A DNA stretch of 64,000 nucleotides from a virus, in IMG/VR virus record IMGVR_UViG_3300033233_000004, positions 1-64,000 of that record. The stretch is one strand, 5' to 3'. The first letter of the stretch is position 1, and the number at the start of each line of letters is the position of its first letter. The position numbers and the translations under genes are program-made. The notes beneath the pieces are model-generated. The model was given only the letters and a program-made list of their open reading frames with translations, made no database searches and was not told the origin of the DNA. Below are positions 1-64,000 of the stretch, piece after piece.

Positions 1-120
1 TATCATTGGGATATGCATCTTCAAATATTTTGATTACTGCTTCTGCACAATATACCGCCCATAAGACGTTAACTATCCTTTCGTCTGGTTTAGTAGATGG
101 AAGTTGAGAGATAATGTCAG
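1..120. repeat. Direct repeat copy of 3115-3234 (continues beyond window edge)
   Basis: 118/120 nt identical to 3115-3234; differences at positions 56 and 78. Confidence 0.95.
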
Positions 121-3100
121 AAAACTTGAGAGATGAACCAAACTTCAATGCAGCAAGAGTAGACATTTCATGCAATCGTTTACGAATACGATTTTTATCT
201 TCATCGGTGGTAGCTTTATGTAATGCATCCAACAGACGATTAATTTCCTCTTCAATAAGAGTGTGTTGTTCATGAGCACTTGGTGATATGAATTGAATAT
301 CTGTTTCTGTTTGCGCTTCTTGTTCTTGCTGTTGTCGAATCAATTTATCTATTTCAGATACATCTTCTCCCATTGGTTCGCCAGAAGGACTTACTGTTTG
401 TCCTACATCGCCTTCTTGATTGGGATTTATACCTATTTCTTTCATACTATCATATTCTTGTTGTGCCCTACCAATAAACTCTATAGGATAACGGTCAATA
501 AGTTGTCGAAAAATATTTATCAAATCTTCTACTATAACAACAGATAACTGCGGAAACTTAGCGGAAAGCAAATACATGAATAGCTCCATTGCTAATTTAC
601 GAGGCTCTTCGCCTGTTTTTTGAACTTGCGTTACCAAATTCTTATTCACATTTACTTTACCATTAACTAATACTTTTACATAATTAGTCGGTACTCCTTG
701 AATAGAAGTAGCAAATTCGTCATTGATATCTTGTCGAATAGCGGCTATATTTGCTGGTTCATTGACAATTTTCCCATTTTCAATTAGATAAGCAAAAGCA
801 CTTTCAATTAATAACTGCTCTGGAATATCATTCAAATAAGGATACACTGTCTTAGCTTTATTGACGTATTGTTGAACAAAATTAGTATAGACAGATGCTG
901 TAAATCGAAGTGCACTGGTTTTCGTAGGGGTTTTCCAGTCTGATACTTTAATAACGTAATATTGCTTCGGATAATAATCTTCTGTCACACCAGTCCATAA
1001 GGAAGAACCGCCGTCTTTAATATCAAATGGTGGAGAAATAAGTTGATTGGTAAATTTCTTTGCAGCCTCATCATAGTAGGTAGTTAAATCACGGGCTGTA
1101 TTTGGAGCCTTCATATATTCAGAAGTACTTGGAATCCATATCTCATCAATACCCATATCCAAAGCACGATTAATAGTTTCCAAGATAACCATCTCAGGCC
1201 AATCTCGATAATGCTGACGAAACTTAGACAACTTACCGTAAATATGTTGAGTTGTCATACCATAATCAGTAAGCTGAATTAAACCCGATGTACCAGAAAC
1301 AGTTAACAAACGAGCATCACGAAGCTGCTTTATAGCATCTTTTAACACATTAGTCATTGCTTTGCTTACTATACCAAACAACTTTGTAGAGTCAGCTTGA
1401 TACTTATTAAACTGTTTGCCGTCAGCACCTACATATATTGGCGCATCATCATTTCTTACAAAAATAGGAACAATAACCCGCTTTGCCAGTAACGTGGTAA
1501 CTACTACTTCTCCATTAGGAATACGTTGATATTGTTTCTTTGATGTTCCCTGCCCTTTTTCAGAAGACAGAAGTACGGCAGGAATAGTACCATTCTTCAA
1601 GAACATTTTTACTACAGATTTAAAATCATTTACAGCAGCTTCATTAACATCCCAATCACTTGCTAATTCGTCCAAAGTATAATTAATTGTTGTGCTATCC
1701 TTTTGACCCCATTCGCCAAGACTGTTTGGATTAATACCATCGGGAGAATCCTTTTTCATTTCCGCCAAAACATTTAACATACGATGCGGTTCAGAATTCA
1801 ATTGCATTATACCTATTTTATTTTCTGTTTCTGTCCATGCTTTATTTGTTGGAACCGTCCATTGAGGGTCAATCACATCTCCCAAAGTATATACATTCTT
1901 TTGATATGGGTCACTTTGCAATTCTACCATTACCCAAACCTTTTTCATATTTTTTTCAGCAGATATAATATCTTTTTGTTCAACAATATGCGGTTGAATA
2001 CGAGAAGTTGCTACAGCGTTTTTCCAATGTCCAGAAGCTGGATGTAACTTATTCTTTCTCCACATATTATGAACAGTCAATGCATCAACCATTTTACGCA
2101 CATCGGGGTCTGATATACCGAATGTCGATGGTTCAAGAATCATTCCAAAAGTCTCTGGGTAGTTAAGATGCATTTCACCACGGTCACTATAATCCCCATG
2201 ATTGATAGGCGAAATACGACTTGTGTACGCAAAATAATGAAGCTTACGTTTTTCTACGCTAATCTTAGCCGACGCATCATTACTTACATCATGAATTGCC
2301 CTACTCAATTGTAAACTAATCTCTTCCAAATCATGATGAGTAAGACCATATTGAGGAACATTCAAAACACTTTGTGTATATTGATTAGTTCCATATGCAG
2401 AAATCAATCCTCGAATATCATTTGCATTTTCTGGTATAAGCTTAAGTAAAGCCTCACGAGAAATCAAATGTTGATTTTTATTAGCTTCAAGAAATGTAGA
2501 AAGTTGTTGTGCAAATGTAGATACTTGTTGTTGTGTGGGAGTATAGCCTTCTGCAAATTCTTCATAACGATCTTTTGAACGAACTTGTTCTTTTTCTTTC
2601 TCATACTGAGACACACGACCGATAAGTTTACCATTAACTTTCGGGTCTATGCCTAAGCGGGCTAATTCTCCATCCTTTACCATCTGTATTAAACCATCTT
2701 TTGTAATCCAGTCTGCTATAGGTAATTTTGGATTCAACAGATTTAATAAGTCTTGTTTACGGTCGGCAGTCTTTTCAAATCTAATATGTATTGTAGATTT
2801 CACATACATCCAAGCATCTTGTTCTGCCTTAATCTTTAATACCGATGCATCAAATGGTATACCTGCTAATCGTGCAGCATCAGCAGCAGCATGAGCAGCA
2901 TGAGCAGCAGCATGAGCAACATAAGCAGCATCAGCAGCAGAAGAAGCAGCATAAGCAGCAGCATAAGCAGCAGCATAAACAGCATAAGCAGCAGTATAAG
3001 CAGCATTAGCAGCAGTATAAGCAGCATGAGCAGCAGTATAAGCAGCATCAGCAGTTTCTTTTGTTTGCTGCTTCAACCACAGTCTCGCTGCATCAATTGC

Positions 3101-4891
3101 TGCACGAGGACGGTTATCATTGGGATATGCATCTTCAAATATTTTGATTACTGCTTCTGCACAATATACTGCCCATAAGACGTTAACTATCTTTTCGTCT
3201 GGTTTAGTAGATGGAAGTTGAGAGATAATGTCAGCAGTTGCAATAAAAGAAAGTTTGGACAGCTTCCAATGTAGTGCAGCAGTTTTGTAAACGAACTGAC
3301 GTAGTTGTTCTGCAAGAACCTTGGCAAGCTCTTTTTCAGAGGAATCCATCATTACTTCCAAATGCGATTTTTGTGGTTCTTCAATAGCTCGTTGCCATTC
3401 TTCTTTACTCTTCTTACCACTAATAGCAAAGAAGTTCAATGGGGTACCTGTATTATTTGTAAATGTTGTAGATGATTCTCCAAGTCCTACTGCATTTTCA
3501 AAGTCTGCATAGTCAAGATTACATCCACTAAAAGTAGAACCAACCAAGTTAGCTCCCGAAAAGCGAACATTCTTGCCATTAAGTGGTGAGAAATTACAGT
3601 CAATAAATACAGCATTCTCTAATTGAGCATTAGAAAAATTACAACCACTAAAATTCACATTAGAAGCTTTTATAGGCAATTGTACACCATGCAAATCCAA
3701 ACCTCGAAAATCTTTATTGGTTTTGAATATTTCTTCTACTACAATCTCTGCATGAGTTGCCTCAGAAACAAATAGATTGAATGCTTCAATTCCATCTTTT
3801 CCCTTTCTCAAAAACGAAACAACTACAGGAACCATATCTGTTACAGTATCTGTTGGCAAGAATCTACCTAATTTGATATCCCTGTTTTTCTTAATAACCT
3901 GACCTATAGCATCCACAATAGACTCAATATCTAAATTAGAAGGAAAAGCTTTCCCAACAATTTGTTTTGCCATATCGACAATAACAGAATCTGGAAGAAC
4001 ACTACCCATTGGGTGTTCTCGTAAAAGTGAAGACACAACTTCTGGCGTAGTTTTGCTGACTAACATATTTACATAAGTACGAGAGGTCTTAACGTCATCC
4101 ATGGTTGGTGCCGCCTCACCAACATGTTTAATTTCACTTGCCATATATTGAATTTCTTTTCCAATAGCGGCTTCTATAGATGTATGTGGTGGTATATTTT
4201 CTCCGCCCCACCATTTCTTAATAGTAGGTACATTTTGAGGAGAGAAGTTGTCTGCAATAATACCGCCTTTGATGTACTTACGTATATCATTAAACAATAC
4301 CTTCTTATTGTCTGGATGAGTATCCATAAATTTGTAAACATATTTATACTCAGGATGTGCTTGCTTGAAATATTGGTATGCTTCTTCAAGTTGAGCATCA
4401 GAAAGAGTTGTCATCTCTGCACGATACTTAGTATGCGCTTGACCCACAACAGACAATTGGTAACCTTCTCCTGTCTCCGTGATAATACCTCGTTTTATCA
4501 AATCTGCAAAAGCTCTACGAGCAGATGGAGTTGTAAGACGTGATATTACTATGTCTTTAAGAATATAAGGAGATTTTTTGAAAAGAGTAAAAATTTTATT
4601 GTATGTTGCAGTAGTGGGAATATCATAATTGTATGTCTCAGCTTGAGATTGAGTTGTAACATATTGAGCAATAGTTTTTCCATATCTACTTAGCGTATAA
4701 TGTTCCTGCTGTTCAATATATACAAGACCTCCTTGATACAATTGTTGAAGAAGTGATGCCACAATGTTTTCGTCCAAACCAACTGCTTCAGAGATTTCAC
4801 TTACATTTTGTGAAACATTTGAAGCATTCATTTGGAGTAGAACTTTGTACATCGGAGAGTCAGGCTGAAAAGAAATGGTAGCTGACCTCAT
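2..4891 (-). CDS. Giant multidomain protein, probably virion-associated (>1630 aa, 3' end outside window)
   Basis: Translated by hand from ATG 4891 (MRSATISFQPDSPM...), open to base 2; missing from the ORF track because no stop lies in the window. Contains an N-terminal wHTH-like segment, pentapeptide repeats (~3491-3714), two Imm5-like modules (VLWAVYCAEAVIKIFEDAYPND..), an Ala-rich tract and a VELQSD...WPEMVILETINRALDMGIDEIWIP domain. Confidence 0.85.
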   Translation of the reverse strand, partial: MRSATISFQPDSPMYKVLLQMNASNVSQNVSEISEAVGLDENIVASLLQQLYQGGLVYIEQQEHYTLSRYGKTIAQYVTTQSQAETYNYDIPTTATYNKIFTLFKKSPYILKDIVISRLTTPSARRAFADLIKRGIITETGEGYQLSVVGQAHTKYRAEMTTLSDAQLEEAYQYFKQAHPEYKYVYKFMDTHPDNKKVLFNDIRKYIKGGIIADNFSPQNVPTIKKWWGGENIPPHTSIEAAIGKEIQYMASEIKHVGEAAPTMDDVKTSRTYVNMLVSKTTPEVVSSLLREHPMGSVLPDSVIVDMAKQIVGKAFPSNLDIESIVDAIGQVIKKNRDIKLGRFLPTDTVTDMVPVVVSFLRKGKDGIEAFNLFVSEATHAEIVVEEIFKTNKDFRGLDLHGVQLPIKASNVNFSGCNFSNAQLENAVFIDCNFSPLNGKNVRFSGANLVGSTFSGCNLDYADFENAVGLGESSTTFTNNTGTPLNFFAISGKKSKEEWQRAIEEPQKSHLEVMMDSSEKELAKVLAEQLRQFVYKTAALHWKLSKLSFIATADIISQLPSTKPDEKIVNVLWAVYCAEAVIKIFEDAYPNDNRPRAAIDAARLWLKQQTKETADAAYTAAHAAYTAANAAYTAAYAVYAAAYAAAYAASSAADAAYVAHAAAHAAHAAADAARLAGIPFDASVLKIKAEQDAWMYVKSTIHIRFEKTADRKQDLLNLLNPKLPIADWITKDGLIQMVKDGELARLGIDPKVNGKLIGRVSQYEKEKEQVRSKDRYEEFAEGYTPTQQQVSTFAQQLSTFLEANKNQHLISREALLKLIPENANDIRGLISAYGTNQYTQSVLNVPQYGLTHHDLEEISLQLSRAIHDVSNDASAKISVEKRKLHYFAYTSRISPINHGDYSDRGEMHLNYPETFGMILEPSTFGISDPDVRKMVDALTVHNMWRKNKLHPASGHWKNAVATSRIQPHIVEQKDIISAEKNMKKVWVMVELQSDPYQKNVYTLGDVIDPQWTVPTNKAWTETENKIGIMQLNSEPHRMLNVLAEMKKDSPDGINPNSLGEWGQKDSTTINYTLDELASDWDVNEAAVNDFKSVVKMFLKNGTIPAVLLSSEKGQGTSKKQYQRIPNGEVVVTTLLAKRVIVPIFVRNDDAPIYVGADGKQFNKYQADSTKLFGIVSKAMTNVLKDAIKQLRDARLLTVSGTSGLIQLTDYGMTTQHIYGKLSKFRQHYRDWPEMVILETINRALDMGIDEIWIPSTSEYMKAPNTARDLTTYYDEAAKKFTNQLISPPFDIKDGGSSLWTGVTEDYYPKQYYVIKVSDWKTPTKTSALRFTASVYTNFVQQYVNKAKTVYPYLNDIPEQLLIESAFAYLIENGKIVNEPANIAAIRQDINDEFATSIQGVPTNYVKVLVNGKVNVNKNLVTQVQKTGEEPRKLAMELFMYLLSAKFPQLSVVIVEDLINIFRQLIDRYPIEFIGRAQQEYDSMKEIGINPNQEGDVGQTVSPSGEPMGEDVSEIDKLIRQQQEQEAQTETDIQFISPSAHEQHTLIEEEINRLLDALHKATTDEDKNRIRKRLHEMSTLAALKFGSSLKFSDIISQLPSTKPDERIVNVLWAVYCAEAVIKIFEDAYPND
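2874..3056 (-). repeat. Low-complexity GCT-rich tandem tract encoding AAY/AAH/AAD/AAN Ala-rich repeats
   Basis: gcagcatNa-type repeats on +; in frame within the giant ORF (ADAAYTAAHAAYTAANAAY...). Confidence 0.9.
3115..3234. repeat. Direct repeat copy of 1-120, encoding an Imm5-like module
   Basis: 118/120 identity to 1-120. Confidence 0.95.
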
Positions 4892-4926
4892 TATTCCACT
4901 AAAAGTAAGAAAAGATAAGTCCATAA

Positions 4927-5364
4927 TTATTCAAACAATTTTGATAAAATAAAATAACGAATAGCCAAATCAGTAGAAGCTGTCTTGGTCATGTGTTCTC
5001 TTTGCCATTCAATAAGTTGTAGTTGCTCTTGTACATAGTCATATACAGTCGCCTTCATAGTATAAGATGCCATCCTCATCATACGACGCAAAGTAAAAAA
5101 TGCGGAACGAGTTGGAGTAGCACACAATTCTTCGAGTTTGAAAATAAGAACACTAACTGGCACCGAAGCATAACGATTTGAGACATCACTATCATGCCCC
5201 TTTTCATTGTTTTCGTTTATCCAGTCAGTACGTTGGTCATGTCGTTTGGGATTAACGCGTCGAAGCTCTTTGTCATCATATTCTTTCTGAAAGGTTGCTT
5301 CTTCTGGTTCACGCTCGTTAGGCAATGGGTCAAAATATGTAGTATTGCTAACTATATATATCAT
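4927..5364 (-). CDS. Hypothetical protein
   Basis: 145-aa ORF co-oriented with neighbours and preceded by the conserved 28-29 nt motif. Confidence 0.7.
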   Translation of the reverse strand: MIYIVSNTTYFDPLPNEREPEEATFQKEYDDKELRRVNPKRHDQRTDWINENNEKGHDSDVSNRYASVPVSVLIFKLEELCATPTRSAFFTLRRMMRMASYTMKATVYDYVQEQLQLIEWQREHMTKTASTDLAIRYFILSKLFE

Positions 5365-5370
5365 ATAGTT

Positions 5371-5399
5371 CTATCCCAAAATAATTACAAAGTTACAAC
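5371..5399 (-). promoter_or_regulatory. Conserved upstream motif, copy 1 (candidate phage-sigma promoter)
   Basis: GTTGTAACTTTGTAATTATTTTGGGATAG on minus strand; similar to 10374-10401 and 14507-14534. Confidence 0.55.
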
Positions 5400-5413
5400 T
5401 CTTCTATATACAA

Positions 5414-5438
5414 AAAATAGCACTCAAGGTGCTATTTT
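5414..5438. terminator. Intrinsic terminator, possibly bidirectional
   Basis: aaaatagcac-tcaag-gtgctatttt perfect inverted repeat with A/T runs on both sides. Confidence 0.75.
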
Positions 5439-5464
5439 GTTATAGAGAATTAAACAAAAGTTTA

Positions 5465-5764
5465 CTACTCTTTAGCTATAGGTGTGGTACTACCAGAAAC
5501 TTTTTGAGCAGCAAAATTATCAAGTAATCGTTGAGAAAATTGCTCAAAATACTCCTGTTTGACTATAATTGGTTCTGTCAAAGGAATACTAATAGTAGGT
5601 ATAGATAAGTCTTTGTTTTCACTAACTGTTGTAAGATACACAATAGCAACTTTGTCCCCTACTTTCAGAGGCTCAAGACTTTCCGTACACCTTGATTCTA
5701 TCTTAGAAAAACCAACAAGTTCAGTTTCAAAAAACTGTTCAGAGAATGTGGATTTGTAATTCAT
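5465..5764 (-). CDS. Hypothetical protein
   Basis: 99-aa ORF in tight operon. Confidence 0.65.
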   Translation of the reverse strand: MNYKSTFSEQFFETELVGFSKIESRCTESLEPLKVGDKVAIVYLTTVSENKDLSIPTISIPLTEPIIVKQEYFEQFSQRLLDNFAAQKVSGSTTPIAKE

Positions 5765-5776
5765 AAAAATACCTTT

Positions 5777-6919
5777 TCATTTAAGTATCATTATTTTCGA
5801 TGTAATACAGCCAGTAACTGTATACAATCGTGCAAAATATGTTCCAGATGATAACGATGATAACCAAGTAACTGTATGACTGCCCATTTCCATATACTCA
5901 TCAAAGACAGTACTCATCTGTCGTCCAAGCACATCGTAAATTATAAGAGAAGCTTTTCCTGCTTTAGCAATATTAAATATAAATTCTGTAGTTGGATTGA
6001 ACGGGTTCGGATAATTTTTCAACAATTCAATCGTGACTGGCACTTCATTTTCATTCACACCTAAAATAATTTGTCTATGCAATATGATACGACTCCCGGC
6101 AGCAAATGTACCATTTGTCCACCAAAGACTTGTACCACTATCGTGCTCAACTATACCATTCCTATAGACAAAACCCCCATTGCCTACAATAGTCAGTACT
6201 GAATCTGCATCTGCATTTACTCCAAAAAGATTAGTAGTAGTAAAAGATGGAAGTAATACCCAAGACTCTCCAAAATTCTCAGTCCAAAACACTCTACCAT
6301 CTGCACCAACAGTAAAACCTTCTGCTGGACTACGCATACTAACACCGTAAGTACTTATAGCTGTATATTGAATATTCCATTCTAACCCACCGTCAATAGA
6401 TATAGCATTACCATCTATCCCTACTGCTACTACAGTTTTACCGGAAGAAGCTATACCTCGAAATGAATAAGCTGCTTGTAAAACTTTACGCCAAGAATAT
6501 CCTTTTCCTTTCCAAATACTACCAAATGAACCTGCTACTATTAAACTATCATCAACTTTAGTTATCCCTTGAAAATTCTCTCCCGAAATCTCAACTAACA
6601 TATCCCAAGATAACCCTAAATTAATACTACGCTGAATTATACCACCACCAGCAGGAGATGAACCACAAGCATAGACAGTATCTCCATTTCCAACCAAACC
6701 ATGATGAACTATTACTCCTAATGACTGCCCTACCCACGTATTTCCACCATCTGTTGTTCGAAAGCTTGCGGTACCGCCTACCAAACCTCTTTGAGCATCT
6801 ACAAAATATCCAGAAAGAAATCCATCATAAGATGATTGGTAACTTATAGTCCATTGTTGTGCTTGAACAGTTGTCAACAATAAAAAAAGAAACACCACAA
6901 CATATAAGAAATTTTTCAT
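5777..6919 (-). CDS. Secreted YCF48/BNR-type beta-propeller protein with C-terminal T9SS type A sorting domain
   Basis: Signal peptide ending VQA/Q; repeated T-D-G-G-x-T-W boxes; C-terminal NYPNPFNPTT..IYDVLGRQ..SSGTYFARL..KIMILK. Confidence 0.85.
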   Translation of the reverse strand: MKNFLYVVVFLFLLLTTVQAQQWTISYQSSYDGFLSGYFVDAQRGLVGGTASFRTTDGGNTWVGQSLGVIVHHGLVGNGDTVYACGSSPAGGGIIQRSINLGLSWDMLVEISGENFQGITKVDDSLIVAGSFGSIWKGKGYSWRKVLQAAYSFRGIASSGKTVVAVGIDGNAISIDGGLEWNIQYTAISTYGVSMRSPAEGFTVGADGRVFWTENFGESWVLLPSFTTTNLFGVNADADSVLTIVGNGGFVYRNGIVEHDSGTSLWWTNGTFAAGSRIILHRQIILGVNENEVPVTIELLKNYPNPFNPTTEFIFNIAKAGKASLIIYDVLGRQMSTVFDEYMEMGSHTVTWLSSLSSGTYFARLYTVTGCITSKIMILK

Positions 6920-6937
6920 AAGACTACCCCCGAAAGA

Positions 6938-7729
6938 TTAGAAGAGTGTGTAATATGCACCAAGTTGTATTTGGTCATACCAAGCTTGATTATTAATTGT
7001 CAATTTCTCGAAGACTTTATAGTTAATGAAGAACAACCAATCTGATGGCTTAATACCAATACCTAATGTTACCATCTCACGATTGACAGTCCCACCCACA
7101 AAAAATCTTCCACCATTAATTACAAGTGGGTCTCGCTTCATCCCATACAAGTATGGAAACGCAACACTATCCAATGTGGTATATCCTATTAACTTAACCC
7201 CTTCGGTCAATGATGTAGTACGTATATAAAACAAACCAGAAGAATCATTACGCAAAAATTCTGAACGAGCCTGAATAACATCAAAATCAATATCGAGTTG
7301 ATACACAGGCGTAGTAGAAAGAGGGGTGAGATATGTCTTAGTATAACCTCTGTATGTGGCAATAGATTTTTTGCCTTCGAAAGATGCTTTGACATACTTA
7401 CCTAAACTGTCTTCTTCAAATACAACAATAGCGGTGTCGGATACTCGAATAGAATCAACAAATAAACGATACTTAGTAGCAAGAATACGATTCTCTTTAT
7501 GAAGCTTTGTGGTATCAGAATTTAAGTTAGCGATCTTCACTGCCATAGTTTGAATAGAATCCGCAAACTTATGTAAAGAATCTTCTAAAGCAGCGTTGTT
7601 CTGTGTATAAGTAGCTGTTTGAATAGTAAGTTGATTCTGTAGATTTTCGGCTTGAATATAGAAATGCACACCTAAACCAATAGCTACAAACAATATAATA
7701 ATCAACCAGAAGCGAATATCTTTGAACAT
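6938..7729 (-). CDS. Membrane-anchored coiled-coil protein (possibly spanin-like)
   Basis: N-terminal TM helix, coiled coil, beta-rich C-terminus ending in F; near the transglycosylase. Confidence 0.5.
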   Translation of the reverse strand: MFKDIRFWLIIILFVAIGLGVHFYIQAENLQNQLTIQTATYTQNNAALEDSLHKFADSIQTMAVKIANLNSDTTKLHKENRILATKYRLFVDSIRVSDTAIVVFEEDSLGKYVKASFEGKKSIATYRGYTKTYLTPLSTTPVYQLDIDFDVIQARSEFLRNDSSGLFYIRTTSLTEGVKLIGYTTLDSVAFPYLYGMKRDPLVINGGRFFVGGTVNREMVTLGIGIKPSDWLFFINYKVFEKLTINNQAWYDQIQLGAYYTLF

Positions 7730-7736
7730 TAATACC

Positions 7737-7970
7737 TCACTTTTTTCGAGTTAAATAAACAACGTATACACCACCCGCAGAAAATGTCGGTGCACTTACT
7801 AAAAAAAATCTTGATGCAATTCGTTTTATCAAATCCCAATCTTCTTTCAAAGCTGGTATTTGTTTATTGGGCCAGTCAAGTGTAACCTCCAAATTTGGTG
7901 CTTCGCCCCATACTGTAAAACCCAATAATTCTAAAGCACTTTTAACTTTAGCTCTTATTCGAATATTCAT
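7737..7970 (-). CDS. Hypothetical protein
   Basis: 77-aa ORF, translationally coupled to the upstream gene. Confidence 0.6.
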   Translation of the reverse strand: MNIRIRAKVKSALELLGFTVWGEAPNLEVTLDWPNKQIPALKEDWDLIKRIASRFFLVSAPTFSAGGVYVVYLTRKK

Positions 7971-8737
7971 TTGTTCCCCCTAAATTCCAAAAAAATATCT
8001 TGAGTAACACGTTTTATCCATTGCTTAGATGCTGTATCACGTATCCGGGTCAACATACGTTCTTTATAATAGTCATCATAAGCTCCATAGTATTTCCGAA
8101 TGAGTTCATCAAACAATCGACTCTCTGGTAAATTTGATTTAGTATTTAGAATACTGACAATGTAATTATGAAGTATGTACGCTGCTGCCATCACATTTAC
8201 TTGCGGCTCAGTTAGTTCAAGACGAGATACAGCTATTCCTGCATTCTTCAAACTATCTGCGTGATATTCCCATACAACACCAGCTAACCCTATAGCAAAG
8301 GTAGACTTCTTATTTACATATATCTGTGAATGTCGAGCATTTGGGTCATACGAAGACTCAATGTAGATAATCGCATGAAGTAATATTGGGGGTAACTTAT
8401 ATTTTGTCGCCGCAGAATCAATGTATCGAACATACTCCCGTTGTTGTCGTTGACTTAATCCAATCTCAGTTCCAATCATCTCAATGTCAGCACTTATCAA
8501 TTGACATTCAAGATTACGGATACTTGCTTGAACAATAGCGGTAGTATCAGTATTTACAACAGACTTGATGATAGTAGGGTGTAATACTACGTGAAGAAAA
8601 AATCCACCTGCAACTGCCAAAATAAGAGAGATAATAGGAAAAATCTTTTTCATATAGTACTCCTTATGTCGATAAAACATCTGTGAACTATGTACTACTC
8701 CACATATCTCGGTGGAACTTTCTGTTTCTTTGCCCAT
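7967..8737 (-). CDS. SLT-family lytic transglycosylase with N-terminal membrane anchor (true start probably MKKIF, ~8653)
   Basis: AATKYKLPPILLHAIIYIESSYDPNA (catalytic E-S motif), GLAGV, NVMAAAYIL, YYG. Confidence 0.8.
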   Translation of the reverse strand: MGKETESSTEICGVVHSSQMFYRHKEYYMKKIFPIISLILAVAGGFFLHVVLHPTIIKSVVNTDTTAIVQASIRNLECQLISADIEMIGTEIGLSQRQQREYVRYIDSAATKYKLPPILLHAIIYIESSYDPNARHSQIYVNKKSTFAIGLAGVVWEYHADSLKNAGIAVSRLELTEPQVNVMAAAYILHNYIVSILNTKSNLPESRLFDELIRKYYGAYDDYYKERMLTRIRDTASKQWIKRVTQDIFLEFRGNK

Positions 8738-9141
8738 CCAACAGGAATGACTGCCATAGAATATGCATCACTTGTTTCCTTAAACACTTTCGTACCCAAC
8801 AAGTCTTTGTTAATTTGTACTGCAAGTTTCATCCATATTGATTCATCAAACTTGAATAACGAATTGTAATCATCCCACAATAACACTCGATGCTTTTCAA
8901 AACCTTGTACATCAGGGGTAATATCTTGTTCTAAATCAGTATCAACAGGTACTACCGTGTACATTACACCATGATAAAGGTCTGCCGTTTTTTGTCCAGA
9001 CAACTTTATATCTGTAACATCAATAGCATTTTCAATAGGTTTATTGGTTACTATCTGTTCAATTGGCTTTACAGGAACTTGCTTATCAATATCACTACTA
9101 TTCTGCAAGTCACTTTTAGTATTTTTGAAACTAATATCCAT
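8695..9141 (-). CDS. Hypothetical protein
   Basis: 148-aa coupled ORF. Confidence 0.65.
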   Translation of the reverse strand: MDISFKNTKSDLQNSSDIDKQVPVKPIEQIVTNKPIENAIDVTDIKLSGQKTADLYHGVMYTVVPVDTDLEQDITPDVQGFEKHRVLLWDDYNSLFKFDESIWMKLAVQINKDLLGTKVFKETSDAYSMAVIPVGWAKKQKVPPRYVE

Positions 9142-10025
9142 TACTTGTTACCCTTACCATTATCAACTTTTGTACGAGTAGAAATACCTTCATATACTGA
9201 AACCATCTCTTCATAATAGAACTCACCAAGACCTTGTTGTTCATTGATAATAGAAACAACTACCAATTGTGTAGGCTCTTCCAAAAAAAGAACATTCTCA
9301 AAATCATCTCTTTGTCGGTTTGTAACAACTACTTGATGCGTAATTTCCTGTTCCTTCATAACCAACGTCTGCAATGCCAAACGAACGCTGGCATCCGCCA
9401 ATTGAGTAAAAGGTTCAGACTTGAGAATCACATTCTTCTTATTACCTTCTACTAATTTCAAACCTTCACGTTGTTGTTCTCGAATAACGACTACTCCAAA
9501 TTCAGTACGGGTTCGATTAAGAATACTAATAACATCAGCACCAATAGCAAAACGTTGTCCATTTGTAACATTGGGTTTTTCTGGTATAAGAATACCCTTA
9601 CCTGAAGGTTGATTTTGTATAGGAATAGTAGGAGTTGAGAATTCAGTAGTTGTAGGACGTGCAAGAACTAACGGATTAAGGTCAGGAACCTTTTGTACTT
9701 CTGGCTTTTCAACAGAAACCCTAATATTAGTACTTGCTATGTGTGGAGTTTCAGCATGCACAATAGTTGGAGAAGATGGGCTGATTAATACGGTACCCGT
9801 ACCTTTAGTACTATCAAGTACATTACCACCCTCAACAGGACGTACTTGGTCTTCAACCTCTTTAGTAATTAATATATCAAGTATTTCTTGTTCAGATTTT
9901 TCACTGAACTGCTTTGTTGAAGTTTCAAGAGATATTGTAAACTGCTTCTCTGATTGAATCATAGAAACAGAAACTATATCCTTAAATAGGTATTGCTTTC
10001 CATCTAATATAATTGTACCTTCCAT
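9141..10025 (-). CDS. Hypothetical protein
   Basis: 294-aa ORF. Confidence 0.7.
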   Translation of the reverse strand: MEGTIILDGKQYLFKDIVSVSMIQSEKQFTISLETSTKQFSEKSEQEILDILITKEVEDQVRPVEGGNVLDSTKGTGTVLISPSSPTIVHAETPHIASTNIRVSVEKPEVQKVPDLNPLVLARPTTTEFSTPTIPIQNQPSGKGILIPEKPNVTNGQRFAIGADVISILNRTRTEFGVVVIREQQREGLKLVEGNKKNVILKSEPFTQLADASVRLALQTLVMKEQEITHQVVVTNRQRDDFENVLFLEEPTQLVVVSIINEQQGLGEFYYEEMVSVYEGISTRTKVDNGKGNK

Positions 10026-10029
10026 AGTG

Positions 10030-10362
10030 TTATCCTTGTGTTGATGATACGGGTGTAGTTAATGCTGATGGTTCTGGCATGATTTGTCCGTTAATAACTA
10101 AAGGGTAACCCCCCGCAGATAAATTATCGAATGGTTGTTGAAGTACTTGAAATGACTCAAAATTAGGTAACAAAAACTTTCTAATGTGGTCATTCAACGA
10201 TGTATCCCAAATGAAAACACATCCCTCGGATGCACGTATTTCAACTATTCCGCCAACATGTTGCACCGTCTCTCCTGTTGTAGCCTTGAGATATGTAAAA
10301 TTTATTTGCATACGATTCATGGCTGCTTGAATCATTGCTTGCATATCTATTTCCGATAACAT
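10030..10362 (-). CDS. WYL-like domain protein
   Basis: INFTYLKATTGE...FIWDTSLNDHIRKFLLPNFESFQVL resembles the WYL pattern. Confidence 0.45.
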   Translation of the reverse strand: MLSEIDMQAMIQAAMNRMQINFTYLKATTGETVQHVGGIVEIRASEGCVFIWDTSLNDHIRKFLLPNFESFQVLQQPFDNLSAGGYPLVINGQIMPEPSALTTPVSSTQG

Positions 10363-10373
10363 TTTAATGACTC

Positions 10374-10401
10374 CTATCCCAAATAATTATAAAGTCACAA
10401 C
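10374..10401 (-). promoter_or_regulatory. Conserved upstream motif, copy 2
   Basis: GTTGTGACTTTATAATTATTTGGGATAG on minus strand. Confidence 0.55.
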
Positions 10402-10423
10402 GTAGAATTGCAACATGGTTTCA

Positions 10424-10654
10424 TCAACTATCGCGCCATAACCGTTTTGAAACATTGATAGCATCCTCGCACTTATCACATAACCGTTCTGCACATTTCA
10501 ATATTGCCAACAGTTGGTCAGCAAAATGTTCATTAACAACCGTTCCTTCAGTAATTTGCAGAACATGCTGTCTTCCATGCGCTATCGCTTTGACAAATCC
10601 ATTTTTGTTTCTGACGATGCGAAACGCACTGCGCCTAACAGTTCTATGCTTCAT
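10424..10654 (-). CDS. Hypothetical protein
   Basis: 76-aa ORF with a GGAG/AGG-type RBS. Confidence 0.55.
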   Translation of the reverse strand: MKHRTVRRSAFRIVRNKNGFVKAIAHGRQHVLQITEGTVVNEHFADQLLAILKCAERLCDKCEDAINVSKRLWRDS

Positions 10655-10734
10655 ACCTTCTCCCTTGTACTATAGTAAAGTTTGAACCCGCTCGCGCTGC
10701 GTCTAACAACGGGCACTACGTTAGTTGCCATTGG

Positions 10735-11007
10735 CTATACCACTTTTCGGAGACAGTTCGTGCATCTACCGTTTTTCACTTTTTCGTGTTTGCACTCTGA
10801 ACCAAAGCGTCTGTCTCCTTCTTTGCGTGCAAGCTCATACTCGCAGTCCGGGCAATCTTGGTTGAGTCCCGAATAGTTGTGCTTGCTACACGTGTAAACT
10901 TTGTTCTGATTAAAAAAAATCTCAGTTTCCTTTCTGTTGTTCGGACTTTTCATTGTCAAAATTTCTGCATTGTTACTCCGCAGACGGCAAGTGAAGTCTC
11001 TTCTCAA
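10735..11007 (-). CDS. Small Cys-rich hypothetical protein (start probably ~10953)
   Basis: CSKH..CPDC..CKH..CTNC. Confidence 0.5.
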   Translation of the reverse strand: MRRDFTCRLRSNNAEILTMKSPNNRKETEIFFNQNKVYTCSKHNYSGLNQDCPDCEYELARKEGDRRFGSECKHEKVKNGRCTNCLRKVV

Positions 11008-11200
11008 TCAATTGCATTATGTCTGTAAACGGATAACAGGGGAATGTTCCCCACCAGTCATCATGTGCATTGGTTCGCCTCTTGACTTCACTCAATCGGT
11101 ATAGTACATCAAACAGGAATCGTGTGCTTGGTTCGCTCAAACGGCGGCTCACAATCGGCTTGCCGACATTCTCTCGTTTGGATTTCTTTTCGGTGCTCAT
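10973..11200 (-). CDS. Hypothetical protein
   Basis: 75 aa with GGAG RBS. Confidence 0.55.
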   Translation of the reverse strand: MSTEKKSKRENVGKPIVSRRLSEPSTRFLFDVLYRLSEVKRRTNAHDDWWGTFPCYPFTDIMQLIEKRLHLPSAE

Positions 11201-11283
11201 TCTATTACTCCGCTCACGATTTGGTTGATCCCCCTTTTTACTTTTAAATAAATATATGTATTCTCCACATCAAAGTCAAGAGC

Positions 11284-13218
11284 TTATCGACGAATTCTAT
11301 CAACAATATCTGCTCTTCCACTAAATGTAGCCATCCTCGCCCCTCTGTACGCCAAATTACCACCTTTAAGAGGAGAAATCGACTTCGGACGAGTAGTAGG
11401 AGCAAGATTCTTGTTGACTCTATCTTCAAGACTTTTTCTTGTCGGATTAGATAGTAATGCTAATCTATATATCAAATTAGCAGCAGAATCAGCAAAGTCA
11501 TCGTGTTGAACAGGGCCTGTTGATGGATGTGAGTAGTACATAATTCCACCAGAGATATATCGCTGCAAGTACTTAAGCTCTTGCTTCCACTGATTAATAT
11601 AACCACCTATGTCAACACCATATGACTTAATACGATTGTATTGAGCCAACGACAAGAAGTTACCATACATCTCTGCTTTATATGGATTTGTATAGAACGT
11701 TTCAAGTGCTGGTAAACCAGCCTTCTGTAAATGAGATATACTTTCAGCAGAATTAAACTGGTCATACACTATTTCCAGAACAAAATTACGCCCAATCTCA
11801 TTTGCCAAATCTATAATGAATTTTGTTACTTCCGCAGGGTCTACAGCTATTTTCTGATATCCGCCACCGCCCATAGGAATTACAGTCTCATGCCAACATT
11901 GAAAGCCGTCAACCCAATAATCAGGACTACCGATTTGATAATGCCCCCATGATACTACATAAGTATCAGCTAATTTTTTCTTTGCTTGACCGCCGGGGTC
12001 AACTGAGATTACGAACCTTTGATCCAATCTACTACAAACCCTAACCATAGGAAAATCTGGTTGGGGTATTGAATTGATAATAGTCTCAGATATAAAGTTA
12101 CCAGATACGTTACCAAATCGAGCACCATATTCCATATTGGCATAAATAGGGTCTTTACGGAATTCATCCTCTAAAGATTCTCTTGACATATTTGGATTAC
12201 AGTCCCATGTCGGCAATTGAACTACAGCCATGTGTGTTGGTCGAGCAGCAGTCTCAGGATGATCTTGTTCAATACCACCAGCCTCACAATATAACTGATA
12301 GAATTGACCACCTTTTTCTCGTGGAGTAGACTCATAAAGAACACGACCATCTACTCCGAAGTCACCAACTGATGGCTTCATTGCTTTCCACATGGCATAA
12401 TCGGTTTGTTCTGTTTCTTCGCTTAAAAGGTTTTCTGTTAATGTAGAATCAAACTTAGGACGTTCAAAATGGGAATACTCAGAGAATATAAGAAGTTTGA
12501 TAGCTTTTCCACGTTTGCTGGAAGCTCGTGTGGTCAATGATTGCACCATAATAGAACCTTCAAGAGGCTTCTGTCTTTCAACAGACTTACGACTTTCATT
12601 CTCTTTGGCTATACGAGCATTATCACGTAAATCTGCTGGCGTAAAAATACGCATCTCAGATGAATTATACTTTGTATAATCAAAATAAGGTGCAAAAAAG
12701 GCACACTTGCGCATTCTATCCTTTGTAAACTGAAACATATCATCGGCTTGGTCACCACTTACAGCAATATGCGTGATACTAATAGGATGTCGTTCCAGCA
12801 TTTTATAATACCATTGGGGGTCACCTTTACAAATCAAAGAATATACTTCATACGAAGCAATAAAAGACATTAGTGTAGATTTACCGCCACGCCGACCATC
12901 CACCAATACCATTTCTCTTATATATTGCGGAGTAAGAGTATTAATTGTGATGCCCCATTCCTGTTCTAACTTAGCAAGAATTTTTTTCTCATCGGGAGTT
13001 GGCGGGTATAAAGGTCTATTTTCTTTTTCATCCATCCATAAATTATAAAACGTCTTAATGGTAACACTTTGCCATGGACGTAAATCAATATTCAAAAATT
13101 GAGAACTTGTAATGAATTCATAAGCATCCACTTCGGGTATTTGAAGGGTTTCCCGACTTTCATCACCTTTCTTCTCAGGATATACTTCTTCATATGTCGA
13201 ATCTACAAAAGTACCCAT
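11284..13218 (-). CDS. terL: Terminase large subunit
   Basis: LRPWQ adenine motif, Walker A DGRRGGKS, Walker B LLIFSE, ESTP motif, nuclease ISVDPG..YDQFNS..HDDFADS. Confidence 0.9.
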   Translation of the reverse strand: MGTFVDSTYEEVYPEKKGDESRETLQIPEVDAYEFITSSQFLNIDLRPWQSVTIKTFYNLWMDEKENRPLYPPTPDEKKILAKLEQEWGITINTLTPQYIREMVLVDGRRGGKSTLMSFIASYEVYSLICKGDPQWYYKMLERHPISITHIAVSGDQADDMFQFTKDRMRKCAFFAPYFDYTKYNSSEMRIFTPADLRDNARIAKENESRKSVERQKPLEGSIMVQSLTTRASSKRGKAIKLLIFSEYSHFERPKFDSTLTENLLSEETEQTDYAMWKAMKPSVGDFGVDGRVLYESTPREKGGQFYQLYCEAGGIEQDHPETAARPTHMAVVQLPTWDCNPNMSRESLEDEFRKDPIYANMEYGARFGNVSGNFISETIINSIPQPDFPMVRVCSRLDQRFVISVDPGGQAKKKLADTYVVSWGHYQIGSPDYWVDGFQCWHETVIPMGGGGYQKIAVDPAEVTKFIIDLANEIGRNFVLEIVYDQFNSAESISHLQKAGLPALETFYTNPYKAEMYGNFLSLAQYNRIKSYGVDIGGYINQWKQELKYLQRYISGGIMYYSHPSTGPVQHDDFADSAANLIYRLALLSNPTRKSLEDRVNKNLAPTTRPKSISPLKGGNLAYRGARMATFSGRADIVDRIRR

Positions 13219-13223
13219 GGTAG

Positions 13224-14084
13224 TTACTTACTTTCTATTTGAAGAACTTCTTTCGTCTTTTCAATAACTGGTACTATGTCCGCATTCATACAATTTCTTA
13301 AAACACTGAAGATATGTTGCACAACGTCTGGTTGATTAGGCAATAATATATTCAAAGAGGCATGAAAATTTTTCATCATCCTTGAAAACTTAATCTCCAT
13401 ATCTGTAAGAGAAGAATTCATTACCTGAATAACAGTAGTATTACTTTTTGAAGCTTTTTCTGCCGTAGATGCATTTTTCTGTATGTCAGATTGTATCACA
13501 TCAATTTGCCTCGTAAGTTTAACAACCACATCATTTTCTTGACGACGTATCGAATTAAGAGAGTCTACTGAACCTGATTTCAGTTGATAGATACCTTCTA
13601 ATACTTTTGGAAGAATTCCTTGGTCAAGCAAAACTACGTTGTTCTCAGCTTCTCTTCGCTGTTTTTCAAGCTTACTCAAATTATTAATACGTTGACGATG
13701 AAGTTCCTCTCGCATAGTTATAGGATTTATTACATCATCATATTTTAAATTGTATAAACGTTGTAACATTTCCGCTTCATCTTGAAGAAGTCCTAATTTA
13801 CGAAGGTCTTCCTCAGTAAAAACTGCTTTGTCTTTACAACACTTCTTTCTATGATGACGAAAATTATGTTCGCCAAGAACTTTCCCCTCACTTACACGTT
13901 GAGGAGCAAATTGAGTATAATATCTTTGCATATCAGCAATTGAACGTCTATCAAACAAAATATCCAATGTAACTTCACATACTTTTTCCAATGGAAGATG
14001 TTTACACACGACACAAGCACGATGATTCAATGTGAAACTCTTAGACGCTATGTCTATGAATTCCTTTGTAGTAAGAGGTTCCAT
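13224..14084 (-). CDS. Hypothetical protein, possible terminase small subunit
   Basis: Immediately upstream of terL; CxxC...H..C N-terminus plus coiled coil. Confidence 0.45.
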   Translation of the reverse strand: MEPLTTKEFIDIASKSFTLNHRACVVCKHLPLEKVCEVTLDILFDRRSIADMQRYYTQFAPQRVSEGKVLGEHNFRHHRKKCCKDKAVFTEEDLRKLGLLQDEAEMLQRLYNLKYDDVINPITMREELHRQRINNLSKLEKQRREAENNVVLLDQGILPKVLEGIYQLKSGSVDSLNSIRRQENDVVVKLTRQIDVIQSDIQKNASTAEKASKSNTTVIQVMNSSLTDMEIKFSRMMKNFHASLNILLPNQPDVVQHIFSVLRNCMNADIVPVIEKTKEVLQIESK

Positions 14085-14086
14085 AA

Positions 14087-14497
14087 TTAGAAGTAGATGT
14101 TGATATCAGAATTGTCAGATGGGTCAGTATCTTCATAAGAGTCATCAAAACTCAGTGAAGCCGTTTCGTCCAGCCCGTGGGCGAGAGCCGGAGAAATATA
14201 ACGAATTGAAGCAAACTTAGGAATAACAGAATTGATTTTAGAAACTACAACTGAGGCGGGAATACTATCATCATCAGACCATAACAACATTGAATAACGG
14301 TCAAAGTCAAACCCATATTCACCGAAGTGTGCCTTAGCCCATTGAAGCGTACTTTTACCTTTTAACTTATCGCCATCCAGAACTATATATTCTGCTGGCT
14401 TATATACATCAGCAATAGCAAGTGTTGCGATCATATTATCATCTGACCGGAACGCCAACTTACTGAATAACAGAGAACTTCTCCAATTTGATAACAT
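14087..14497 (-). CDS. Hypothetical protein
   Basis: 136 aa with acidic tail. Confidence 0.65.
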   Translation of the reverse strand: MLSNWRSSLLFSKLAFRSDDNMIATLAIADVYKPAEYIVLDGDKLKGKSTLQWAKAHFGEYGFDFDRYSMLLWSDDDSIPASVVVSKINSVIPKFASIRYISPALAHGLDETASLSFDDSYEDTDPSDNSDINIYF

Positions 14498-14506
14498 GTC
14501 TGTTAC

Positions 14507-14534
14507 CTATCCCAAATGATGACGAACTTACAAC
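14507..14534 (-). promoter_or_regulatory. Conserved upstream motif, copy 3
   Basis: GTTGTAAGTTCGTCATCATTTGGGATAG on minus strand. Confidence 0.5.
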
Positions 14535-14713
14535 GGGATAACATTGACTTCCGCCTTTATAATTGCTCGTTCATCAATAAGATATTGCTGATATCCCGGA
14601 GATAATTGCATAGTAGATTTACAGATAGGACATGTGCGCACCTGTGCAGTATCGTCAAATCGCAAAGTTTCTCCACAGTTTTCACAATCATAAAAAAAAT
14701 TTCCAAGTTTCAT
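14528..14713 (-). CDS. Small zinc-ribbon protein
   Basis: CENC...CPIC. Confidence 0.65.
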   Translation of the reverse strand: MKLGNFFYDCENCGETLRFDDTAQVRTCPICKSTMQLSPGYQQYLIDERAIIKAEVNVIPL

Positions 14714-14716
14714 ATA

Positions 14717-16603
14717 TTACCCCAAGATACTTAATGCTTCTTTGATTTCTGAATTAAGAGAAACAAAACCATGGATAATTTCAATTACGTCTTCAAGCAA
14801 TATATTCAAAGCGATTGCAAGTAGACTGGATTGTGGTTTCATTCTCTTCTCATGTGATTGAGAAGGTGGGTATTCATATAAGAATCGCTCACGAACCTTG
14901 GATTGACCTTTCTCGCCTACTTTCTTTGCCAATTTATCAATTTCTTCAGCAAGATGTTGGTCAATTAGTTGTGCTTCTGCAATTACTTGAGCTACAGTAA
15001 CTGCTGGTTGAAGGGTCTTAGTACGAGACAATGCTGCCCATAATTCTTCTCGATAGTGAACAAGACTGTCTTCTGTTACAGAGATCGCTTTATATGCCAT
15101 CTCAAGAGCATCCTTCAAAAGTTTCTCCTCCTCAGTTATAGCTGGCATATGTTGAGTGGAAATATCAGCCATTTCTTTTTGATGAGGTGCTAATGCGGTA
15201 GCTAACGCATCCTTCAACGTTTGTAGACGTTGATAATGCTGCATAAAACTATCAAGAAATAGTTGAATTTCTTTCGAGGCAGGTTGAATAATACCGGGTT
15301 CAACATATTCCTTTAACACAGGAGCTTTTTGTGTAGGCTTATGTTCTACTGGTTTATCGGAAGGAATAGTTGGGTCAACTTTTTTTTTTCGATAATCGAA
15401 TTCTATTTCGGCAAGACTAACCAAACCTACTGCTTGAGCAATAGCGGTCTTTTCAACAGAATACTGGTTATTTGCTTCTGGTTTCACTGGTTCACGTTCT
15501 GGCTGGATTCCTTTACCTTTTTCAATAGCTTTGACTTCCTTATTGCCGGTACCGCCAAGAAGCTCACGATATTGACGAATAGTCATCCTATCCATGTATT
15601 GACGTTGTTCATTATTGAACTTCTCACGGTTAGCAACTTGGTTCTCATCCATAGCCTTCATAGGAATGTTGTAACCTTTACCAGTATCAAGACCAACTGA
15701 ATCATCACGCTTTTGGTCTTTTGGAAATTCAGTCATACCAATAGTCATATCCTTTTCCTTGGGTGGGCTTGATACAGGAATGTTATTAACTATTGAATGT
15801 CCAGAATCAACTACGTCACGCTTATCGGGATGGAATGTCAAATCCTTTGTAACAGGAGTTAAACCCACTTTCTTAAGATGATGAGCATCTTTCTTCAAAC
15901 GTTCAACTTGACCTACTGTAGTAATTTTTTTGCGATACTCCATCCAAGGAATATGTTTTGAAACTACTTGCACAGGAGCCTTGGTACTTGCCAAGATAGG
16001 AATAGCACCCTTTACTACATCCTCTGCGGGTCTGCCACCATAATTGATAGCGTAATCGTCGTCGTCTGGTTTCATCAAATTTTCTGGATGCTCAACATGC
16101 TTTGTCTCAACACCGTCAGGAACTTTAACAGACGTAATCATATCCGTTGGTTTGTGATGTTCACCAGCAAGCTCATTGAACAAATTAGCATCCTCAACCA
16201 TTTCATTAATATCACCTTCAATACCTTGTTCTGCACGTTGCATCTCTTGAATTTCCTGTTCTATATCAGAAAGTAGATGATCTTGTACTTTTTCTACAAT
16301 TGCACTCGCATTACCATGAGATTCATCGTCATTAACAATTTTGTCGATGTCATTTGCCATAACGTTTCTCCTATTGGTCGTCGTCTTCATTACTGGTTTT
16401 AATCCAGTTGATTGACCACCACTATTTAATTGCTGTTCTTGTACATCAGTAGAAGGAAGAACAGATTCCTCCTGTGTTTGAGGATTTATCATAACTGCGG
16501 AGCCATCGGGATTTAACTGCTTAAACAAATACTGTTTCCCATCACTTGGGTTATAGTATTGTGTATTAGGCTGCAACGAAGTTGGTGTTACTGGTGTATT
16601 CAT
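14717..16603 (-). CDS. Hypothetical protein, putative head/virion component
   Basis: 628 aa, low complexity plus coiled coil, next to the terminase. Confidence 0.6.
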   Translation of the reverse strand: MNTPVTPTSLQPNTQYYNPSDGKQYLFKQLNPDGSAVMINPQTQEESVLPSTDVQEQQLNSGGQSTGLKPVMKTTTNRRNVMANDIDKIVNDDESHGNASAIVEKVQDHLLSDIEQEIQEMQRAEQGIEGDINEMVEDANLFNELAGEHHKPTDMITSVKVPDGVETKHVEHPENLMKPDDDDYAINYGGRPAEDVVKGAIPILASTKAPVQVVSKHIPWMEYRKKITTVGQVERLKKDAHHLKKVGLTPVTKDLTFHPDKRDVVDSGHSIVNNIPVSSPPKEKDMTIGMTEFPKDQKRDDSVGLDTGKGYNIPMKAMDENQVANREKFNNEQRQYMDRMTIRQYRELLGGTGNKEVKAIEKGKGIQPEREPVKPEANNQYSVEKTAIAQAVGLVSLAEIEFDYRKKKVDPTIPSDKPVEHKPTQKAPVLKEYVEPGIIQPASKEIQLFLDSFMQHYQRLQTLKDALATALAPHQKEMADISTQHMPAITEEEKLLKDALEMAYKAISVTEDSLVHYREELWAALSRTKTLQPAVTVAQVIAEAQLIDQHLAEEIDKLAKKVGEKGQSKVRERFLYEYPPSQSHEKRMKPQSSLLAIALNILLEDVIEIIHGFVSLNSEIKEALSILG

Positions 16604-16618
16604 GATTCAGTTTCCAAA

Positions 16619-17395
16619 TTATCGAGGTATGGCTTGAAAGCGGGTACAATCCGGTTTTTTGAACACGGGTGTATCCGAACGCTTTCTAACTTCCCTTGAT
16701 GGTTTAGAAAACTCTTTTCCTTTTATTAAATCACTCACAGCTTCCTTAGTAAATGGATGTTCAACTCCATCTGCTGTTTTGAATATCTTTGGCATAATAA
16801 ACTTACCCCCCACGTCGATGCCCACAGTAGCCACAACCGATTGTCGTAGACGAGGCCCAATCATCCAAGACAGTTCTGCTGTCACTTCTCGATAACCGTG
16901 AAAATGCTTACCTTCCATCGCAGCATTCTTGCCAGTAAGATATTTTGCCCTTGCTCCATACGCACCACATCCAGATGCAAAGTCGGCCAGTGCTTGCAAT
17001 GCCTTAAACTGTATATGACGGTTTATAGTCGAGTCAACCATATACGAAGGATGTATTTGTCGTTCTCTCGCATCAAGACGTGTTTCTTTTGACTCGGATT
17101 GCACATGCATATTCTCAGGCTTTGCAAGCACCTTAATTTGTTTATGAGGTACAATTTTTCCACCCCATACATCAACCAAAGCACCACCCTTTGAAAGTTG
17201 AGAAACTACAATAGGGTCAGTAGCTTGAAGAACATGACCTCTACTATCACGATATGATATTGTAACAAGATTTGATGCAGCCGTCTTATTAATACCAGAC
17301 GAAGCAACTTTACTTAATGTGCTCTTTGCAGCTTCCACAACCTTAGAAAGGTTAAGCCAACGTGGTGTATTATTACCTGAATATTTTGTAGACAT
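16619..17395 (-). CDS. Hypothetical protein, putative virion component
   Basis: Start corrected to ATG 17395 (MSTKY), which has an AAGGAG RBS. Confidence 0.65.
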   Translation of the reverse strand: MSTKYSGNNTPRWLNLSKVVEAAKSTLSKVASSGINKTAASNLVTISYRDSRGHVLQATDPIVVSQLSKGGALVDVWGGKIVPHKQIKVLAKPENMHVQSESKETRLDARERQIHPSYMVDSTINRHIQFKALQALADFASGCGAYGARAKYLTGKNAAMEGKHFHGYREVTAELSWMIGPRLRQSVVATVGIDVGGKFIMPKIFKTADGVEHPFTKEAVSDLIKGKEFSKPSREVRKRSDTPVFKKPDCTRFQAIPR

Positions 17396-17417
17396 GATTA
17401 TTCTCCTTAGAACTAAA

Positions 17418-18785
17418 TTAAAATTGGGTAGGGCTTTCAGTCTGTGAAAAATCCTGCTTCTGTTGTGTTTGATTCTGTTGTCCAGTTGGAGTTTGTTGCT
17501 GCGCTGGTTGCGGAGATACACCCCCATTCAATTGAGGCTGTTGTCCTTGCACTGCTGCATCAATGTCTTCAAGTGCAGGCGGCTTCACAAATTTTACAGT
17601 TACGGCATTTGAATTTGGGTCAACGCTCATTTGAAATCGCTGCTTCGTTCCTTCACCTTCTGCTTGAGTACTATCATATACAGGTGGTTTATTAGCTGTA
17701 TCGGCAGTAGGTGGTGCATTCTCTTGCAATGCTGGATTCGGTGGTAAAGGATTATTACCAGCTTCATCGTTTTCATTCTGAGAATCCCGGTTTGTCCAAC
17801 CCATAGGCGGAACTTTGTCACTTATATCAACGCCAAGCTTACTTAATATTTCATCATCATCAGACTTTGCTTGAACAATTTCATAACCAATAACACGAAT
17901 CTTCTCATTAGTATCAGGACGAATAATCTGACTTCCGACCTTTACACGAGAACCAAGAGATAATGCTACCTTCACTCCATCCTCATTAACAAAATGATAA
18001 CGCTCTGGATATCCTTCAAATTGTTCAGCAACAATAGTAACTATCTTTGCTCCATAATGTGTCAACATCTTTATCGTAGAAGCTAATGGCGCACCAGCAG
18101 GGGTGGGTGTTGGCGGAGTTGGTTCCTTAGCTTCATTGCCACCAAGCGGAACTTCTCCTTGTGTAACAGGTAAATTATTTTCTGGTTTCTCTTCTTTTGG
18201 TGCAGTAGGTGCAGGAGCAGTAGCACCACCACCAACTTCACTGGTAAGGTCTTCAACTTGTTTGAAGAATGATTCTCCCTTTGCAGGGTCATTGAATTCA
18301 ACTGTGACAGTTGCCTTACCACCCTGACCACCTTGGTCAATAGTTAAATTCTTATTGATAACACCGGGAGCAATAGGTGGTTGATTCTTGGGTAATTTTG
18401 GTTCAGCCACAGCACGAAGAGCAGTATTTGCAGATGCGGTAGCAGCAATCTTTTGTGAAGACATAACACCCTGCATCATTTCATCATCATCGGTCGTATA
18501 CGCCACCAACCATTCCATCTCAGTTCCTGTCTTCGGGTCTCGTACTGTTTCCTTTTTCCAAATAGTTGGTACAGTATCATCATCAGAAGCGAGAGAATAT
18601 AAATCAAAACCTTGATAACTGAACGCATGCTTACCAATGTTAGCAAAAGCTATCTTTCCAGTTTTCAATTCATTCACTGGAATTCGAATGATCTTTTGTG
18701 TAACCTTTGATAACTGCTCCAATGCTTTTAAAGCAACGGTTTGTGCAACTGGTGACATGATGTGGTGGCGACTAATGGATTGCAT
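17418..18785 (-). CDS. Hypothetical Pro/Gln-rich protein, putative virion component
   Basis: 455 aa with AAGGAG RBS. Confidence 0.65.
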   Translation of the reverse strand: MQSISRHHIMSPVAQTVALKALEQLSKVTQKIIRIPVNELKTGKIAFANIGKHAFSYQGFDLYSLASDDDTVPTIWKKETVRDPKTGTEMEWLVAYTTDDDEMMQGVMSSQKIAATASANTALRAVAEPKLPKNQPPIAPGVINKNLTIDQGGQGGKATVTVEFNDPAKGESFFKQVEDLTSEVGGGATAPAPTAPKEEKPENNLPVTQGEVPLGGNEAKEPTPPTPTPAGAPLASTIKMLTHYGAKIVTIVAEQFEGYPERYHFVNEDGVKVALSLGSRVKVGSQIIRPDTNEKIRVIGYEIVQAKSDDDEILSKLGVDISDKVPPMGWTNRDSQNENDEAGNNPLPPNPALQENAPPTADTANKPPVYDSTQAEGEGTKQRFQMSVDPNSNAVTVKFVKPPALEDIDAAVQGQQPQLNGGVSPQPAQQQTPTGQQNQTQQKQDFSQTESPTQF

Positions 18786-18788
18786 AAT

Positions 18789-18926
18789 TTACTTCTCCTT
18801 AGAATGACAGGATATACAGATTGTGCCAACAAGATCGTTTGGATGCACTAAGTCTCCACAAAGAGAGCATGTCACCCTTTTGTCCTTGTCAGTATCAATT
18901 ATCGTTGAAACAGTCTTGGTTAACAC
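18789..18926 (-). CDS. Small zinc-finger protein (45 aa, not in ORF track)
   Basis: GTG start; MLTKTVSTIIDTDKDKRVTCSLCGDLVHPNDLVGTICISCHSKEK. Confidence 0.55.
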   Translation of the reverse strand: MLTKTVSTIIDTDKDKRVTCSLCGDLVHPNDLVGTICISCHSKEK

Positions 18927-19002
18927 GGTGTACCTATACCTATGATTACATACAATACTTAGAAAAAAGGATTGATGTTTTATAGTGGGTGTAAGCAGAA
19001 AA

Positions 19003-19034
19003 ACAATAAAAATGGGGCAGTATTAGTGCCCCAT
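19003..19034 (-). terminator. Rho-independent terminator ending the RAMP/guide operon
   Basis: atggggca-N7-tgccccat stem followed by a U-tract on the minus strand. Confidence 0.85.
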
Positions 19035-19083
19035 GCAGGAATCAGGGAATATAAAGAAATGATACCTTTTGAACTAAATTTCA

Positions 19084-19365
19084 ACCGTAACAAACCCGAA
19101 CGTACCGTGCCTTGACTAACCTCGCAGCATCATACAAAACCTAATTTTTGAACTATGAAACACTTTTAGAGCATTTCATAGTTATATAAACCGAACTCTA
19201 CCCCAACGCACCATACCCCAACTTACCATACCGAGTCCTACCTAACCTTATTTTCGAACCATGTAACACCTTTAGAGCATCACATGGTTAATGTAACCAA
19301 ACTCCACCATAACCCAACTTACCACAACGCACCTAAACATAACATACCAAGCCGCGCCTTACCTT
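19084..19365 (-). ncRNA. Downstream guide-like array: three GGY/GTY-NN pentamer tracts (19084-19143, 19190-19249, 19296-19365) and two 33-nt hairpins (19151-19183, 19257-19289)
   Basis: 12, 12 and 14 in-phase pentamers; hairpins have 14-bp stems and a CUAAA loop. Confidence 0.85.
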
Positions 19366-19377
19366 ATGAAAAGAGTC

Positions 19378-19977
19378 TTACACGCTCTTCACGGATACAA
19401 CACTGAATCGTCCATGCTCAGGTCGCCAGTCACCGAGACCAACCACTCTACCAGCTACATCAACGAAACGCTTCACAGCCGCTTCCTCAATGAGGTCAGG
19501 CATAAATGTCACATTGAATGCCAAAGCCCATTCAGCAAACTCAGGACGAGTACGCATAACACTCGACCCCATGTTGACCTTGACTGCCGTGTAGCTCTTA
19601 TTGTTACCCTCGGAATACAGTTTCTTGATGTCCTTGGCACCAGTGTATTCAAGAACCGCATCTGCCTCGACAATGATGCTGGACTTGGCGGTCGTGGCTT
19701 CCTTGGATTTCTTTGCCGCATTCACAAGGGTCGCCTTGAGAACGTAATCTGGAATTACAACTTGTTTCTTGTCATTCAGATACAAACTGGCGAACCATTC
19801 GAGACGACCCATCTCAAGATAGTCCTCGTCCGTCTTGTTCTTCTTTTTAGAAATGGCTTTCATCGCCTTTGATACTTCGGAAAGTGGGTCTTTCAACGCC
19901 ACACCATTGTGAAGAATTAGGCTACTATCGCCCTTGATTTTGAACTGCAATGTTTGTACACCTTTGGCGTTTGCCAT
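19378..19977 (-). CDS. Stand-alone Cas7/RAMP-like protein (Vipr-like), 199 aa
   Basis: Start corrected to ATG 19977 with AAAGGA RBS. RAMP hallmarks: FKIKGDSSLILHN, VVIPDYVLKATLVNAA, RTRPEF..W, and G-rich loop AGRVVGLGDWRPEHGRFSV. Confidence 0.8.
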   Translation of the reverse strand: MANAKGVQTLQFKIKGDSSLILHNGVALKDPLSEVSKAMKAISKKKNKTDEDYLEMGRLEWFASLYLNDKKQVVIPDYVLKATLVNAAKKSKEATTAKSSIIVEADAVLEYTGAKDIKKLYSEGNNKSYTAVKVNMGSSVMRTRPEFAEWALAFNVTFMPDLIEEAAVKRFVDVAGRVVGLGDWRPEHGRFSVVSVKSV

Positions 19978-20060
19978 TGTGATTATTCCTTTGCTTTGTT
20001 CGTGAATCATTGTATCGTTACTGCATGTCGAACGACTTGACCTTTGAAAATAAAAAAGAA

Positions 20061-20367
20061 ACCACACCTTACCGAGCCGAAAAACTACCGCAACTCACCC
20101 TACCGTAACGGGACAAACCGTACCACGCCATATTTTACATCTTGAACCTTGAAGCACCTTTAGAGCACTTCAAGATTGAATTTCAACCATACCTTAACGG
20201 AACAAACCGCATCTCACCACAAACATAACGCACCGAGCCGCACCGTGCCTCGCCATATTTTTTTGAACTCCGACCAGCCTTTAGAACTAATCGGAATTGA
20301 GAAACTTACCGTACCACGACTTAACTTACCGAGCCTAACCCTGACTCACCATATCCGAACCGAACCA
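20061..20367 (-). ncRNA. Upstream guide-like array: three GGY/GTY-NN pentamer tracts (20061-20131, 20186-20256, 20303-20367) and two 33-nt hairpins (20145-20177, 20266-20298)
   Basis: 14, 14 and 13 pentamers (two tracts carry a 1-nt insertion); same hairpin architecture as the downstream array. Confidence 0.85.
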
Positions 20368-20369
20368 AA

Positions 20370-21323
20370 TTACACTCTTTGTGCTTTCTTTTTTCCAACC
20401 ACACTTACCAACGCAGACCCACGCTTCTTTGAACGCAGTGTACGCTTCTGACTCTTCACAGGCGTAGTCTCCACCTTCGTCCGTTCAATAGGACGAAATG
20501 TAAAGCCCTGCCGTGCAAGCATTGGTCGAGCGTACTTCTCGGCAACTTTCCTCAGTTCTTCTGCCTTGCGTTGCTTCATGTCGTCTTCACTCATACCAGT
20601 GTACCCTTGCATCGCTTCCTCGACTTCTCTCGGAATAGAATAGAGAAGTGGTTTGTGTGTAATACCAGTATTGTCCACGGTAATAAGAAGTGCACCAATG
20701 GATACCGTGTTTCCATACCCCATGAACTCGGTAGGATATTCCCAACAACCGTTGTGGATGATACGCACGGCACCATCGAACTTCTCTTCATACCGATGAA
20801 GATGTGCACCAACCAACATAGCTACTGGTTGCATCTCACTGTGACGTGTACGTTGAAACACAATGCGTTGTTCTGTCATAGTATTTCGAGATTTATGCGT
20901 GAAGACTATATCCCCATATGGAGTACCTATTGTTTGTATAACTTTATGATGCTTACCGCCCAATTTTTCAGTTACCTGTCGGTCTGCATCAAAACCCGAC
21001 CCCTTACCATAGTGGTAACCACTACCTGTTACACCGAGAACACGAATCTTTCCACCATAGAGCAATGGCTGAATCAGTCTAACAGCATCAGATACCTGTT
21101 CATCTACGTCAGTCAACCAAAGAGTAGACGAATCTTTGTGAGCATTACCATCGACCATATCTCCAAGTAAGACGATAGTATCAATAATAGGTAATACTAA
21201 TCGAACCATATATTCCCATTGATCTATAGCCCACGTCTGGAATGCATTCATACTTTTATTAGCACGTGAAGCAAGACCGTACTGAGAACCATCATGTATA
21301 TCATTAAGGACGAGAATATTCAT
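20370..21323 (-). CDS. Calcineurin-like metallophosphoesterase
   Basis: NDIH, LGDMVDG, GSGYH, TH, GAHLH motifs; basic C-terminal tail. Confidence 0.8.
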   Translation of the reverse strand: MNILVLNDIHDGSQYGLASRANKSMNAFQTWAIDQWEYMVRLVLPIIDTIVLLGDMVDGNAHKDSSTLWLTDVDEQVSDAVRLIQPLLYGGKIRVLGVTGSGYHYGKGSGFDADRQVTEKLGGKHHKVIQTIGTPYGDIVFTHKSRNTMTEQRIVFQRTRHSEMQPVAMLVGAHLHRYEEKFDGAVRIIHNGCWEYPTEFMGYGNTVSIGALLITVDNTGITHKPLLYSIPREVEEAMQGYTGMSEDDMKQRKAEELRKVAEKYARPMLARQGFTFRPIERTKVETTPVKSQKRTLRSKKRGSALVSVVGKKKAQRV

Positions 21324-21347
21324 TTATTATCCCTTTCTGTTATACAA

Positions 21348-21376
21348 AAGATACAACAAAAAAACTTGAAAGTCAA
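21348..21376 (-). promoter_or_regulatory. Sigma70-type promoter
   Basis: TTGACT-17 nt-TATCTT; twin of 34849-34877. Confidence 0.7.
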
Positions 21377-21390
21377 GAGAAATCTGAACT

Positions 21391-21428
21391 AAAAAATCCA
21401 GTGCATACAAGTTATTGTAAACACTGGA
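21391..21428 (-). terminator. Intrinsic terminator after the groEL operon
   Basis: tccagtg..tacaa / ttgta..cactgga stem with U6 tail on the minus strand. Confidence 0.7.
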
Positions 21429-21453
21429 CTTACGTAAGCATACGTCTACTATC

Positions 21454-22005
21454 TCATTGCCACTCAACTTCGCCAACTACTTGAACAGCAGAACGTGTTA
21501 ATAACCTATTAAAGTACAATGGCACGTTAGCGATTATACAAAGTGGACTTTCTAAAGAGGTAAAATAGTTCAACACTTTTTCTCTATGTATATCTTGAAA
21601 TGCCGAATACACAATTTCTTGTAATGTTCCAAAACTCAAAAATGCAGCCATAGGAACTCTGTCATTTCGCTGTAAATAATGTGATTGTTTGGCAAAAGAT
21701 TCCATCAAAGGCTGGTATGCTATGATAGCCTTAAGCATTTTATCAATGTCAGTATTCGAAATACTTACTTCTTCATCAAGCTCTTGTACAAATTCACACA
21801 TCTTGCACAAAGCACATATCGAAGCATTCACCACATTGACAGGCTCATGCATATTTTCAGGCAAGCTTGGCTCCCACTCAGCAGTACTCTTTCCCACATA
21901 CTCACGAGGCATGGTCTTGAAGTAAGGACAAAAAGAAGGTGCAACTATGAGACCTTTAATTGCATCGGCAACTTCCAACTTAACTTTTGGCATACTATTC
22001 TCCAC
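21454..22005 (-). CDS. Hypothetical protein
   Basis: 183 aa, overlaps the groEL stop. Confidence 0.65.
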   Translation of the reverse strand: MENSMPKVKLEVADAIKGLIVAPSFCPYFKTMPREYVGKSTAEWEPSLPENMHEPVNVVNASICALCKMCEFVQELDEEVSISNTDIDKMLKAIIAYQPLMESFAKQSHYLQRNDRVPMAAFLSFGTLQEIVYSAFQDIHREKVLNYFTSLESPLCIIANVPLYFNRLLTRSAVQVVGEVEWQ

Positions 22006-23626
22006 CCATAGCTGGCATTCTTAATTTATAGTACATCTCGTTTCTCACATCTGTAATAGTTGCCTCCGTCGTCAATACAGTTCCTGCCACTGATGCTGCA
22101 TTTTCCAAAGCGATACGTACAACCTTTTTCGGATCAACAACACCATCTGCAATTAGATTAGAGAATCGTTCTGTAGCAGAGTTGTAACCAAAATCGTCAG
22201 CCCCTTTTAGTACTTTATCAAAAATAGACCTTGGTTCCAAACCAGCATTCTCAAGAATCTGTGTAAAAGGAGTCTTAAGAACTTTGAATACCAGTTCGGC
22301 ACCTTGTACTTGGTCATCATTAGGAAACCCCAAAGTTTCCTCGACAGCTTGACCACAACGAATCAAAGCCAATCCACCACCTGCAACAATACCCTCCTCA
22401 ATAGCAGCTTTAGTAGCATTCAATGCATCTTCTACAGAGTCCTTACGTTCCTTCAATTCACTCTCGGAACCAGCACCAACTCGTATTGAACCAACGCCAC
22501 CAGCCAATTTACTTAAACGCTCCTGCAATTTCTCTCTATCATAATCAGAAGTCACAGTAGCAAGTTGTGCTTGAATTTCACCCTTACGTTGGTCGAGACT
22601 TTCCTTTGTTCCAGCCCCACCACTAATGATAGTGTTTTCTTTGGTAATCAAAACTCTGGTAGCAGTACCCAAGTCTTGCATTGTCAATGTTTCCAAATTA
22701 CGATTCAATTCAGCAGCAATAAATGTTGCTCCTGTTAATACAGCTATGTCCTGTAAAATATCCTTGCGACGGTCACCAAAACCGGGAGCTTTTACTGCGC
22801 ATACTTTAATTCTTCCTTGCATCTTGTTAATTACAAGACCAGTTAATGCATCGCCATCTACATTATCGGAAATAATGACTAACGACCTACCTGCTTGTGT
22901 CACACGTTCCAAAAGAGGAACTAATGTCTTAAGACTACTAATAGTACGGTCATATACAAGAATGTACGGATTCTCAAAATCAGCTTCACCCTTCGGTGTA
23001 TTCACAAAATACGGCGAAACCCATCCTCGGTCGAATTGCATACCTTCTACGGTATGAATGGTAGTTTCACTGGTCTTGGAATCATCAATAGTAATAGTAC
23101 CTAATTTACCAACCTTCTGCATTGCTTCAGCAATCAAATTACCGATAGAACGATCATTGTTTGCAGCAATCGTACCGATGTTCGATATAGTTTGAACATC
23201 CTCGTAAGCAACAGGTATACGTATTTTTTCAAGATGAGCAACGATTGATTTCACCGCTTTCTCAATACCCTTACGCAGTTCCATAGGGTTGGCTCCATTG
23301 GAAACCAATCGAAAGCCTTCCTGTACCATTGCTTGAGTTAGAATGGTCGCTGTCGTAGTTCCATCACCAGCTTGTTCTGCGGTACGAGTAGCTGCCTGAA
23401 GAACCATTTGAGCACCAAGTTGTTCCACAGGGTCGGCAAGGTCTATAGACCGAGCAACTGTTACACCATCTTTTGTCACATGAGGAACACCCATCATTCT
23501 CTCAATAACAACATTACGACCCTGCGGCCCTAATGTCACTTTCACAGCAGCAGCCACCTTATCTATGCCAGATTTTAATGCTATACGGGCATCTCCGGCA
23601 TACTTGATGTCTTTTTCGATAATCAT
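21995..23626 (-). CDS. groEL: Chaperonin GroEL
   Basis: VKVTLGPQGRNV, TKDGVTVA, GDGTTTAT, EGMQFDRG, KAPGFGDRRK. Confidence 0.97.
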   Translation of the reverse strand: MIIEKDIKYAGDARIALKSGIDKVAAAVKVTLGPQGRNVVIERMMGVPHVTKDGVTVARSIDLADPVEQLGAQMVLQAATRTAEQAGDGTTTATILTQAMVQEGFRLVSNGANPMELRKGIEKAVKSIVAHLEKIRIPVAYEDVQTISNIGTIAANNDRSIGNLIAEAMQKVGKLGTITIDDSKTSETTIHTVEGMQFDRGWVSPYFVNTPKGEADFENPYILVYDRTISSLKTLVPLLERVTQAGRSLVIISDNVDGDALTGLVINKMQGRIKVCAVKAPGFGDRRKDILQDIAVLTGATFIAAELNRNLETLTMQDLGTATRVLITKENTIISGGAGTKESLDQRKGEIQAQLATVTSDYDREKLQERLSKLAGGVGSIRVGAGSESELKERKDSVEDALNATKAAIEEGIVAGGGLALIRCGQAVEETLGFPNDDQVQGAELVFKVLKTPFTQILENAGLEPRSIFDKVLKGADDFGYNSATERFSNLIADGVVDPKKVVRIALENAASVAGTVLTTEATITDVRNEMYYKLRMPAMGGE

Positions 23627-23904
23627 TGTTTGCTTCCTTCTTCTTTTGGTTTTGGAATTGACTGAATATTTTGGACAAGTTCGTATTGAGCACTACCACA
23701 ATGAAGAGTTACATTTTGTCTTCCATGTTGAATTCTTCCTATTTCAAATAATGCACACCATGTTCCACAAATAGTACCATCCATAGGGCGTTGTCCATTA
23801 GGGTCATGCTTACCATTGAAAGGACAGTATACATATTGTACACTATCGCCTTCAACTCGATTCAAATTACCTTTGCTAATAGAATACATCTCAATTCTCA
23901 ACAA
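23623..23904 (-). CDS. Hypothetical Cys-containing protein
   Basis: CPF..CGTWCALF..HC; not GroES-like. Confidence 0.6.
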   Translation of the reverse strand: MLRIEMYSISKGNLNRVEGDSVQYVYCPFNGKHDPNGQRPMDGTICGTWCALFEIGRIQHGRQNVTLHCGSAQYELVQNIQSIPKPKEEGSKQ

Positions 23905-24523
23905 GAGTTACATGGCTAATTCCATCAGAATCCTGAACTACATTATAATGCTTCGTGCCAATAGCACAAATAGCTTCGTTGTGGGTTACTATAAGAATTT
24001 GTCGTTTGAACTTCTCTGAAAACGATAAAATCAAAGCACCTAACGCTGGTTGATGAGCTATGTCTACAAATTTACCGGGTTCATCTAATACTACAGCACC
24101 TTCAAGGTCGAATAATTCCAACAATACAAAACGCAACACAATACTGATAACATCAAGAATACCACCACCTTTCATTTCTTCAATGTCACCTTCGACCTTA
24201 TTCCCATGTCCATCGGTAAGATTGAAACGAACACTTACCTGATTCCTATCAAAACCAAACTCCAAACCAAAAGTAATATCATAACCAAATACGACTCGAA
24301 TAGCTTCTGTTACTAATGGTTCGATATACTCCTTGATATTCTTTTCAGTAAGCTTCGACAATGCTTCTAAAACACTACGGGATTTGATATTGATATTCAA
24401 ATCGTCTTCAAGTGTTAAAAGTGCTGTTGTGATAGTCTCTCTCTGAGACTTCAACAACTTTAGTTCACCCAACTTCTGATGATATAATTGTGTCAATTCC
24501 TGTATACGTACATTACTGTCCAT
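23891..24523 (-). CDS. SbcC/Rad50-like ATPase, C-terminal half
   Basis: Coiled coil, signature MKGGG, Walker B VVLDEP, H-loop IVTHN. Confidence 0.85.
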   Translation of the reverse strand: MDSNVRIQELTQLYHQKLGELKLLKSQRETITTALLTLEDDLNINIKSRSVLEALSKLTEKNIKEYIEPLVTEAIRVVFGYDITFGLEFGFDRNQVSVRFNLTDGHGNKVEGDIEEMKGGGILDVISIVLRFVLLELFDLEGAVVLDEPGKFVDIAHQPALGALILSFSEKFKRQILIVTHNEAICAIGTKHYNVVQDSDGISHVTLVEN

Positions 24524-24815
24524 TCAAAATCGCTTCGGCTTGTTGAAGTTTGGCTTCCAGTTCGGCAAGTTGCTGTATCAACTCAGTTTCTTTTTCTTTA
24601 ATAACAGTTGGTAAATCAGAGACTTTTTCTATTCCTAAATCTTTGACTTGTTGAACCAACTTATTATATTGACCCTTATACATCTCCAAAAGAGCTAATT
24701 TCTCACTGCGTTTCTGCTTGACAGTTTCTACTCGTGTTTTCAATTCGGTAAATCTATCAACAGAAGAAGAAGCCTCTTTCACAACAGAAGTAGATAAAAC
24801 TTGTTTAGTTAACAT
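24513..24815 (-). CDS. Small coiled-coil protein
   Basis: 100 aa, heptad-rich. Confidence 0.7.
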   Translation of the reverse strand: MLTKQVLSTSVVKEASSSVDRFTELKTRVETVKQKRSEKLALLEMYKGQYNKLVQQVKDLGIEKVSDLPTVIKEKETELIQQLAELEAKLQQAEAILNGQ

Positions 24816-25419
24816 TCTCTTTACTCTCCTTTATTTGTTCAATAGCTTCATTTTGTCGTTTTGCCTCAATCTCCATATACTCACGCATACGTTTCATCGC
24901 CTCTACCTCCTCTGTTGGCAACTGATTGATAATAGGTAAATTTCCATGAACTATATCCTCATACATTGACGCTATACCACGAGCAAGAATAGCATCATTC
25001 AAAGCCGCCAAAGGAGACGCATCACCATAAACTTCGACAAGACACTTAGTAAAGTGAATATACAGGGAAAATAAAGGATTACCTATAGTTATTGGAAACA
25101 TTTTACGTTGAGCAAGATATCCAATACCAATATCTGTATTGTTTTCTAACTCCTGATGTAATACTTTAGAAGCAAACACGTGACTCAATAAAAGATTTTG
25201 ATCGTGCCTAACATTGAGATGATACTTCTCTGGTATAACAGTTTCCTTAATAAAGAAACTAAGTCCTTTAGAGATAAGCCACGCAGAAAATCTATATCTT
25301 AGCAGCTTCCAAAGTTTCAACGACCCGTTCTGATATTCGGTACTTATCACGCTCGGTTTCCGAAACATACAGTTCCTCAATGATGGGTGGAATATGTTGC
25401 TTGAAATCCTGTTTTTCAA
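24805..25419 (-). CDS. Hypothetical protein (true start probably near 25300)
   Basis: ORF fills the gap between sbcD-like and coiled-coil genes. Confidence 0.55.
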   Translation of the reverse strand: MKNRISSNIFHPSLRNCMFRKPSVISTEYQNGSLKLWKLLRYRFSAWLISKGLSFFIKETVIPEKYHLNVRHDQNLLLSHVFASKVLHQELENNTDIGIGYLAQRKMFPITIGNPLFSLYIHFTKCLVEVYGDASPLAALNDAILARGIASMYEDIVHGNLPIINQLPTEEVEAMKRMREYMEIEAKRQNEAIEQIKESKENVN

Positions 25420-26326
25420 GCTTAAGGGCAGATAGTTTTTCCATCAACCCTGTAAAATCTGTTACTGGTGAGCCTTCTATCTTCTCAATCCGTTCTGCAA
25501 AAGGATGCTCTGTAACATTCTTTAGATGAATATACTCATAACCCAATAATTGAGTTGCAATACCTTTGTCTTCAACTTCAACCGCAAACTTGAATACTCT
25601 AATAGGACGAATAGACCCATTTTCGGTACGCCCAATTGAACCGGGATTAACATACATTGTTCGACCAGAAACTGTCTTATCATTAGCTATGACAATAGGT
25701 GCATCCCATCCAGAATGAATATGTCCACTGAGTACAATATCAGCATGGATAAATGGGTGTATCGAATCAATCAATTGGTGCTGCCATGGAACATAGCTTG
25801 GAAATAAGTCTCCATGAACTATTTGTATAACAAATTGCTTCGTTGTAGTCGGTGGAAATGGTGTAGCAAAATTTTCAGGGGCTGCGGACAAATGTACCGA
25901 ATGCGGCGTACCTGTTACTATAACGGCACCGTCTACAAGAGAAATGATAGATGGAAACACGTCCTGTCCATTGCTCACCAATTCCATATTCCCATTAACA
26001 ACAAAGTTACCGAGTCCAGTTCGTCTGAGAGTTTTCATTTGGAATCCGTTGTAATCATGGCTTCCTAAAACACCAAGCTTACGCTTTACCTTGTAAGACT
26101 TCCAGATAGTTGCTACATCATTTATCAAACTTATAGGAGCATCGAAGCGATGGAATAAATCTCCACCAAACAACAGATAGTCAATATTTTCATCTATCAA
26201 AAGTTGACCAATCTCTTCCTGCTTCGCAAGGATAGATTTATAGTAGTTATCTGTGCGACCTTTAGGTTGGTCTCTTTCTGAACGGTTATGAGTATCGGTC
26301 ATAAATAAGAAGTTATACCGCATCAA
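25292..26326 (-). CDS. SbcD/Mre11-like nuclease
   Basis: TDTH, GGDLFH, GSHD, SGHIH, NPGSIGR. Confidence 0.88.
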   Translation of the reverse strand: MMRYNFLFMTDTHNRSERDQPKGRTDNYYKSILAKQEEIGQLLIDENIDYLLFGGDLFHRFDAPISLINDVATIWKSYKVKRKLGVLGSHDYNGFQMKTLRRTGLGNFVVNGNMELVSNGQDVFPSIISLVDGAVIVTGTPHSVHLSAAPENFATPFPPTTTKQFVIQIVHGDLFPSYVPWQHQLIDSIHPFIHADIVLSGHIHSGWDAPIVIANDKTVSGRTMYVNPGSIGRTENGSIRPIRVFKFAVEVEDKGIATQLLGYEYIHLKNVTEHPFAERIEKIEGSPVTDFTGLMEKLSALKLEKQDFKQHIPPIIEELYVSETERDKYRISERVVETLEAAKI

Positions 26327-27528
26327 AACTCTCTTTCACATACTGGACAAACACCAAGTTCTTGTTTACATTTCTCTAAATCACCCTCAACAGTCACTAC
26401 CAAATCACTCAATTCATTAAGCTCCTCTTCAACCGCCTTCTTCTGTTTATATGTAGTATTCAATTGGTTATAAAGCTGATGAAAGTTATTCAGGTCGATA
26501 GATGCCTTTTCTTTACTGGACAAATCAAAAAAGTCTTCAATTTGAGATACTGCTTCGGCTGCTTCCAATCGCCCTTCCACTACTTGTATAGAATCATCCA
26601 AGTCCTGTAATACATTAATATTGTCCACAAGAAGTGCCAATTCTACAAGAGAAAAATCATCCGTCAAGGTCTCGATGTTCTTGAAAGACTTTATATGAGC
26701 ATAAGTATCTTCAATTTGCGTCTTAAAAGCATTCAACCTATTAAACATATCCAACTTAGCTATTACATCTTCCAAATTTACAGAATTGAGAACAGACAAA
26801 CTGTTTTGTACCAATGTATTGGTCTTTAAAACAATCCTCATTTCATCTCGACAAACACCCAATTTCTGAACAAACTTTTCCAATGCAACAATATTAGCAG
26901 ATAGAGATTCAATATCATCCAAAATTGATTTAAGCTCATCAAGATATGCCAATGCTAAGAGAGATACATCCAAAGCACCAGCTTTAGCTGTTAAATCCTC
27001 ACGGTCTTTGTTCTGCACTCGCACCGTACTATTCAGATTAGCAACGGCTCGATTAATGATATCACTACCAGTCACTTTACCAAAGATACGTCCACGAAGA
27101 GATTCAACGCCAGTTCCACCAGCAAGGAACAAGCCTTCATGTTGTGTACGGATATTAAGGTCTATCTTCTCCTTTTCAAATACCTGTACTTCGGCTATCT
27201 TAAGCTCTCGTTTGACTTCCTCTGGAATTCCAACACCAAAGTTATTGTACGCATCGTCATTTATCTTGTATAAATTGATGCTATTCTTTTTCCCAACTTT
27301 CCTAACTATGGTCTTATCATCAACACTCATAGTGATGGTACAATCTTTCTGACCATAACGAATAAAGAAATCCCCGGTAGGAATGTTCCGCACTAACTTA
27401 CGAAATGCTCGAAGAATAGCTGTCTTACCTTGGTCGGATTCGCCAGTAAATACAGTAACAGTCGGAGACAATTCTATTTCTGTATCTGCGTGTGACTGAA
27501 AATTCTGAATACGAAGCGTCTTAATCAT
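26323..27528 (-). CDS. SbcC/Rad50-like ATPase, N-terminal half ending in a zinc hook
   Basis: IQNFQSH, Walker A GESDQGKT, coiled coil, terminal CPVC. Confidence 0.88.
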   Translation of the reverse strand: MIKTLRIQNFQSHADTEIELSPTVTVFTGESDQGKTAILRAFRKLVRNIPTGDFFIRYGQKDCTITMSVDDKTIVRKVGKKNSINLYKINDDAYNNFGVGIPEEVKRELKIAEVQVFEKEKIDLNIRTQHEGLFLAGGTGVESLRGRIFGKVTGSDIINRAVANLNSTVRVQNKDREDLTAKAGALDVSLLALAYLDELKSILDDIESLSANIVALEKFVQKLGVCRDEMRIVLKTNTLVQNSLSVLNSVNLEDVIAKLDMFNRLNAFKTQIEDTYAHIKSFKNIETLTDDFSLVELALLVDNINVLQDLDDSIQVVEGRLEAAEAVSQIEDFFDLSSKEKASIDLNNFHQLYNQLNTTYKQKKAVEEELNELSDLVVTVEGDLEKCKQELGVCPVCEREF

Positions 27529-28007
27529 CGAATGATTCCAAGAAGACCTAATAACACTTTAGATGCGCGAGCAGCATTTCGTTCACCATCAAACACAACA
27601 GGTGCATTTGGAGCCATCAGAAGTTCATCTATAGAACTGAATACAACCTTCGTAATAACAACACTACATCCAACAAATGCTTGTTCAACTACACCGTCTT
27701 GCTTAATGATATCAAAGAAAACCAGAGTCGAAGAAGTATCTGGATTTGCCATCTCGTCTTTTGGAATAGCATAATAGTAAGATACATTATTTTCACTGGA
27801 TTTATCTATCACTTGTAATTGATATAGAAGTACGGGGTCTTGAGGAAACGTATCTTTTTGCCATTGACGAACTTCAACTTTACGTTGTTTTGCTGCTTCT
27901 TCTTCTATATCTGTAGCTCTTTCAAAAGAAACATCAATTTTTGCTTCATTATCGTTCCGCATTGATTTCCTCTTTCGTAAAAGTAACAAGTTTGAAACTT
28001 GGGACAC
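27525..28007 (-). CDS. Hypothetical protein
   Basis: ~145-160 aa ORF. Confidence 0.6.
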   Translation of the reverse strand: MSQVSNLLLLRKRKSMRNDNEAKIDVSFERATDIEEEAAKQRKVEVRQWQKDTFPQDPVLLYQLQVIDKSSENNVSYYYAIPKDEMANPDTSSTLVFFDIIKQDGVVEQAFVGCSVVITKVVFSSIDELLMAPNAPVVFDGERNAARASKVLLGLLGIIR

Positions 28008-28434
28008 GAATCAACTCTAAGTAGGCAATTACTGCGCCTTCTTTTGCAATAAATGGATACTTGGGATTCATATTTGTTAAAATAACTTTTATAGGCTCTC
28101 TTGGAACATTATTATAGATGGTAGGAAGTACATCAACACCCTTCATCTTAAGTTCTGGTATAGGATATACCCGACATCCAACCTGACCAAATAAATTATA
28201 AATCTTACCTCGTATAATAATAGAACCAAAAGGAGCTATAGATACCCCTGTTGGAACTTCTCGCCAATTATAAGAAGGAACAGGAACCTTTTCAGATGCT
28301 CTTAAAGCATATACTCCAACCTTGCCTACAACTCGTTGTACTTTGTATCCATCGGTGATATAGACAATGGTTGGTAAATAATGTCGCAAAAGAAAATATA
28401 GCAGAACCAATAGTAGTAGTCCTGTAAGTATCAT
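27949..28434 (-). CDS. Degenerate dUTPase-like protein with N-terminal TM helix
   Basis: YALRA..VPTGVSIAP..IKVILTN..F...G..IAYL follows the trimeric dUTPase layout; catalytic motifs are lost. Confidence 0.6.
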   Translation of the reverse strand: MILTGLLLLVLLYFLLRHYLPTIVYITDGYKVQRVVGKVGVYALRASEKVPVPSYNWREVPTGVSIAPFGSIIIRGKIYNLFGQVGCRVYPIPELKMKGVDVLPTIYNNVPREPIKVILTNMNPKYPFIAKEGAVIAYLELIRVPSFKLVTFTKEEINAER

Positions 28435-28456
28435 GATGATTTATCCTTCTGATTTC

Positions 28457-28963
28457 TTAATGAATACCACGTGCTAATCTAATCGTAATATCTATACGCA
28501 AATTTTCTGGAACAGTCTTTAACCAGTTCAATAGTAAAGAAAAACTTGCTTCATCCAAAGAACCCTTCATATGATTACAAGGACGACAAATCACTTGTAA
28601 ATTGCCTATATTAGAAGCCCCCCTTTTTGATATTGGCATTATATGGTCGAATGTAGAATTTTTAAGTATCAAAAGTCTATTGCAATAACGGCATGGCATT
28701 CCATAATTATCATATAGAAGTTGTCGTAATTGTTCAATAGTAACGGTACATTCTACACCAGCTTTTCTTGACCGAGTAACCATTTGATTCTTAACAGAAT
28801 CAATACGCCGTAGAATATTATCAACCACGTTTTCTAAATTTCTACGATGCACGCTTTTTATTTTTTCCAAAAACTTAGTACGCCATTCAGTTCTTATACT
28901 CAATCGCTTCTCTTTTGCAGCACGTCTTTCTCGCCTATGTTTATTATATGCTACACGATTCAT
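28457..28963 (-). CDS. HNH endonuclease
   Basis: CRYC..TFDHIMPISKRG..NLQVICRPCNHMK. Confidence 0.88.
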   Translation of the reverse strand: MNRVAYNKHRRERRAAKEKRLSIRTEWRTKFLEKIKSVHRRNLENVVDNILRRIDSVKNQMVTRSRKAGVECTVTIEQLRQLLYDNYGMPCRYCNRLLILKNSTFDHIMPISKRGASNIGNLQVICRPCNHMKGSLDEASFSLLLNWLKTVPENLRIDITIRLARGIH

Positions 28964-28983
28964 AGAAATCCCTCACAAAGTTA

Positions 28984-29018
28984 TGAAGTGAGGGTACGTT
29001 TATTGTATCCTCACTTCA
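28984..29018. terminator. Stem-loop after the SSB-like gene
   Basis: tgaagtgagggtac / gtatcctcacttca 14-bp imperfect inverted repeat. Confidence 0.5.
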
Positions 29019-29027
29019 AATAAATTA

Positions 29028-29687
29028 CTAATTCACTTGGTCAGGAAAGTCTTCTACTTCACTACCCTCTGGTACGTCTCCTTCTACTACACCTTCTTCT
29101 TGTACTACAGGTTGTTGAATACGTGCTGTAGGACGTGCAGCAGGACGAGCCGTTGCTGGTGGTACAGCCGCCGTTGGTCTGGCAGCAGGACGTGCAATAC
29201 CACCTTGTACAGGTTGTCGAGTTGTTTGTGTAGGAGCAGATTGTGGCTGCACAGGAAGTCGCTGAACAGGCTTTGCTTTAACTGGTTGTTGACGAGCCTC
29301 AAAGTTCTTATACTCAGGTATAGTCAATTGACCAATGGAGTTATTATCATTACCACTCTTCTTGTTCTTAACAGTAATAACCTTACCAACAAACTTGTAA
29401 TTGATGATGGAATCGGTATCAAACTCCTGTCCAACTTCCACAACAACTCCAATATTGGCAAGGAACTTACTGAGATTGTTATTCTCAGTCAAGACATCGG
29501 CTGTGATAACACCGAACGTATCTTTACCAACAAACTCTTCTGGTAACGAGTCGAGAACTTGAATTGTCCAAAGATAGTAGTATGTTCCCGGTTGAGTTTT
29601 TTGCTCTTTTTGTTCATACTTAACAACCTTAAGATTATATACTCCCTCTGGAATTGGGACGAATTTTGTTTTGGTGAGAACTGGCAT
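29028..29687 (-). CDS. Putative single-stranded DNA-binding protein (DUF669-like)
   Basis: PIPEGVYNLKV N-terminus, Pro/Ala linker, acidic C-tail; replication context. Confidence 0.6.
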   Translation of the reverse strand: MPVLTKTKFVPIPEGVYNLKVVKYEQKEQKTQPGTYYYLWTIQVLDSLPEEFVGKDTFGVITADVLTENNNLSKFLANIGVVVEVGQEFDTDSIINYKFVGKVITVKNKKSGNDNNSIGQLTIPEYKNFEARQQPVKAKPVQRLPVQPQSAPTQTTRQPVQGGIARPAARPTAAVPPATARPAARPTARIQQPVVQEEGVVEGDVPEGSEVEDFPDQVN

Positions 29688-29773
29688 AGATTTACCTCTT
29701 TTGTGAAATGTGATTATGATAGACGGATACGGCTACGGTAGAGCACAAGTATCCCAAGTTAATTAAAATACTT

Positions 29774-29935
29774 TTACGTCGTCAAATATGCAAATTGCAA
29801 ATCTTTGTCCGGCACTACAAACATTGTAGTACTAACCCATTCAAATTTATCCTTTGTCCAAACAAGAAAATCTGATGCTGAATTACTATACCCGACCTCT
29901 TTGTTTGTTTTTTTATCTAATACAGTAAACAACAT
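29774..29935 (-). CDS. Small hypothetical protein (53 aa, not in ORF track)
   Basis: AAGGAG RBS; MLFTVLDKKTNKEVG... Confidence 0.5.
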   Translation of the reverse strand: MLFTVLDKKTNKEVGYSNSASDFLVWTKDKFEWVSTTMFVVPDKDLQFAYLTT

Positions 29936-29946
29936 AACGCTTCTCC

Positions 29947-30510
29947 TTATAATAATCCTTTGTAGGTAAGTAGTTCTGTTACTGTTATTTGGCGATTAAT
30001 ATTAAGATTGGCAGAATCAATAAGGTCTAATTTCTTGTCGAATACTTTTACCATAGTTTCCACCCAATCAGAAACAGCATTACAATAAGCGAGACAATCA
30101 AAGATATCTGGTCGTTGACTATACATTTTTGATTCTTGAAGTTCCTTATTCTTAAGATTCTTCACGTCATCAGATTGTGACAATTCGCTTTTAAGCTTAC
30201 GAACATATTTCTCAGCTACAGCAACGTAAGATTCCCAATTGGCTTTATCTGCTAAGGCTTTTACCATAATACCTACAATTTCATTTCGTTTCTCCTGAGC
30301 CATCTGTAATTTCTCATAGAAACTACTCAAGTTAATTGTCGGGTCAGCATCCAACTTCAATTCAATATCATCTAAAATATCTTCCCACTCTTCAAATTGC
30401 TCTCGTGTAATAATAGCAGCTTCAAAAATAGTAGAGTTGAATCCTTGAAATTCTTCTTCATTGAAAGACCGTACTTGAAACTGCGGTGCCTGTTTTACGA
30501 TAACAGTCAT
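29947..30510 (-). CDS. Helical protein, possibly a UvsY-like recombination mediator
   Basis: Coiled-coil protein coupled to recA. Confidence 0.45.
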
Positions 30511-31634
30511 ACTACCACTGCGGCTTTAATTGCATTTTCAATTTTGGCTGCCACTTCAGAATGATTTTTCAAAAAAGTTACAACAGCGTCCTTGCCTTGC
30601 CCAATACGTTCTTCTTTATAGGCAAACCAAGAACCTGATTTCTCAATAATACCATATTGAACTCCTAAATCCGCAAGGTCGGAGAACCTATCAATACCAC
30701 GACCATAATAAATACTTACTTCCGTTTCTTTGAATGGTGGAGCAACCTTATTCTTCACAACTCTAATTCTGGTACGAGTACCGATAACATTAGTACCGTC
30801 TTTTAAAGCTTCAATACGACGAATATCCAAACGAACCGACGCATAAAACTTCAAAGCATTACCGCCAGTAGTCGTCTCTGGATTACTAAACATTACTCCA
30901 ATCTTCATTCGTAACTGATTAGTAAACACTACTGTTGTATTGCTCTTCGAAATAATATTAGTGAGTTTTCTCATTGCTTGAGACATTAACCTCGCTTGAA
31001 GACCCATTTGCGCATCGCCAAAATCTCCTTCAATTTCAGCACGTGGAGTCAATGCAGCTACAGAATCAATTACTACCAAATCCATGGCTCCTGAGCGAAT
31101 CAATTCCTCAGCTATACCCAAAGCATCTTCACCACATTCTGGTTGCGAAAGATAAAGCTCCTCAACATTGACACCCAATGCTTTCGCATACTTCATATCT
31201 AAGGCATTCTCAACATCAATGATAGCAACATTACCGCCGTTCTTATGTACAGAAGCTGCAAGATGTAAACAAAGGGTGGTTTTTCCAGCCATCTCCGGCC
31301 CAAATATCTCAACTACTCTTCCTCTTGGTACACCACCAACTCCAAGAGCAAGGTCTAAGGAAAGACAACCTGTAGAAATAACTGGTATGTCCTGAATAGG
31401 TTTGTCGCTCATCTTAACAACAGACCCTTTGCCAAAAGCTTTGTCAATATTATCAAGAGCTTGTTTGAGAGCAGTTGTTTTTTGTGGATTTTTATCATTT
31501 ATTTTTACTTCGAAATTTGAAAACGGCAATTCCGTAATAACTGATTTATCAACATCAATGTGACCAGTCAATAGTTGATTGTGTGCAGCAGCAGTTTTTA
31601 ATGAGGCTGTTGGTTGTTTAGTTAATTTTGGCAT
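30507..31634 (-). CDS. recA: RecA recombinase
   Basis: [46 protein letters not shown]. Confidence 0.97.
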
Positions 31635-31637
31635 AAA

Positions 31638-32426
31638 TTATCCTATAGTTAATGCTTGTTCAATCAAATGAGGCTTGCCCTCTCGAACAGCTTGGTCAGC
31701 ATCCTTCACGTCCTGTAATATAGCTATTCTCCAATTCAAATGCAAGTTTTTCATCAACTGAATTGTACGAATTGTCGCTTTTTTTCCAGCATCGTCGTTA
31801 TCAAACATAACCACAAAGTTATTGGTATATTGACTGAGCCTTAACAGATGTTTCTCCGTAAGAGCGGTTCCAGCACCAGCTACGGTTTTAGTGTATCCTT
31901 CTTGAAACATAGATAGTACATCCGCATTACCTTCTACCAATATCCATTGGTCAATAGTCTGATTGCACAATAATGCTTCTCGAAGACCATATACCAAGAT
32001 ACTCTTGTTGTATACCGCACAGTTATTCGTATTGATGTACTTATCTTGTACCTTCTCATCATGAAGAACACGACCACTAAATCCATGAACAGTACCGTCC
32101 ACTTCAGAGAAAGGAAACATCAAACGATTCTCGAATTTCACTATTACATCTTTATTCTCAAGAAGGAACCAGAACCCAATTTCCTGTAAAGATTCTTCTG
32201 TCCAACCACGAGATAAAGCAAAATCATACATTATCTGTCCATCAGGACAATAACCAACACGAAATAATTCCAACATTGCTTTTGAAAATCCACGCTTCTT
32301 TACATAAGCATCAAGCTCTCCATAAGCGTCTTCCATCATGAGTTGAAACTGAAAATACTCCATTAACTCCTGATTCAGAGCATATAATGGAGTTACATAT
32401 TGAAGAATATCAGTTTTTGTGTACAT
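31638..32426 (-). CDS. dnaG: DnaG-type primase catalytic/TOPRIM domain (no zinc-binding domain)
   Basis: FENRLMFP, GFSGR, KYIN, VEGNADV, FDNDDAG, KDAD. Confidence 0.9.
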   Translation of the reverse strand: MYTKTDILQYVTPLYALNQELMEYFQFQLMMEDAYGELDAYVKKRGFSKAMLELFRVGYCPDGQIMYDFALSRGWTEESLQEIGFWFLLENKDVIVKFENRLMFPFSEVDGTVHGFSGRVLHDEKVQDKYINTNNCAVYNKSILVYGLREALLCNQTIDQWILVEGNADVLSMFQEGYTKTVAGAGTALTEKHLLRLSQYTNNFVVMFDNDDAGKKATIRTIQLMKNLHLNWRIAILQDVKDADQAVREGKPHLIEQALTIG

Positions 32427-32429
32427 CTT

Positions 32430-33068
32430 TTAGTGACAATGTTCAGAAAACCATGTATCCAAATAATTAAGAATCATTTGATATTGTATTTTTAATCGTT
32501 TTGATTCAGCTTCGATAGAAAAATCAGTATCCCCAAAAAAGTTTATCCATGTATTATGATTTGGTTTATCAAAGTTATATAGCTGCCCGAAACACAATGC
32601 ATCTCCACCTGCTGCTACTTGATTATCCAAATTATGAGGAGCATCATCAATTAAAATTGTATGCTCAAATCGACCTTTTCCAATTAAACCTTTATTCTCA
32701 GAAAATACAATAGGAAGATTAGTATGCGTCGGTATGTGTGTTTGTATCCACTGAATAGTTGGAAACATAGTATTAGGGAATTGTGTCGTTACAAGCCATA
32801 CATTTGGACAACGAGCAAGAAGAAGTTCCACAAATTCAATGGCTCCTGCATAAGGCTTCGCAGTTAAGTAAATCTCATTTGGAGCTTCATTCTTAAAAAA
32901 TCCACTAATATCCACAGCATCGGGAAAAGATACGCTTACTTTAAAATCTGTAAATGGATAAATAACTCGACCAGAATATCGCTTTTTATAAGACGTTATA
33001 AGCGATTGATTCCAATCTCGAATAACACCATCCAAATCCAATTTGATAAGAACATCTTGTGCCTTCAT
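32430..33068 (-). CDS. HAD-family 5'(3')-deoxyribonucleotidase
   Basis: DLDGV, PYAGA, K, LIDDAPHN. Confidence 0.85.
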   Translation of the reverse strand: MKAQDVLIKLDLDGVIRDWNQSLITSYKKRYSGRVIYPFTDFKVSVSFPDAVDISGFFKNEAPNEIYLTAKPYAGAIEFVELLLARCPNVWLVTTQFPNTMFPTIQWIQTHIPTHTNLPIVFSENKGLIGKGRFEHTILIDDAPHNLDNQVAAGGDALCFGQLYNFDKPNHNTWINFFGDTDFSIEAESKRLKIQYQMILNYLDTWFSEHCH

Positions 33069-34249
33069 TCGTCATTCTTTTCTGTCTTGAGCAAATAATT
33101 GGGATTCACATACTTGAATTTTAACCGTCCAAGTTTTCCAACAAATTTCTCTTGCGCAGAGACAAACACTAATCCTTCGATCAAATGTCCATTTGGATAT
33201 TTCATGTTGTACAAAAATGAAAAGTCTGGTGGGTTACCAATTAATTCAGACAAAGGAATAGTCTTCCAGATAATAGGTACTGTAAGAATATCATACTCCT
33301 CAGCCAGTTGTATCATCTGCGTGTAGTCTAAGTAACCCTCAAAACCTTCCTTAGTTACATAAATGTCGAACAAGTAAGGAACCTGTCCCTTGAGACCAAC
33401 ACGGTTCTTCTGAATACCTTCACCAGCTAACTCAAATTGTAAAGCTACACGTTGATAACCAAACCTTGTGGCTATCCTTTCAGCTTTCTGTAGAAGATTA
33501 GCAGTACCTTCTATATTTTCTGTGGCGGCTTTCCAATATACATCCATAGCAAACCCATATTTCGTTGCAATAGATGCAAAGGGGTCTTGTTCAGGTGGTT
33601 TGAGTTCCTGATTACGAGAGCAAACACCAAACTCGTCACCTTCTCGAAGTCTATCATAGAAGACGGTCATAGATGTACCATCAATCTTAATAGATACAGA
33701 AAAAAGGTCGTTCAAATATGGTTCAATTGTTCGATTGACATTCTGATATCGCTCGGCATCCGTCTTCGGGCACCACGATGGATAACTACCCTTGGCATTA
33801 GCAGAAAATATAGCTTCCTGCGGTGGTTCATACTTGACTACACCAAAATATGTTGATACATCTGTGTCCATGTAAGGATTTACTGGACGTTGAACCAGAA
33901 GGTCAAACGGTACATCAATCACCAATCCCTGACTCAATTCAGAGCGCAAACGGACTGTCTTAATACGTGCAAGAGGGTGGGTTTCATATACAGACGTGCC
34001 TTCTATTGTACGAGCAACTTCTACTTGACGCATCTTAGCATTCTTCATCAAGAAAGAGAATTCTGGTCTTGTACAATCTACGAGAGAATCAATGGGAATA
34101 TACACTACCTTGTCGCCAACCTTACGCTTGCCACGTACATCTTGACAAACCCATCCAATCTCTTCAAAGGTGAGAATGTCAAGATTGTCAGAATTCGTGT
34201 TTGGTGTAACAGTCTTTACGGTGACTATTGGACACGAGAATGTAGACAT
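33065..34249 (-). CDS. RNA ligase (Rnl2/DRB0094 family)
   Basis: Start corrected to MSTFSC; N-terminal OB-like domain, KTDAER, KIDGTS, CSRN, ELAGEGIQKN, EGLVF, KFK. Confidence 0.88.
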   Translation of the reverse strand: MSTFSCPIVTVKTVTPNTNSDNLDILTFEEIGWVCQDVRGKRKVGDKVVYIPIDSLVDCTRPEFSFLMKNAKMRQVEVARTIEGTSVYETHPLARIKTVRLRSELSQGLVIDVPFDLLVQRPVNPYMDTDVSTYFGVVKYEPPQEAIFSANAKGSYPSWCPKTDAERYQNVNRTIEPYLNDLFSVSIKIDGTSMTVFYDRLREGDEFGVCSRNQELKPPEQDPFASIATKYGFAMDVYWKAATENIEGTANLLQKAERIATRFGYQRVALQFELAGEGIQKNRVGLKGQVPYLFDIYVTKEGFEGYLDYTQMIQLAEEYDILTVPIIWKTIPLSELIGNPPDFSFLYNMKYPNGHLIEGLVFVSAQEKFVGKLGRLKFKYVNPNYLLKTEKNDE

Positions 34250-34250
34250 T

Positions 34251-34823
34251 TTAGTTTCCTTTCGCTTCACTATCACTAATACTACGAGACCTACCATCAG
34301 TACCAATAACAACAGCCGTAACATTTGGGTCTTTGGTCTGTTTTCTCAAAGCGACAACACTTGTTTTCATAAAGTTATCGAAAGCATCGGGATTAAATTT
34401 TCTTGGCGGAAGGGTAGATGTATCTATTTCTTCTTCCGATACTTCAACACATTCGATAATTTCTCCTTCTGAATTTAATACTCCAAAAGGTACTTTCAAT
34501 ACTACTCTTCCATTATTTTTGGAATACCATTCAATATAAAGTAACGCTTCTTCATAATCAAGAACAATGGGGCCAACTTCTCCAACTTGCTCTATACTCA
34601 TAACATTCATAATATCTGGTGGAAGTGCATCGTCATGATTATCATTCCAAAAACGAACATTCCTGCCCCGAAGCTCATCATCAAGAAAGTCACCTTCCAA
34701 TTCGATACTACAATGAAGTGGAGATTCATTTTCTCGATAGAAGTCCACCCAACCAGTCACTTTACCAGCAACTTCGTTGGTAAGTACACCTTCAATAAGA
34801 TTAGAATACGGTCGCCACGCCAT
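34251..34823 (-). CDS. Hypothetical protein
   Basis: 190 aa, downstream of a sigma70-type promoter. Confidence 0.7.
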   Translation of the reverse strand: MAWRPYSNLIEGVLTNEVAGKVTGWVDFYRENESPLHCSIELEGDFLDDELRGRNVRFWNDNHDDALPPDIMNVMSIEQVGEVGPIVLDYEEALLYIEWYSKNNGRVVLKVPFGVLNSEGEIIECVEVSEEEIDTSTLPPRKFNPDAFDNFMKTSVVALRKQTKDPNVTAVVIGTDGRSRSISDSEAKGN

Positions 34824-34848
34824 GTACAGTTTCTCCTATACAAAATAC

Positions 34849-34877
34849 AATATACACATTATTTTGAAGAAAGTCAA
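34849..34877 (-). promoter_or_regulatory. Sigma70-type promoter
   Basis: TTGACT-17 nt-TATATT followed by TTTTGTATA, as at 21348-21376. Confidence 0.7.
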
Positions 34878-37111
34878 GTTGTTTGTTGTATTATTTCCAA
34901 GGATGCCAAATTTGGATTGTGGTCTTTATCAAATGATACTTCCTCTAATTTTCCCCAAACTTTACCTACTTTAATTTCACAGTTTAATGCTACATGTACT
35001 TGTCCAGTATCACGAAGCATCTCTGTATGTATCAAACGCAACATAATCTCCAATTCGCTTGGTTTTACATTATATATAAGGCTATCGTAAACCGTAAGAA
35101 CCATACGAGACTTAAGCTTTAACCTCTTCATTTCTTTGTGAATACGGTTAGCAGCTAAGAAGTTAGTATCACTGGCTCCGCTCTGTATCGGGCTGTTTAC
35201 CGACTGTCTATCTGCTTTTGCTCGTAACCCCATAATACGCTGTCGTTCTTCATCAACCCATTCTTTAGTCAGTACTTGATCATCTGAAATAACAACACCT
35301 CGACCAATATCAATCAACTGATTCTCATAAGCATTCTTGACTTCTTCCAACTGCCTCTGCGCATTAAGAAGAATAGGCAAACGGCGTTTACGACCATAGA
35401 GATTAACAACATATCCAACTTTAGCAGCCTCACGCTTAGTAGTATTCAACCAATCTTCAGCCGTAGGATACCTATTAAAGAACAAACGTATGATATTTCG
35501 AGCTTTCTGTACACTGATACCTAATTCCGCAGCAATAGACCGTGGCCCTCGACCATACATCATACCAAATACAATAGTTTTTGCAACATCACGTTCTTCT
35601 TTAGTAACATTTTTTGTCCATTCAATAAACTGGTCATGTGTAATCTCTCCAACAGGAATTATCAAGCCCTTACCCATGGCGGCAGTAATCTTATGAATGT
35701 CCAAACCAGCATTTATATCGGCAACCATCTGATGGTCTTGACTATGATGCGCCCATATCCTGAATTCGATCTGAGAATAGTCAGCCTCTACAAGATAATC
35801 ACCCGCATCAGCAACAAATTGATACTTGAGTTCCTTCTTCTTACGCGGGATGTTATTCAAGTTGGGCTGCATAGATGAGGGTCTACCAGTTACCGTTCGA
35901 TGTAGAGGGTAATTTGAACGGATACGACCGTCTGGACAGACAAACGAACGCAAACCTTCAATAAACGTACCATTTAAGAACATCAATTGACGATAGTCCT
36001 GAATCTGCTTGGCAACAGGTAACGTCTTGGCATATTCTTCCAATACCTCAGCCGTCATAGAAACATTAAATTGCCCTGTCTTTTTGTTCTTCTTCTTTCC
36101 CCAAGCAATAGGTTCTTTCTTAAATTCTCCAATAATCAATTGAGTCAATTGCTTAGTAGATAGTTTGAATTCCCATCCCGCTCTTTCTCTATCCAAATAT
36201 TCAGTCAACGTATACTTCTTACGAAATATTTTTGATTTACCATATTTATCAATGAACTTTTGCTTACTCCTTGAAATCACATTTTGTATTTCTGGAACTT
36301 CAAGAATCTCTTTCCACGCTTTTTCCATTTTTTGAGCATACTCTTTGCGAAGCTTATCATTCTGTCCCTTGTCAAGAGTTACACCACAGTATTCAACCTC
36401 AGCCAAAATCTTTTGCGTAGGCATTTGAATGTTGAACAATACCCAATCTAATTTCTCTTCATAAATCTTCGGCAGCATAGCTCGATGACAACGCAACGTA
36501 ACATCAGCATCTTGACAACTATACGTATGAATCAATGCTGACGGTATGTTCATATAACTCCCATACCCAATAATCTTGTCACCATCATCAAGCGCAGTAT
36601 CTTTGTTTTTCCAAGTATTGTCTTCCAATTGCGCTTTCGAAGGGTCACACTCAGGGTGTTCGTCAATGTATTTATCGAAATTATCCGCATATCCTTTCAT
36701 TGTTGTGTATCTATCTGCTAACTGTCCTAAACCATGGGGTCTATTTTCATCAAGCAAATGATCTTCAAGCATTGTATCAACAAACCAATTATGAACAGCA
36801 ATTTTTTTCTTCCAAAGAAACTTGATATCATACGTACCATTCTGCGTAATCTTACGTGATTTGTTCTGGAAGATATTACGCAACCGATCCCAAATCTCTA
36901 TCTGGTCATCTTCACTGAATTCACGGAAGTCAATACATGCACCAACACCTTCCTTCCAAGAAAAAGAAATAATGAAGATATACCCACTCATAAAGGTACC
37001 ATGTGTTTCAGTATCAAATGCAAATTCAGAAGACTGATTAAGTCTATCTATAAGCCAACCCACTTGCAGCATAGTCTTACATACATATGCTTGTGTAATT
37101 AATTCAGCCAT
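34874..37111 (-). CDS. polA: Family A DNA polymerase with 3'-5' exonuclease
   Basis: FDTET, QNGTYD, YSCQDAD (exonuclease); TGRPSS, DYSQIE, KTIVFGMMYG, NSPIQS, VYDS. Confidence 0.95.
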   Translation of the reverse strand: MAELITQAYVCKTMLQVGWLIDRLNQSSEFAFDTETHGTFMSGYIFIISFSWKEGVGACIDFREFSEDDQIEIWDRLRNIFQNKSRKITQNGTYDIKFLWKKKIAVHNWFVDTMLEDHLLDENRPHGLGQLADRYTTMKGYADNFDKYIDEHPECDPSKAQLEDNTWKNKDTALDDGDKIIGYGSYMNIPSALIHTYSCQDADVTLRCHRAMLPKIYEEKLDWVLFNIQMPTQKILAEVEYCGVTLDKGQNDKLRKEYAQKMEKAWKEILEVPEIQNVISRSKQKFIDKYGKSKIFRKKYTLTEYLDRERAGWEFKLSTKQLTQLIIGEFKKEPIAWGKKKNKKTGQFNVSMTAEVLEEYAKTLPVAKQIQDYRQLMFLNGTFIEGLRSFVCPDGRIRSNYPLHRTVTGRPSSMQPNLNNIPRKKKELKYQFVADAGDYLVEADYSQIEFRIWAHHSQDHQMVADINAGLDIHKITAAMGKGLIIPVGEITHDQFIEWTKNVTKEERDVAKTIVFGMMYGRGPRSIAAELGISVQKARNIIRLFFNRYPTAEDWLNTTKREAAKVGYVVNLYGRKRRLPILLNAQRQLEEVKNAYENQLIDIGRGVVISDDQVLTKEWVDEERQRIMGLRAKADRQSVNSPIQSGASDTNFLAANRIHKEMKRLKLKSRMVLTVYDSLIYNVKPSELEIMLRLIHTEMLRDTGQVHVALNCEIKVGKVWGKLEEVSFDKDHNPNLASLEIIQQTT

Positions 37112-37260
37112 GCCCAATTCCGTCCTGCCAAAATATCTCGAATAGCACTACGAGAAACCCCATACACTTTTGTAAGTTTACGTTGGCTCAATGTGGATTT
37201 TCTAATCTTAAAGATGTTGACATCGGTTAATATGGATCGACCATGTTGTATAATGGAATC
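37099..37260 (-). pseudogene. Remnant C-terminal HTH of an HNH homing endonuclease
   Basis: Startless frame HGRSILTDVNIFKIRKSTLSQRKLTKVYGVSRSAIRDILAGRNWAWLN*. Confidence 0.55.
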
Positions 37261-37535
37261 TCAGCCTCTACTATAGGAATTATGTTCTCAATAAAATCCA
37301 ACACATCCTTTAAACAGGAAATATTAAAAACACAGTTTGGTTGAGAACTAAATACATATTGCTTCCAAGGCTTATACCAAGAAAGAATACCTATTTGATT
37401 CTTACTTTTATTATTGATGATTCGATAAACAGGCTTTCCTTCAAACTTTTCGTCTACATACAACATCGCAATATATTTGTAAGTCTTAACACTATTTTTA
37501 TGATGAGATTTCATATTAATCCTCCTTCTTTGCAT
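37227..37535 (-). CDS. Hypothetical protein
   Basis: IGILSWYKPWKQYVF, typical of small phage ORFs. Confidence 0.6.
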   Translation of the reverse strand: MQRRRINMKSHHKNSVKTYKYIAMLYVDEKFEGKPVYRIINNKSKNQIGILSWYKPWKQYVFSSQPNCVFNISCLKDVLDFIENIIPIVEAEIPLYNMVDPY

Positions 37536-37729
37536 TTACCTATAGTAAGGCCAAGTTCAAATAAATCCTCGGCTTCAGACTTAGTAAGTTGTTCTAAACT
37601 ATCACAATGTTCATTCCAAAATTTTTCAAATACCTCTCTCTCTTTATTTGTCATAGAACACCCCTCTATTAAACTCAACAGCCTTAAACTTTTTGATTTC
37701 ATATGTATCCAACATAGCTTGAGCCTCAT
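37511..37729 (-). CDS. Small hypothetical protein (start probably ~37654)
   Basis: Short coupled ORF. Confidence 0.4.
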   Translation of the reverse strand: MRLKLCWIHMKSKSLRLLSLIEGCSMTNKEREVFEKFWNEHCDSLEQLTKSEAEDLFELGLTIGKCKEGGLI

Positions 37730-38543
37730 TCATATTTTTTGCTATCTCTACAGAACATAATTCCACAGCACTACATCTCAAATCTACCAACTTCTTATTC
37801 AATAGAATCTGGTCTTTGAATTCATTAAACAACATTCGTTGTCTTTCTGGTAAATAAGCTTTATCAAGATTACCAAGAATGGTTTCAACCGAACCGTTGT
37901 TCGCAACAATCTTAGCTGCGGTCTTCAAACCAATAGAAGGAACTCCAACAATACCATCGCCTTCTTCACCAGCAATAGCATAGATATCAGGTAATTGGTC
38001 TGGTGGTACCCCATATTTCTCCAAAACAGTTTGTGGTGTGTAAATACCATCAGGCTTCTTTTTTGTACCCGGTACAACGCACGTTACTTGATCGCAAACC
38101 AATTGATGGAAGTCGTGGTCACCCGATAAAACAATGATATTCTGATAGTGCTTCTTATAAAAATTCACAAGAGTTGCTATAACATCATCTGCTTCCCACC
38201 CTTGGTCATTATAATATTGTTCCCAACCCATGCGAGAAAAGAAATACTGTATGTCTTTGAATTGAGACTTGAAATTCGGTTGACGAGGACGATTCGATTT
38301 ATACTCAGTACTCATTTCCTTTCGCTTCTTACCTGATCCCTCAGCACCCCATGTAAGAACAATAGATTTCGGAGCTATTTTTGTTAATTGTGTATGTATC
38401 ATCGCCAAAACACCATACACCACACCCGAAGACAGCCCTGTAGATGTACACAATTCTTGATGCACATGAAAAGCTCGGTGACACATATGGTCTGTGTCAA
38501 TCAGTAATACATCAGGAGCTTGCTTTTGTATTAACACTGGCAT
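37644..38543 (-). CDS. 5'-3' exonuclease / flap endonuclease
   Basis: LLID, YKSNR, EADDVIAT, SGDHDFHQL, GVPSIGLKTA. Confidence 0.92.
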   Translation of the reverse strand: MPVLIQKQAPDVLLIDTDHMCHRAFHVHQELCTSTGLSSGVVYGVLAMIHTQLTKIAPKSIVLTWGAEGSGKKRKEMSTEYKSNRPRQPNFKSQFKDIQYFFSRMGWEQYYNDQGWEADDVIATLVNFYKKHYQNIIVLSGDHDFHQLVCDQVTCVVPGTKKKPDGIYTPQTVLEKYGVPPDQLPDIYAIAGEEGDGIVGVPSIGLKTAAKIVANNGSVETILGNLDKAYLPERQRMLFNEFKDQILLNKKLVDLRCSAVELCSVEIAKNMNEAQAMLDTYEIKKFKAVEFNRGVFYDK

Positions 38544-39412
38544 ACATCATCCTTCCGTTCTATGGTTCCTATCCCACCATCAATCTTTATAGAATCAATT
38601 ACAGGAACAGTTCTTACGAATCGGTCATTACCAGCTTGCAATATTTTAGTACCATCTTCATGAATTTCACCAAGATACACTGGACAAAAGTTGTTCCTTT
38701 CAGCAAGCAAATTTCTCCATAATTTACCATCAACAAGTCCATTCTCGTACTTCGTAGGAATACTTGCATGCCGATGCCCATAAAGAATCATACTCACACT
38801 CGATCTTTGAATAAGAGCCGTCATCTCATTTGGAGACCCATCCGCATTAAATGGTGGTATATGAGAAACCAAAATATCAGGACGTAGAAGTAATGCTGCT
38901 TCCAATCGACGCATATATTTATCCCAATGTCTTGGAGTAATCTCCTCGGTCTTCTTATGTCCATTTGGTAACTTATCGGGGTCAAATTCATGCATTGTAA
39001 ACCTTTCAGAACCTTTTACTGCCGTCATCCTCAATCCATGTGCAAAACCAAGAGTAAACAATTGCTGGTGATCTGCAAAATAGATGTTATCCAAATTATT
39101 TTCATATGCCCATCCAGACATAAAGGCAGCACCCTTCTTACCCCAATAGTAATCGTGATTACCAAGGGTGTTCACAACCTTAACTCCAAACGAATTCAAC
39201 CATTTGAAATCTTGTAACGCTTCCTCTCTATTGATTGCCCACGAAATATCACCACAATTCAAAACTATAGCATTCTGTGGAAGACTTTGAAAACCAGCTT
39301 CGATACGTTCCATGTAATTGTCATACTGTGTCCCAAAATGAGTCATGGGTTTGTATGGCGGAATACCAGACAAGTGTAAATCAGAAATACCGTAGAGATT
39401 ATATGTGGTCAT
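38531..39412 (-). CDS. Metallophosphoesterase
   Basis: SDLH, GDISWA, GNHDY, HIPP, YGHRH. Confidence 0.88.
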   Translation of the reverse strand: MTTYNLYGISDLHLSGIPPYKPMTHFGTQYDNYMERIEAGFQSLPQNAIVLNCGDISWAINREEALQDFKWLNSFGVKVVNTLGNHDYYWGKKGAAFMSGWAYENNLDNIYFADHQQLFTLGFAHGLRMTAVKGSERFTMHEFDPDKLPNGHKKTEEITPRHWDKYMRRLEAALLLRPDILVSHIPPFNADGSPNEMTALIQRSSVSMILYGHRHASIPTKYENGLVDGKLWRNLLAERNNFCPVYLGEIHEDGTKILQAGNDRFVRTVPVIDSIKIDGGIGTIERKDDVCQC

Positions 39413-39954
39413 TGTGTTATCCTTGCCATTTTTTTACGTATATTATTCAATTTTTTCACTATATTCTCCAATTTATTATTACTTGATTGACTAAGAATTA
39501 CAAGATACCATGGAGTAGAATTCTCCTTTGCCTCTTCTTTCCATACTCCTAAAAAGAAAGGAACCCCCCACTTGATAATATCGCCATGTCGTGGGTCAGC
39601 CAAATAAACAAAATCGTCGTCCATACCAACCACATTCATATAATGCCCGTTTCCATCTTCGAGAACAATATGAACAATAGGAATAATATTATGTTTCAAG
39701 TAATCTCGAAGCTGAGAAAGAGTTCCCTTTCCAGTCTCCTTGTACTTATAACCCAAGATGTCCAACGCTCTAATCAAATGATGTTCAGAGCAACCATCAG
39801 GTGTTACACCTGTCAACAAATTCACATCCCTTTGAGTCAACGGTAACCCATATTGGAACCGAAGACTAATCAAGAGGGCTGTGGGGCCACAATTGTATTT
39901 GTACTTCTGTTCTATTGACTTAACAGGAAGCAGAATTTTTTCATCCGCATTCAT
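39409..39954 (-). CDS. C39-like cysteine peptidase
   Basis: QKYKYNCGP, GHY, LADP. Confidence 0.8.
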   Translation of the reverse strand: MNADEKILLPVKSIEQKYKYNCGPTALLISLRFQYGLPLTQRDVNLLTGVTPDGCSEHHLIRALDILGYKYKETGKGTLSQLRDYLKHNIIPIVHIVLEDGNGHYMNVVGMDDDFVYLADPRHGDIIKWGVPFFLGVWKEEAKENSTPWYLVILSQSSNNKLENIVKKLNNIRKKMARITQ

Positions 39955-40175
39955 AATTTTACTCTCCTATTCCATATTTCTAAAGCATCGAGTTCTGTTG
40001 CAAATTGATGATCTGGACAAGCATCCCTATCATAACGTTCTCCTATTGCACAACCACAAAGAGGATTAGAACATGCTACATAATAACAAGATTGTCCTAA
40101 ATAATCAGATTCATAAATACGTGCCGTAGCACCACAAAAAGGACACCGTAATAATAATCTCTCGTCTATACTCAC
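39951..40175 (-). CDS. Lar-family restriction-alleviation-like zinc protein
   Basis: CPFCG..C..C..A...WNRR. Confidence 0.7.
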   Translation of the reverse strand: MSIDERLLLRCPFCGATARIYESDYLGQSCYYVACSNPLCGCAIGERYDRDACPDHQFATELDALEIWNRRVKL

Positions 40176-40720
40176 ATTCGTTTCCTTTCTTCCAGTCTTA
40201 CTGATTTAATATCCATAGAGAATTCGTACAACAAATCTACATATACATTACTGTCATACACAGAATCATCTGATTCTACATAGATGAGTACCCATAACCA
40301 ATCTCGAAACACTTGATAATGTTCAGGCGGAATATGTAATAAACTCATAAGTACTGCATTTACAAACGCTTTACGAGCCATAACATCTGGTTCCAACACC
40401 TCTTCTAAATTACCAACAGCCTCGACTTCTGTAATAAGATTATGCACTGTAGTAAGAGCATCTGTTTCACCTAATGAGAACTTAGTTTCATAGAGTTCCT
40501 TTGCCATAGGGTATGGAACATTTTCCATACGTTTAATAAACTCAATGAGGTCTCCACCACCACAACCAGCACGACAAATCCATTGCAATTTACTTTCATT
40601 TACATCCAAAGATGGCGTAGCATCATTATGAAAAGGGCATTTACAACGTAACTCTACACCCATTTCATTTTCAATAGGTATATGATAATGCTTAAGAAGT
40701 TCTCGTGCCGAAATTGCCAT
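40172..40720 (-). CDS. CHC2 zinc-finger protein (primase zinc-binding domain)
   Basis: CPFHNDATPS..C..C..GGDLIEF. Confidence 0.85.
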   Translation of the reverse strand: MAISARELLKHYHIPIENEMGVELRCKCPFHNDATPSLDVNESKLQWICRAGCGGGDLIEFIKRMENVPYPMAKELYETKFSLGETDALTTVHNLITEVEAVGNLEEVLEPDVMARKAFVNAVLMSLLHIPPEHYQVFRDWLWVLIYVESDDSVYDSNVYVDLLYEFSMDIKSVRLEERKRM

Positions 40721-42195
40721 TACTCTTGTCCCTCTGGTGGCGAAGTATCGTCTTCTTCTACAGTAGAGTCTAATCCAATCATAACATCCACAGCCTCATC
40801 CTCAGAAGGACTTTGAGGATGATTAACAGGAGCCGCAGCAAATGACCCCTCTTCTTGTGGGTCTGGTGGTATTGTCATCAATGCTTCATAAGCTTTGGAA
40901 TGTTGTACCAAACGAGCACGGTCACCAATGTAACCAATATCCCATGCTGCAAACAAGGATATCTTCTTATTACGTCTACCATATCTGTTTTTCTGAAGAA
41001 ATACATCCAAACTCAAATCATCTGGCTGCCGTATGAAAAGAATCACATGACAATGTGGAGCTACATAATGTGATTGTCCAATATCATCAAGACCATATTC
41101 GTCTTCCTTCTTTTTTTGTTTACCAAGACGACTCTGCTGCAAAGACGTAACAAAAGGCATTTCATATTCAGAAATAAACTGTCGATACTCTGAAAACAAG
41201 AAGTTATATCGTTCTGAACTGTTATTAAAAGGTCGAAGAGGATATGCTTCATTAGAATAATCAAAATAAAGCACTTCAGGTAAATACCCAAATTTGGCAG
41301 CGAATGTATCTACTTCTCGTCTAAGGTCTGGTACCTGTGCAGTACCAGTCCAATAAACTACATACGGCAAATTATGTTCACGGTGTATCCTTACACAAGT
41401 CTCTTTGAAAATACGTTGATTGTCAACACTCAATGTCGCATTCTCAATATCATGTGTTTTCAACAATGACGCTCGACTTAACCAAATTCTTACCATACTC
41501 TTGAGAGGGTCTTCGATAGTAATATACATAACTTTCTTACCAAGCACCGCATCATTATATGCCAGATTCGCTTTAAGTCGAGTTTTACCAGCACTTGTGT
41601 CCCCATAAATTAGAGTCATATGAGCCTTACGCTTACCACCATTTGTATAACGGTCAAGTTCAGCAATACCATACGGAATACCGTCCTTGTAACGTTCAGG
41701 GTCTTTCTTGCGATTAAGATAATCTATCCATGCGACTTTAACCTGTTCATACGCCCACCCACGCTGCACTTCACCTAATGCTAATGGATGCTTCAACGCA
41801 GATAAATTAGTAATTGTCGATTGAATTAAACTCTTAGGAGTAATACTATTCTTAATACCAGCAACAATGCCCTTAGTCTCTTTAAGTAAAGACCTGTTAA
41901 GATACATCTCATATAAGTCGTCCATAACTATCTTATACGCATGCTCATCCAATGTCAAAGTTGCAAGGTCTCTCAAAAAGAACATTACTTCCAAATCATT
42001 TGTATACCTACTCAAACCTTCAATAGACGGCGGAACACCATACTGATGAAAATACTTGTTCATCAACTCTTGTGCGGCTCGTGGCAAAGCAAAAGAGAAA
42101 AAGCTTGGGTCTACCGCATGAAACAGTTTGTTATTGGATATATGATACCCAATAACAATACGCTCGTTCTCTTCACTTTCAAGTAAGATGCTCAT
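40720..42195 (-). CDS. dnaB: Replicative helicase, DnaB family
   Basis: GDTSAGKT, ITIE, FDY, QQSR, KNRYG. Confidence 0.88.
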   Translation of the reverse strand: MSILLESEENERIVIGYHISNNKLFHAVDPSFFSFALPRAAQELMNKYFHQYGVPPSIEGLSRYTNDLEVMFFLRDLATLTLDEHAYKIVMDDLYEMYLNRSLLKETKGIVAGIKNSITPKSLIQSTITNLSALKHPLALGEVQRGWAYEQVKVAWIDYLNRKKDPERYKDGIPYGIAELDRYTNGGKRKAHMTLIYGDTSAGKTRLKANLAYNDAVLGKKVMYITIEDPLKSMVRIWLSRASLLKTHDIENATLSVDNQRIFKETCVRIHREHNLPYVVYWTGTAQVPDLRREVDTFAAKFGYLPEVLYFDYSNEAYPLRPFNNSSERYNFLFSEYRQFISEYEMPFVTSLQQSRLGKQKKKEDEYGLDDIGQSHYVAPHCHVILFIRQPDDLSLDVFLQKNRYGRRNKKISLFAAWDIGYIGDRARLVQHSKAYEALMTIPPDPQEEGSFAAAPVNHPQSPSEDEAVDVMIGLDSTVEEDDTSPPEGQE

Positions 42196-42479
42196 ACAGC
42201 CTCGTTTACAAGTCTTAATAAAACATCACCATGACATTTCTTCGGAGCACACCAACAACCTAATACCTTACCTCGAAGTTCTGTCTTTACGGCTGCTAAT
42301 AGTTCTGGCTGAGTCAACAACCATTCTTCAAACTTATCTATTGCTTCATCTCGTGTAGCAACTTTGAAGTCCGCTAAAGTATTATCCAGATGAGAAAAAG
42401 GATTACCCCACTTGGATGGTCGCCCAATGTACACGTCATACGTTTCTTTTTTACAATGCACTACCCGTGGCTGATTCAT
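42192..42479 (-). CDS. DUF4326 family protein
   Basis: DVYIGRPSKWGNPF..LGCWCAPKKCHGDVL. Confidence 0.88.
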   Translation of the reverse strand: MNQPRVVHCKKETYDVYIGRPSKWGNPFSHLDNTLADFKVATRDEAIDKFEEWLLTQPELLAAVKTELRGKVLGCWCAPKKCHGDVLLRLVNEAV

Positions 42480-43246
42480 GAACGCTTCTTTCTTTTCGTA
42501 GCTGCTCGATAACTTTCCCCACGAACAACCAATTGATGTTCAAAACTGGCTACACGGTCAAGTACATCTGGTGTATGAATTCTCGCAGCTTGAATTTCAT
42601 CCATGCTCAAATTTGAGATAAGAACAATGGACTTTTTGCGTTCATACAACAAATTAAAAAGGTTACCAAATTCCAAACCTGAAAAACGGAATTTGTCCAT
42701 AACCTTATACTCTTTGTCAAACTCATCAATGATGAGTAAGTCACTCTTTTTAATACGTTCCAACAATAGACGAGCCTGTGGGTCTTCAATGGCAGTTAAT
42801 TGTAACGTTGATAATTCTGCCATGGTCATACGACAGCAACAGTACTTGTACTCAATCTGGTTCTCATTTGACTTACGTACCAAAATAGCTTGTTTCAATA
42901 AATAACTACTCAATGCTGTCTTTGCCAACCCGTGAGGCCCCCACAAGACCAGACTTTCTCCCTTGTTAATGAAGTTTTCAACATTAGCGACGATACCCAT
43001 AAACTGATCGTAGACTTCACTATTTGCTTTCATAAAAGCGTCGTCCATATTGGGTTCCCAATCCCAATACCGTGCAGTAATTCCTGCCTCTATCAATTGC
43101 TTACGTTCCTTGTAAGAAATGTAACAAAAACACCAGTTAAAAGTCTCACCATCGCGCAAATAACCTGTATGGTCACATATCTCACAAATATTCCTAAAAG
43201 AGTCAAGAAGAGCAGTGTCTTCATCTTTTGTTAAAGTCGTTATCAT
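42476..43246 (-). CDS. DnaC/IstB-like AAA+ helicase loader
   Basis: CxxC..CxC, GPHGLAKT, LLIIDE, ISN, GESYR. Confidence 0.85.
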   Translation of the reverse strand: MITTLTKDEDTALLDSFRNICEICDHTGYLRDGETFNWCFCYISYKERKQLIEAGITARYWDWEPNMDDAFMKANSEVYDQFMGIVANVENFINKGESLVLWGPHGLAKTALSSYLLKQAILVRKSNENQIEYKYCCCRMTMAELSTLQLTAIEDPQARLLLERIKKSDLLIIDEFDKEYKVMDKFRFSGLEFGNLFNLLYERKKSIVLISNLSMDEIQAARIHTPDVLDRVASFEHQLVVRGESYRAATKRKKRS

Positions 43247-43650
43247 TCATCCTCTGGAAATATGTCTCTATTGAAATCAAGAACATTACGCATCCGTAAC
43301 AAGTCCACCGAAACTGGTTTATTCACATTATGTAAATTCTTCTGATTCTTAATTCGTTGATAATAATACCAAACCTCATACTTGACTATTGCCATGAATC
43401 CCACGTTGCTGCGTACTCCAAGAAACTTTGGAGAAAATACCCAGTCAATAAAGTCTCGATACTCTTCATTGGTCATTTTCAACTTATTCATGAAGCGTTT
43501 AATATGCACACCATACATCAACCATGCAGTATCAGGAAACTCATACATGGGGTCTCGACGCAACGTTTTATATTTCTCCATATAATACGCTGTGAATTCT
43601 TTTGTTGTCCAATGAGCTACTTCACGTTTACCCTTAACTAAAACTGTCAT
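43243..43650 (-). CDS. Hypothetical protein
   Basis: 135 aa in the replication block. Confidence 0.65.
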   Translation of the reverse strand: MTVLVKGKREVAHWTTKEFTAYYMEKYKTLRRDPMYEFPDTAWLMYGVHIKRFMNKLKMTNEEYRDFIDWVFSPKFLGVRSNVGFMAIVKYEVWYYYQRIKNQKNLHNVNKPVSVDLLRMRNVLDFNRDIFPEDE

Positions 43651-43771
43651 AGTATACTTTTCACTATTATAATTTCTTTTCCAAGCTCTCTATTACAGCA
43701 GAAAGATTTCTAATACATCGTTTCAATACCGCATTAGTATTTTTTGGCTGAAGATTAACAACAACTTCAAG

Positions 43772-45277
43772 TTATTGAAAGGAATTCCTTGCCTTTTCTA
43801 TTGTCCATTTACTAATGTCTCTGTCGATAATTTCAAAACATGGCTCCGACTCATACAATTGCCGTCGAAAACGGCAATGGCTCCCAATGTATCTCTCGCT
43901 CTGCATAAAATCAATGTAACCACCAAATGTCTTGGAAGGGTCGTCAGGATTAGGTGTAATGGAACGAAATCTCTGAAAAATATCAACGGGACTCATACCA
44001 CCAGCAGCATTAATAACGTAATGTAAACCCGGTATATCAACACCTTCGTCCCATAGCGTTGAAATAACACACTTAGTCACACCAGTATTCAAAGCTTCCT
44101 TGACCTCATTACGAATATCCAAAGACGCTTCTCCATATACCCTGATAGCATCAGGATACAAGGTATGAATAGCATTGCCATGTGTCTTCTTATCAACAAC
44201 AATAAGAACATTCTTATTCATACGATTCAACTTCATAGCAATACGAACAATGACAGTATTACGAAAAGTATTCTCAGTAATAGCATACTTGTAGATAGCC
44301 CCGTAGGATAAAGCTGATATAGTCATCTTTGGTAGCTTGAACATAAAAATCTTGGCTGGCAACAACCATCCAGCTTTAACCAATTCCGTGTAACTCACCT
44401 GAGAGAAGACACTACCAATAACAGATTCAATAATCATATCCTCTGGTCTACCATAATTCGGCGTAGCACTTAAACCAATTATGATTTCAGCATTCTTGAG
44501 CTTACTGAACACTGTAACAGCAATCGAACTCTGACTGTGATGAGCTTCGTCATAAATCATTGTTTTTGCAGACTCTATATACGTTCGAAGTTGAAACCTT
44601 TGCTCATTTGTAAGTACATTATCACTTCCAATCTTCTTATATGCTTGCCCTTTTCTCTCCTTAGCAGCAGCACGACGCATCTTGTATTGAATCTCATATG
44701 CCATCACCGCCGATTGTACGGTCATAATAGTAATGTCGCCAAGTTCAAATTTGTTGTCTCCAACGAAACCGAACGTGACATCAGGTATATCCTGTTTGAA
44801 ACTCCTAAGTGTTTGCGATGCAATATCAATACTATTACACATGAAGATAGCTGGAAATCTACGAGACTGGTCAAGAAAAGCTCCTGCAATCTTTGTCTTA
44901 CCACTTCGGGGCGGAGACTGCAATATACCACGCTTAAAATGAAACATGGCATCTACAGAACGAGTTTGATACGGACGCAACTTATAGTCCCCTTGTGGTT
45001 CATAGCGAGGTATCTCATCAAAACCTATTATACGATACGGAATTTGCTTTGACTCAAGAAACTCAATAACTTTGTAAATAAGTCCCGACTTAAAACTACG
45101 CGTCTTGGAACTATAGAATCTTTGGAAACCATCCCACTCTTTGAGAAGATACGCCGTCGAGAATAAGTGGTCACTCCTTTTAAACGATAAAAGGTCATCG
45201 AGTTCACTATCCAATTCAGAAGTGATCTCATGACCTTGTAAGTATGTACGAATAGAAGAATAGTTTAACGTTATCAT
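43772..45277 (-). CDS. SF2 DEAH helicase (UvsW-like)
   Basis: LRPYQ, PRSGKT, DEAHH, SATP, EGVDIP. Confidence 0.9.
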   Translation of the reverse strand: MITLNYSSIRTYLQGHEITSELDSELDDLLSFKRSDHLFSTAYLLKEWDGFQRFYSSKTRSFKSGLIYKVIEFLESKQIPYRIIGFDEIPRYEPQGDYKLRPYQTRSVDAMFHFKRGILQSPPRSGKTKIAGAFLDQSRRFPAIFMCNSIDIASQTLRSFKQDIPDVTFGFVGDNKFELGDITIMTVQSAVMAYEIQYKMRRAAAKERKGQAYKKIGSDNVLTNEQRFQLRTYIESAKTMIYDEAHHSQSSIAVTVFSKLKNAEIIIGLSATPNYGRPEDMIIESVIGSVFSQVSYTELVKAGWLLPAKIFMFKLPKMTISALSYGAIYKYAITENTFRNTVIVRIAMKLNRMNKNVLIVVDKKTHGNAIHTLYPDAIRVYGEASLDIRNEVKEALNTGVTKCVISTLWDEGVDIPGLHYVINAAGGMSPVDIFQRFRSITPNPDDPSKTFGGYIDFMQSERYIGSHCRFRRQLYESEPCFEIIDRDISKWTIEKARNSFQ

Positions 45278-45732
45278 GACCGGGGTGGTAAAATAAACCA
45301 GCCTTTCTGCCGCAGGGTTTGAATAATAGCTTCTGCTGGAATAGCATCAATATTTACATGATCTTCAGTCTTACCAATAGTAAGATTTACATGTTGTTTG
45401 ATGGATGTTTCTATATCTGAATAGGTAAGAGTACCAGTAGGTGGAATAATATGCCAACCTCGCTGTTTCAAATCTTGTACAACTACATCAATAGGAAGAA
45501 AAACCTGTACTGCTTCTTCCAACTTATCAACAGATGGTGTAACCCATTGACGAATAGTAGCTTCAAAATCAGCAACGTCAGTTGCTATCATCTGTGATAC
45601 TGGAACAATAACAAACCCCGCCTCATGTATTTTATACAAAATCAGGTCTATAGATTCTGCAAGAGCTTTCTGGTCAACGTTTGGTCTATCGTCGAATGAA
45701 TCCAGCAATCGTTGACGGACAGTCTCACTCAT
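45274..45732 (-). CDS. Hypothetical protein with three internal repeats
   Basis: IHEAGFVIVP / LKQRGWHIIPP / LRQKGWFILPP. Confidence 0.65.
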   Translation of the reverse strand: MSETVRQRLLDSFDDRPNVDQKALAESIDLILYKIHEAGFVIVPVSQMIATDVADFEATIRQWVTPSVDKLEEAVQVFLPIDVVVQDLKQRGWHIIPPTGTLTYSDIETSIKQHVNLTIGKTEDHVNIDAIPAEAIIQTLRQKGWFILPPRS

Positions 45733-45772
45733 ATATCAGAAGCTTTCCATTGAGTATAGGTATTAGTCTCAC

Positions 45773-46465
45773 TCATCTTTTCTTCCACTCAATTGTATGA
45801 TAAATGTCGGTTTTAAGAACACAGCCATTATAGCGGAGTTCAATATCACAAGATGTAATATATGTATTTCCCTCATAAATGTCAAGCAAATCTGAAAGAA
45901 TGGTATATACATTCTTTGAGTTCAACAGCTTTTGTCTTAATACCTGTTTCTCATCGGACGTAAGGGCTGCATCCATAGGAACAATTTGTTTCTCAATAGA
46001 AAAGATAATGTCTTCAAAATATGGTGATATGCCAGTATACCCTAAAACAAAGGTCAGATTAGCTTTTGTAGGAATTATTTCATTAGCTATCACGGGTAAC
46101 TCTACCCAAGAATAGTTCTTAACCTTTTTACGGTAAAAGTCACATTGATAACCAGCTTTGTAGGTAGATATGGTTTCTACAAAATCTGTTTGACTCATTC
46201 GTTCGAGGGGAAGGTCGAAAGAAACACCTACCTCAACAGAATTAACATTGAAGTCTTTATTTATGTTAAGAGCTATGTCTTCAAGTATTTTAGGAGTTAA
46301 AACAGCATTAGATAATGGTAGGAAATACTTAATGAAGAGTTCTGGTTCAACGAAACTCGAAGTTCCAATAGAGAAATTTGCCAACACCCTACGATCACCC
46401 TTGCCTTTTCGAGCAAATATAACAGGAATGAAAAGATTCTCAAGTCTTGATGCATAAATAGCCAT
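45773..46465 (-). CDS. Degenerate FolE2 (GTP cyclohydrolase IB)-like protein
   Basis: The order of L.IP..RKG, VSF...R, VELPV, FEDII..IE, DEK segments follows FolE2, but CPCS/HNQ/ESIH are absent. Confidence 0.45.
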   Translation of the reverse strand: MAIYASRLENLFIPVIFARKGKGDRRVLANFSIGTSSFVEPELFIKYFLPLSNAVLTPKILEDIALNINKDFNVNSVEVGVSFDLPLERMSQTDFVETISTYKAGYQCDFYRKKVKNYSWVELPVIANEIIPTKANLTFVLGYTGISPYFEDIIFSIEKQIVPMDAALTSDEKQVLRQKLLNSKNVYTILSDLLDIYEGNTYITSCDIELRYNGCVLKTDIYHTIEWKKR

Positions 46466-46516
46466 GTATAATAACCATTCAGATTAATACCTACGAGATA
46501 ACGACATTATGAAATA

Positions 46517-46984
46517 TTACTCCAAAGATTTTTCCATTTTAACACGAACAATAGTCTGTCCATTAGACACATGATTTACATATTCTTTTACAAGAAACCC
46601 TTGTTTCTTATAAAAACCAACTGCTTGTTCTGTCGAAAATACAGTCAACATTTTTCTGTTACCAAATGCGTGATGAAACAGAGCATATTTCTCAAGATAA
46701 TCGTACAACAACTGACCAACTCCCATGCCTTGAGCTAACGGGTCAACAAACAGATATACAATATGATTACCATCAATACCAGCCATACCAAATACATGAT
46801 GAGTATTTTCATCTTCATATACTACAAGATGCCATTGAGTTATGGCATTTTTCATAGATTTAGGAGTAGCATGCGCCAGCAATTGATTTTGCTGTTGTGG
46901 ATTGTAATGAGAATCTTGACGAAAAGTTTCATGAATGAAACCCAAAACTACTGGAATATCCTGTTCAGTCATTATACGTATCAT
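46517..46984 (-). CDS. GNAT acetyltransferase
   Basis: LFVDPLAQGMGVG, AVGFYKKQGF. Confidence 0.9.
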   Translation of the reverse strand: MIRIMTEQDIPVVLGFIHETFRQDSHYNPQQQNQLLAHATPKSMKNAITQWHLVVYEDENTHHVFGMAGIDGNHIVYLFVDPLAQGMGVGQLLYDYLEKYALFHHAFGNRKMLTVFSTEQAVGFYKKQGFLVKEYVNHVSNGQTIVRVKMEKSLE

Positions 46985-47006
46985 AACAAACCCCCTTAAA
47001 GAAAAG

Positions 47007-47366
47007 CTATTCTACATCAAATCGTTTAATACGTATAGAAGATTGAAAATATACAGAAACATAACTCATAAATTCACTGTGTCCCATATGATTACCAAAA
47101 TCAAGCTCAACAACAACATCGCCTGTATCTGGTTTATATTCCATCAGAACAAGAAAAGCCTCTTGAGTTGGAGCCTCAGTCTCAGGGACTCTTTTCGCAC
47201 GAATTTTTCCGAATTTATTACGAATGACACCATACCAGAACTGCATAGGCGTGAACCTCTTAAGAAAATAACATCGGTGTGAGAATATCGTTGTAAATAT
47301 AATGTACGTATTTTTAACAAAAAAGCAAACCACCTCAAAAATACTGTTGAAACTGGTCAGAATCAA
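47007..47366 (-). CDS. Hypothetical protein (start uncertain)
   Basis: ORF between the sigma and GNAT genes. Confidence 0.45.
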   Translation of the reverse strand: MILTSFNSIFEVVCFFVKNTYIIFTTIFSHRCYFLKRFTPMQFWYGVIRNKFGKIRAKRVPETEAPTQEAFLVLMEYKPDTGDVVVELDFGNHMGHSEFMSYVSVYFQSSIRIKRFDVE

Positions 47367-48066
47367 TGAGTTTTTTTAACTTGGCAAGTGCTCGGTCTCG
47401 TATTTGACGCACTCGAACAAATTTTATATGTAATTGTTGTCCAATTGCTTCCAGAGTTTTTGCATCACCGTCATTACTGAGACCGAAGTACAAACGAATA
47501 ATAGCGGCTTCCCTATTATCGAGATGCGTCAACAAAAAATCATTAATATCAGCCATACCAACACTCTCCATAGTATTATGTGAGAGGTTCAATTCCGTTG
47601 TTTGCGTAGTAAACATTGCTTCAATATCCTTATCAACACGAGAAGTTGTTTCCAACATCTCCTCTGTCATAAGATGAGTACGTTTACTTTCATAAACCTT
47701 GTTCTTAGCTAATGAAGCTCGAATGAAAAATCGAATCCAATGTACAACAAAAGAAAACAACTTGATGTCTGGATACTTCACAGCATCAAATCTGCAAATA
47801 CCTATCATCAAACCGAGATTACCTTCTTGAATAATATCCATGATAGACATTGTTGCTGGTAAAGAAAATTCCTTCAATACATACATAACAAAACGTAAAT
47901 TAGCGTTTATCAATTTATGAAAAGCTTCAATGTTTTTTGGAATAGTATCCTGCGGTGGATGGGTACCTAAACTGAGAATAAGGTCTCGTTCTTGATTCCT
48001 ATCAGTAATAGTATCATACTTCTTTTTTCCCAACTCTATTTTATACAAATCAAATTGCGTTTTCAT
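47335..48066 (-). CDS. Sigma70-family RNA polymerase sigma factor
   Basis: ANLRFV, DIIQEGNLGL, WIR, region 4 TLEAIG..RVRQIRDRALAKL. Confidence 0.92.
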   Translation of the reverse strand: MKTQFDLYKIELGKKKYDTITDRNQERDLILSLGTHPPQDTIPKNIEAFHKLINANLRFVMYVLKEFSLPATMSIMDIIQEGNLGLMIGICRFDAVKYPDIKLFSFVVHWIRFFIRASLAKNKVYESKRTHLMTEEMLETTSRVDKDIEAMFTTQTTELNLSHNTMESVGMADINDFLLTHLDNREAAIIRLYFGLSNDGDAKTLEAIGQQLHIKFVRVRQIRDRALAKLKKLIDSDQFQQYF

Positions 48067-48758
48067 TATATAGGAAATCCTTCTTGTTGCCGCCTGCAAT
48101 AAACAGCGTGTCCAGAATCAAACGCTTCTCTTCGATTTGTTCTTACATACGTTTCATCCCACGCGCTTCCTTTAAATGAAGGGTGATCATGTATAATTCC
48201 CAATGGTTGTCCAGAATACTCATACAAAACACCCAATACTCGTGCTTGATTCAAAGCGTCAGTATCAGCAAACAAAGAGATATAATCGGGATGAACAATG
48301 TAACCTAAACGTTTATAGTAAGCCCCCGAAAGACATTGAATAATAGCGTTTGTTGCAGAATTCGGGATACCATCCTGTATATGTATAAAGTACTCATCTT
48401 TTTGAAGCATATTAATAAACGCAAACAATTTTGAATCCCATCCAGCAGATAATATGATATCATCCGCTATAGTCAAAAGTACATCCTCATCAACATATGA
48501 TTCCCCTGCACGATTAGTAGCATCCACAGCACCTCTATTGAAATTTTGAACAAATTTTACCGTCACATTCTCTGGTACTGACTTAAAAAGTTGTCGATAC
48601 GTATTTATACTATCGTCATCAATATCAAAAGACAAAACATACTTTACTCGAACTTTACTGGTCATATTATTCACAGTACGATGTAACGTAGCAATCCCTT
48701 CACTTGGTCTTTTACGAGTTGGATGAATAATGAGTATACTACCGACTTCCATAAACAC
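48066..48758 (-). CDS. Glycosyltransferase family 2
   Basis: HPTR, D-x-DD, ADD, FADTD, H-x-HP. Confidence 0.75.
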   Translation of the reverse strand: MFMEVGSILIIHPTRKRPSEGIATLHRTVNNMTSKVRVKYVLSFDIDDDSINTYRQLFKSVPENVTVKFVQNFNRGAVDATNRAGESYVDEDVLLTIADDIILSAGWDSKLFAFINMLQKDEYFIHIQDGIPNSATNAIIQCLSGAYYKRLGYIVHPDYISLFADTDALNQARVLGVLYEYSGQPLGIIHDHPSFKGSAWDETYVRTNRREAFDSGHAVYCRRQQEGFPI

Positions 48759-49722
48759 TCCTACAGTAGTCTAATAAAAACTCTACTGTTTCTTCAAATG
48801 AATACTGTGATCTCCAACCTGTATGTTCACGAAATTTTGTCGTGTCAGGAATCTGTAATGTAACATCAACAGGACGAGAAAGTGACGTATCAAACTTAGT
48901 AACAATTGGGCATTGTGCTTTTGAAATTAGAAGGTCTAAAAATTCACGCACTGTAATAACTTTTTCTCCACCAATATTGTACACTTCACCAACTTGACCG
49001 TACTGCATAGCAGCCCAATATGCAGACATAGCATCTCGAACATCAATTATCGTTCGCACTGAATCCAGATTACCATGTACAAGTTCTTCTTGTAGACCTT
49101 TTTCAATACGAACAATCTGTTTAGCGAATGATGTTGCAAATAAGTCCTCTCTCTTAGGATTCACATAGGTAAACATACGTGTACGGACAATAGGAATATC
49201 AAAAGCGCGATAATAAACATCTCCTAACGCATCCTGAGTCAATTTAGACACAGCGTAGGGGTTAGCTGGACGTAAAGCACATGTTTCTTTGATAGGTATG
49301 TCTTCTTTACCTACTACCCCGTATATCTCAGGCGAGCTACACAATTGAATTTTGGGTAGTTGTCGGTATGGATACATCTCACCCATCATGCGAACTGCTT
49401 CAAACAAATTTGCTGTGCTCATCACATTATTCTGTAGTACAGCCAGAGGAGTATCAAACGAAGCTCTAACATTAGCGTAAGCAGCAAGATGAAAGATATA
49501 ATCTGGTCTCACTTGGTTGAGAATACGCACAATTGACCCCAAGTCCATCAAATCACATTCAAGAACATTAACATCTTTTCTGATTTTATCCAAATTTCGA
49601 TTGTGTGTTGTACTATGCCAACGAGATGTACCATAAACAGCAAGGTCTTGTACATTATCGACTAAATACTCTGCCAAGTAACTTCCACCGCTTCCCGTAA
49701 TCCCAGTAATCAATGCCTTCAT
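48739..49722 (-). CDS. gmd: GDP-mannose 4,6-dehydratase-like SDR
   Basis: ITGITGSGGSYLAE, PYAVSK, GNLDSVR, RPVDV. Confidence 0.8.
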   Translation of the reverse strand: MKALITGITGSGGSYLAEYLVDNVQDLAVYGTSRWHSTTHNRNLDKIRKDVNVLECDLMDLGSIVRILNQVRPDYIFHLAAYANVRASFDTPLAVLQNNVMSTANLFEAVRMMGEMYPYRQLPKIQLCSSPEIYGVVGKEDIPIKETCALRPANPYAVSKLTQDALGDVYYRAFDIPIVRTRMFTYVNPKREDLFATSFAKQIVRIEKGLQEELVHGNLDSVRTIIDVRDAMSAYWAAMQYGQVGEVYNIGGEKVITVREFLDLLISKAQCPIVTKFDTSLSRPVDVTLQIPDTTKFREHTGWRSQYSFEETVEFLLDYCRSVYGSR

Positions 49723-50894
49723 CGCACACTCTTTACTATGTTACTAATACTGTCCACATCTTCCAAAGTCAATTCTGGATAATTTGGTAAAAATAAACCA
49801 CAATCATGAATACAATCAGCAACAGCACCATGAAATTCTCCGTACTGTGATTTCCAAAAAGGATGTAATCCAAGATTGCCAGCACTGAATAGTCTGGTCT
49901 CAACACCATTATCATCAAGTGCTTTCACTATCCTTTTTCTATGTTCAATATCGGATGCTAATACACCAAAAGATATACTTGCTGGTTTATCTCCCATACC
50001 CCACGTTTGAAAACGTAAACCATTTACTCCAAGTAAATTCTTGGCATAACGGATATGATTCATATATCGACGCTGTGCTACCCACTCTGCTTTCTTCATT
50101 TGTTCTGTACCAAGAAACGCTTGTAAATCTGTCGAACGTACATTGAAACCCGGTACAAAAAATGTAAATGGTTGATGAAAATCATCAATGTTATATGATG
50201 TCATCAAATTATCATATACGGAAGTTGAAAGGTCTTTTCCCCATCCATGACTACGTAACATCAATAACAAATGATACAATTCTTCGTCATTTGTATTTAT
50301 CATACCACCTTCAATTGTAGAGAGTTGATGTCCCATGTAGAAACTAAAAGAAGCCATATCTCCAACAGTACCTACTTTTCGTCCACCTGAATATTCAGCA
50401 CCAAGAGCCGCACATGCATCCTCCAATAAGACGAATCCATACTTTTCTTGTAGTTCAATAATTTTGAGTCGATGAGGTATTCCAAGAACTTGAACAAAAA
50501 TAACAATAGCGGGATTGTGCTCAATACAAACTTTCTCAAGAGCATCCAAATCAATTCCAAAAGTTGTTGGGTCAGCATCAATCATAATAGGTATCAACCC
50601 TAATTGCATAACAGGAGCTATTGTTGTTACCCAACCAACGGCAGGAACTACAACTTTCTTATTCTTCAACTTACCTGCTTGTAAGGCTGCATAAACCATC
50701 AACAAATTTGCAGACGAACCAGAATTAACGAACACAGAATACTTTGTTCCGATGTACTGTGCCCATAACGCTTCAAACTCAATAGTCAAAGCACCTTTGG
50801 TCAAACGAGGATACTCTTTAAGCCATTCAACAAGAGAGTCTATCTCGGTTGGTGTAATAGTTTGAAGTGCTAATGGATATCTAAACACGGCCAT
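49719..50894 (-). CDS. PLP-dependent sugar 3-dehydratase (ColD/E1-like, DegT family)
   Basis: NSGSSANL, EDAC, SFYMGHQLSTIEGG (His in place of the Schiff-base Lys), LRSHGW. Confidence 0.8.
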   Translation of the reverse strand: MAVFRYPLALQTITPTEIDSLVEWLKEYPRLTKGALTIEFEALWAQYIGTKYSVFVNSGSSANLLMVYAALQAGKLKNKKVVVPAVGWVTTIAPVMQLGLIPIMIDADPTTFGIDLDALEKVCIEHNPAIVIFVQVLGIPHRLKIIELQEKYGFVLLEDACAALGAEYSGGRKVGTVGDMASFSFYMGHQLSTIEGGMINTNDEELYHLLLMLRSHGWGKDLSTSVYDNLMTSYNIDDFHQPFTFFVPGFNVRSTDLQAFLGTEQMKKAEWVAQRRYMNHIRYAKNLLGVNGLRFQTWGMGDKPASISFGVLASDIEHRKRIVKALDDNGVETRLFSAGNLGLHPFWKSQYGEFHGAVADCIHDCGLFLPNYPELTLEDVDSISNIVKSVR

Positions 50895-50898
50895 AGTT

Positions 50899-52737
50899 TT
50901 ATTCTCCCGTCTGGACGTTGGATTTTACAACATCAGGATAATGTGGATTTCGATAATCATAACCTTCAGCTAATGGAACAACCATATTACCCAACAATTC
51001 GTCTCGATGTATATATGGATACATGTCTTCAATAGGTGTGTTCCACCCAAAAATCCTTGGTTGATATTCATGAAACTCATGACAATTAACATCACATATT
51101 ACAGGCTTATCTTGAGGAGTCTCTAAAACAGACTTAATAACAGAAGACATAATCTTTATGTTGTTAAGAAATAAATAATCAGCCCTAATTCCATATGCCC
51201 GTGCTACCGCTCTAAAATTTGGGGGGTGGTATCCTATGGGGCCACAAGCTTCACAGCGTCCTTGAAAATTAGTTTCTTGAAAGGCTTTCGTAATACCATA
51301 GATGTGATTGTTCATTAGAAATACTTTCACACCCACTCCATAATTAACCAATGTTTGAAGTTCTTGAATATTCATATTCATACCGCCGTCACCTATCACA
51401 CAAATTACTCGTCCTTTTGGATTCTTATTTGCAAACCATGCTCCTATCGAAGCAGCAAAAGAAAAACCCATTGGAGAATTACCATTGTTGGAAAAAAACT
51501 GTTGTCCATATTTGGTCTCAAATGCTTGATTCATGACAACAACATTGCCACCACAATCCGTAACAATAATATCATGCTCATTACACTCTTTAGATAAAAC
51601 CTTAGCAAATACATATGGATGAACGGGTTCAATTTGTAAAGCATATTCCGACTTCATCACAGAATATTGATGTTTCCATCGGTCTACTTGTTGCATCCAT
51701 TGTTCCCACATATTTGTCGAAGGAATGGTTTTCCGACACACTCTTTCAAGAAAAGGTATAATATCACATTGAAGAGTCCTATCAAACTTCACATCGTGTT
51801 CCTTGAAAATACCATCATCAATATTAACAACGTATTTTTTCGCAGAACGCATAAATGAAGAAGGAACACCACCATAAATACGACCAGAAAGACGTGTTCC
51901 AAGAGCAAGCAACAAGTCGCTATTCTGAATTGCAATATTCCGTCCATCGCCACCATATGTTCCAATACGCCCACCATAATAAGGAAAGTCAGAGGTTATC
52001 ACATCCAATGCATTCCAAGTTGGAAATGCTGGTACACCAAGTGCTGTTATAAATGCTCGAACCTTTTCTTTAGCTCCACGAGCACCACCACCGACAATAA
52101 CCACTGGACGCTTTGCTTTAGACAAGTCTGCAAGATACTCTTCAACAAAAGCATTTTGTTGTGTATCAGAACTTGATTGCTGTGATAATGCGGGAAAATA
52201 ACCAAGAACTATATCTGGCATCTCTGCTTTTTGAACATCCAATGGAATATCGAGCAAACACGGCCCTTGTTGACCTGTAAGCATAATATGAATACACTTG
52301 TCCAATTCATATGCAACCTCAGACACACTCTTAACCATAACAGCATACTTAGTAATCGGTTTAACAATACTTACAATGTCTGTTTCTTGAAAAGCATTCT
52401 GACGAATAGATGTAGACTTACGTAAGAACTTTGAGTTTGGTTGTCCAGTAATAAACAAACATGGAATCGAATCATAATAACAATTACCAATAGGAGTTAC
52501 TAAGTTCATTCCACCGGGGCCGCTTGTAGCAATTGCCACTCCAAATTTACCAGATACACGCGAATACGCTTCTGCGGAAAACCCCCCTGCCTGCTCGTGG
52601 AGTACAGCAACATAAGAAGTCTTATCAGTTCTTGTGAAAGCATCAATCAAATCTCCATTAGCAGCACCATATACCACAAACATCTTATCAATACCTGCCT
52701 CAGCGAGACGTTGAATAATGTAATCAGCTACTTTCAC
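50899..52737 (-). CDS. ThDP-dependent acetolactate-synthase-like enzyme (YerE-like)
   Basis: HEQAGG, TSGPG, FQETD, GDGG..MNN. Confidence 0.85.
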   Translation of the reverse strand: MKVADYIIQRLAEAGIDKMFVVYGAANGDLIDAFTRTDKTSYVAVLHEQAGGFSAEAYSRVSGKFGVAIATSGPGGMNLVTPIGNCYYDSIPCLFITGQPNSKFLRKSTSIRQNAFQETDIVSIVKPITKYAVMVKSVSEVAYELDKCIHIMLTGQQGPCLLDIPLDVQKAEMPDIVLGYFPALSQQSSSDTQQNAFVEEYLADLSKAKRPVVIVGGGARGAKEKVRAFITALGVPAFPTWNALDVITSDFPYYGGRIGTYGGDGRNIAIQNSDLLLALGTRLSGRIYGGVPSSFMRSAKKYVVNIDDGIFKEHDVKFDRTLQCDIIPFLERVCRKTIPSTNMWEQWMQQVDRWKHQYSVMKSEYALQIEPVHPYVFAKVLSKECNEHDIIVTDCGGNVVVMNQAFETKYGQQFFSNNGNSPMGFSFAASIGAWFANKNPKGRVICVIGDGGMNMNIQELQTLVNYGVGVKVFLMNNHIYGITKAFQETNFQGRCEACGPIGYHPPNFRAVARAYGIRADYLFLNNIKIMSSVIKSVLETPQDKPVICDVNCHEFHEYQPRIFGWNTPIEDMYPYIHRDELLGNMVVPLAEGYDYRNPHYPDVVKSNVQTGE

Positions 52738-53687
52738 AGACTCTCCCCAGTAAAAGTTTGAATTTCAATAGATTCTAATTCATTGAGTGGATAAATAAAT
52801 TCAGTAGAAGGAAACAATCGCTGTTTTACTTCATCTATGTATGCTTTAATAGCAAGTATGGCAAGTTGCAAAAATCCATCCATACGCTCTTCTCGTCCTT
52901 TTTGAATCATACCATATCCTGAAACTAACTTGGTGAATGCTTTTATAACTTGTGGAATATAACATTTAGCAAAAAGCGGACGAAATTGAGGATACAACCC
53001 AAGTAAGTCATGAATAATAAGCAACTGTCCATCAACATCAAGTCCAGCACCGACACTATAAATAGGAATAAGTAATTCCTTGGCAATAAACTTGGATGAA
53101 AGATTAGGCATGGCTTCCAATAAAATAGAAAAAGCTCCCACTGCTTGTAGTGCTTTTGCGTCTTTAAGAATACCACCAAGACTAACAGCAGTTTTACCTT
53201 GTACACGATAACCACCAAATGTTTGAGTACTTTGGGGAGTAAGTCCAAGGTGTCCCATCACAGGTATACCAGCATCAACCATAGCTTTTACTCGTGGTAC
53301 CATACGTTGACCGCCTTCACACTTCACAGCATCACAACCGGCTTCTTTGATAAAACGTAATGCATTCAAAATTGCTATTTCATCAGAAGGTTCGTAAGAA
53401 CCTTGTGGCATATCTCCAATGACAAATGTGTTAGGAGCACCCCGACGAACTGCTTTCGCCAAAATAATCATCTCATCCATCGTTACTGGATTTGTTGTTG
53501 GATAACCTAATTGGCACATACCACCAGAATCACCAACGAGAATCATGTCAACACCAGCTTGTTCAGCAGCAAAAGCGAGAGGGTAGTCATATGCTGTCAC
53601 CCATGCAACAGGTATTTTATCCAGCTTCATCTTTTGTAACTTAAGAATATTAAGCTTTACCATAATTTTGCTCCTTACACCATGCAA
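52734..53687 (-). CDS. panB: PanB-like ketopantoate hydroxymethyltransferase
   Basis: TAYD, LVGDS, GDMP, VKCEGG, GHLGLTPQ. Confidence 0.9.
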   Translation of the reverse strand: MHGVRSKIMVKLNILKLQKMKLDKIPVAWVTAYDYPLAFAAEQAGVDMILVGDSGGMCQLGYPTTNPVTMDEMIILAKAVRRGAPNTFVIGDMPQGSYEPSDEIAILNALRFIKEAGCDAVKCEGGQRMVPRVKAMVDAGIPVMGHLGLTPQSTQTFGGYRVQGKTAVSLGGILKDAKALQAVGAFSILLEAMPNLSSKFIAKELLIPIYSVGAGLDVDGQLLIIHDLLGLYPQFRPLFAKCYIPQVIKAFTKLVSGYGMIQKGREERMDGFLQLAILAIKAYIDEVKQRLFPSTEFIYPLNELESIEIQTFTGESL

Positions 53688-54672
53688 CTGTCTTCGCCAA
53701 ACCTTCTGCTAAAGAAACTTTGGCTTGCCAACCAAAATCACGTTCTATCTTATCAACAGAAACTGTCCGATAAGGAATCATACTTGGTTTAGTATTATCA
53801 TATATTATCTTCGGTTGAAAACCAGAGATAGTAGTAAGAGCAGTAAGGATATCATTAACCGTAGATACTTCCCTTGTTGCTATGTTATAAGGGTTGCAAT
53901 TATCTCCCTTCTCCACTAAACGAAAAAGACCATCAACTAAATCATCAATGTAAATGAAATTTCTTACATCATTTCCATCTCCCCATACCTCTAAAGGATT
54001 CATCTTGTTTGTAAATTTCAACACAAGAGCAGGAATTACATGTCCTCGCTTCAAATCAAAATGATCGTGAGGCCCATACACGGCTGTTGTTCGAACCAAT
54101 ACAAACTTGGTAAGACCTAATGTAGAATAGAAAGCAGCAGCTTTTTCAAGATATCTCTTCATCCACCCTACACCCATATAGCCTTTCCACGGGTCTCCAT
54201 CAAAACCTGCTTCTTCTCGAACAGGAAATGCTAAATCTGGATACATAGTAGAACTGCCTATAAAACCAAACCTGTCCACACCACTTTCAACTGCTGCTGA
54301 CATCATATTAGTTCCAAGTATAACACTCTCTCGTACAAGTTTAGCAACAACGCTTGCATCGGTTTGACCTGCCGCTCCTGCTGTAGATGAAGCAGCATGA
54401 AAAACTATATCCATACCTTTAGCAACCTTAAGACAATCAGCATAGTCCAACAAATCACAAGGCATAAGCATTAAATTAGGATGCACAATATCAAATTTTT
54501 TAGATAAAAGTACTCGTGGAAGGCCATCACCATAATCACTATATGTAATACTATCACCACGAATAGTAGCATATACAAAAGCCCCTTCGTCTAAAGCCCG
54601 ACGAATAATACCATGTCCGCAAAGTCCTGCACCACCAGTAACAAGAATATTTTTACCAGTAAAGAAACTCAT
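53650..54672 (-). CDS. NAD-dependent epimerase/reductase (Fcl/ColC-like)
   Basis: TGGAG, SSTMYP, YGPHD, HVIPAL, VWGDG; the usual YxxxK reads VGWMK. Confidence 0.8.
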   Translation of the reverse strand: MSFFTGKNILVTGGAGLCGHGIIRRALDEGAFVYATIRGDSITYSDYGDGLPRVLLSKKFDIVHPNLMLMPCDLLDYADCLKVAKGMDIVFHAASSTAGAAGQTDASVVAKLVRESVILGTNMMSAAVESGVDRFGFIGSSTMYPDLAFPVREEAGFDGDPWKGYMGVGWMKRYLEKAAAFYSTLGLTKFVLVRTTAVYGPHDHFDLKRGHVIPALVLKFTNKMNPLEVWGDGNDVRNFIYIDDLVDGLFRLVEKGDNCNPYNIATREVSTVNDILTALTTISGFQPKIIYDNTKPSMIPYRTVSVDKIERDFGWQAKVSLAEGLAKTVAWCKEQNYGKA

Positions 54673-54677
54673 AGAAT

Positions 54678-55658
54678 CTATCCTTTCTTAAATACATCAA
54701 ATCGTTTCTTGAACAATTCTTGATTCTGCTCATACCATGTGTAAGTATCCTGTAAACCCTCCAATAAAGATATTGTTGAATTAAAACCTAAAGACTGAGC
54801 AAACGATGTATCAAGAATACGTCTGACATCACCAGTAGGTTTTGTATCATCCCATGCAACAAGTATATCCTCTTTCTTACTTACTTTAAGTAACATATCG
54901 ACTAAAGTCTTGATAGAATAACCCTGTCCACTACCAAGATTCATGGGTTTAGTAATTTCATTCTCTACAACAAACAACATTCCACGAGCTACATCTTTGG
55001 CATGAATAAAATCACGTATAGCAGAACCATTGCCCCATACAACAAATGGGTTCTCCCCACTAAATAATCTATGAATCAAAGAAGGAACAACCATTGCCGT
55101 AACGGGGTCAAAATTATCAAACCGACCATAAACATTTGCTGGACGAACAATAGACACCTTCTTCCAATCATATTCAATTCGATATGCATCCACATGAAGT
55201 TCACCCATACGCTTTGACCAACCCGCAAACCAATCGTTCTTGGATGGAAAAGTAGACCATACATCGTCTTCTTTCAAAACTTGCCCTTCTCCATAAACAC
55301 CAATTGAACTGGTATACAAATACCACTCAACACCATTACGAAAAGCGGCTTCCAGCATATTAGTATTAAATTGAAAATATGAAGACATGGTTGTTGCTGG
55401 ACGTTCTTTCATAATCTTAGGAGAAGTTTTGATGCCAACCAGATTGAATACGACATCCATACCATTACACGCTTGAACACAGTTAACAGCATCCTTAAGA
55501 TTAAGACGCATATAAGATACTCCGTCAGGTACCAATTCAGGAGAATCCAGTGCAGCTATAGTTACTTTTGCTCCTTTTTCCAACAACAACCGTACTAAAT
55601 ATTGCCCAATCATTCCTGTACCGCCAGCAACCAATATATTTTTACCAGAAAGATTCAT
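54678..55658 (-). CDS. NAD-dependent epimerase/reductase (Fcl-like)
   Basis: GGTGMIG, RPANVYG..DNF, VWGNG; the usual YxxxK reads AGWSK. Confidence 0.8.
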   Translation of the reverse strand: MNLSGKNILVAGGTGMIGQYLVRLLLEKGAKVTIAALDSPELVPDGVSYMRLNLKDAVNCVQACNGMDVVFNLVGIKTSPKIMKERPATTMSSYFQFNTNMLEAAFRNGVEWYLYTSSIGVYGEGQVLKEDDVWSTFPSKNDWFAGWSKRMGELHVDAYRIEYDWKKVSIVRPANVYGRFDNFDPVTAMVVPSLIHRLFSGENPFVVWGNGSAIRDFIHAKDVARGMLFVVENEITKPMNLGSGQGYSIKTLVDMLLKVSKKEDILVAWDDTKPTGDVRRILDTSFAQSLGFNSTISLLEGLQDTYTWYEQNQELFKKRFDVFKKG

Positions 55659-55661
55659 AAC

Positions 55662-56666
55662 TTATAGGTTTGTGAATTGTTTGTTATTATGACCAATAAT
55701 AGAATACGCTTTCACAAGCTCTTGAATACCCATATCCAAAGTATAATAAGGTCTCCAACCTGTAGCTTCAATTTTAGCATTAGATACTATATAGTCTCGC
55801 TTGTCAGGGTCTGTTGCAAAATCATCATACTTTACAACAAACTTAGGTACATATTTCTGAATACGTTCTGTAAGTTCCAATTTACTAAGATTAGCATCAG
55901 ACAAACCTACATTGAACGCCTGACCAACAAATTGACTATACTTATTTATCATATAGATGAATGTCAGGGCAACATCTCTCACATGAATGAAATTACGTTT
56001 GAAATCCTTTTCGAAAAGAACAATATACCCATCCGTAACAGCTTTATATACAAAATTATTTACCAGAAGATCAAGTCGCATCCTTGGAGAAACACCAAAT
56101 GCCGTAGCTAACCGAAGCGTAATTGCTCGACTACTATCAAGCAATATTTGTTCAGCAGCACATTTCGTTCGACCATAATGAGAAATAGGATTTAAAGGTG
56201 TCTCTTCTGTACAATACACACCTGATTCACCAATACCATATCCACTGTTCGTTGTTGGGAAAATAATACACTGCTGTGAAGAAGTATTGTTAAGGATAAA
56301 CTGAATTTGTTCAAAATTAATTTCTGTTGCCAAACGTCTATCTCGTTCACTCGCAGGAAAACCTACAATAGCAGCAAGCGGAATAATAACATCAGCTTGT
56401 TGAATATATGGCAACAAGGTTTTATGGTCACGTACATCACCATGCACAAATTGAAACTCTTTCACATACATGTAATCAGTCAAACAAACTTGTTTGTACA
56501 TCAAGTTATCATAGACCACGAGCTTTGTTAAATCCAGCCGATGACTTTTTTCATCAAAGGAAATAGGAGTATCCCTAAACAAATTGTATTCAGTAAAAGC
56601 AGAAAGTAGTTTACCAACCAAAATACTTCCTACATAGCCAGCACCACCTGTAATTAAAACATTCAT
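55662..56666 (-). CDS. NAD-dependent epimerase/dehydratase
   Basis: TGGAGYVG, YGRTK, RLATAFG.SPRMRLDL. Confidence 0.85.
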   Translation of the reverse strand: MNVLITGGAGYVGSILVGKLLSAFTEYNLFRDTPISFDEKSHRLDLTKLVVYDNLMYKQVCLTDYMYVKEFQFVHGDVRDHKTLLPYIQQADVIIPLAAIVGFPASERDRRLATEINFEQIQFILNNTSSQQCIIFPTTNSGYGIGESGVYCTEETPLNPISHYGRTKCAAEQILLDSSRAITLRLATAFGVSPRMRLDLLVNNFVYKAVTDGYIVLFEKDFKRNFIHVRDVALTFIYMINKYSQFVGQAFNVGLSDANLSKLELTERIQKYVPKFVVKYDDFATDPDKRDYIVSNAKIEATGWRPYYTLDMGIQELVKAYSIIGHNNKQFTNL

Positions 56667-57280
56667 ACGTTCTCTTTCTCTTGTTTAGTATACCACCACA
56701 TATTCCCATGAGAATTTACTTTCATACCAACTATGGCTGCCGATTCAATCACAGCTTTACGTACATTATACGGTTCTGTAATCCAACCCCAAGCTCCACC
56801 ACCAATTAATCCACCGGGAGCAAGTAAAGGCATCCACATAACAATATCATTCTTTACACTTGTAGTTAAATGGTCAGCATTAATCCAAATCATATCAAAA
56901 CTTAAGCCTAAAGCAGAACATTCTTCCACTCCTGCAAGACTTGTCATCCGCAGTGGATATACCTTACTCCAAATTTCAGAATGATAACAATTAGCCAAAA
57001 ACTGTTCAAACATAGTCCGATTAGGATTATCCACCGACTTTGCATCCCAAGTATCTACACATACAACCTCTTCAATAAAAGGAAAATTACATAAATACCG
57101 AGTAGTCATACCTATTCCTACACCAACTTCGGCAACTCGTTTAGGTTCCAATTGATAAAGTAAGTCTGCTAATATGGAACTACCATCTATAAACTCATCA
57201 GAAGTATAAGGAAGAGCAACTACACCTTTGTATATAGATGTAGTTGTAAGTATATCACGAACCGTTTGTCTATTTTCCAT
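56663..57280 (-). CDS. Class I SAM methyltransferase (Methyltransf_24-like)
   Basis: EVGVGIG, VDTW, INADH, LAPGG. Confidence 0.8.
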   Translation of the reverse strand: MENRQTVRDILTTTSIYKGVVALPYTSDEFIDGSSILADLLYQLEPKRVAEVGVGIGMTTRYLCNFPFIEEVVCVDTWDAKSVDNPNRTMFEQFLANCYHSEIWSKVYPLRMTSLAGVEECSALGLSFDMIWINADHLTTSVKNDIVMWMPLLAPGGLIGGGAWGWITEPYNVRKAVIESAAIVGMKVNSHGNMWWYTKQEKENV

Positions 57281-57312
57281 ATTCTACTTTAGATACTAAG
57301 TGAGTATTGGCA

Positions 57313-58668
57313 TTATTTCACACTATCCATAATTTTATTTTCACTATCTTGAATTGTTTTTTGACCACGACTTTTATACCACTTATCTATTTGATTACGT
57401 TTATCCAACCATAATTCTTTTATTTGCGTTCGATTTAAACCACCAGTTTTACTATAATCTATATAACAATGTAAATCTTCATTTTTAGCACGGCATTGAG
57501 CAACATCCCATTTATTAGCTATAATTTCGTCTTCAAAAATTTCAACACCATACTTTTCTCTAAATACCCATAAAGGCGTTGAAGGAAAAGGGGCTAACAT
57601 ATACCAACCAACTTCGTCAGCTTCTGTTTCTTGTACAAATTCTAAACTTTTTTGTTCCGTTTCATATGTACAACCGGGTAAACCAGTTATCATATAAGTT
57701 AGACATTTTATGCCAGCATCTTTAATAGCTTTAATACCTTTTCTATTAGCGTCAACTGTCATTCCTTTATCATTTAATTTCAATATATTATCGTCGGCAG
57801 ATTCCAAACCTATGCAAATCTCAACACAACCACTTTCTTTAAGTTTACTTGCCAATTGTGGATAACGAATAAAATCAGTGGCACGAGTAGTGCATCTATA
57901 AACAACATCTAATTCTTTACTTATCAACAAATCTGCAATCTCTATAGCACGTTTAGCATTAATACTATAAACATCATCATAAATAATAAAACCATCAATA
58001 CCTTTCTTTTTCAATGATTTAATTTCATCAACAACACGTTGTGGAGAAAATGATTTATATTCACTATTTAAAATTGGTTCAGAACAGAAGGTACAATGAT
58101 ACGGACAGCCAAAACTTGTCATTAACGGTTGCGCTCGTTTACCAACAATTGTTAAAGAATATCTATTCAAATCTACAAAGTTTCTATCTGGCATCGGTAA
58201 CCAATCCAAATTTTTAGAATCTTGAATAAAATTACCAATCAAAATTCTATTTTGTGGCATACCGTGCCGACACATCTCTTCTAAAATTGATTCTCCTTGA
58301 CCAAAAACAACATAATCAAACAAATGTTTTGGTAGTACATCTGGAATTTTAAGAACATTTTGCATTGCTGTTACATGCGGCCCACCTCCAATAATAGGTA
58401 CATTAGTAATCTGTTTAATTATTGTAGCAACAGAAAGAGATTCTTCATATTGTGGTGTAGTCAAACTGATTCCAATAATATCTGGTTTAAAATCTTCTAA
58501 TCTTTTTACTAAAGCATCATTACCACCATGATTCAAATCAATTACTTGTGGTTCAGCTACATTTTGCTTTTTTAACCAAGTTGCTAAATATAATGTGCCT
58601 AAACTTGGCCGATCTCCACCGTTTGTTAGCCACTCGTCTTTAACATTAATTAACAGAATTTTTTTCAT
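57313..58668 (-). CDS. B12-binding radical SAM protein
   Basis: N-terminal B12 domain (GGPH..GQGE), CPYHCTFC, GLES. Confidence 0.9.
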   Translation of the reverse strand: MKKILLINVKDEWLTNGGDRPSLGTLYLATWLKKQNVAEPQVIDLNHGGNDALVKRLEDFKPDIIGISLTTPQYEESLSVATIIKQITNVPIIGGGPHVTAMQNVLKIPDVLPKHLFDYVVFGQGESILEEMCRHGMPQNRILIGNFIQDSKNLDWLPMPDRNFVDLNRYSLTIVGKRAQPLMTSFGCPYHCTFCSEPILNSEYKSFSPQRVVDEIKSLKKKGIDGFIIYDDVYSINAKRAIEIADLLISKELDVVYRCTTRATDFIRYPQLASKLKESGCVEICIGLESADDNILKLNDKGMTVDANRKGIKAIKDAGIKCLTYMITGLPGCTYETEQKSLEFVQETEADEVGWYMLAPFPSTPLWVFREKYGVEIFEDEIIANKWDVAQCRAKNEDLHCYIDYSKTGGLNRTQIKELWLDKRNQIDKWYKSRGQKTIQDSENKIMDSVK

Positions 58669-58674
58669 TAAATA

Positions 58675-59409
58675 TCAACCGTTAGTACTCGGAAGAATAA
58701 TATCTTTAATAGATTGATGTATTTCTAAAACAAGAGCCGGGTTATTTAAAGAAGCACGTTGAGCATTTAAAAACCTATCTGGTGGGCCGGGGTCTCCACC
58801 TTCTTTTGTCATATCATCCCTACAAATTTGTCTACGTTCACCACGATGAAGTAGAGCAGCCTCATTAGATACACGCATACTGTTCTCAAACATAATAACC
58901 TCTTTACAGACTGGTATACCAGAGTATTGTCCTTCAAGATGAACATGATACTTTCGAGTTTCATCATAACGTTTTCCAGCTTTAAATAATCTCATCGAGG
59001 GGCCGACAGGCCAATTGAAATAATGATAGGCATCCCTTGCTGTAAACAGAAGCATAAAATCCCAATAAGAACTGGTCTTATGTTCACCAGATTTGAACCA
59101 AGCTGAAAAATTTGTTGTTACTGTCATATCCGCATCTGGTACAAAAATGTAATCTCCTGAACATTGGTCAATACCGTAATTCATTTGAGCACGTGTAAAA
59201 TCCCACGTTCGTTCAAATAAACGAATTGGTATTCTATCTTTATACGAATTAATAATATCAATTGTATTATCCTTACTTCCACCATCGACAAGTACAACTT
59301 CTTTAAGGTCAGGTAATGTTGCAGCAATGTGCGCCATACTTTCCAAATACCATCGTATAACATATTCCTCATCTTGACATATCGTACAAACACTGAGACT
59401 ACTTCCCAT
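58675..59409 (-). CDS. Glycosyltransferase family 2
   Basis: VDGGSKDNT, DAD, VH. Confidence 0.85.
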   Translation of the reverse strand: MGSSLSVCTICQDEEYVIRWYLESMAHIAATLPDLKEVVLVDGGSKDNTIDIINSYKDRIPIRLFERTWDFTRAQMNYGIDQCSGDYIFVPDADMTVTTNFSAWFKSGEHKTSSYWDFMLLFTARDAYHYFNWPVGPSMRLFKAGKRYDETRKYHVHLEGQYSGIPVCKEVIMFENSMRVSNEAALLHRGERRQICRDDMTKEGGDPGPPDRFLNAQRASLNNPALVLEIHQSIKDIILPSTNG

Positions 59410-59442
59410 TCAATACCTCTTTTATTTTTGCCTACGCTCTAA

Positions 59443-59578
59443 TTGACACTCTCCCGATTAAAATCGGGAGATTCTTCAGGCAACGTCGGCTAACATCACC
59501 GGCGTTAGCTGTAAACTTCTATGTACAGAAGCTATGAAACTCCATGTTGGTGAAAATACATCCCGATAAGGAGCTTTA
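59443..59578 (-). mobile_element. IS200/IS605-family right end / omegaRNA-like remnant
   Basis: Minus strand reads GAATCTCCCGATTTTAATCGGGAGAGTGTCAA (hairpin ending in TCAA) with further hairpins upstream; the left boundary is approximate. Confidence 0.6.
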
Positions 59579-59697
59579 ACTATGATCTCTTTTTCACAAT
59601 CACATAAACATAACCATTTAGTACTTCTTGGATTCTCTACTTTAGAAAGGACAAGTAATCTACCAAAACGACTACCTATTATAGCCAAGGGTTTCAA
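59476..59697 (-). pseudogene. Truncated homing-endonuclease N-terminal domain, interrupted by the IS remnant
   Basis: GSRFGRLLVL..KWLCLCDC, then reads into the IS-like sequence. Confidence 0.6.
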
Positions 59698-60428
59698 TTA
59701 TCTTCTTTCTTTAACGTGCACCAATATCTATCTGTATTCTGTCCCTCTTCTTTTATTATCTTAAAAGAAGTTGTTTGAATTGCGTCCCTAACAAAGTTCG
59801 ACCCAAGTCTAAAGCCATGCCAAGTGTTTCCTAATGTCACATCCGTAACACCATTAACATCTCTACCATGAAATACAAAAACACCGCCTACCTTAAGTAC
59901 TCTACATGCTTCGTGAATATAGGACACAACAATCTCTGCGGCAACAATGTGTTGAAAAACTATATAAGAATAACATAAATCAACACTGTTGTCTGGTACA
60001 GTATTTAGATGCATACCATCCGTCTCAATAAATTCCACATGTTGATATACAGAACCTGAAAGTCGCTGCTTTGCTTGAAATAACAAATCACCAGAAATAT
60101 CAATAGCATATAATTTCTTACAAAACGGGGCTATAAACATAGTCATTCGTCCAAAACCAGCCCCCAATTCTACTATAACATCGCTTTTATAACCATTAAT
60201 CCTCGGTATAAATTCTCGAATAACATCACCTTTACCAGATGCCCTTATTTGCTCTTCGGATGCCCGTGGTGAGGCGCAAACATAAGAACTGGCATCATGT
60301 CCTGCTCGTAAGTTCCAGTCCTCTTTAGATATCCTGAGGAAAGTATCAAGGTCAGTAATGCCTAAATGGGTAAGATTATTGCAATGGATAGCCCGACTAT
60401 ATTGTATTGCATCGTTTTCTTTAGACAC
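59694..60428 (-). CDS. Class I SAM methyltransferase
   Basis: ELGAGFGR, IDIS, VFQH, RVLKVGG. Confidence 0.88.
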   Translation of the reverse strand: MSKENDAIQYSRAIHCNNLTHLGITDLDTFLRISKEDWNLRAGHDASSYVCASPRASEEQIRASGKGDVIREFIPRINGYKSDVIVELGAGFGRMTMFIAPFCKKLYAIDISGDLLFQAKQRLSGSVYQHVEFIETDGMHLNTVPDNSVDLCYSYIVFQHIVAAEIVVSYIHEACRVLKVGGVFVFHGRDVNGVTDVTLGNTWHGFRLGSNFVRDAIQTTSFKIIKEEGQNTDRYWCTLKKEDN

Positions 60429-60741
60429 GTATCGCTTCCTTCACAAAACTCATCCAAAAATCGTTCAAATTATCTATTTGTAAGTAATTTTCACCAAAAC
60501 CATTTTGTCGTAAGAAACTTCGAACTTTTTGTCCCCAAATCACAGAAAACTGATTTTCCCATAATGGAGTACCATAATCTGTTTGATATTCTATAACAAC
60601 ATCCTTAAGTGTTTTACCTACTTGCCATGGTACATCAGCTTCTGTTTCAGAAAATTTATGCTCCTGAAAGTATTCACGCAATTTTGCAACAGCTTGAACG
60701 ACAAGTTCTTGTTGTGGAATAGTATTAAGTGGTTGGTTCAT
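60421..60741 (-). CDS. Hypothetical protein
   Basis: 106 aa, coupled. Confidence 0.6.
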   Translation of the reverse strand: MNQPLNTIPQQELVVQAVAKLREYFQEHKFSETEADVPWQVGKTLKDVVIEYQTDYGTPLWENQFSVIWGQKVRSFLRQNGFGENYLQIDNLNDFWMSFVKEAIRV

Positions 60742-61094
60742 AGTAGCGGCTCCTTTGGTTTACCTTCATTATCAGTCATTTCAACTTTTCCAAACGCTTC
60801 TCGTAACTTTCTTACTTCATCACCCATAGTCCAACAGATATCTTGTCTTAGCTCTCTAAACTTGTCAATAATATTACTTAATGCACGAGCAGAATCTGGA
60901 TTTTTAGTAGCAAATGTTTCTGCATAATTAGCCGCCCACATTGTAAGAATACGAGCCTCTAATATATTTAACGTAATAATAATGTCATTACCAACTCTAT
61001 ATGGTATGTGTGTTGTTCCACATTTTGGACATTCACTTATACCTTCAATTTCAGATTCTGTAAATATAGTTAAACAAACAGAACATTGAATCAT
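60738..61094 (-). CDS. Zinc-ribbon hypothetical protein
   Basis: CSVC..CPKC. Confidence 0.65.
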   Translation of the reverse strand: MIQCSVCLTIFTESEIEGISECPKCGTTHIPYRVGNDIIITLNILEARILTMWAANYAETFATKNPDSARALSNIIDKFRELRQDICWTMGDEVRKLREAFGKVEMTDNEGKPKEPLL

Positions 61095-61954
61095 GATTTT
61101 TCTTCAAAATTGATACGTAAACTATTTTCCATTTCTGAAACAAATTGTTCATACCCCGCATCCTTAAATGCAGCAATACGTGCAGCCATAGAATGGGGGT
61201 GAGTGCCTGTAAATTTCTTGATAGTTTTATTCACAACGTGGTCTCTGAATAAGTAAAGATAATCGCAGCGTTCTCCAATCTTAGCCTTCATCTCTTTCAT
61301 TTTAGGGTCTGGAAAGCCCAAATCTCTAAAGTTCTCCATAAAGGCTACTTCCTTTGCAAATCCTTTTTCGGGAGACTTAAGAGCTTTACCGTAGTGATAC
61401 ACCTGAATAGTTGTGTCAAGTACTTTTTCTTCTGGTATATAAGAATCTTGGTAGGCTTGTTGCACTGCATCCCCAATGGTACGCCAAGGAGTGTTTTGTT
61501 GCACAACACGTACTAATGTCTCATAACAAAAAGGGAATGTTACAGATGGAGATTGAAGAAAATGTGTAAAATGAACTCTTGCACCAGTTTTATGTTCAAG
61601 TAGCATACGTTCTGGCAACATCCGCAATTCATCAAGACTGTCATGATGAACTACCTCATCAGACTGCAATTCATATGCATGTGTTGTTGTGAGAAAGTCC
61701 TTTGCAAAGTTGAACACCGACGCAAGCTCTGTAAAATGAAGAATCCAAGGGCGACGAACAAGTTTTATCTTATCGGGATACCTATTTTGCAGGTCTTGAC
61801 ACATAGAAAAAGTGTTATCTTCACTAAAACACTCAACAAGAACAAACTGCTTGACAATATCTATAACAGACTCAACAGATTCTACAAAAGGAATATCAAA
61901 CTTTTCTGCGTTGTAAATCGCTGTGAATGCACCTAAAGTTGGATGGACATTCAT
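61091..61954 (-). CDS. Glycosyltransferase family 2-like
   Basis: PFVESVES, SEDNT, QSDE, YHYG, FTGTHP. Confidence 0.8.
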   Translation of the reverse strand: MNVHPTLGAFTAIYNAEKFDIPFVESVESVIDIVKQFVLVECFSEDNTFSMCQDLQNRYPDKIKLVRRPWILHFTELASVFNFAKDFLTTTHAYELQSDEVVHHDSLDELRMLPERMLLEHKTGARVHFTHFLQSPSVTFPFCYETLVRVVQQNTPWRTIGDAVQQAYQDSYIPEEKVLDTTIQVYHYGKALKSPEKGFAKEVAFMENFRDLGFPDPKMKEMKAKIGERCDYLYLFRDHVVNKTIKKFTGTHPHSMAARIAAFKDAGYEQFVSEMENSLRINFEEKS

Positions 61955-62070
61955 AAAATACCTTTCAGCTTGAAAACTTTAATGAGACTGCTACAACACT
62001 CTTGTAATATCATATCCACAACACGACTATTATCAACCTCATACCGAACAATGCATCTAATGTTCTCATA

Positions 62071-62544
62071 TCATTGTTTTTCTGTCAACGTAATGGCTTT
62101 TAAACCCTCATCCATAAACCTTTTTACATCTTCTCGCCATAAACCATATTTTCTAATTACACGAGAAAATTCTTCAACGTCGTGCGGTATTAAGTAGTAC
62201 TTGTTTTTTTCAGAATCGAACCCCACATGTTCAAGCTCGTGCCACACCAAGGCACCCCGTTGATTTTCATTTAATGTTTGCCAAATCGCATAATTGAACT
62301 GAATCATAAACTGGTAACCAGAAGCAAACTGATGCACACCAGATACCAACTGACACTTACCCCAAAACTTCTTTGCCTTGTCAATAAAGACATACAGAAT
62401 AGGCGTATTTGTCGGAAAATTGAAATTACCAGCATCAATCAACTTAGTGGCAATCTCCTTGGGTTCAATGGCATCAAAGTACTTCTCGGCAACAGTTTCA
62501 CCCTTTTGTTCAGTAGCTTCTTGCTTTTCGTTCTTTATACTCAT
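62071..62544 (-). CDS. Putative phage metallopeptidase
   Basis: LVWHELEH, HDVEEF..V..YGLW. Confidence 0.8.
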   Translation of the reverse strand: MSIKNEKQEATEQKGETVAEKYFDAIEPKEIATKLIDAGNFNFPTNTPILYVFIDKAKKFWGKCQLVSGVHQFASGYQFMIQFNYAIWQTLNENQRGALVWHELEHVGFDSEKNKYYLIPHDVEEFSRVIRKYGLWREDVKRFMDEGLKAITLTEKQ

Positions 62545-62557
62545 GGTCGTACACCTT

Positions 62558-62992
62558 TCATTTTGTATTTTGTTTAGCAATTTTTTGTTTTAGTTGTCGC
62601 TCAACATCTGCCCTAACGTTTCGCTGTTCATGCTCATAACCTGAAACTTTACGTTTAAGACTTTCATTTTTCTCTTGTATCTTTCGTCCAATAGGAATTC
62701 CATTCCATTCCCCATTAATCTTAATATTAAAGGTAGTATCATTATCAGGAACAGGAAAATATCTCTCTGGAAAAGACTTCAGTTTCCGTTGCGCAACTGA
62801 TATAGGCTCAAAATACACTCTATCCAGTTCTCTATCGTATATAGGAATCCAATACTCCTTCGTCCTTTCTAAAACAGATTTACAATCAGGACATTCAACA
62901 GGTAGAGTAGGTTCTATAACAAGTTCTCCTATACCAAGACCTTTAATCTCTTCACCTAACCACCCACACTTTGGACAAAACTGATTCATCAA
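62558..62992 (-). CDS. Zinc-ribbon hypothetical protein
   Basis: CPKC..CPDC. Confidence 0.65.
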   Translation of the reverse strand: MMNQFCPKCGWLGEEIKGLGIGELVIEPTLPVECPDCKSVLERTKEYWIPIYDRELDRVYFEPISVAQRKLKSFPERYFPVPDNDTTFNIKINGEWNGIPIGRKIQEKNESLKRKVSGYEHEQRNVRADVERQLKQKIAKQNTK

Positions 62993-63592
62993 CTATATAA
63001 CCTTCACTTTAACAAATTCTGGATAAACACCCTGTTGCCAAATGCAATGCATGTACTCAATCGAATCTGTTTTTTTATTATCCGTAAAAGACATTCGTTG
63101 ACTATGAACATATGACAATACAGGCATTTGTTTTTTCCAAAAATCAAAACGCCCTTTGCTACCAAAAAAATTCAACCGTAATAACATAATAATATACCCG
63201 CCCTTGACAACATCCAACAATGCTTTTTCTATAACTTGCTGCGCAATATTAAAAGGTGGATTTGTAATAATAATACAAGGTCTTTGCATGTCTTGAAAGT
63301 CGTAGTTTAGGTAATCAGTTTTTATTTCAGCTAACGAATCCAACCTAATATCTATAGTACAAACATCCACAGTGGGAAAAACTTGTTTTAGTGCTTCTGG
63401 ATAACTCATAAGATGTGAGTTATCGCCACCAGCACATGGATCAAGAACATAATCTCCACCCTTACAAACAAACTTCTTATATAACTCTGTCTCTTCAATA
63501 TTATGTAGGAAATTCACAATATCAAGAATAGGTGTAACATAGTAATCAGATACATGAGACTTTCGTGCCTCAGAACGATTTGTTGAACTCAT
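62993..63592 (-). CDS. DNA amino-methyltransferase (probably m6A)
   Basis: DYYVTP, LDPCAG, ITNPPF, LLRLNF. Confidence 0.85.
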   Translation of the reverse strand: MSSTNRSEARKSHVSDYYVTPILDIVNFLHNIEETELYKKFVCKGGDYVLDPCAGGDNSHLMSYPEALKQVFPTVDVCTIDIRLDSLAEIKTDYLNYDFQDMQRPCIIITNPPFNIAQQVIEKALLDVVKGGYIIMLLRLNFFGSKGRFDFWKKQMPVLSYVHSQRMSFTDNKKTDSIEYMHCIWQQGVYPEFVKVKVI

Positions 63593-64000
63593 GCTTTCTC
63601 CTCAAATAAACTCAACGCTGTTGCAAGTTGCTGTTTAGTAAGTACTCTATGATATCGTTCTGTGGTTAAATAACCTAAACGGATATACTCTCTCACTTCT
63701 TTGGAATCACAATGTATTACCATACTATGAGCAATTTCAAGCATCCTACCCAAAGTCTTATAATCACCGTCTTTTGAAGCAATAAGACAATTAGAACCAT
63801 GCTCCATATATGTATTACCACCACCACCTGTAAAACCTACAACAAGGCATCCACTTGCCATTGCTTCCAAAGCAGGAAGTCCAAAACCTTCGGGGTACGT
63901 ATGTGTAATGAAAATCTTTGTATCTCGAAGTTGATTTGCAAAATCCTGTTCATGACAATCCTGAATGAAATGCATTTGACAAATATCTTGAAGGAACGCA
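63589..64000 (-). CDS. GT4-family glycosyltransferase (5' end outside window)
   Basis: EGFGLPALEAMASGC. Confidence 0.85.
   Translation of the reverse strand, partial: AFLQDICQMHFIQDCHEQDFANQLRDTKIFITHTYPEGFGLPALEAMASGCLVVGFTGGGGNTYMEHGSNCLIASKDGDYKTLGRMLEIAHSMVIHCDSKEVREYIRLGYLTTERYHRVLTKQQLATALSLFEEKA

What the first reader, a model, noticed from the sequence alone, without database searches (positions are those of the whole stretch)
19003..21376. Lone Cas7/RAMP-like gene flanked by six GGY-NN pentamer tracts: candidate non-CRISPR RNA-guided system (VIPR-like)
Seen in sequence: the minus-strand order is promoter, phosphoesterase, T6-H4-T5-H3-T4, RAMP-like gene, T3-H2-T2-H1-T1, terminator. 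The six tracts hold 79 pentamers of 3 fixed + 2 variable bases. By my count 47 fixed triplets are GGY, 23 are GTY, and all 79 end in a pyrimidine, while the NN positions differ throughout. No cas1/2/3/5/6/8 genes or CRISPR repeat-spacer array occur in the window. Established: RAMP/Cas7 proteins polymerise along guide RNA with a fixed nucleotide period and end in a G-rich loop, as here. Inference: each protein subunit grips a GGY and displays the NN, so each tract is a programmable, non-contiguous guide, perhaps against competing phages or host genes. I recall a recent description of such phage systems under the name VIPR; that is unverified here.
Basis: partly seen in the sequence, partly recalled or inferred. 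Interest (0 to 1): 0.97.

Follow-up and report, generated by a model that had tools for sequence, protein, structure and literature searches.

The report
Phage VIPR system with phosphoesterase partner
This 172-kb uncultured phage carries a VIPR system: a small Cas7-like protein flanked by six guide RNAs built from GGY-NN five-base repeats. VIPR is a CRISPR-related DNA-silencing system first described in 2026 preprints, so this is a new example of a known kind; its one unusual feature is a phosphoesterase gene that travels with such systems.

Summary

- **Repeat tracts.** On the minus strand, six tracts (79 pentamers: 49 GGY, 21 GTY, pyrimidine at position 3 in 78) flank a 199-aa gene. Nothing else in the 64 kb shows this periodicity.
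- **The protein is a Vipr.** It matches the solved SUSP1 Vipr protein (PDB 36pp, E 5e-20) and keeps its GGY-contact residues. The predicted structure resembles Csm3/Cas7.
- **The kind is already published.** VIPR appears in bioRxiv preprints of April to October 2026, and this scan has met VIPR systems before on other DNA. This locus is therefore a new member of a known kind.
- **Local peculiarities.**
  - Four guides end in a covarying 14-bp hairpin, not the SUSP1 pseudoknot.
  - No vap1 homologue was found by BLAST.
  - The upstream metallophosphoesterase (Mre11/PolD-DP1-like fold) lies next to a Vipr gene in all 7 loci of its family with readable DNA. It is probably a system accessory. The preprint text I could read does not mention it.
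- **Targets.** There is no self-target. One guide (T2) matches 23 of 24 coding positions, in frame, of a DUF2130 nuclease-family gene in a Dysgonomonadaceae genome. This is suggestive only. The other five guides have no target.

The parts
20370..21323 (-). Metallophosphoesterase (317 aa), candidate VIPR accessory gene
   Evidence: Weak Pfam Metallophos match. Invariant D8, H10, H104, H143, H174 and H176, with D55 nearly invariant. AF2 pLDDT 86; Foldseek top matches are Rv0805, Mre11 and PolD DP1. Homologues lie beside a Vipr gene in 7 of 7 readable loci.
20301..20366 (-). T6: vrRNA repeat tract, 13 units (3 + 1 extra base + 10)
   Evidence: Parsed by coordinates; periodicity scan.
20266..20298 (-). 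H4: 33-nt hairpin tail of T6
   Evidence: MFE -16 kcal/mol, z -5.0; covariation.
20184..20254 (-). T5: vrRNA repeat tract, 14 units (7 + 1 extra base + 7)
20145..20177 (-). H3: 33-nt hairpin tail of T5
20059..20129 (-). T4: vrRNA repeat tract, 14 units (10 + 1 extra base + 4); no canonical hairpin follows
   Evidence: The 91 nt after it fold no better than shuffles.
19378..19977 (-). vipr gene (199 aa, P0001)
   Evidence: phmmer E 5.3e-20 to PDB 36pp_D 'SUSP1 Vipr protein'. phrog_4652 E 1.5e-43. AF2 pLDDT 94. Foldseek top match Csm3, E 1e-6. Contact residues conserved.
19294..19363 (-). T3: vrRNA repeat tract, 14 units
19257..19289 (-). H2: 33-nt hairpin tail of T3
19188..19247 (-). T2: vrRNA repeat tract, 12 units; candidate guide against DUF2130 genes
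   Evidence: Target search.
19151..19183 (-). H1: 33-nt hairpin tail of T2
19082..19141 (-). T1: vrRNA repeat tract, 12 units (first four degenerate); short 5-bp stem instead of the full hairpin
19012..19034 (-). Intrinsic-terminator-like hairpin followed by a T run, closing the locus
21348..21376 (-). Weak sigma-70-like promoter match upstream of the phosphoesterase (unverified)
   Evidence: 9 of 12 matches; such sites are not enriched over shuffles.

Best explanation
The locus is a phage-borne VIPR system. The minus-strand unit (phosphoesterase, three guides, vipr, three guides, terminator) is probably transcribed as one or a few RNAs and cut into six vrRNAs of about 100 nt.

Each vrRNA is 12-14 G(G/U)Y-NN units. 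Four of the six are capped at the 3' end by a 14-bp hairpin. By homology with SUSP1 Vipr, one 199-aa Vipr protomer binds each unit and holds the first three bases with H23, R144, D183, W184 and R185. The two NN bases are presented to pair with double-stranded DNA that carries the same dinucleotides separated by one skipped base. That DNA is silenced.

The metallophosphoesterase is most likely an accessory of the system. It would be either a nuclease acting on the bound target or a processing enzyme for the guide array.

What is shown: repeat anatomy, protein homology and fold, tail covariation, and the gene linkage. What is inferred: transcription, processing, filament assembly, DNA silencing, the role of the phosphoesterase, and the targets.
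For: Repeat tracts.
- They are unique in the window and far beyond shuffles.
- Unit numbers of 12-14 fall in the published range of 9-16.

The protein.
- It aligns end to end with PDB 36pp_D, SUSP1 Vipr, at E 5.3e-20.
- The SUSP1 residues that read G1, G2 and Y3 or clamp DNA (H17, K33, R39, K82, R138, D177, W178, R179) correspond to H23, K40, K46, K89, R144, D183, W184 and R185.
- H23, R144, W184 and R185 are invariant in 30 relatives, and D183 is nearly invariant.
- The AF2 model (pLDDT 94) best matches Csm3/Cas7 chains.

Relatives. Phage wV8 and three metagenomic phage loci carry same-strand GGY/NN tracts around the gene.

Tails. The four hairpins covary: 7 of 14 pairs changed on both sides and 100% of cells are paired.

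No self-targeting. No guide matches the phage's own 171,836-bp genome beyond permuted-guide controls. The preprint reports the same for its systems.

Phosphoesterase linkage. Homologues at 32-52% identity lie within about 1 kb of a Vipr gene in L005-8, L009, L012, L013, L014 and L039. Periodic tracts lie between or around them in L005-8, L009, L012 and L013. L014's spacer looks periodic by eye only, and L039 was not scanned for tracts. Gene orders differ and the Viprs are divergent.
Against: - There is no expression, processing or binding data for this locus.
- No promoter could be assigned.
- 21 of 79 units are GTY. In SUSP1 the second G is gripped by R138 and W178, and altering GGY abolished silencing. 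Some units may therefore bind poorly.
- T6, T5 and T4 carry a one-base register shift.
- T4 and T1 lack the canonical hairpin.
- Five of six guides found no credible target.
- No vap1 homologue was found by BLAST. Vap1 is required in SUSP1.
- The phosphoesterase fold is generic to its superfamily and does not by itself indicate a nuclease.
Confidence: 0.9

Rival explanations
1. The VIPR core is real, but the phosphoesterase is only a syntenic neighbour shared by related large phages and has no role in the system.
For: The linked loci come from similar phages. Both the window's phage and L005 carry Por_Secre_tail cargo and polyvalent-protein genes, so inherited gene order could explain part of the linkage. 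The fold is generic. The readable preprint text never mentions a phosphoesterase.
Against: Gene order is not conserved: vipr lies upstream in L005, L012 and L013, and downstream in the window, L009, L014 and L039. The Viprs differ greatly (P0127 versus SUSP1 Vipr E 8e-5; P0001 E 5e-20). Homologues down to 32% identity are still adjacent to a Vipr. In several loci the gene sits inside the guide array.
Confidence: 0.2
2. The locus is a decaying or hybrid system whose guides are partly inactive. A SUSP1-like vipr replaced the original Vipr of a phosphoesterase-type system, and the GTY units, register shifts and missing tails are relics.
For: All other phosphoesterase-linked loci have P0127-type Viprs and GTT/GAT-rich units. 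The window alone pairs the phosphoesterase with a SUSP1-like Vipr, and its units are a GGY/GTY mix. All three register shifts lie in the array next to the phosphoesterase.
Against: The vipr ORF is intact with all contact residues. Position 1 G and position 3 Y are kept in 74 and 78 of 79 units. The hairpins keep pairing through compensatory changes, which indicates ongoing selection.
Confidence: 0.12
3. The T2/DUF2130 match is a coincidence. The true targets are rival phages or satellites that are absent from the collections searched.
For: A 20-base seed is expected about once by chance in 596 Gb read on both strands (my estimate). A chance seed falling in a conserved motif is multiplied across a family. 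I ran about ten scans. The site lies only about 25 codons before the stop, a poor place for a transcriptional roadblock. The published natural targets are satellites and prophages.
Against: 10 of 11 hits are in frame with the skipped base at the wobble position. The best hit (23 of 24) is in Bacteroidales, the order suggested for the host by the GroEL relatives. Permuted guides reach at most 20 of 24 on the same loci. The backward-read control gave no hit in 401 genomes, against 3 for the guide.
Confidence: 0.5

Closest known systems
Type II VIPR of Escherichia phage SUSP1 and the Pseudomonas fulva prophage (bioRxiv 10.64898/2026.04.26.720920, 10.64898/2026.04.26.720927, 10.64898/2026.10.15.759431)
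   Same: Homologous Vipr of about 200 aa with the same GGY-contact residues. Guides of 12-14 GGY/NN units on the gene's strand, upstream and downstream of vipr. A structured 3' tail. Phage-borne. No self-target.
   Different: About 30% identity only. The tail is a plain 14-bp hairpin with a CUAAA loop rather than a pseudoknot. Three guides lie on each side, versus one upstream and three downstream in SUSP1. 27% of units are GTY. No vap1 was found; a metallophosphoesterase takes the neighbouring position. The host is probably in Bacteroidota.
VIPR-like arrays with non-canonical repeats (bioRxiv 10.64898/2026.10.21.760802)
   Same: 5-nt periodic arrays next to Vipr-like folds, with trinucleotides other than GGY. 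The phosphoesterase-linked relatives found here (L009 GAT/NN; L012 and L013 GTT/GAT/NN) fit that description.
   Different: The window's own array is mostly canonical GGY. That paper's readable text names no phosphoesterase partner.
Class 1 CRISPR backbone subunits (Csm3/Cmr4/Cas7)
   Same: RRM core, glycine-rich loop and thumb. One subunit per fixed RNA period. These are the best structural matches to the model.
   Different: 5-nt rather than 6-nt period. Non-contiguous pairing. No CRISPR array, no Cas1/Cas2 and no other cas genes. Sequence identity is 8-14%.

Membership tests
VIPR system | Vipr protein homologous to published Vipr proteins | tested here: met
   phmmer E 5.3e-20 to PDB 36pp_D, residues 9-194 against 3-188. 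tblastn to Felixounavirus Viprs E 3e-11.
VIPR system | Minimal RAMP fold: RRM core, G-loop, thumb | tested here: met
   AF2 pLDDT 94, pTM 0.88. Foldseek top hits are Csm3 chains, E 1e-6, TM about 0.54. G-loop GDWRP and thumb Arg are conserved.
VIPR system | Residues that read G1, G2 and Y3 and clamp DNA in SUSP1 Vipr | tested here: met
   H17, K33, R39, K82, R138, D177, W178 and R179 map to H23, K40, K46, K89, R144, D183, W184 and R185. The Y3-pocket residues E71/M72 map to Y78/V79, which differ.
VIPR system | vrRNA of 9-16 tandem YNNGG (GGY/NN) units with hypervariable NN | tested here: met
   Six tracts of 12-14 units; 49 GGY and 21 GTY of 79; 14 different NN dinucleotides. The GTY share is a departure.
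VIPR system | Invariable, structured 3' tail after the repeat tract | tested here: inconclusive
   Four of six guides end in a covarying 14-bp hairpin. T4 and T1 do not. No pseudoknot was tested.
VIPR system | No CRISPR array or other cas genes at the locus | tested here: met
   No array in the window. No Cas1 or Pfam RAMPs hit in the complete genome.
VIPR system | Guides follow the 1-nt skip rule on natural targets and spare their own genome | tested here: inconclusive
   No self-target beyond controls. One candidate target, T2 against DUF2130 at 23 of 24. None for the other five guides.
VIPR system | vrRNAs are expressed and co-purify with Vipr; DNA binding and silencing | not testable with these tools
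   Needs small-RNA sequencing, pull-down and reporter assays.
VIPR type II (SUSP1 clade) | vap1 accessory gene (DNA-binding) next to vipr | tested here: not met
   The wV8 gene next to vipr (presumed vap1) has no tblastn match in the 171,836-bp genome; best E 2.3. BLAST only, so a remote homologue could be missed.
VIPR type II (SUSP1 clade) | Placement in the type II clade of the Vipr tree | not tested
   The paper's reference alignment and type table are not held. The only indication is that SUSP1 Vipr is the one PDB sequence hit that aligns end to end, with phage Viprs at 30-36% identity.
Class 1 CRISPR-Cas | CRISPR repeat-spacer array plus Cas1/Cas2 and several RAMP subunits | tested here: not met
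   There is a single RAMP-fold gene.

The most novel reading that the evidence does not exclude
The metallophosphoesterase is a previously undescribed enzymatic accessory of phage-borne VIPR systems. It would be a nuclease recruited to the guide-marked DNA, or the enzyme that cuts the guide array. At least one guide (T2) would be aimed not at a rival mobile element but at a conserved chromosomal host gene of the PD-(D/E)XK nuclease superfamily (DUF2130). In that case the phage uses VIPR against its host.
Probability: 0.3. Interest if true: 0.65.

Novelty: new member of a known kind. Interest (0 to 1): 0.45.

Why it matters
VIPR is only months old as a concept, and its natural diversity and targets are barely mapped. 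This locus extends it to a large, probably Bacteroidota-infecting phage.

It offers three testable leads:
- A simple hairpin can replace the pseudoknot tail.
- A metallophosphoesterase family is tightly linked to VIPR loci. The founding preprint states that only the cellular, defence-island types carry nucleases, so a phage-borne enzyme partner would change that picture.
- One guide spells the most conserved motif of a host nuclease-family gene, which hints at use against the host rather than only against rival elements.

None of this changes the kind, which is already known.

Tried and rejected
**Databases with no useful match**
- Near-identical DNA in the phage collection: none.
- Single-protein pattern search of IMG/VR for close Vipr relatives: none confirmed.
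- Rfam on the locus: no family.
- Pfam, NCBIfam and PADLOC for Vipr: no family.

**Target scans under the 1-nt skip rule**
- IMG/VR exact seeds for T3, T2, T6, T4, T1 and T5: no hits.
- An 8-unit T3 seed gave 9 hits. All look like chance: the best is 22 of 28, and most lie in short open frames.
- Metagenome scan for T3: one hit at 21 of 28, taken as chance.
- The full T3 pattern with up to 3 mismatches: not found in 121 Dysgonomonadaceae genomes.
- Window guides against all fetched loci, and relatives' guides against this genome: nothing above permuted controls.
- Other guides on the DUF2130 loci: nothing.

**Other checks that led nowhere**
- The 183-aa gene upstream of the phosphoesterase is not a second Vipr.
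- Complex prediction of Vipr with the phosphoesterase returned no verdict, so it is not evidence either way.
- The Bacteroidota promoter motif was not informative.
- The DNA of the closest Vipr relative (63% identity) could not be fetched.
I redid it by coordinates.
Full report
**Observation**

- a 317-aa phosphoesterase gene (20370-21323);
- a 392-nt spacer;
- a 199-aa gene (19378-19977);
- a 375-nt spacer ending in a terminator-like hairpin (19012-19034).

I parsed both spacers by coordinates. They hold six tracts in G-[G/T]-Y-N-N register:
- T6, 20301-20366
- T5, 20184-20254
- T4, 20059-20129
- T3, 19294-19363
- T2, 19188-19247
- T1, 19082-19141

The total is 79 units: 49 GGY, 21 GTY, G at position 1 in 74, and a pyrimidine at position 3 in 78. 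T6, T5 and T4 each contain one extra base that shifts the register.

A scan of the whole window on both strands finds runs of at least 6 of 10 in-phase units only here and only on the minus strand. The observed maximum is 10 of 10, against at most 7 in 1000 shuffles of the spacers.

The four 33-nt hairpins fold at -14 to -16 kcal/mol, with z scores of -3.2 to -5.0. On their alignment, all 56 cells pair and 7 of 14 pairs changed on both sides. Sliding the partner by 1-3 columns drops pairing to 30-45%.

T4 and T1 lack this hairpin. T1 keeps only a 5-bp stem, which looks like the same element with its centre deleted.

**What it is**

Two preprints of April 2026 describe Viral Interference Programmable Repeat systems. 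A third (October 2026) shows SUSP1 using VIPR against a satellite, and a fourth recovers VIPR arrays by their 5-nt entropy period.

As published, VIPR has these parts:
- a roughly 20-kDa Vipr protein, described as a minimal RAMP;
- vrRNAs of 9-16 YNNGG repeats followed by an invariable structured 3' tail;
- usually one accessory gene (vap);
- no CRISPR array.

The cryo-EM paper gives the mechanism. One protomer binds each repeat. Two neighbouring protomers sequester G1, G2 and Y3. N4 and N5 pair with target DNA in which every third base is skipped.

The window's protein meets the sequence test directly:
- phmmer against PDB chains gives 36pp_D, "SUSP1 Vipr protein", at E 5.3e-20 over residues 9-194 against 3-188.
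- The contact residues named map onto identical or conservative residues: H23, K40, K46, K89, R144, D183, W184 and R185.
- H23, R144, W184 and R185 are invariant across 30 relatives, and D183 is nearly invariant.
- The AlphaFold model (pLDDT 94.3) is most similar to Csm3 chains of type III-A complexes, with E about 1e-6 and TM about 0.54.
- PHROGs places the protein in phrog_4652, of unknown function. Pfam, NCBIfam and PADLOC have no model for it.

Relatives behave as the refutation test requires:
- In phage wV8, a Felixounavirus whose Vipr is near-identical to the solved chain over the stretch shown, GGT/NN tracts flank the homologue.
- Three metagenomic phage loci with 41-46% identical Viprs carry same-strand GGC/NN tracts.

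The complete genome (171,836 bp with terminal repeats) has no Cas1 or Pfam RAMPs match. The window has no CRISPR array. I conclude with about 0.9 confidence that this is a genuine VIPR system.

**How it most likely works**

The steps below are inferred by homology; none is shown for this locus.
1. The unit from the phosphoesterase to the terminator is transcribed.
2. The RNA is cut into six vrRNAs.
3. Vipr protomers coat each tract and the hairpin caps the 3' end.
4. The NN bases search double-stranded DNA under the 1-nt skip rule.
5. Binding blocks transcription.

No promoter could be assigned. T6 starts four bases after the phosphoesterase stop codon, so co-transcription with that gene is likely.

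**The phosphoesterase**

This is the part that goes beyond a routine new member.

- *Enzyme features.* The protein has the metal-binding signature of calcineurin-like phosphoesterases. D8, H10, H104, H143, H174 and H176 are invariant in 40 relatives, and D55 is nearly invariant. The fold is confidently predicted (pLDDT 86). The best structural matches are Rv0805, Mre11, the PolD DP1 exonuclease, GpdQ and LpxH, which is generic for the superfamily. It has a basic, low-confidence C-terminal tail.
- *Spread of the family.* The family is small: 24 clusters at E below 1e-10 among 1.84 billion representatives.
- *Linkage.* Wherever DNA could be read, a Vipr gene lies within about 1 kb. In L005-8, L009, L012 and L013, 5-nt periodic tracts lie between or around the two genes.

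| Locus | Order found |
|---|---|
| L005-L008 | vipr, tracts, phosphoesterase, tracts |
| L009 | tracts, phosphoesterase, tract, vipr, tract |
| L012 | vipr, five tracts, phosphoesterase, tracts |
| L013 | vipr, tracts, a 141-aa gene, tracts, phosphoesterase, tract |
| L014 | phosphoesterase, spacer that looks periodic by eye, vipr-like gene |
| L039 | phosphoesterase, vipr-like gene |

- *The partner Viprs differ.* Those in the table are a divergent type (P0127). Against my Vipr profile, hhalign gives 97.6% probability and E 3e-12. Against SUSP1 Vipr, phmmer gives only E 8e-5. The G-loop reads GLGRFRP or GIGSFRP. Their repeats are rich in GTT and GAT.
- *The window is the exception.* It alone pairs this phosphoesterase with a SUSP1-like Vipr. 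No vap1 homologue is detectable by BLAST in the genome.
- *Comparison with print.* The words phosphoesterase, phosphatase, Mre11 and exonuclease do not occur in the founding preprint's text. It says that only the cellular types III and V encode predicted nucleases. Its supplementary type table is not held, so I cannot exclude that this gene is one of vap2-6.

I put about 0.7 on the phosphoesterase being a functional accessory. I leave open whether it degrades the target or matures the guides.

**Targets**

- *Own genome.* Under the 1-nt skip rule no guide matches the phage's own genome beyond permuted-guide controls. The best is 20 of 26.
- *Viral contigs.* Exact seeds of 8-10 units for all six guides found nothing credible in IMG/VR.
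- *Bacterial genomes.* The 10-unit T2 seed gave 11 exact hits in the bacterial genome collection. Ten of them are in frame, with the skipped base at the wobble position, in the motif YSSIKGIAGS near the C-terminus of DUF2130 proteins. DUF2130 is PF09903, classed in the PD-(D/E)XK superfamily by PMC3424549.
- *Best hit.* It is 23 of 24 positions, in a Dysgonomonadaceae MAG (order Bacteroidales).
- *Controls.* Three of 401 Bacteroidales genomes match with at most 3 mismatches, and none matches the backward-read control. Permuted guides reach at most 20 of 24 on these loci.
- *Host group.* A Bacteroidota host is plausible. The phage GroEL is closest to those of Bacteroides phages.

There are three reasons for caution:
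- A 20-base seed is expected roughly once by chance in 596 Gb read on both strands (my estimate), and a chance seed in a conserved motif is multiplied across the family.
- I ran about ten scans.
- The site lies about 25 codons from the stop, a weak position for a roadblock.

In that MAG the gene sits among housekeeping genes, not in an obvious mobile element or defence island. I rate the match as a real target at about 0.5.

**Comparison and novelty**

The closest known system is the type II VIPR of SUSP1 and the P. fulva prophage. The protein family, repeat code, guide length and strand logic are the same.

The differences are:
- a hairpin rather than a pseudoknot tail;
- three guides on each side of vipr;
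- a 27% share of GTY units;
- no detectable vap1;
- the phosphoesterase.

The preprints already say that tails, array layouts, repeat consensus and accessory genes vary among seven types. This scan has also reported several VIPR loci on other DNA. I therefore file the locus as a new member of a known kind, with moderate interest carried by the phosphoesterase linkage and the DUF2130 lead.

Noticed in passing
L009:1266-1450, 2376-2450, 3036-3105 and 3140-3230: The phosphoesterase-linked VIPR of this contig uses GAT/NN units almost throughout. Its Vipr G-loop reads GIGSFRP, where SUSP1 has GDWRP. After vipr, a further tract appears to lie on the opposite strand, convergent with the others.
   Followed up: partly
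L012:1901-2486 and L013:2915-3964: Arrays of five and six guides built of GTT/GAT/NN units. Each guide ends in a conserved GATAA-GATAA or GATAA-GGTAA motif instead of a hairpin.
   Followed up: partly
L014:1281-1673: The spacer between the phosphoesterase and a Vipr-like gene looks 5-nt periodic around a fixed GT, with many GTAAA units. My G[GTA]Y tract finder missed it.
   Followed up: no
window 19209-19233 and 19305-19329: T2 and T3 share a 25-nt block at 88% identity, with the units spelling AA-GG-AT in common. This suggests that guides arise by duplication and divergence.
   Followed up: no
window 19082-20366, the six tracts: The first variable base (N4) is almost never C: 3 of 79 units. 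N5 uses all four bases. No explanation.
   Followed up: no
window 20351, 20219 and 20079: Each of the three guides in the array next to the phosphoesterase has exactly one extra base that shifts the pentamer register. The three guides downstream of vipr have none.
   Followed up: no
L005:8990-9095: Between two guide tracts lie two short tandem repeats of another kind: four copies of an 11-12-nt unit starting GTTCGGAGTAA, then three copies of one starting CTAGGTAGTGT.
   Followed up: no
context of P0146 (no DNA held): A more distant phosphoesterase relative (E 2e-15) lies 42 nt after a 208-aa gene of Vipr-like size. The neighbourhood also holds TROVE (Ro60-like), RlaP and HNH genes, which hints at RNA repair.
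   Followed up: no
window 2844-3066: Coding repeat with 9- and 12-nt spacing (16 overlapping copies), rich in GCAGCA. Unrelated to the VIPR locus.
   Followed up: no
window 21995-23626 (-): Phage-encoded GroEL-like chaperonin (543 aa). It is 52% identical to those of 167-179-kb Bacteroides thetaiotaomicron phages (DAC16 and others), a hint at the host group.
   Followed up: partly

Follow-up and report, generated by a model that had tools for sequence, protein, structure and literature searches.

Four shape-conserved hairpins as probable 3' tails of guide RNAs in a VIPR locus of a 172-kb phage

Introduction

The DNA analysed here, a 64,000-nucleotide window comprising positions 1 to 64,000 of IMG/VR record IMGVR_UViG_3300033233_000004, belongs to a complete 171,836-bp viral genome with terminal repeats. 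On either side of one small gene it carries, among tracts of degenerate pentamers, four short hairpins which are identical in length and loop and different in stem sequence. What are these hairpins for, and to which of the tracts beside them do they belong?

The product of that gene directs attention to VIPR (Viral Interference Programmable Repeat), a CRISPR-like system of phage DNA silencing first described in 2026 (bioRxiv 10.64898/2026.04.26.720920,.720927, 2026.10.15.759431). It is composed of a small RAMP-like protein, Vipr, with an RRM core, a G-loop and a thumb, and of guide RNAs (vrRNAs) which consist of 9–16 YNNGG repeats and then a structured 3' tail capping the RNA. Recognition of double-stranded DNA is by the NN dinucleotides, one base being skipped per unit, and the authors liken the tail to the repeat handle which caps a CRISPR spacer (bioRxiv 10.64898/2026.04.26.720920,.720927). 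The vrRNAs of SUSP1 measure roughly 100 nt by sRNA-seq, and their structured element stays on the RNP, where it is visible in cryo-EM maps. Internal degeneracy of the repeats is frequent in real VIPR systems, and guides match their own genome no better than shuffled ones do (bioRxiv 10.64898/2026.04.26.720920,.720927). The layouts described in one report include staggered, hammerhead-ribozyme-interspersed and single-vrRNA arrays (bioRxiv 10.64898/2026.04.26.720920, figs S18-S20). VIPR has been classified into seven types, and in the SUSP1 family solo vrRNAs have been described on rival elements, some of them directed against the junction between repeats and tail in other VIPR loci (2026 VIPR preprints).

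Structure of the hairpins

A first-pass annotation of this DNA had described four 33-nt stem-loops, each with a 14-bp stem, a CUAAA loop and a 3' end GUU followed by C(A/G)A. When both strands of the window were scanned for a CUAAA loop closed by a stem of at least six pairs, G-U allowed, exactly these four were recovered: H1 (19151–19183), H2 (19257–19289), H3 (20145–20177) and H4 (20266–20298). All lie on the minus strand, which is also that of vipr and of the pentamer tracts; each is 33 nt long, with 14 bp in the stem, and ends in GUU, after which comes CAA or CGA. In the complete genome the loop-core pattern occurs four times, in H1–H4 only.

Folding with RNAfold, which had been proposed as a check, predicts the full 14-bp hairpin for all four minus-strand sequences, as both the minimum free energy and the centroid structure. 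The energies range from -13.6 to -15.9 kcal/mol, with z-scores of -5.1 to -7.6 and 0 of 200 shuffles as stable, and the hairpins are kept when the entire upstream and downstream non-coding blocks are folded. Their plus-strand versions reach only -5.3 to -9.3 kcal/mol, with the inner stems broken.

Aligned with their flanks, H1–H4 share 18 invariant columns out of 45 and have standard pairs in 56 of 56 stem cells. Seven of the 14 stem pairs have changed on both sides and four on one side; the remaining three never vary. The observed pairing or covariation score, which derives from four paralogous copies in one genome, was reached by none of 500 shuffles of the four-way alignment, and sliding the partners by 1–3 columns lowers the pairing to 30–45%. 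By the pair-type table, G-U accounts for 15 of the 56 stem pairs; since each of these would turn into an A-C mismatch on the plus strand, they fix the functional strand of the hairpins as the minus. The earlier claims that the stems differ while pairing is kept, that every non-Watson-Crick pair is a G-U of the minus strand, and that compensatory covariation assigns the functional RNA to that strand are thus all borne out. The 3' flank, consisting of C, A or G, A and then an A-rich run rather than a run of U, is better conserved than the 5' flank.

The annotation had also suggested a covariance-model search for further copies. A model of the four hairpins (R1) recovered H1–H4, and these were its only hits in the window together with 86 Vipr loci (490 kb); nor was any hairpin found with it in the whole 194-kb genome of the closest relative (L011 / G001). 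An IUPAC pattern of the invariant hairpin positions had 0 matches in IMG/VR. Its single match in the JGI metagenomes (L091) is a G+C-rich stem-loop which lacks a pentamer tract and comes after what looks like a phage structural gene; it was taken as chance. Rfam returned nothing, either for the whole window at gathering thresholds or for 18900–20500 at E<=1, so that the hairpins belong to none of the known families of ribozymes, CRISPR repeats or sRNAs. No tRNA or tmRNA was found, and the locus had no blastn match among 50,697 phage records.

Pentamer tracts and transcription

Phase analysis and unit parsing delimit six tracts on the minus strand, each made up of 12–14 pentamers with GGY in phase. 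A density of at least five in-phase GGY per 60 nt is reached nowhere else in the 171.8-kb genome. Tract A (20301–20366), which begins a few bases past the stop codon of the upstream gene and has no hairpin before it, is made up of 3 + 10 GGY-NN units and leads to H4; tract B (20184–20254), with 7 + 7 units, leads to H3. Tract C (20059–20129), in the vipr leader, has 10 + 4 units and a U-rich run at its end, without a hairpin. Each of these three contains one phase slip of 1 nt. Beyond vipr are tract D (19294–19363), with 14 units in a single phase and then H2, tract E (19188–19247), with 12 units in a single phase and then H1, and tract F (19082–19141), whose 12 units are the most degenerate, although several units elsewhere are degenerate too. 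Alignment to H4 and H3 identifies the sequence just after tract F (19056–19081, minus strand) as a decayed fifth copy of the hairpin, which has suffered a 5-nt deletion in its 5' arm and one change in its loop and has lost its 3' arm; no fold is left. Folding leaves tracts C and F without a working hairpin. With the decayed copy added to the four hairpins, five of the six tracts possess, or formerly possessed, a hairpin 3' of them.

In tracts A, B, D and E the hairpin begins 4–7 nt past the last called pentamer, at a variable distance of 9–12 nt from the last GGY. The final unit of all six tracts starts with GGUU or GUUU; the first units are more variable than the last, those of B and C being alike. 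Tract plus hairpin gives predicted lengths of ~97–110 nt, which is consistent with the roughly 100-nt vrRNAs of SUSP1.

A candidate sigma-70-like promoter, recognized by consensus match only (9/12, with a 17-nt spacer), heads the unit at 21348–21376 on the minus strand. The unit is closed at 19012–19034 of the same strand, directly beyond the hairpin remnant of tract F, by an intrinsic terminator possessing an 8-bp G+C-rich stem and then a T run. Consensus scans of the minus strand revealed no further promoter-like sites or terminators within the unit apart from one weak terminator-like match, which lies inside the upstream gene (20519–20507). Because a single promoter-like site and a single terminator bracket the unit, and because the hairpins are without U runs, any guides would have to be cut from a long transcript. 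This presumed transcript also carries two protein genes.

The vipr gene and its neighbor

The gene between H3 and H2 (P0003; 19378–19977, minus strand) specifies a protein of 199 aa. It was matched by phmmer to PDB entry 36pp_D, "SUSP1 Vipr protein" [E 5.3e-20, residues 9–194 on 3–188], at an identity to SUSP1 Vipr of only about 30%, and is a member of phrog_4652 [E 2e-43]. The residues H17, D175, R136, Y176 and R177, which contact G1/G2/Y3 in P. fulva, align with H23, D183, R144, W184 and R185 here; the G-loop motif is conserved, and most contact residues are invariant across 27 relatives. An AF2 model of the protein (pLDDT 93.2) finds its best Foldseek matches, in a copy of the PDB predating the VIPR entries, among Csm3/Cas7 with a TM of about 0.5, so that the product models as a small Cas7/Csm3-like RAMP. 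Its best relatives from isolated phages belong to a P. aeruginosa prophage-like phage (35%) and to Felixounaviruses (30%).

The homology to Vipr, the retained contact residues, the RAMP fold and the six in-phase pentamer tracts together indicate that the locus is, by its sequence, a VIPR system. It offers a Vipr protein, pentamer tracts within the range of 9–16 units on the vipr strand, and what appears to be a structured 3' tail, the last with a different fold. PADLOC gave no match for Vipr or its two large neighbors, and no Cas family was matched among eight locus-flanking proteins with Pfam or among three with PADLOC.

Upstream of the tracts, and ending just before tract A, is a co-oriented gene for a 317-aa metallophosphoesterase-like protein with a basic C-terminus (20370–21323, minus strand). 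Its match to Pfam Metallophos is weak [E 0.0016] and below the cut-off, and against PDB sequences it gave spurious RecA matches only. The gene may be an accessory one (vap-like), but it resembles no vap type described in the portions of the VIPR literature available for comparison. A homolog lies upstream of the arrays of L011 (27% identity over 124 aa, pairwise E 4e-5), but this shared position may mean only that the two phage genomes are collinear. Between vipr and the terminator there is no gene, and hence none resembling vap1.

Comparison with other VIPR loci

A query with the single protein returned no relatives; an alignment query returned 434, and 86 loci were surveyed. The closest Vipr, that of L011, is 63% identical, and the tracts of that locus are separated by a short conserved motif of 13 nt. 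In L010, a Logan assembly with a Vipr of 43% identity, hairpins of similar build follow the tracts and are themselves followed by U runs, while L012, from IMG/VR, has hairpins with GNRA-like tetraloops whose stems differ between copies. In the hairpin-bearing relatives, L010, L012 and others, Vipr is 41–47% identical to the protein described here. Tail-less tracts are found just upstream of vipr in L010 and L011 too. Loci of the L010 and L012 type thus resemble the present one in having stem-loops 3' of their arrays, in several copies per locus and with differing stems; they are unlike it in loop sequence, stem length and flanks, and R1 finds none of their hairpins.

A stem of at least 9 bp (9–16 bp) starting no more than 20 nt 3' of an array was present at 49 of 484 arrays and in 41 of 87 loci, the window included (40 of the 86 relatives). 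Twenty of the relatives' hairpins are found solely 3' of an array and 10 solely 5', which lends weak support to the 3' side. With 3' stems in 41 of 87 loci, structured tails are general in VIPR. Their folds are quick to change, and this phage is not alone in having tails that differ within a single locus.

The type II VIPR systems of Escherichia phage SUSP1, of the Felixounavirus clade, and of the P. fulva prophage clade have much in common with this locus: a homologous Vipr, guides of 9–16 GGY-NN units, a structured element directly 3' of the tracts, arrays on both sides of vipr, and phage-encoded, minus-strand non-coding units of roughly 100 nt. The tail of the SUSP1 clade, however, is an invariable pseudoknot of ~40 nt, whereas the one described here is a perfect 33-nt hairpin with a 5-nt loop and a stem which varies between copies. 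The pseudoknot tail of wV8, a phage of the SUSP1 clade, has no sequence in common with H1–H4, and a P. aeruginosa phage has longer compound structures. Two further differences from SUSP1 and P. fulva are that no vap1-like gene follows vipr and that two tracts are tail-less. The other published VIPR layouts too have tracts split by a short RNA element which sets guide boundaries within one transcript; in the present locus the separator is no Rfam ribozyme and the tracts do not overlap.

Function of the hairpins

We propose that the four hairpins are probably the structured 3' tails of four phage vrRNAs, H4 being the proposed tail of the tract A guide, H3 that of B, H2 that of D and H1 that of E. 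Their correspondence to the published tail is suggested by the arrangement itself, with a hairpin after each of four tracts and a decayed copy after a fifth. The first-pass annotation had taken them for capping or delimiting signals playing the part of CRISPR repeats but conserved in shape, and this idea finds support in the homology of Vipr and the layout of the locus. Since the tail of SUSP1 is an invariable pseudoknot and that of this phage a plain and variable hairpin, functional equivalence of the two is assumed. Invariance is limited to the loop, the two terminal A-U pairs and a few positions of the stem, the remainder of which covaries; from this we infer that the tail is probably recognized by its shape and loop, not by the sequence of its stem.

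A pathway may be envisaged in which the whole unit gives rise to one long minus-strand RNA, running from the promoter above the phosphoesterase-like gene to the terminator at 19034–19012. Host endonucleases would cut this RNA in the short A/U-rich linkers beside each hairpin, releasing RNAs of about 97–110 nt, each with 12–14 GGY-NN pentamers and a hairpin. Vipr protomers would then bind one pentamer each to form a filament; the hairpin would mark and cap the 3' end of the filament and shield the RNA from 3' exonucleases, and the NN dinucleotides would read a DNA target by the one-base-skip rule, resulting in silencing. For filament assembly, the capping role and DNA silencing we draw by analogy on the published work with SUSP1 and P. 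fulva; that host RNases cleave the linkers, and that the hairpin is retained on the mature RNA, are suppositions of our own. The variable spacing of 9–12 nt between the last GGY and the hairpin speaks against capping, in that it is unlike a rigid protein-RNA register. Furthermore, since C and F are without a working hairpin, guides must be able to do without a tail, or else C and F do not serve as guides.

The same hairpins also precede four of the six tracts, at a distance of 9–15 nt, and might be read as 5' handles of the tract which comes next (H4 with B, H3 with C, H2 with E and H1 with F), like the crRNA handle before its spacer. The greater conservation of the sequence just 3' of each hairpin would agree with this, as would the 10 hairpins of the relatives which lie only 5' of an array. 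Published vrRNAs, however, have their structured element at the 3' end; tract A, a good tract of 13 units, has no preceding hairpin; and it is difficult to see how the remnant after tract F, with no tract beyond it, could be a 5' handle. The U runs after the hairpins of L010 likewise suggest the end of transcripts, and we consider that a function as 5' handles is quite improbable. Alternatively, the hairpins might do nothing but signal cleavage or separate the tracts, being cut by a double-strand-specific or stem-loop-guided RNase of the host and then discarded, so that the guides themselves would be tail-less. The unit does look polycistronic and would need cutting, two tracts exist without a hairpin, and arrays interspersed with ribozymes, where the separator serves processing, are among the published layouts. 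The invariant loop and the strict length of 14 bp nonetheless suggest a specific recognition beyond that of a cleavage site, and a stem of 14 bp containing several G-U pairs is on the short side for RNase III. In SUSP1, moreover, the cryo-EM maps place the structured element on the RNP, and a role in cleavage only seems to us unlikely.

As stable stem-loops in non-coding DNA the hairpins could also be terminators or attenuators between independently expressed small genes, the more so as the similar hairpins of L010 have U runs next to them. Here it is a C and an A-rich run that come next, the terminator scan calls none of the four, and there are no promoter-like sites between them; such a function is very improbable. 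Fixed-length inverted repeats spaced by variable sequence might, finally, suggest palindromes acting at the level of DNA, as sites for protein binding or recombination, or repeats of CRISPR type served by a Cas6-like enzyme. The 15 of 56 pairs which are G-U on one strand only would be meaningless for duplex DNA and already contradict the former. Regarding the latter, the hairpins bound by Cas6 in type I-E and I-F CRISPR systems, which become the 3' handles of crRNAs, are indeed stem-loops that end each guide and are cut from a long precursor. The present locus is nonetheless not a member of those systems: no Cas6 or other cas gene was found near it, its "spacers" are coded in pentamers, its stems are not identical from copy to copy, and Rfam matched no CRISPR repeat. 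A CRISPR array was rejected on these same grounds, namely repeats which are not identical, intervening sequence with pentamer periodicity and no Cas match near the locus. Palindromes or CRISPR-type repeats can therefore be given next to no credence.

If the hairpins are indeed 3' tails, one may ask whether the divergence of their stems within the locus was selected rather than the result of drift, in which case nothing would be read of the tail but its 14-bp helix and CUAAA loop. We think this doubtful, as we do the related idea that the tail-less tract C, in the leader of vipr, could be an autoregulatory site bound by Vipr rather than a guide. Were the stems so selected, the phage would possess four functional tails without a long identical run, which could avoid recombinational deletion between repeats flanking vipr, and the diverged stems could deny rival phages a conserved repeat-tail junction as a vrRNA target.

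Guide targets

Under the one-base-skip rule, the best matches of the guides within their own genome were equal to those of shuffled guides, and no match was found in the 87 fetched loci (those bearing Vipr and L091). Eleven units of guide E, searched exactly, had 0 matches in IMG/VR. For the 11 central units of guide D, 596 Gb of prokaryote genomes contain a single exact match (22/22 bases), with 24/28 bases agreeing over 14 units. It is situated in the MAG of an uncultured Saprospiraceae (Bacteroidota), on a contig of 1.9 kb, after a gene of 353 aa and in a short, dubious ORF whose third codon positions coincide with the skipped bases. By our own estimate about 0.07–0.3 such matches would be expected by chance. 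The site is absent from 200 other Saprospiraceae genomes, and guide E has 0 matches in the MAG at up to 3 mismatches; we regard the site as a lead only. The chaperonin of this genome is closest to those of Bacteroides phages, with which the Bacteroidota affiliation of the guide D site agrees.

Significance

VIPR itself, the tails of its guides and their CRISPR-like capping were already known; new to this locus is a tail with a shape of its own. Studies of the VIPR guide tail have so far dealt with one clade, where it is an invariant pseudoknot. The present locus amounts to a natural experiment, in that four working-looking tails keep helix length, loop and end pairs while 11 of 14 stem pairs change, and such variation points to the features of the tail that matter. 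In the engineering of guides, a hairpin of 33 nt would make a simpler cap than a pseudoknot does. The range of VIPR now also takes in a 172-kb phage, whose guides appear to be embedded in one operon-like transcript needing processing. Of interest here are a tail formed by a plain hairpin whose stems have diverged, the absence of a tail from two tracts, one of them in the vipr leader, and the operon-like embedding. The picture of VIPR function is left unchanged, and to it this phage adds a well-documented variant.

Tails and tracts in related loci

Tails of the same shape and different sequence, as in the 33-nt hairpins proposed to end four of the guide tracts here, have a second example in the related Vipr locus L012, on a 146-kb contig of an IMG/VR phage (Vipr 44% identical). 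At least five arrays there (L012 3742–4551) each precede a hairpin in which an 11-bp stem is closed by a GNRA-like tetraloop, and the stems vary among copies through paired changes. In the closest relative, L011, a conserved 13-nt motif lies between its four upstream tracts (1937–2310), and together with the last pentamer it could form at most a 4–5-bp mini-hairpin. Since this motif, with its mini-hairpin only, is the separator in L011, the tail architecture has wholly changed between Vipr proteins which are 63% identical.

Tract C (20059–20129, minus strand) is a pentamer tract without a tail, situated in the vipr leader, its 3' end being a U-rich run immediately ahead of the vipr ribosome-binding site. 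Two relatives, L010 (2923–2977) and L011 (about 2372–2420), have a tail-less leader tract in the same arrangement. Rather than a guide, tract C could be an autoregulatory site bound by Vipr.

One extra base occurs mid-tract in three of the six tracts, at 20351 (tract A), 20219 (tract B) and 20079 (tract C), all on the minus strand, and moves the GGY phase by one. How a filament with one protomer per pentamer would accommodate these slips is not obvious; each of the three tracts might work as two shorter guides.

Flanking genes

Ahead of the arrays lies a gene (20370–21323, minus strand) for a metallophosphoesterase-like protein whose C-terminus is strongly basic. L011 carries a counterpart (804–1613; 27% identity, E 4e-5), also ahead of its arrays. 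The gene might encode an accessory or processing enzyme, or its position in the two phages is merely shared gene order. Directly past the intrinsic terminator of the unit is a 45-aa ORF (18789–18926, minus strand) with weak zinc-finger-like matches (PHD_4, E 0.005), which may specify a small DNA-binding protein.

Possible target and host

Under the rule that the NN dinucleotides read DNA with one base skipped per unit, the 11 units at the centre of guide D (tract D) gave a single exact match in 596 Gb, at L092 458–499 (contig CAYUZA010000390.1, from an uncultured Saprospiraceae MAG); the full guide agrees with this site at 24 of 28 bases. We regard it as a weak lead to target or host. The window also encodes a GroEL-like chaperonin (21995–23626, minus strand; Pfam Cpn60_TCP1, E 1e-71), whose best phage matches, Bacteroides phages DAC16–DAC23 (52% identity), hint at a host among the Bacteroidota.

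What the first reader, a model, noticed from the sequence alone, without database searches (positions are those of the whole stretch)
19084..20367. Decoded dinucleotide strings give searchable gapped targets, possibly skipping codon wobble positions
Plus-strand NN strings (complement of the guide RNA): T1 GT AA CG GT GT TT TA TC GC AT AA TA; T2 GA CT CC GC AT CC TT AT GA CT TA TT; T3 AA CC AT CC TT AC GC TA AT AT AA GC TT TT; T4 AC TT GA GA CT GC TC CT GT GG AA GT AC AT; T5 AT TT GG AA GC TC AC AT GC GA GC GT TC AT; T6 TT GT AC TT TT GA TA CT TC AT CG CG CA. All six differ, as spacers would. TG and AG never occur. Inference: if one target base is skipped per NN, the pairs could be codon positions 1-2 (T4 could read TLEELASLVGKVTI), which would make recognition insensitive to synonymous escape. 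This is weak evidence, since any dinucleotide string can be read as codons. I saw no self-target in this window by eye.
Basis: partly seen in the sequence, partly recalled or inferred. Interest (0 to 1): 0.75.

Follow-up and report, generated by a model that had tools for sequence, protein, structure and literature searches.

The report
Phage VIPR guides, one target decoded
The six five-base-periodic tracts are guide RNAs of a VIPR system, a CRISPR-related phage weapon first published in 2026, and read with its skip-every-third-base rule one guide spells the most conserved motif of the tail tape-measure gene of rival phages, so this is a well-supported new example of a known kind.

Summary

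The tracts flank a 199-aa gene that matches the solved SUSP1 Vipr protein (PDB 36pp) over its full length, E 5.3e-20. Six residues named in the published structure paper (five that hold the guide's two G bases or its pyrimidine, one that contacts the target backbone) are conserved. This is a VIPR system as described in three 2026 bioRxiv preprints.

I tested the rule on this locus. Exact 1-nt-skip scans found nothing for five guides. Guide T5 hit 9 IMG/VR contigs and 8 metagenome contigs, 15 of the 17 in long open frames. The ORFs I scanned are annotated tail tape-measure proteins. The best hits match 13 of 14 NN. The skipped base is always codon position 3 and varies freely.

There is no self-target in the 172-kb genome. 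The targets of the other five guides remain unknown.

Locus-specific details:
- a metallophosphoesterase as the likely accessory gene
- hairpin tails instead of a pseudoknot
- GTY as a frequent variant of GGY

Earlier notes of this scan record VIPR findings in at least 23 other genomes. Verdict: a new member of a known kind.

The parts
21348..21376 (-). Promoter-like site (TTGACT-17-TATCTT) upstream of the cassette
   Evidence: Consensus scan only. The region holds fewer such sites than its shuffles, so this is weak evidence.
20370..21323 (-). 317-aa metallophosphoesterase, candidate VIPR accessory (vap) gene
   Evidence: Weak Pfam Metallophos hit, E 0.0016. D8, H10, G54, D55, H174 and H176 are invariant in 5 homologs. 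The AF2 model (pLDDT 69.5) is nearest to Mre11 and the PolD-DP1 exonuclease, TM 0.45-0.51. A 52%-identical homolog in related phages L042/L043 again lies between GGY/NN tracts, next to a distant Vipr.
20266..20298 (-). Hairpin 1 behind vrRNA 1
   Evidence: Consensus fold of the four hairpins: 14 pairs, 7 with compensatory changes, none broken.
Its NN spell the tape-measure motif (I/M)(D/E)TASAIVEALPNI.
20145..20177 (-). Hairpin 2 behind vrRNA 2
   Evidence: (I3).
19378..19977 (-). vipr gene, 199 aa (RAMP-family guide-binding protein)
   Evidence: PDB 36pp_D 'SUSP1 Vipr protein', E 5.3e-20, residues 9-194. H23, K40, R144, D183, W184 and R185 align with SUSP1 H17, K33, R138, D177, W178 and R179. 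phrog_4652, E 1.5e-43. 144 metagenomic homologs.
19257..19289 (-). Hairpin 3 behind vrRNA 4
19151..19183 (-). Hairpin 4 behind vrRNA 5
   Evidence: (I8).
19012..19034 (-). Intrinsic terminator-like hairpin ending the cassette

Best explanation
The region is a VIPR (Viral Interference Programmable Repeat) cassette on a complete 172-kb phage genome. It is read on the minus strand as: promoter, metallophosphoesterase, three vrRNAs, vipr, three vrRNAs, terminator.

Inferred from the solved SUSP1 system: each vrRNA is coated by one Vipr protomer per 5-nt unit. The protomers hide the G-G/U-Y triplet and present the two variable bases. The NN then pair with double-stranded DNA in which every third base is skipped.

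The skipped base is at the wobble position. The guide has the same sense as the mRNA, so it can pair only with the template DNA strand.

Inferred: binding blocks transcription of the rival's tail operon during co-infection. The wobble-blind code, aimed at a conserved motif, makes escape costly. The metallophosphoesterase may add a nuclease step.
For: - Vipr homology to PDB 36pp over the full length, with conserved G1, G2, Y3 and backbone-contact residues.
- Six tracts of 12-14 units on the gene's strand, with an invariant pyrimidine at triplet base 3.
- Relatives of the protein carry the same kind of tracts with different NN.
- The 2.6-kb cassette is absent from a syntenic sister phage.
- No self-target at skips 0-2.
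- NN composition fits codon positions 1-2 by +7 to +8 bits, against -10 to -27 bits for the other phases.
- The T5 window at skip 1 gave 9 IMG/VR hits and 8 metagenome hits. Fifteen of these 17 lie in long ORFs, in frame. The four complete or near-complete ORFs I scanned carry PHROG tape-measure annotations.
- Four contigs match 13/14 NN. Two more at 13/14 were retrieved by protein homology alone, and both carry the guide's GA at NN2.
- Five scans of other guides with 20 specified bases gave 0 hits in IMG/VR, and one more gave 0 in the metagenome collection. This sets the background.
- The real T5 order scores 14/14 at amino-acid level, against at most 9/14 for shuffles.
- The motif is the most conserved block of that region.
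- The published mechanism is in 10.64898/2026.04.26.720920.720927 and 10.64898/2026.10.15.759431.
Against: - No contig matches all 14 NN.
- Five of the six guides have no target in what I could scan.
- Collection scans allow only exact windows, so I could not run the full comparison of skips 0-3 against shuffled guides on large collections. The loci I compared locally were found through the skip-1 pattern.
- 29% of triplets are GTY, although the residues that hold G2 in SUSP1 are conserved.
- Two guides lack the conserved hairpin.
- Expression, RNP formation and silencing are not shown for this phage.
- The host, and whether the rival phages share it, are only inferred. The nearest cultured relatives of the tape-measure protein are Flavobacterium siphophages at 28% identity.
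Confidence: 0.88

Rival explanations
1. The system destroys its targets instead of only silencing them. The co-transcribed metallophosphoesterase would be an Mre11-like nuclease recruited to, or acting on, Vipr-bound DNA, as proposed for the published nuclease-bearing VIPR types III-V.
For: The metallophosphoesterase sits inside the cassette that the sister phage lacks. A 52%-identical homolog again lies among GGY/NN tracts next to a very divergent Vipr in L042/L043. The nearest folds are the Mre11 and PolD-DP1 nucleases. Metal-binding motifs I, II and V are invariant. The C-terminal tail is basic.
Against: The model is of moderate quality (pLDDT 69.5), with TM-scores of only 0.45-0.51. Non-nuclease members of the fold (Vps29, LpxH, Ap4A hydrolase) score nearly as well. 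The usual GNH motif III reads SGYH here. No relative of the closer Vipr clade that I looked at carries this gene. No assay exists.
Confidence: 0.3
2. The guides act on RNA (mRNA of rivals or host) and not on DNA, as in type III CRISPR.
For: Vipr is a RAMP relative of Cas7, and some Cas7 complexes target RNA. This is general knowledge, with no result here in its favour.
Against: vrRNA 2 has the same sense as the tape-measure mRNA in every in-frame hit, so it cannot pair with that mRNA. The published SUSP1 complex binds double-stranded DNA, and targets occur on both strands.
Confidence: 0.03
3. The tape-measure match is a coincidence, or the tracts are not guides at all (for example protein-binding DNA repeats or a structured leader).
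For: An 18-base pattern is expected to give a few chance hits in a collection the size of IMG/VR. This is my own estimate, about 2, because the collection size is not stated. L018, in a 70-aa open frame, looks like such a chance hit; L023 is cut by the locus end and cannot be judged.
Against: At least 7 of the 9 IMG/VR hits and all 8 metagenome hits are in one gene family, in frame. The positions left free in the search also agree with the guide: 8 of 10 bases in the best IMG/VR hits, and NN8 = GT in 7 of 8 metagenome hits. Homology-retrieved members reach 13/14. Shuffled guides reach at most 9/14. The Vipr protein next door is a full-length homolog of a solved guide-binding protein.
Confidence: 0.03

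Closest known systems
VIPR systems, type example Escherichia phage SUSP1 (type II; Vipr + vap1 + vrRNAs; PDB 36pp; bioRxiv 10.64898/2026.04.26.720920, 10.64898/2026.04.26.720927, 10.64898/2026.10.15.759431)
   Same: - A small RAMP protein with the same guide-binding residues.
- vrRNAs of 12-14 pentamer units (fixed triplet ending in a pyrimidine, then NN) in the intergenic regions on both sides of vipr.
- A structured element behind the guides.
- The 1-nt skip rule, with the skip at the wobble position.
- A target in a competing phage.
- No self-target.
- A minimal phage-borne cassette.
   Different: - The Vipr protein is a remote homolog of SUSP1 Vipr (E 5.3e-20).
- 29% of triplets are GTY.
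- The tail is a plain hairpin with a conserved apex, not a pseudoknot, and two of six guides lack it.
- Some units have 6 nt.
- The neighbouring gene is a metallophosphoesterase, not a winged-helix or HTH protein.
- The known target is a tape-measure gene, not a satellite recombinase or a lysis-lysogeny regulator.
- The type within the authors' seven-type scheme could not be assigned.
Class 1 CRISPR effector backbones (Cas7 filaments of types I and III)
   Same: A RAMP protomer binds each repeat unit of the guide. A thumb flips out bases at fixed intervals, so pairing is segmented. Basis: statements in the structure paper.
   Different: - No CRISPR array, no cas genes and no acquisition module lie beside it.
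- The period is 5 nt with 3 hidden bases, against 6 nt with 1.
- The target skips 1 base in 3.
- No PAM has been reported.
VIPR types III-V with enzymatic vap genes (nuclease or helicase), as summarised in 10.64898/2026.04.26.720920
   Same: A predicted enzyme of a nuclease-containing fold is encoded with vipr and the guides.
   Different: The main text of that paper names HNH nucleases and helicases, and does not contain the word 'phosphoesterase'. Those types are enriched in cellular defence islands, whereas this one is on a lytic-type large phage.

Membership tests
VIPR system | A Vipr protein: a minimal RAMP with an RRM core, a glycine-rich loop and a thumb that bind the guide | tested here: met
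   phmmer against PDB gives 36pp_D 'SUSP1 Vipr protein', E 5.3e-20, over residues 9-194 of 199. SUSP1 H17, K33, R138, D177, W178 and R179 align with H23, K40, R144, D183, W184 and R185. The fold itself was not modelled here.
VIPR system | vrRNAs of about 9-16 tandem YNNGG units, with a conserved GGY (or related) triplet and hypervariable NN, in the intergenic DNA flanking vipr on its strand | tested here: met
   Six tracts of 12-14 units on the minus strand. The triplet ends in a pyrimidine in 79/79 units; it is GGY in 47 and GTY in 23. All six NN strings differ. Relatives L001/L002 encode the identical Vipr protein but different NN.
VIPR system | A conserved structured 3' tail behind the repeat tract | tested here: inconclusive
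   Four of the six guides are followed by a hairpin with 14 pairs, 7 of them covarying, and a conserved apex. It is not the SUSP1 pseudoknot. vrRNA 3 and vrRNA 6 lack it. RNA ends are unknown without sequencing.
VIPR system | Natural targets under the 1-nt skip rule at 80% or more NN match | tested here: met
   Met for one guide of six. T5 matches 13/14 NN in L027, L030, L032, L034, L045 and L046, and 12/14 in five others. On L045/L046, skips 0, 2 and 3 give 16-18 of 28 bases, against 26 at skip 1. The other guides gave no exact-window hit.
VIPR system | The skipped target base mostly falls on codon position 3 | tested here: met
   All hits that lie in long ORFs (15 of 17 pattern hits, plus 2 retrieved by homology) have NN at codon positions 1-2, with freely varying third bases. 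Composition test.
VIPR system | No self-targeting at 80% or more NN match | tested here: met
   The best matches in the 171,836-bp genome at skips 0-2 are 17-20 of 24-28 bases, the same level as shuffled guides. No significant protein-level near-self match after correcting for 12 tests.
VIPR system | A vap accessory gene next to vipr | tested here: inconclusive
   The only other gene in the cassette is a metallophosphoesterase. It recurs with a divergent Vipr and GGY/NN tracts in L042/L043. I could not tell whether it equals one of the published vap1-6, because the supplementary tables are not held.
VIPR system | vrRNA expression, a Vipr-vrRNA complex, and dsDNA binding with transcriptional repression | not testable with these tools
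   Needs small-RNA sequencing, pull-down and reporter assays.
VIPR type II (SUSP1 / P. fulva clade) | Position in the authors' Vipr phylogeny, a vap1 DNA-binding partner, and a pseudoknot tail | not tested
   The authors' tree and representatives are not available. The partner gene and the tail seen here differ from those of SUSP1, which argues against simple type II membership.

The most novel reading that the evidence does not exclude
This cassette and the one in L042/L043 may represent a VIPR subtype not covered by the published seven types. It would be phage-borne, with hairpin-delimited guide arrays, a relaxed G-K-Y triplet and a metallophosphoesterase (Mre11-like) accessory enzyme. That enzyme would turn guide binding into degradation of rival-phage DNA instead of silencing alone.
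Probability: 0.3. Interest if true: 0.5.

Novelty: new member of a known kind. Interest (0 to 1): 0.33.

Why it matters
It gives an independent, purely computational confirmation of the VIPR skip-one-base code in a phage lineage far from the E. coli and Pseudomonas models. This lineage is a 172-kb uncultured phage, probably infecting a Bacteroidota or other FCB-group host.

It also adds a new class of natural target: the most conserved motif of a rival's tape-measure gene.

Three small, testable details come out of it:
- A 6-nt guide unit does not shift the target register.
- TCN-to-AGY serine recoding is a synonymous change that the wobble-blind code cannot ignore.
- A metallophosphoesterase travels with two very different Vipr proteins.

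None of this changes the published picture.

Tried and rejected
- Rfam at gathering threshold on the whole window: no family.
- blastn of the locus against cultured phages: no match.
- Single-protein search for Vipr relatives in IMG/VR: none.
- Exact skip-1 scans of IMG/VR with 10-NN windows of T3, T2, T1, T4 and T6: 0 hits each. The T3 3' window in JGI metagenomes: 0. The T5 22-base pattern in 185,579 species genomes: 0.
- Host finding through the T9SS-cargo protein in genome contigs: no relative.
- tblastn of the padded T5 peptide against cultured phages: no match. Peptides this short fall below the E-value limit.
- Local scans of all guides at skips 0-3 over the sister phage and other GroEL phages (300 kb), the whole records G001-G003 and other rival fragments (116 kb), and L045/L046: only T5 at skip 1 stands out.
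- All guides decoded in both orientations against 120 tape-measure homologs: only T5.
- A 9/13 NN match of T6 at 122332-122370 of the genome looked interesting (p about 0.02 before correction). It lies in a minus-strand ORF with the skip at codon position 1 and is below 80%, so I treat it as chance.
- The own-genome stretch 94772-94813 (8/14 NN for T5) is in a 119-aa open frame. The genome has no homolog of the targeted tape-measure family.
- PDB hits of Vipr residues 56-91 to designer PPR proteins come from summing many weak repeat matches, so I rejected them.
- PADLOC and NCBIfam gave nothing useful for either protein.

Full report
**What is there**

On the minus strand the region reads as two clusters of three tracts each, on either side of a 199-aa gene at 19378-19977. 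Each tract is a run of 12-14 five-base units made of two variable bases followed by a fixed triplet.
- The tracts lie at 20303-20367, 20186-20256, 20061-20131, 19296-19365, 19190-19249 and 19084-19143.
- I decoded them independently.
- The triplet ends in a pyrimidine in all 79 units. It is GGY in 47, GTY in 23 and something else in 9.
- T5 and T4 each hold one 6-nt unit. The first three or four units of T6 can be read in a second frame.
It reflects a shortage of C at the first variable base in RNA sense: 5 of 79, p about 0.003-0.01 under every codon or background model from this genome. Relatives do not share this shortage.

**What it is**

The 199-aa protein has no Pfam family. It matches PDB 36pp chain D, 'SUSP1 Vipr protein', over residues 9-194 at E 5.3e-20.

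Six SUSP1 residues named in the structure paper are conserved as H23, K40, R144, D183, W184 and R185:
- H17 and D177 bind G1.
- R138 and W178 bind G2.
- R179 lines the pyrimidine pocket.
- K33 contacts the target backbone.

That led me to three preprints:
- 10.64898/2026.04.26.720927: cryo-EM structures, triplex R-loop.
- 10.64898/2026.10.15.759431: phage-satellite competition.

These papers describe this architecture. They already state that the skipped target base usually lies at the codon wobble position and that this defeats synonymous escape.

**Context**
- The genome is a complete 171,836-bp phage record with terminal repeats.
- A sister phage (L004; GroEL 73% identical) keeps the flanking genes in order but lacks the 2.6-kb cassette of metallophosphoesterase, guides and vipr. 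No such tracts occur in the 21.6 kb of it that I hold.
- The protein family is large in metagenomes, with 144 hits.
- Three relatives I fetched carry GGY/GTY-NN tracts on the gene's strand. L001 and L002 encode the identical Vipr protein but different NN.
- Four of the six guides are followed by a hairpin with 14 pairs, 7 of them with compensatory changes.
- A promoter-like site and a terminator bracket the unit.

**Testing the code on this locus**

The own genome holds no match at skips 0-2 above the shuffle level. The skip-3 hits are the guide genes themselves.

I built dinucleotide models from the phage's own ORFs. The 79 NN fit codon positions 1-2, in either orientation, at +7 to +8 bits over background. 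They fit the other phases at -10 to -27 bits. This test does not depend on finding a target.

Public collections can be scanned only for exact patterns, so I used windows of 9-11 NN at skip 1.
- Five guides gave nothing in IMG/VR.
- T3 gave nothing in JGI metagenomes.
- The 3' window of T5, with 18 specified bases and the irregular unit left free, gave 9 IMG/VR contigs.

When extended to the whole guide, these contigs match 9 to 12 of 14 NN. All spell variants of one peptide, (V/I)NTASAI(V/A/T)EALPNI, with freely varying third bases. Seven of the nine lie in open frames of 546-1037 aa, in frame and in the guide's sense. The complete or near-complete ones are tail tape-measure proteins by PHROGs.

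A 22-base version of the pattern gave 8 metagenome contigs, all in long ORFs:
- Four match 13/14 NN (27 of 28 bases).
- The only miss is NN2, which is AA or CA where the guide has GA.

A protein-homology search with the tape-measure C-terminal region does not depend on the DNA pattern. It found 130 relatives.
- One reads MDTASAIVEALPNI, which is 14/14 at amino-acid level. At DNA level it is 13/14, because its serine is AGT and not TCN.
- Another reads IDTASAIVEALPNP, also 13/14.
- Both carry the guide's GA at NN2.
- On these two loci, skips 0, 2 and 3 reach only 16-18 of 28 bases, against 26 at skip 1.
- Shuffled T5 guides reach at most 9/14 in the family.

The motif is the most conserved block of that part of the protein. 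The targeted family has no homolog in this phage. Its nearest cultured relatives are Flavobacterium siphophages at 28% identity.

**What this shows and what it does not**
- Shown: the NN of T5, read with one skipped base per unit, correspond to a conserved coding motif of a gene family of other phages, with the skip at the wobble position.
- Shown: the guide has mRNA sense, so only the template DNA strand can pair with it. That argues for DNA and against mRNA as the target.
- Shown: the extra base of the 6-nt guide unit does not shift the target register.
- The mismatch common to the four metagenome contigs at 13/14 lies at the 5' end of the guide. This agrees with the published 3'-to-5' growth of the R-loop.
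- Not shown: expression, complex formation or silencing in this phage.
- Not shown: a perfect 14/14 target.
- Not shown: any target for the other five guides.

**The neighbouring gene**

The 317-aa protein keeps metallophosphoesterase motifs I, II and V. Its model (pLDDT 69.5) is nearest to Mre11 and the PolD-DP1 exonuclease, although other members of the fold score close behind.

Its 52%-identical homolog in related large phages (L042/L043) again lies among GGY/NN tracts. It sits next to a 192-aa protein that is a remote Vipr relative, E 8.3e-5 to 36pp.

Two very different Vipr proteins therefore travel with the same enzyme, which makes it a likely accessory gene. The main text of the discovery paper names winged-helix, HTH, HNH and helicase partners and does not contain the word 'phosphoesterase'. 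Its supplementary tables are not held, so I cannot say whether this partner is new.

**Verdict**

The locus is a new member of the VIPR family, with one decoded natural target and a few local peculiarities. Earlier notes of this scan record VIPR findings in at least 23 other genomes. Interest is moderate to low.

Noticed in passing
L004:11646-12408 versus window 18786-21453: The sister phage IMGVR_UViG_3300003890_000082 keeps the genes on both sides in order but has about 300 bp where this phage has the 2.6-kb VIPR cassette. The cassette therefore behaves as a gain or loss unit.
   Followed up: partly
L042:5217-7150 and L043 (same layout): Related large phages carry a second VIPR variant. It has a 192-aa remote Vipr homolog, two guides, the metallophosphoesterase homolog (52% identical), then further guides whose 3' ends share a different conserved tail (GAT AA GAT AA GGG TT GTT).
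   Followed up: partly
L045:3884-3925: A tape-measure gene spells the T5 peptide perfectly at amino-acid level but uses AGT for serine where the guide reads TC. Six-fold codon families (Ser, Leu, Arg) allow synonymous changes that a wobble-skipping guide still reads.
   Followed up: no
L001:5633-5975 versus L002:5633-5941: Two contigs encode the identical Vipr protein but differ in the number of units and in many NN of their three downstream guides. This is a direct view of guide turnover.
   Followed up: no
window 19084-20367: 23 of 79 fixed triplets are GTY, although the residues that hold the second G in SUSP1 Vipr are conserved. The first variable base is C in only 5 of 79 units.
   Followed up: partly
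genome 122332-122370 (beyond the window): T6 matches 9 of 13 NN here, seven of them in a row. The site is in a minus-strand ORF with the skipped base at codon position 1, so I judged it a chance match.
   Followed up: yes
window 19378-19977, protein residues 56-91: phmmer lists designer pentatricopeptide-repeat proteins at E about 1e-9 for one 36-residue helical stretch of Vipr. The score is a sum of many weak hits to identical repeats and is probably meaningless.
   Followed up: no
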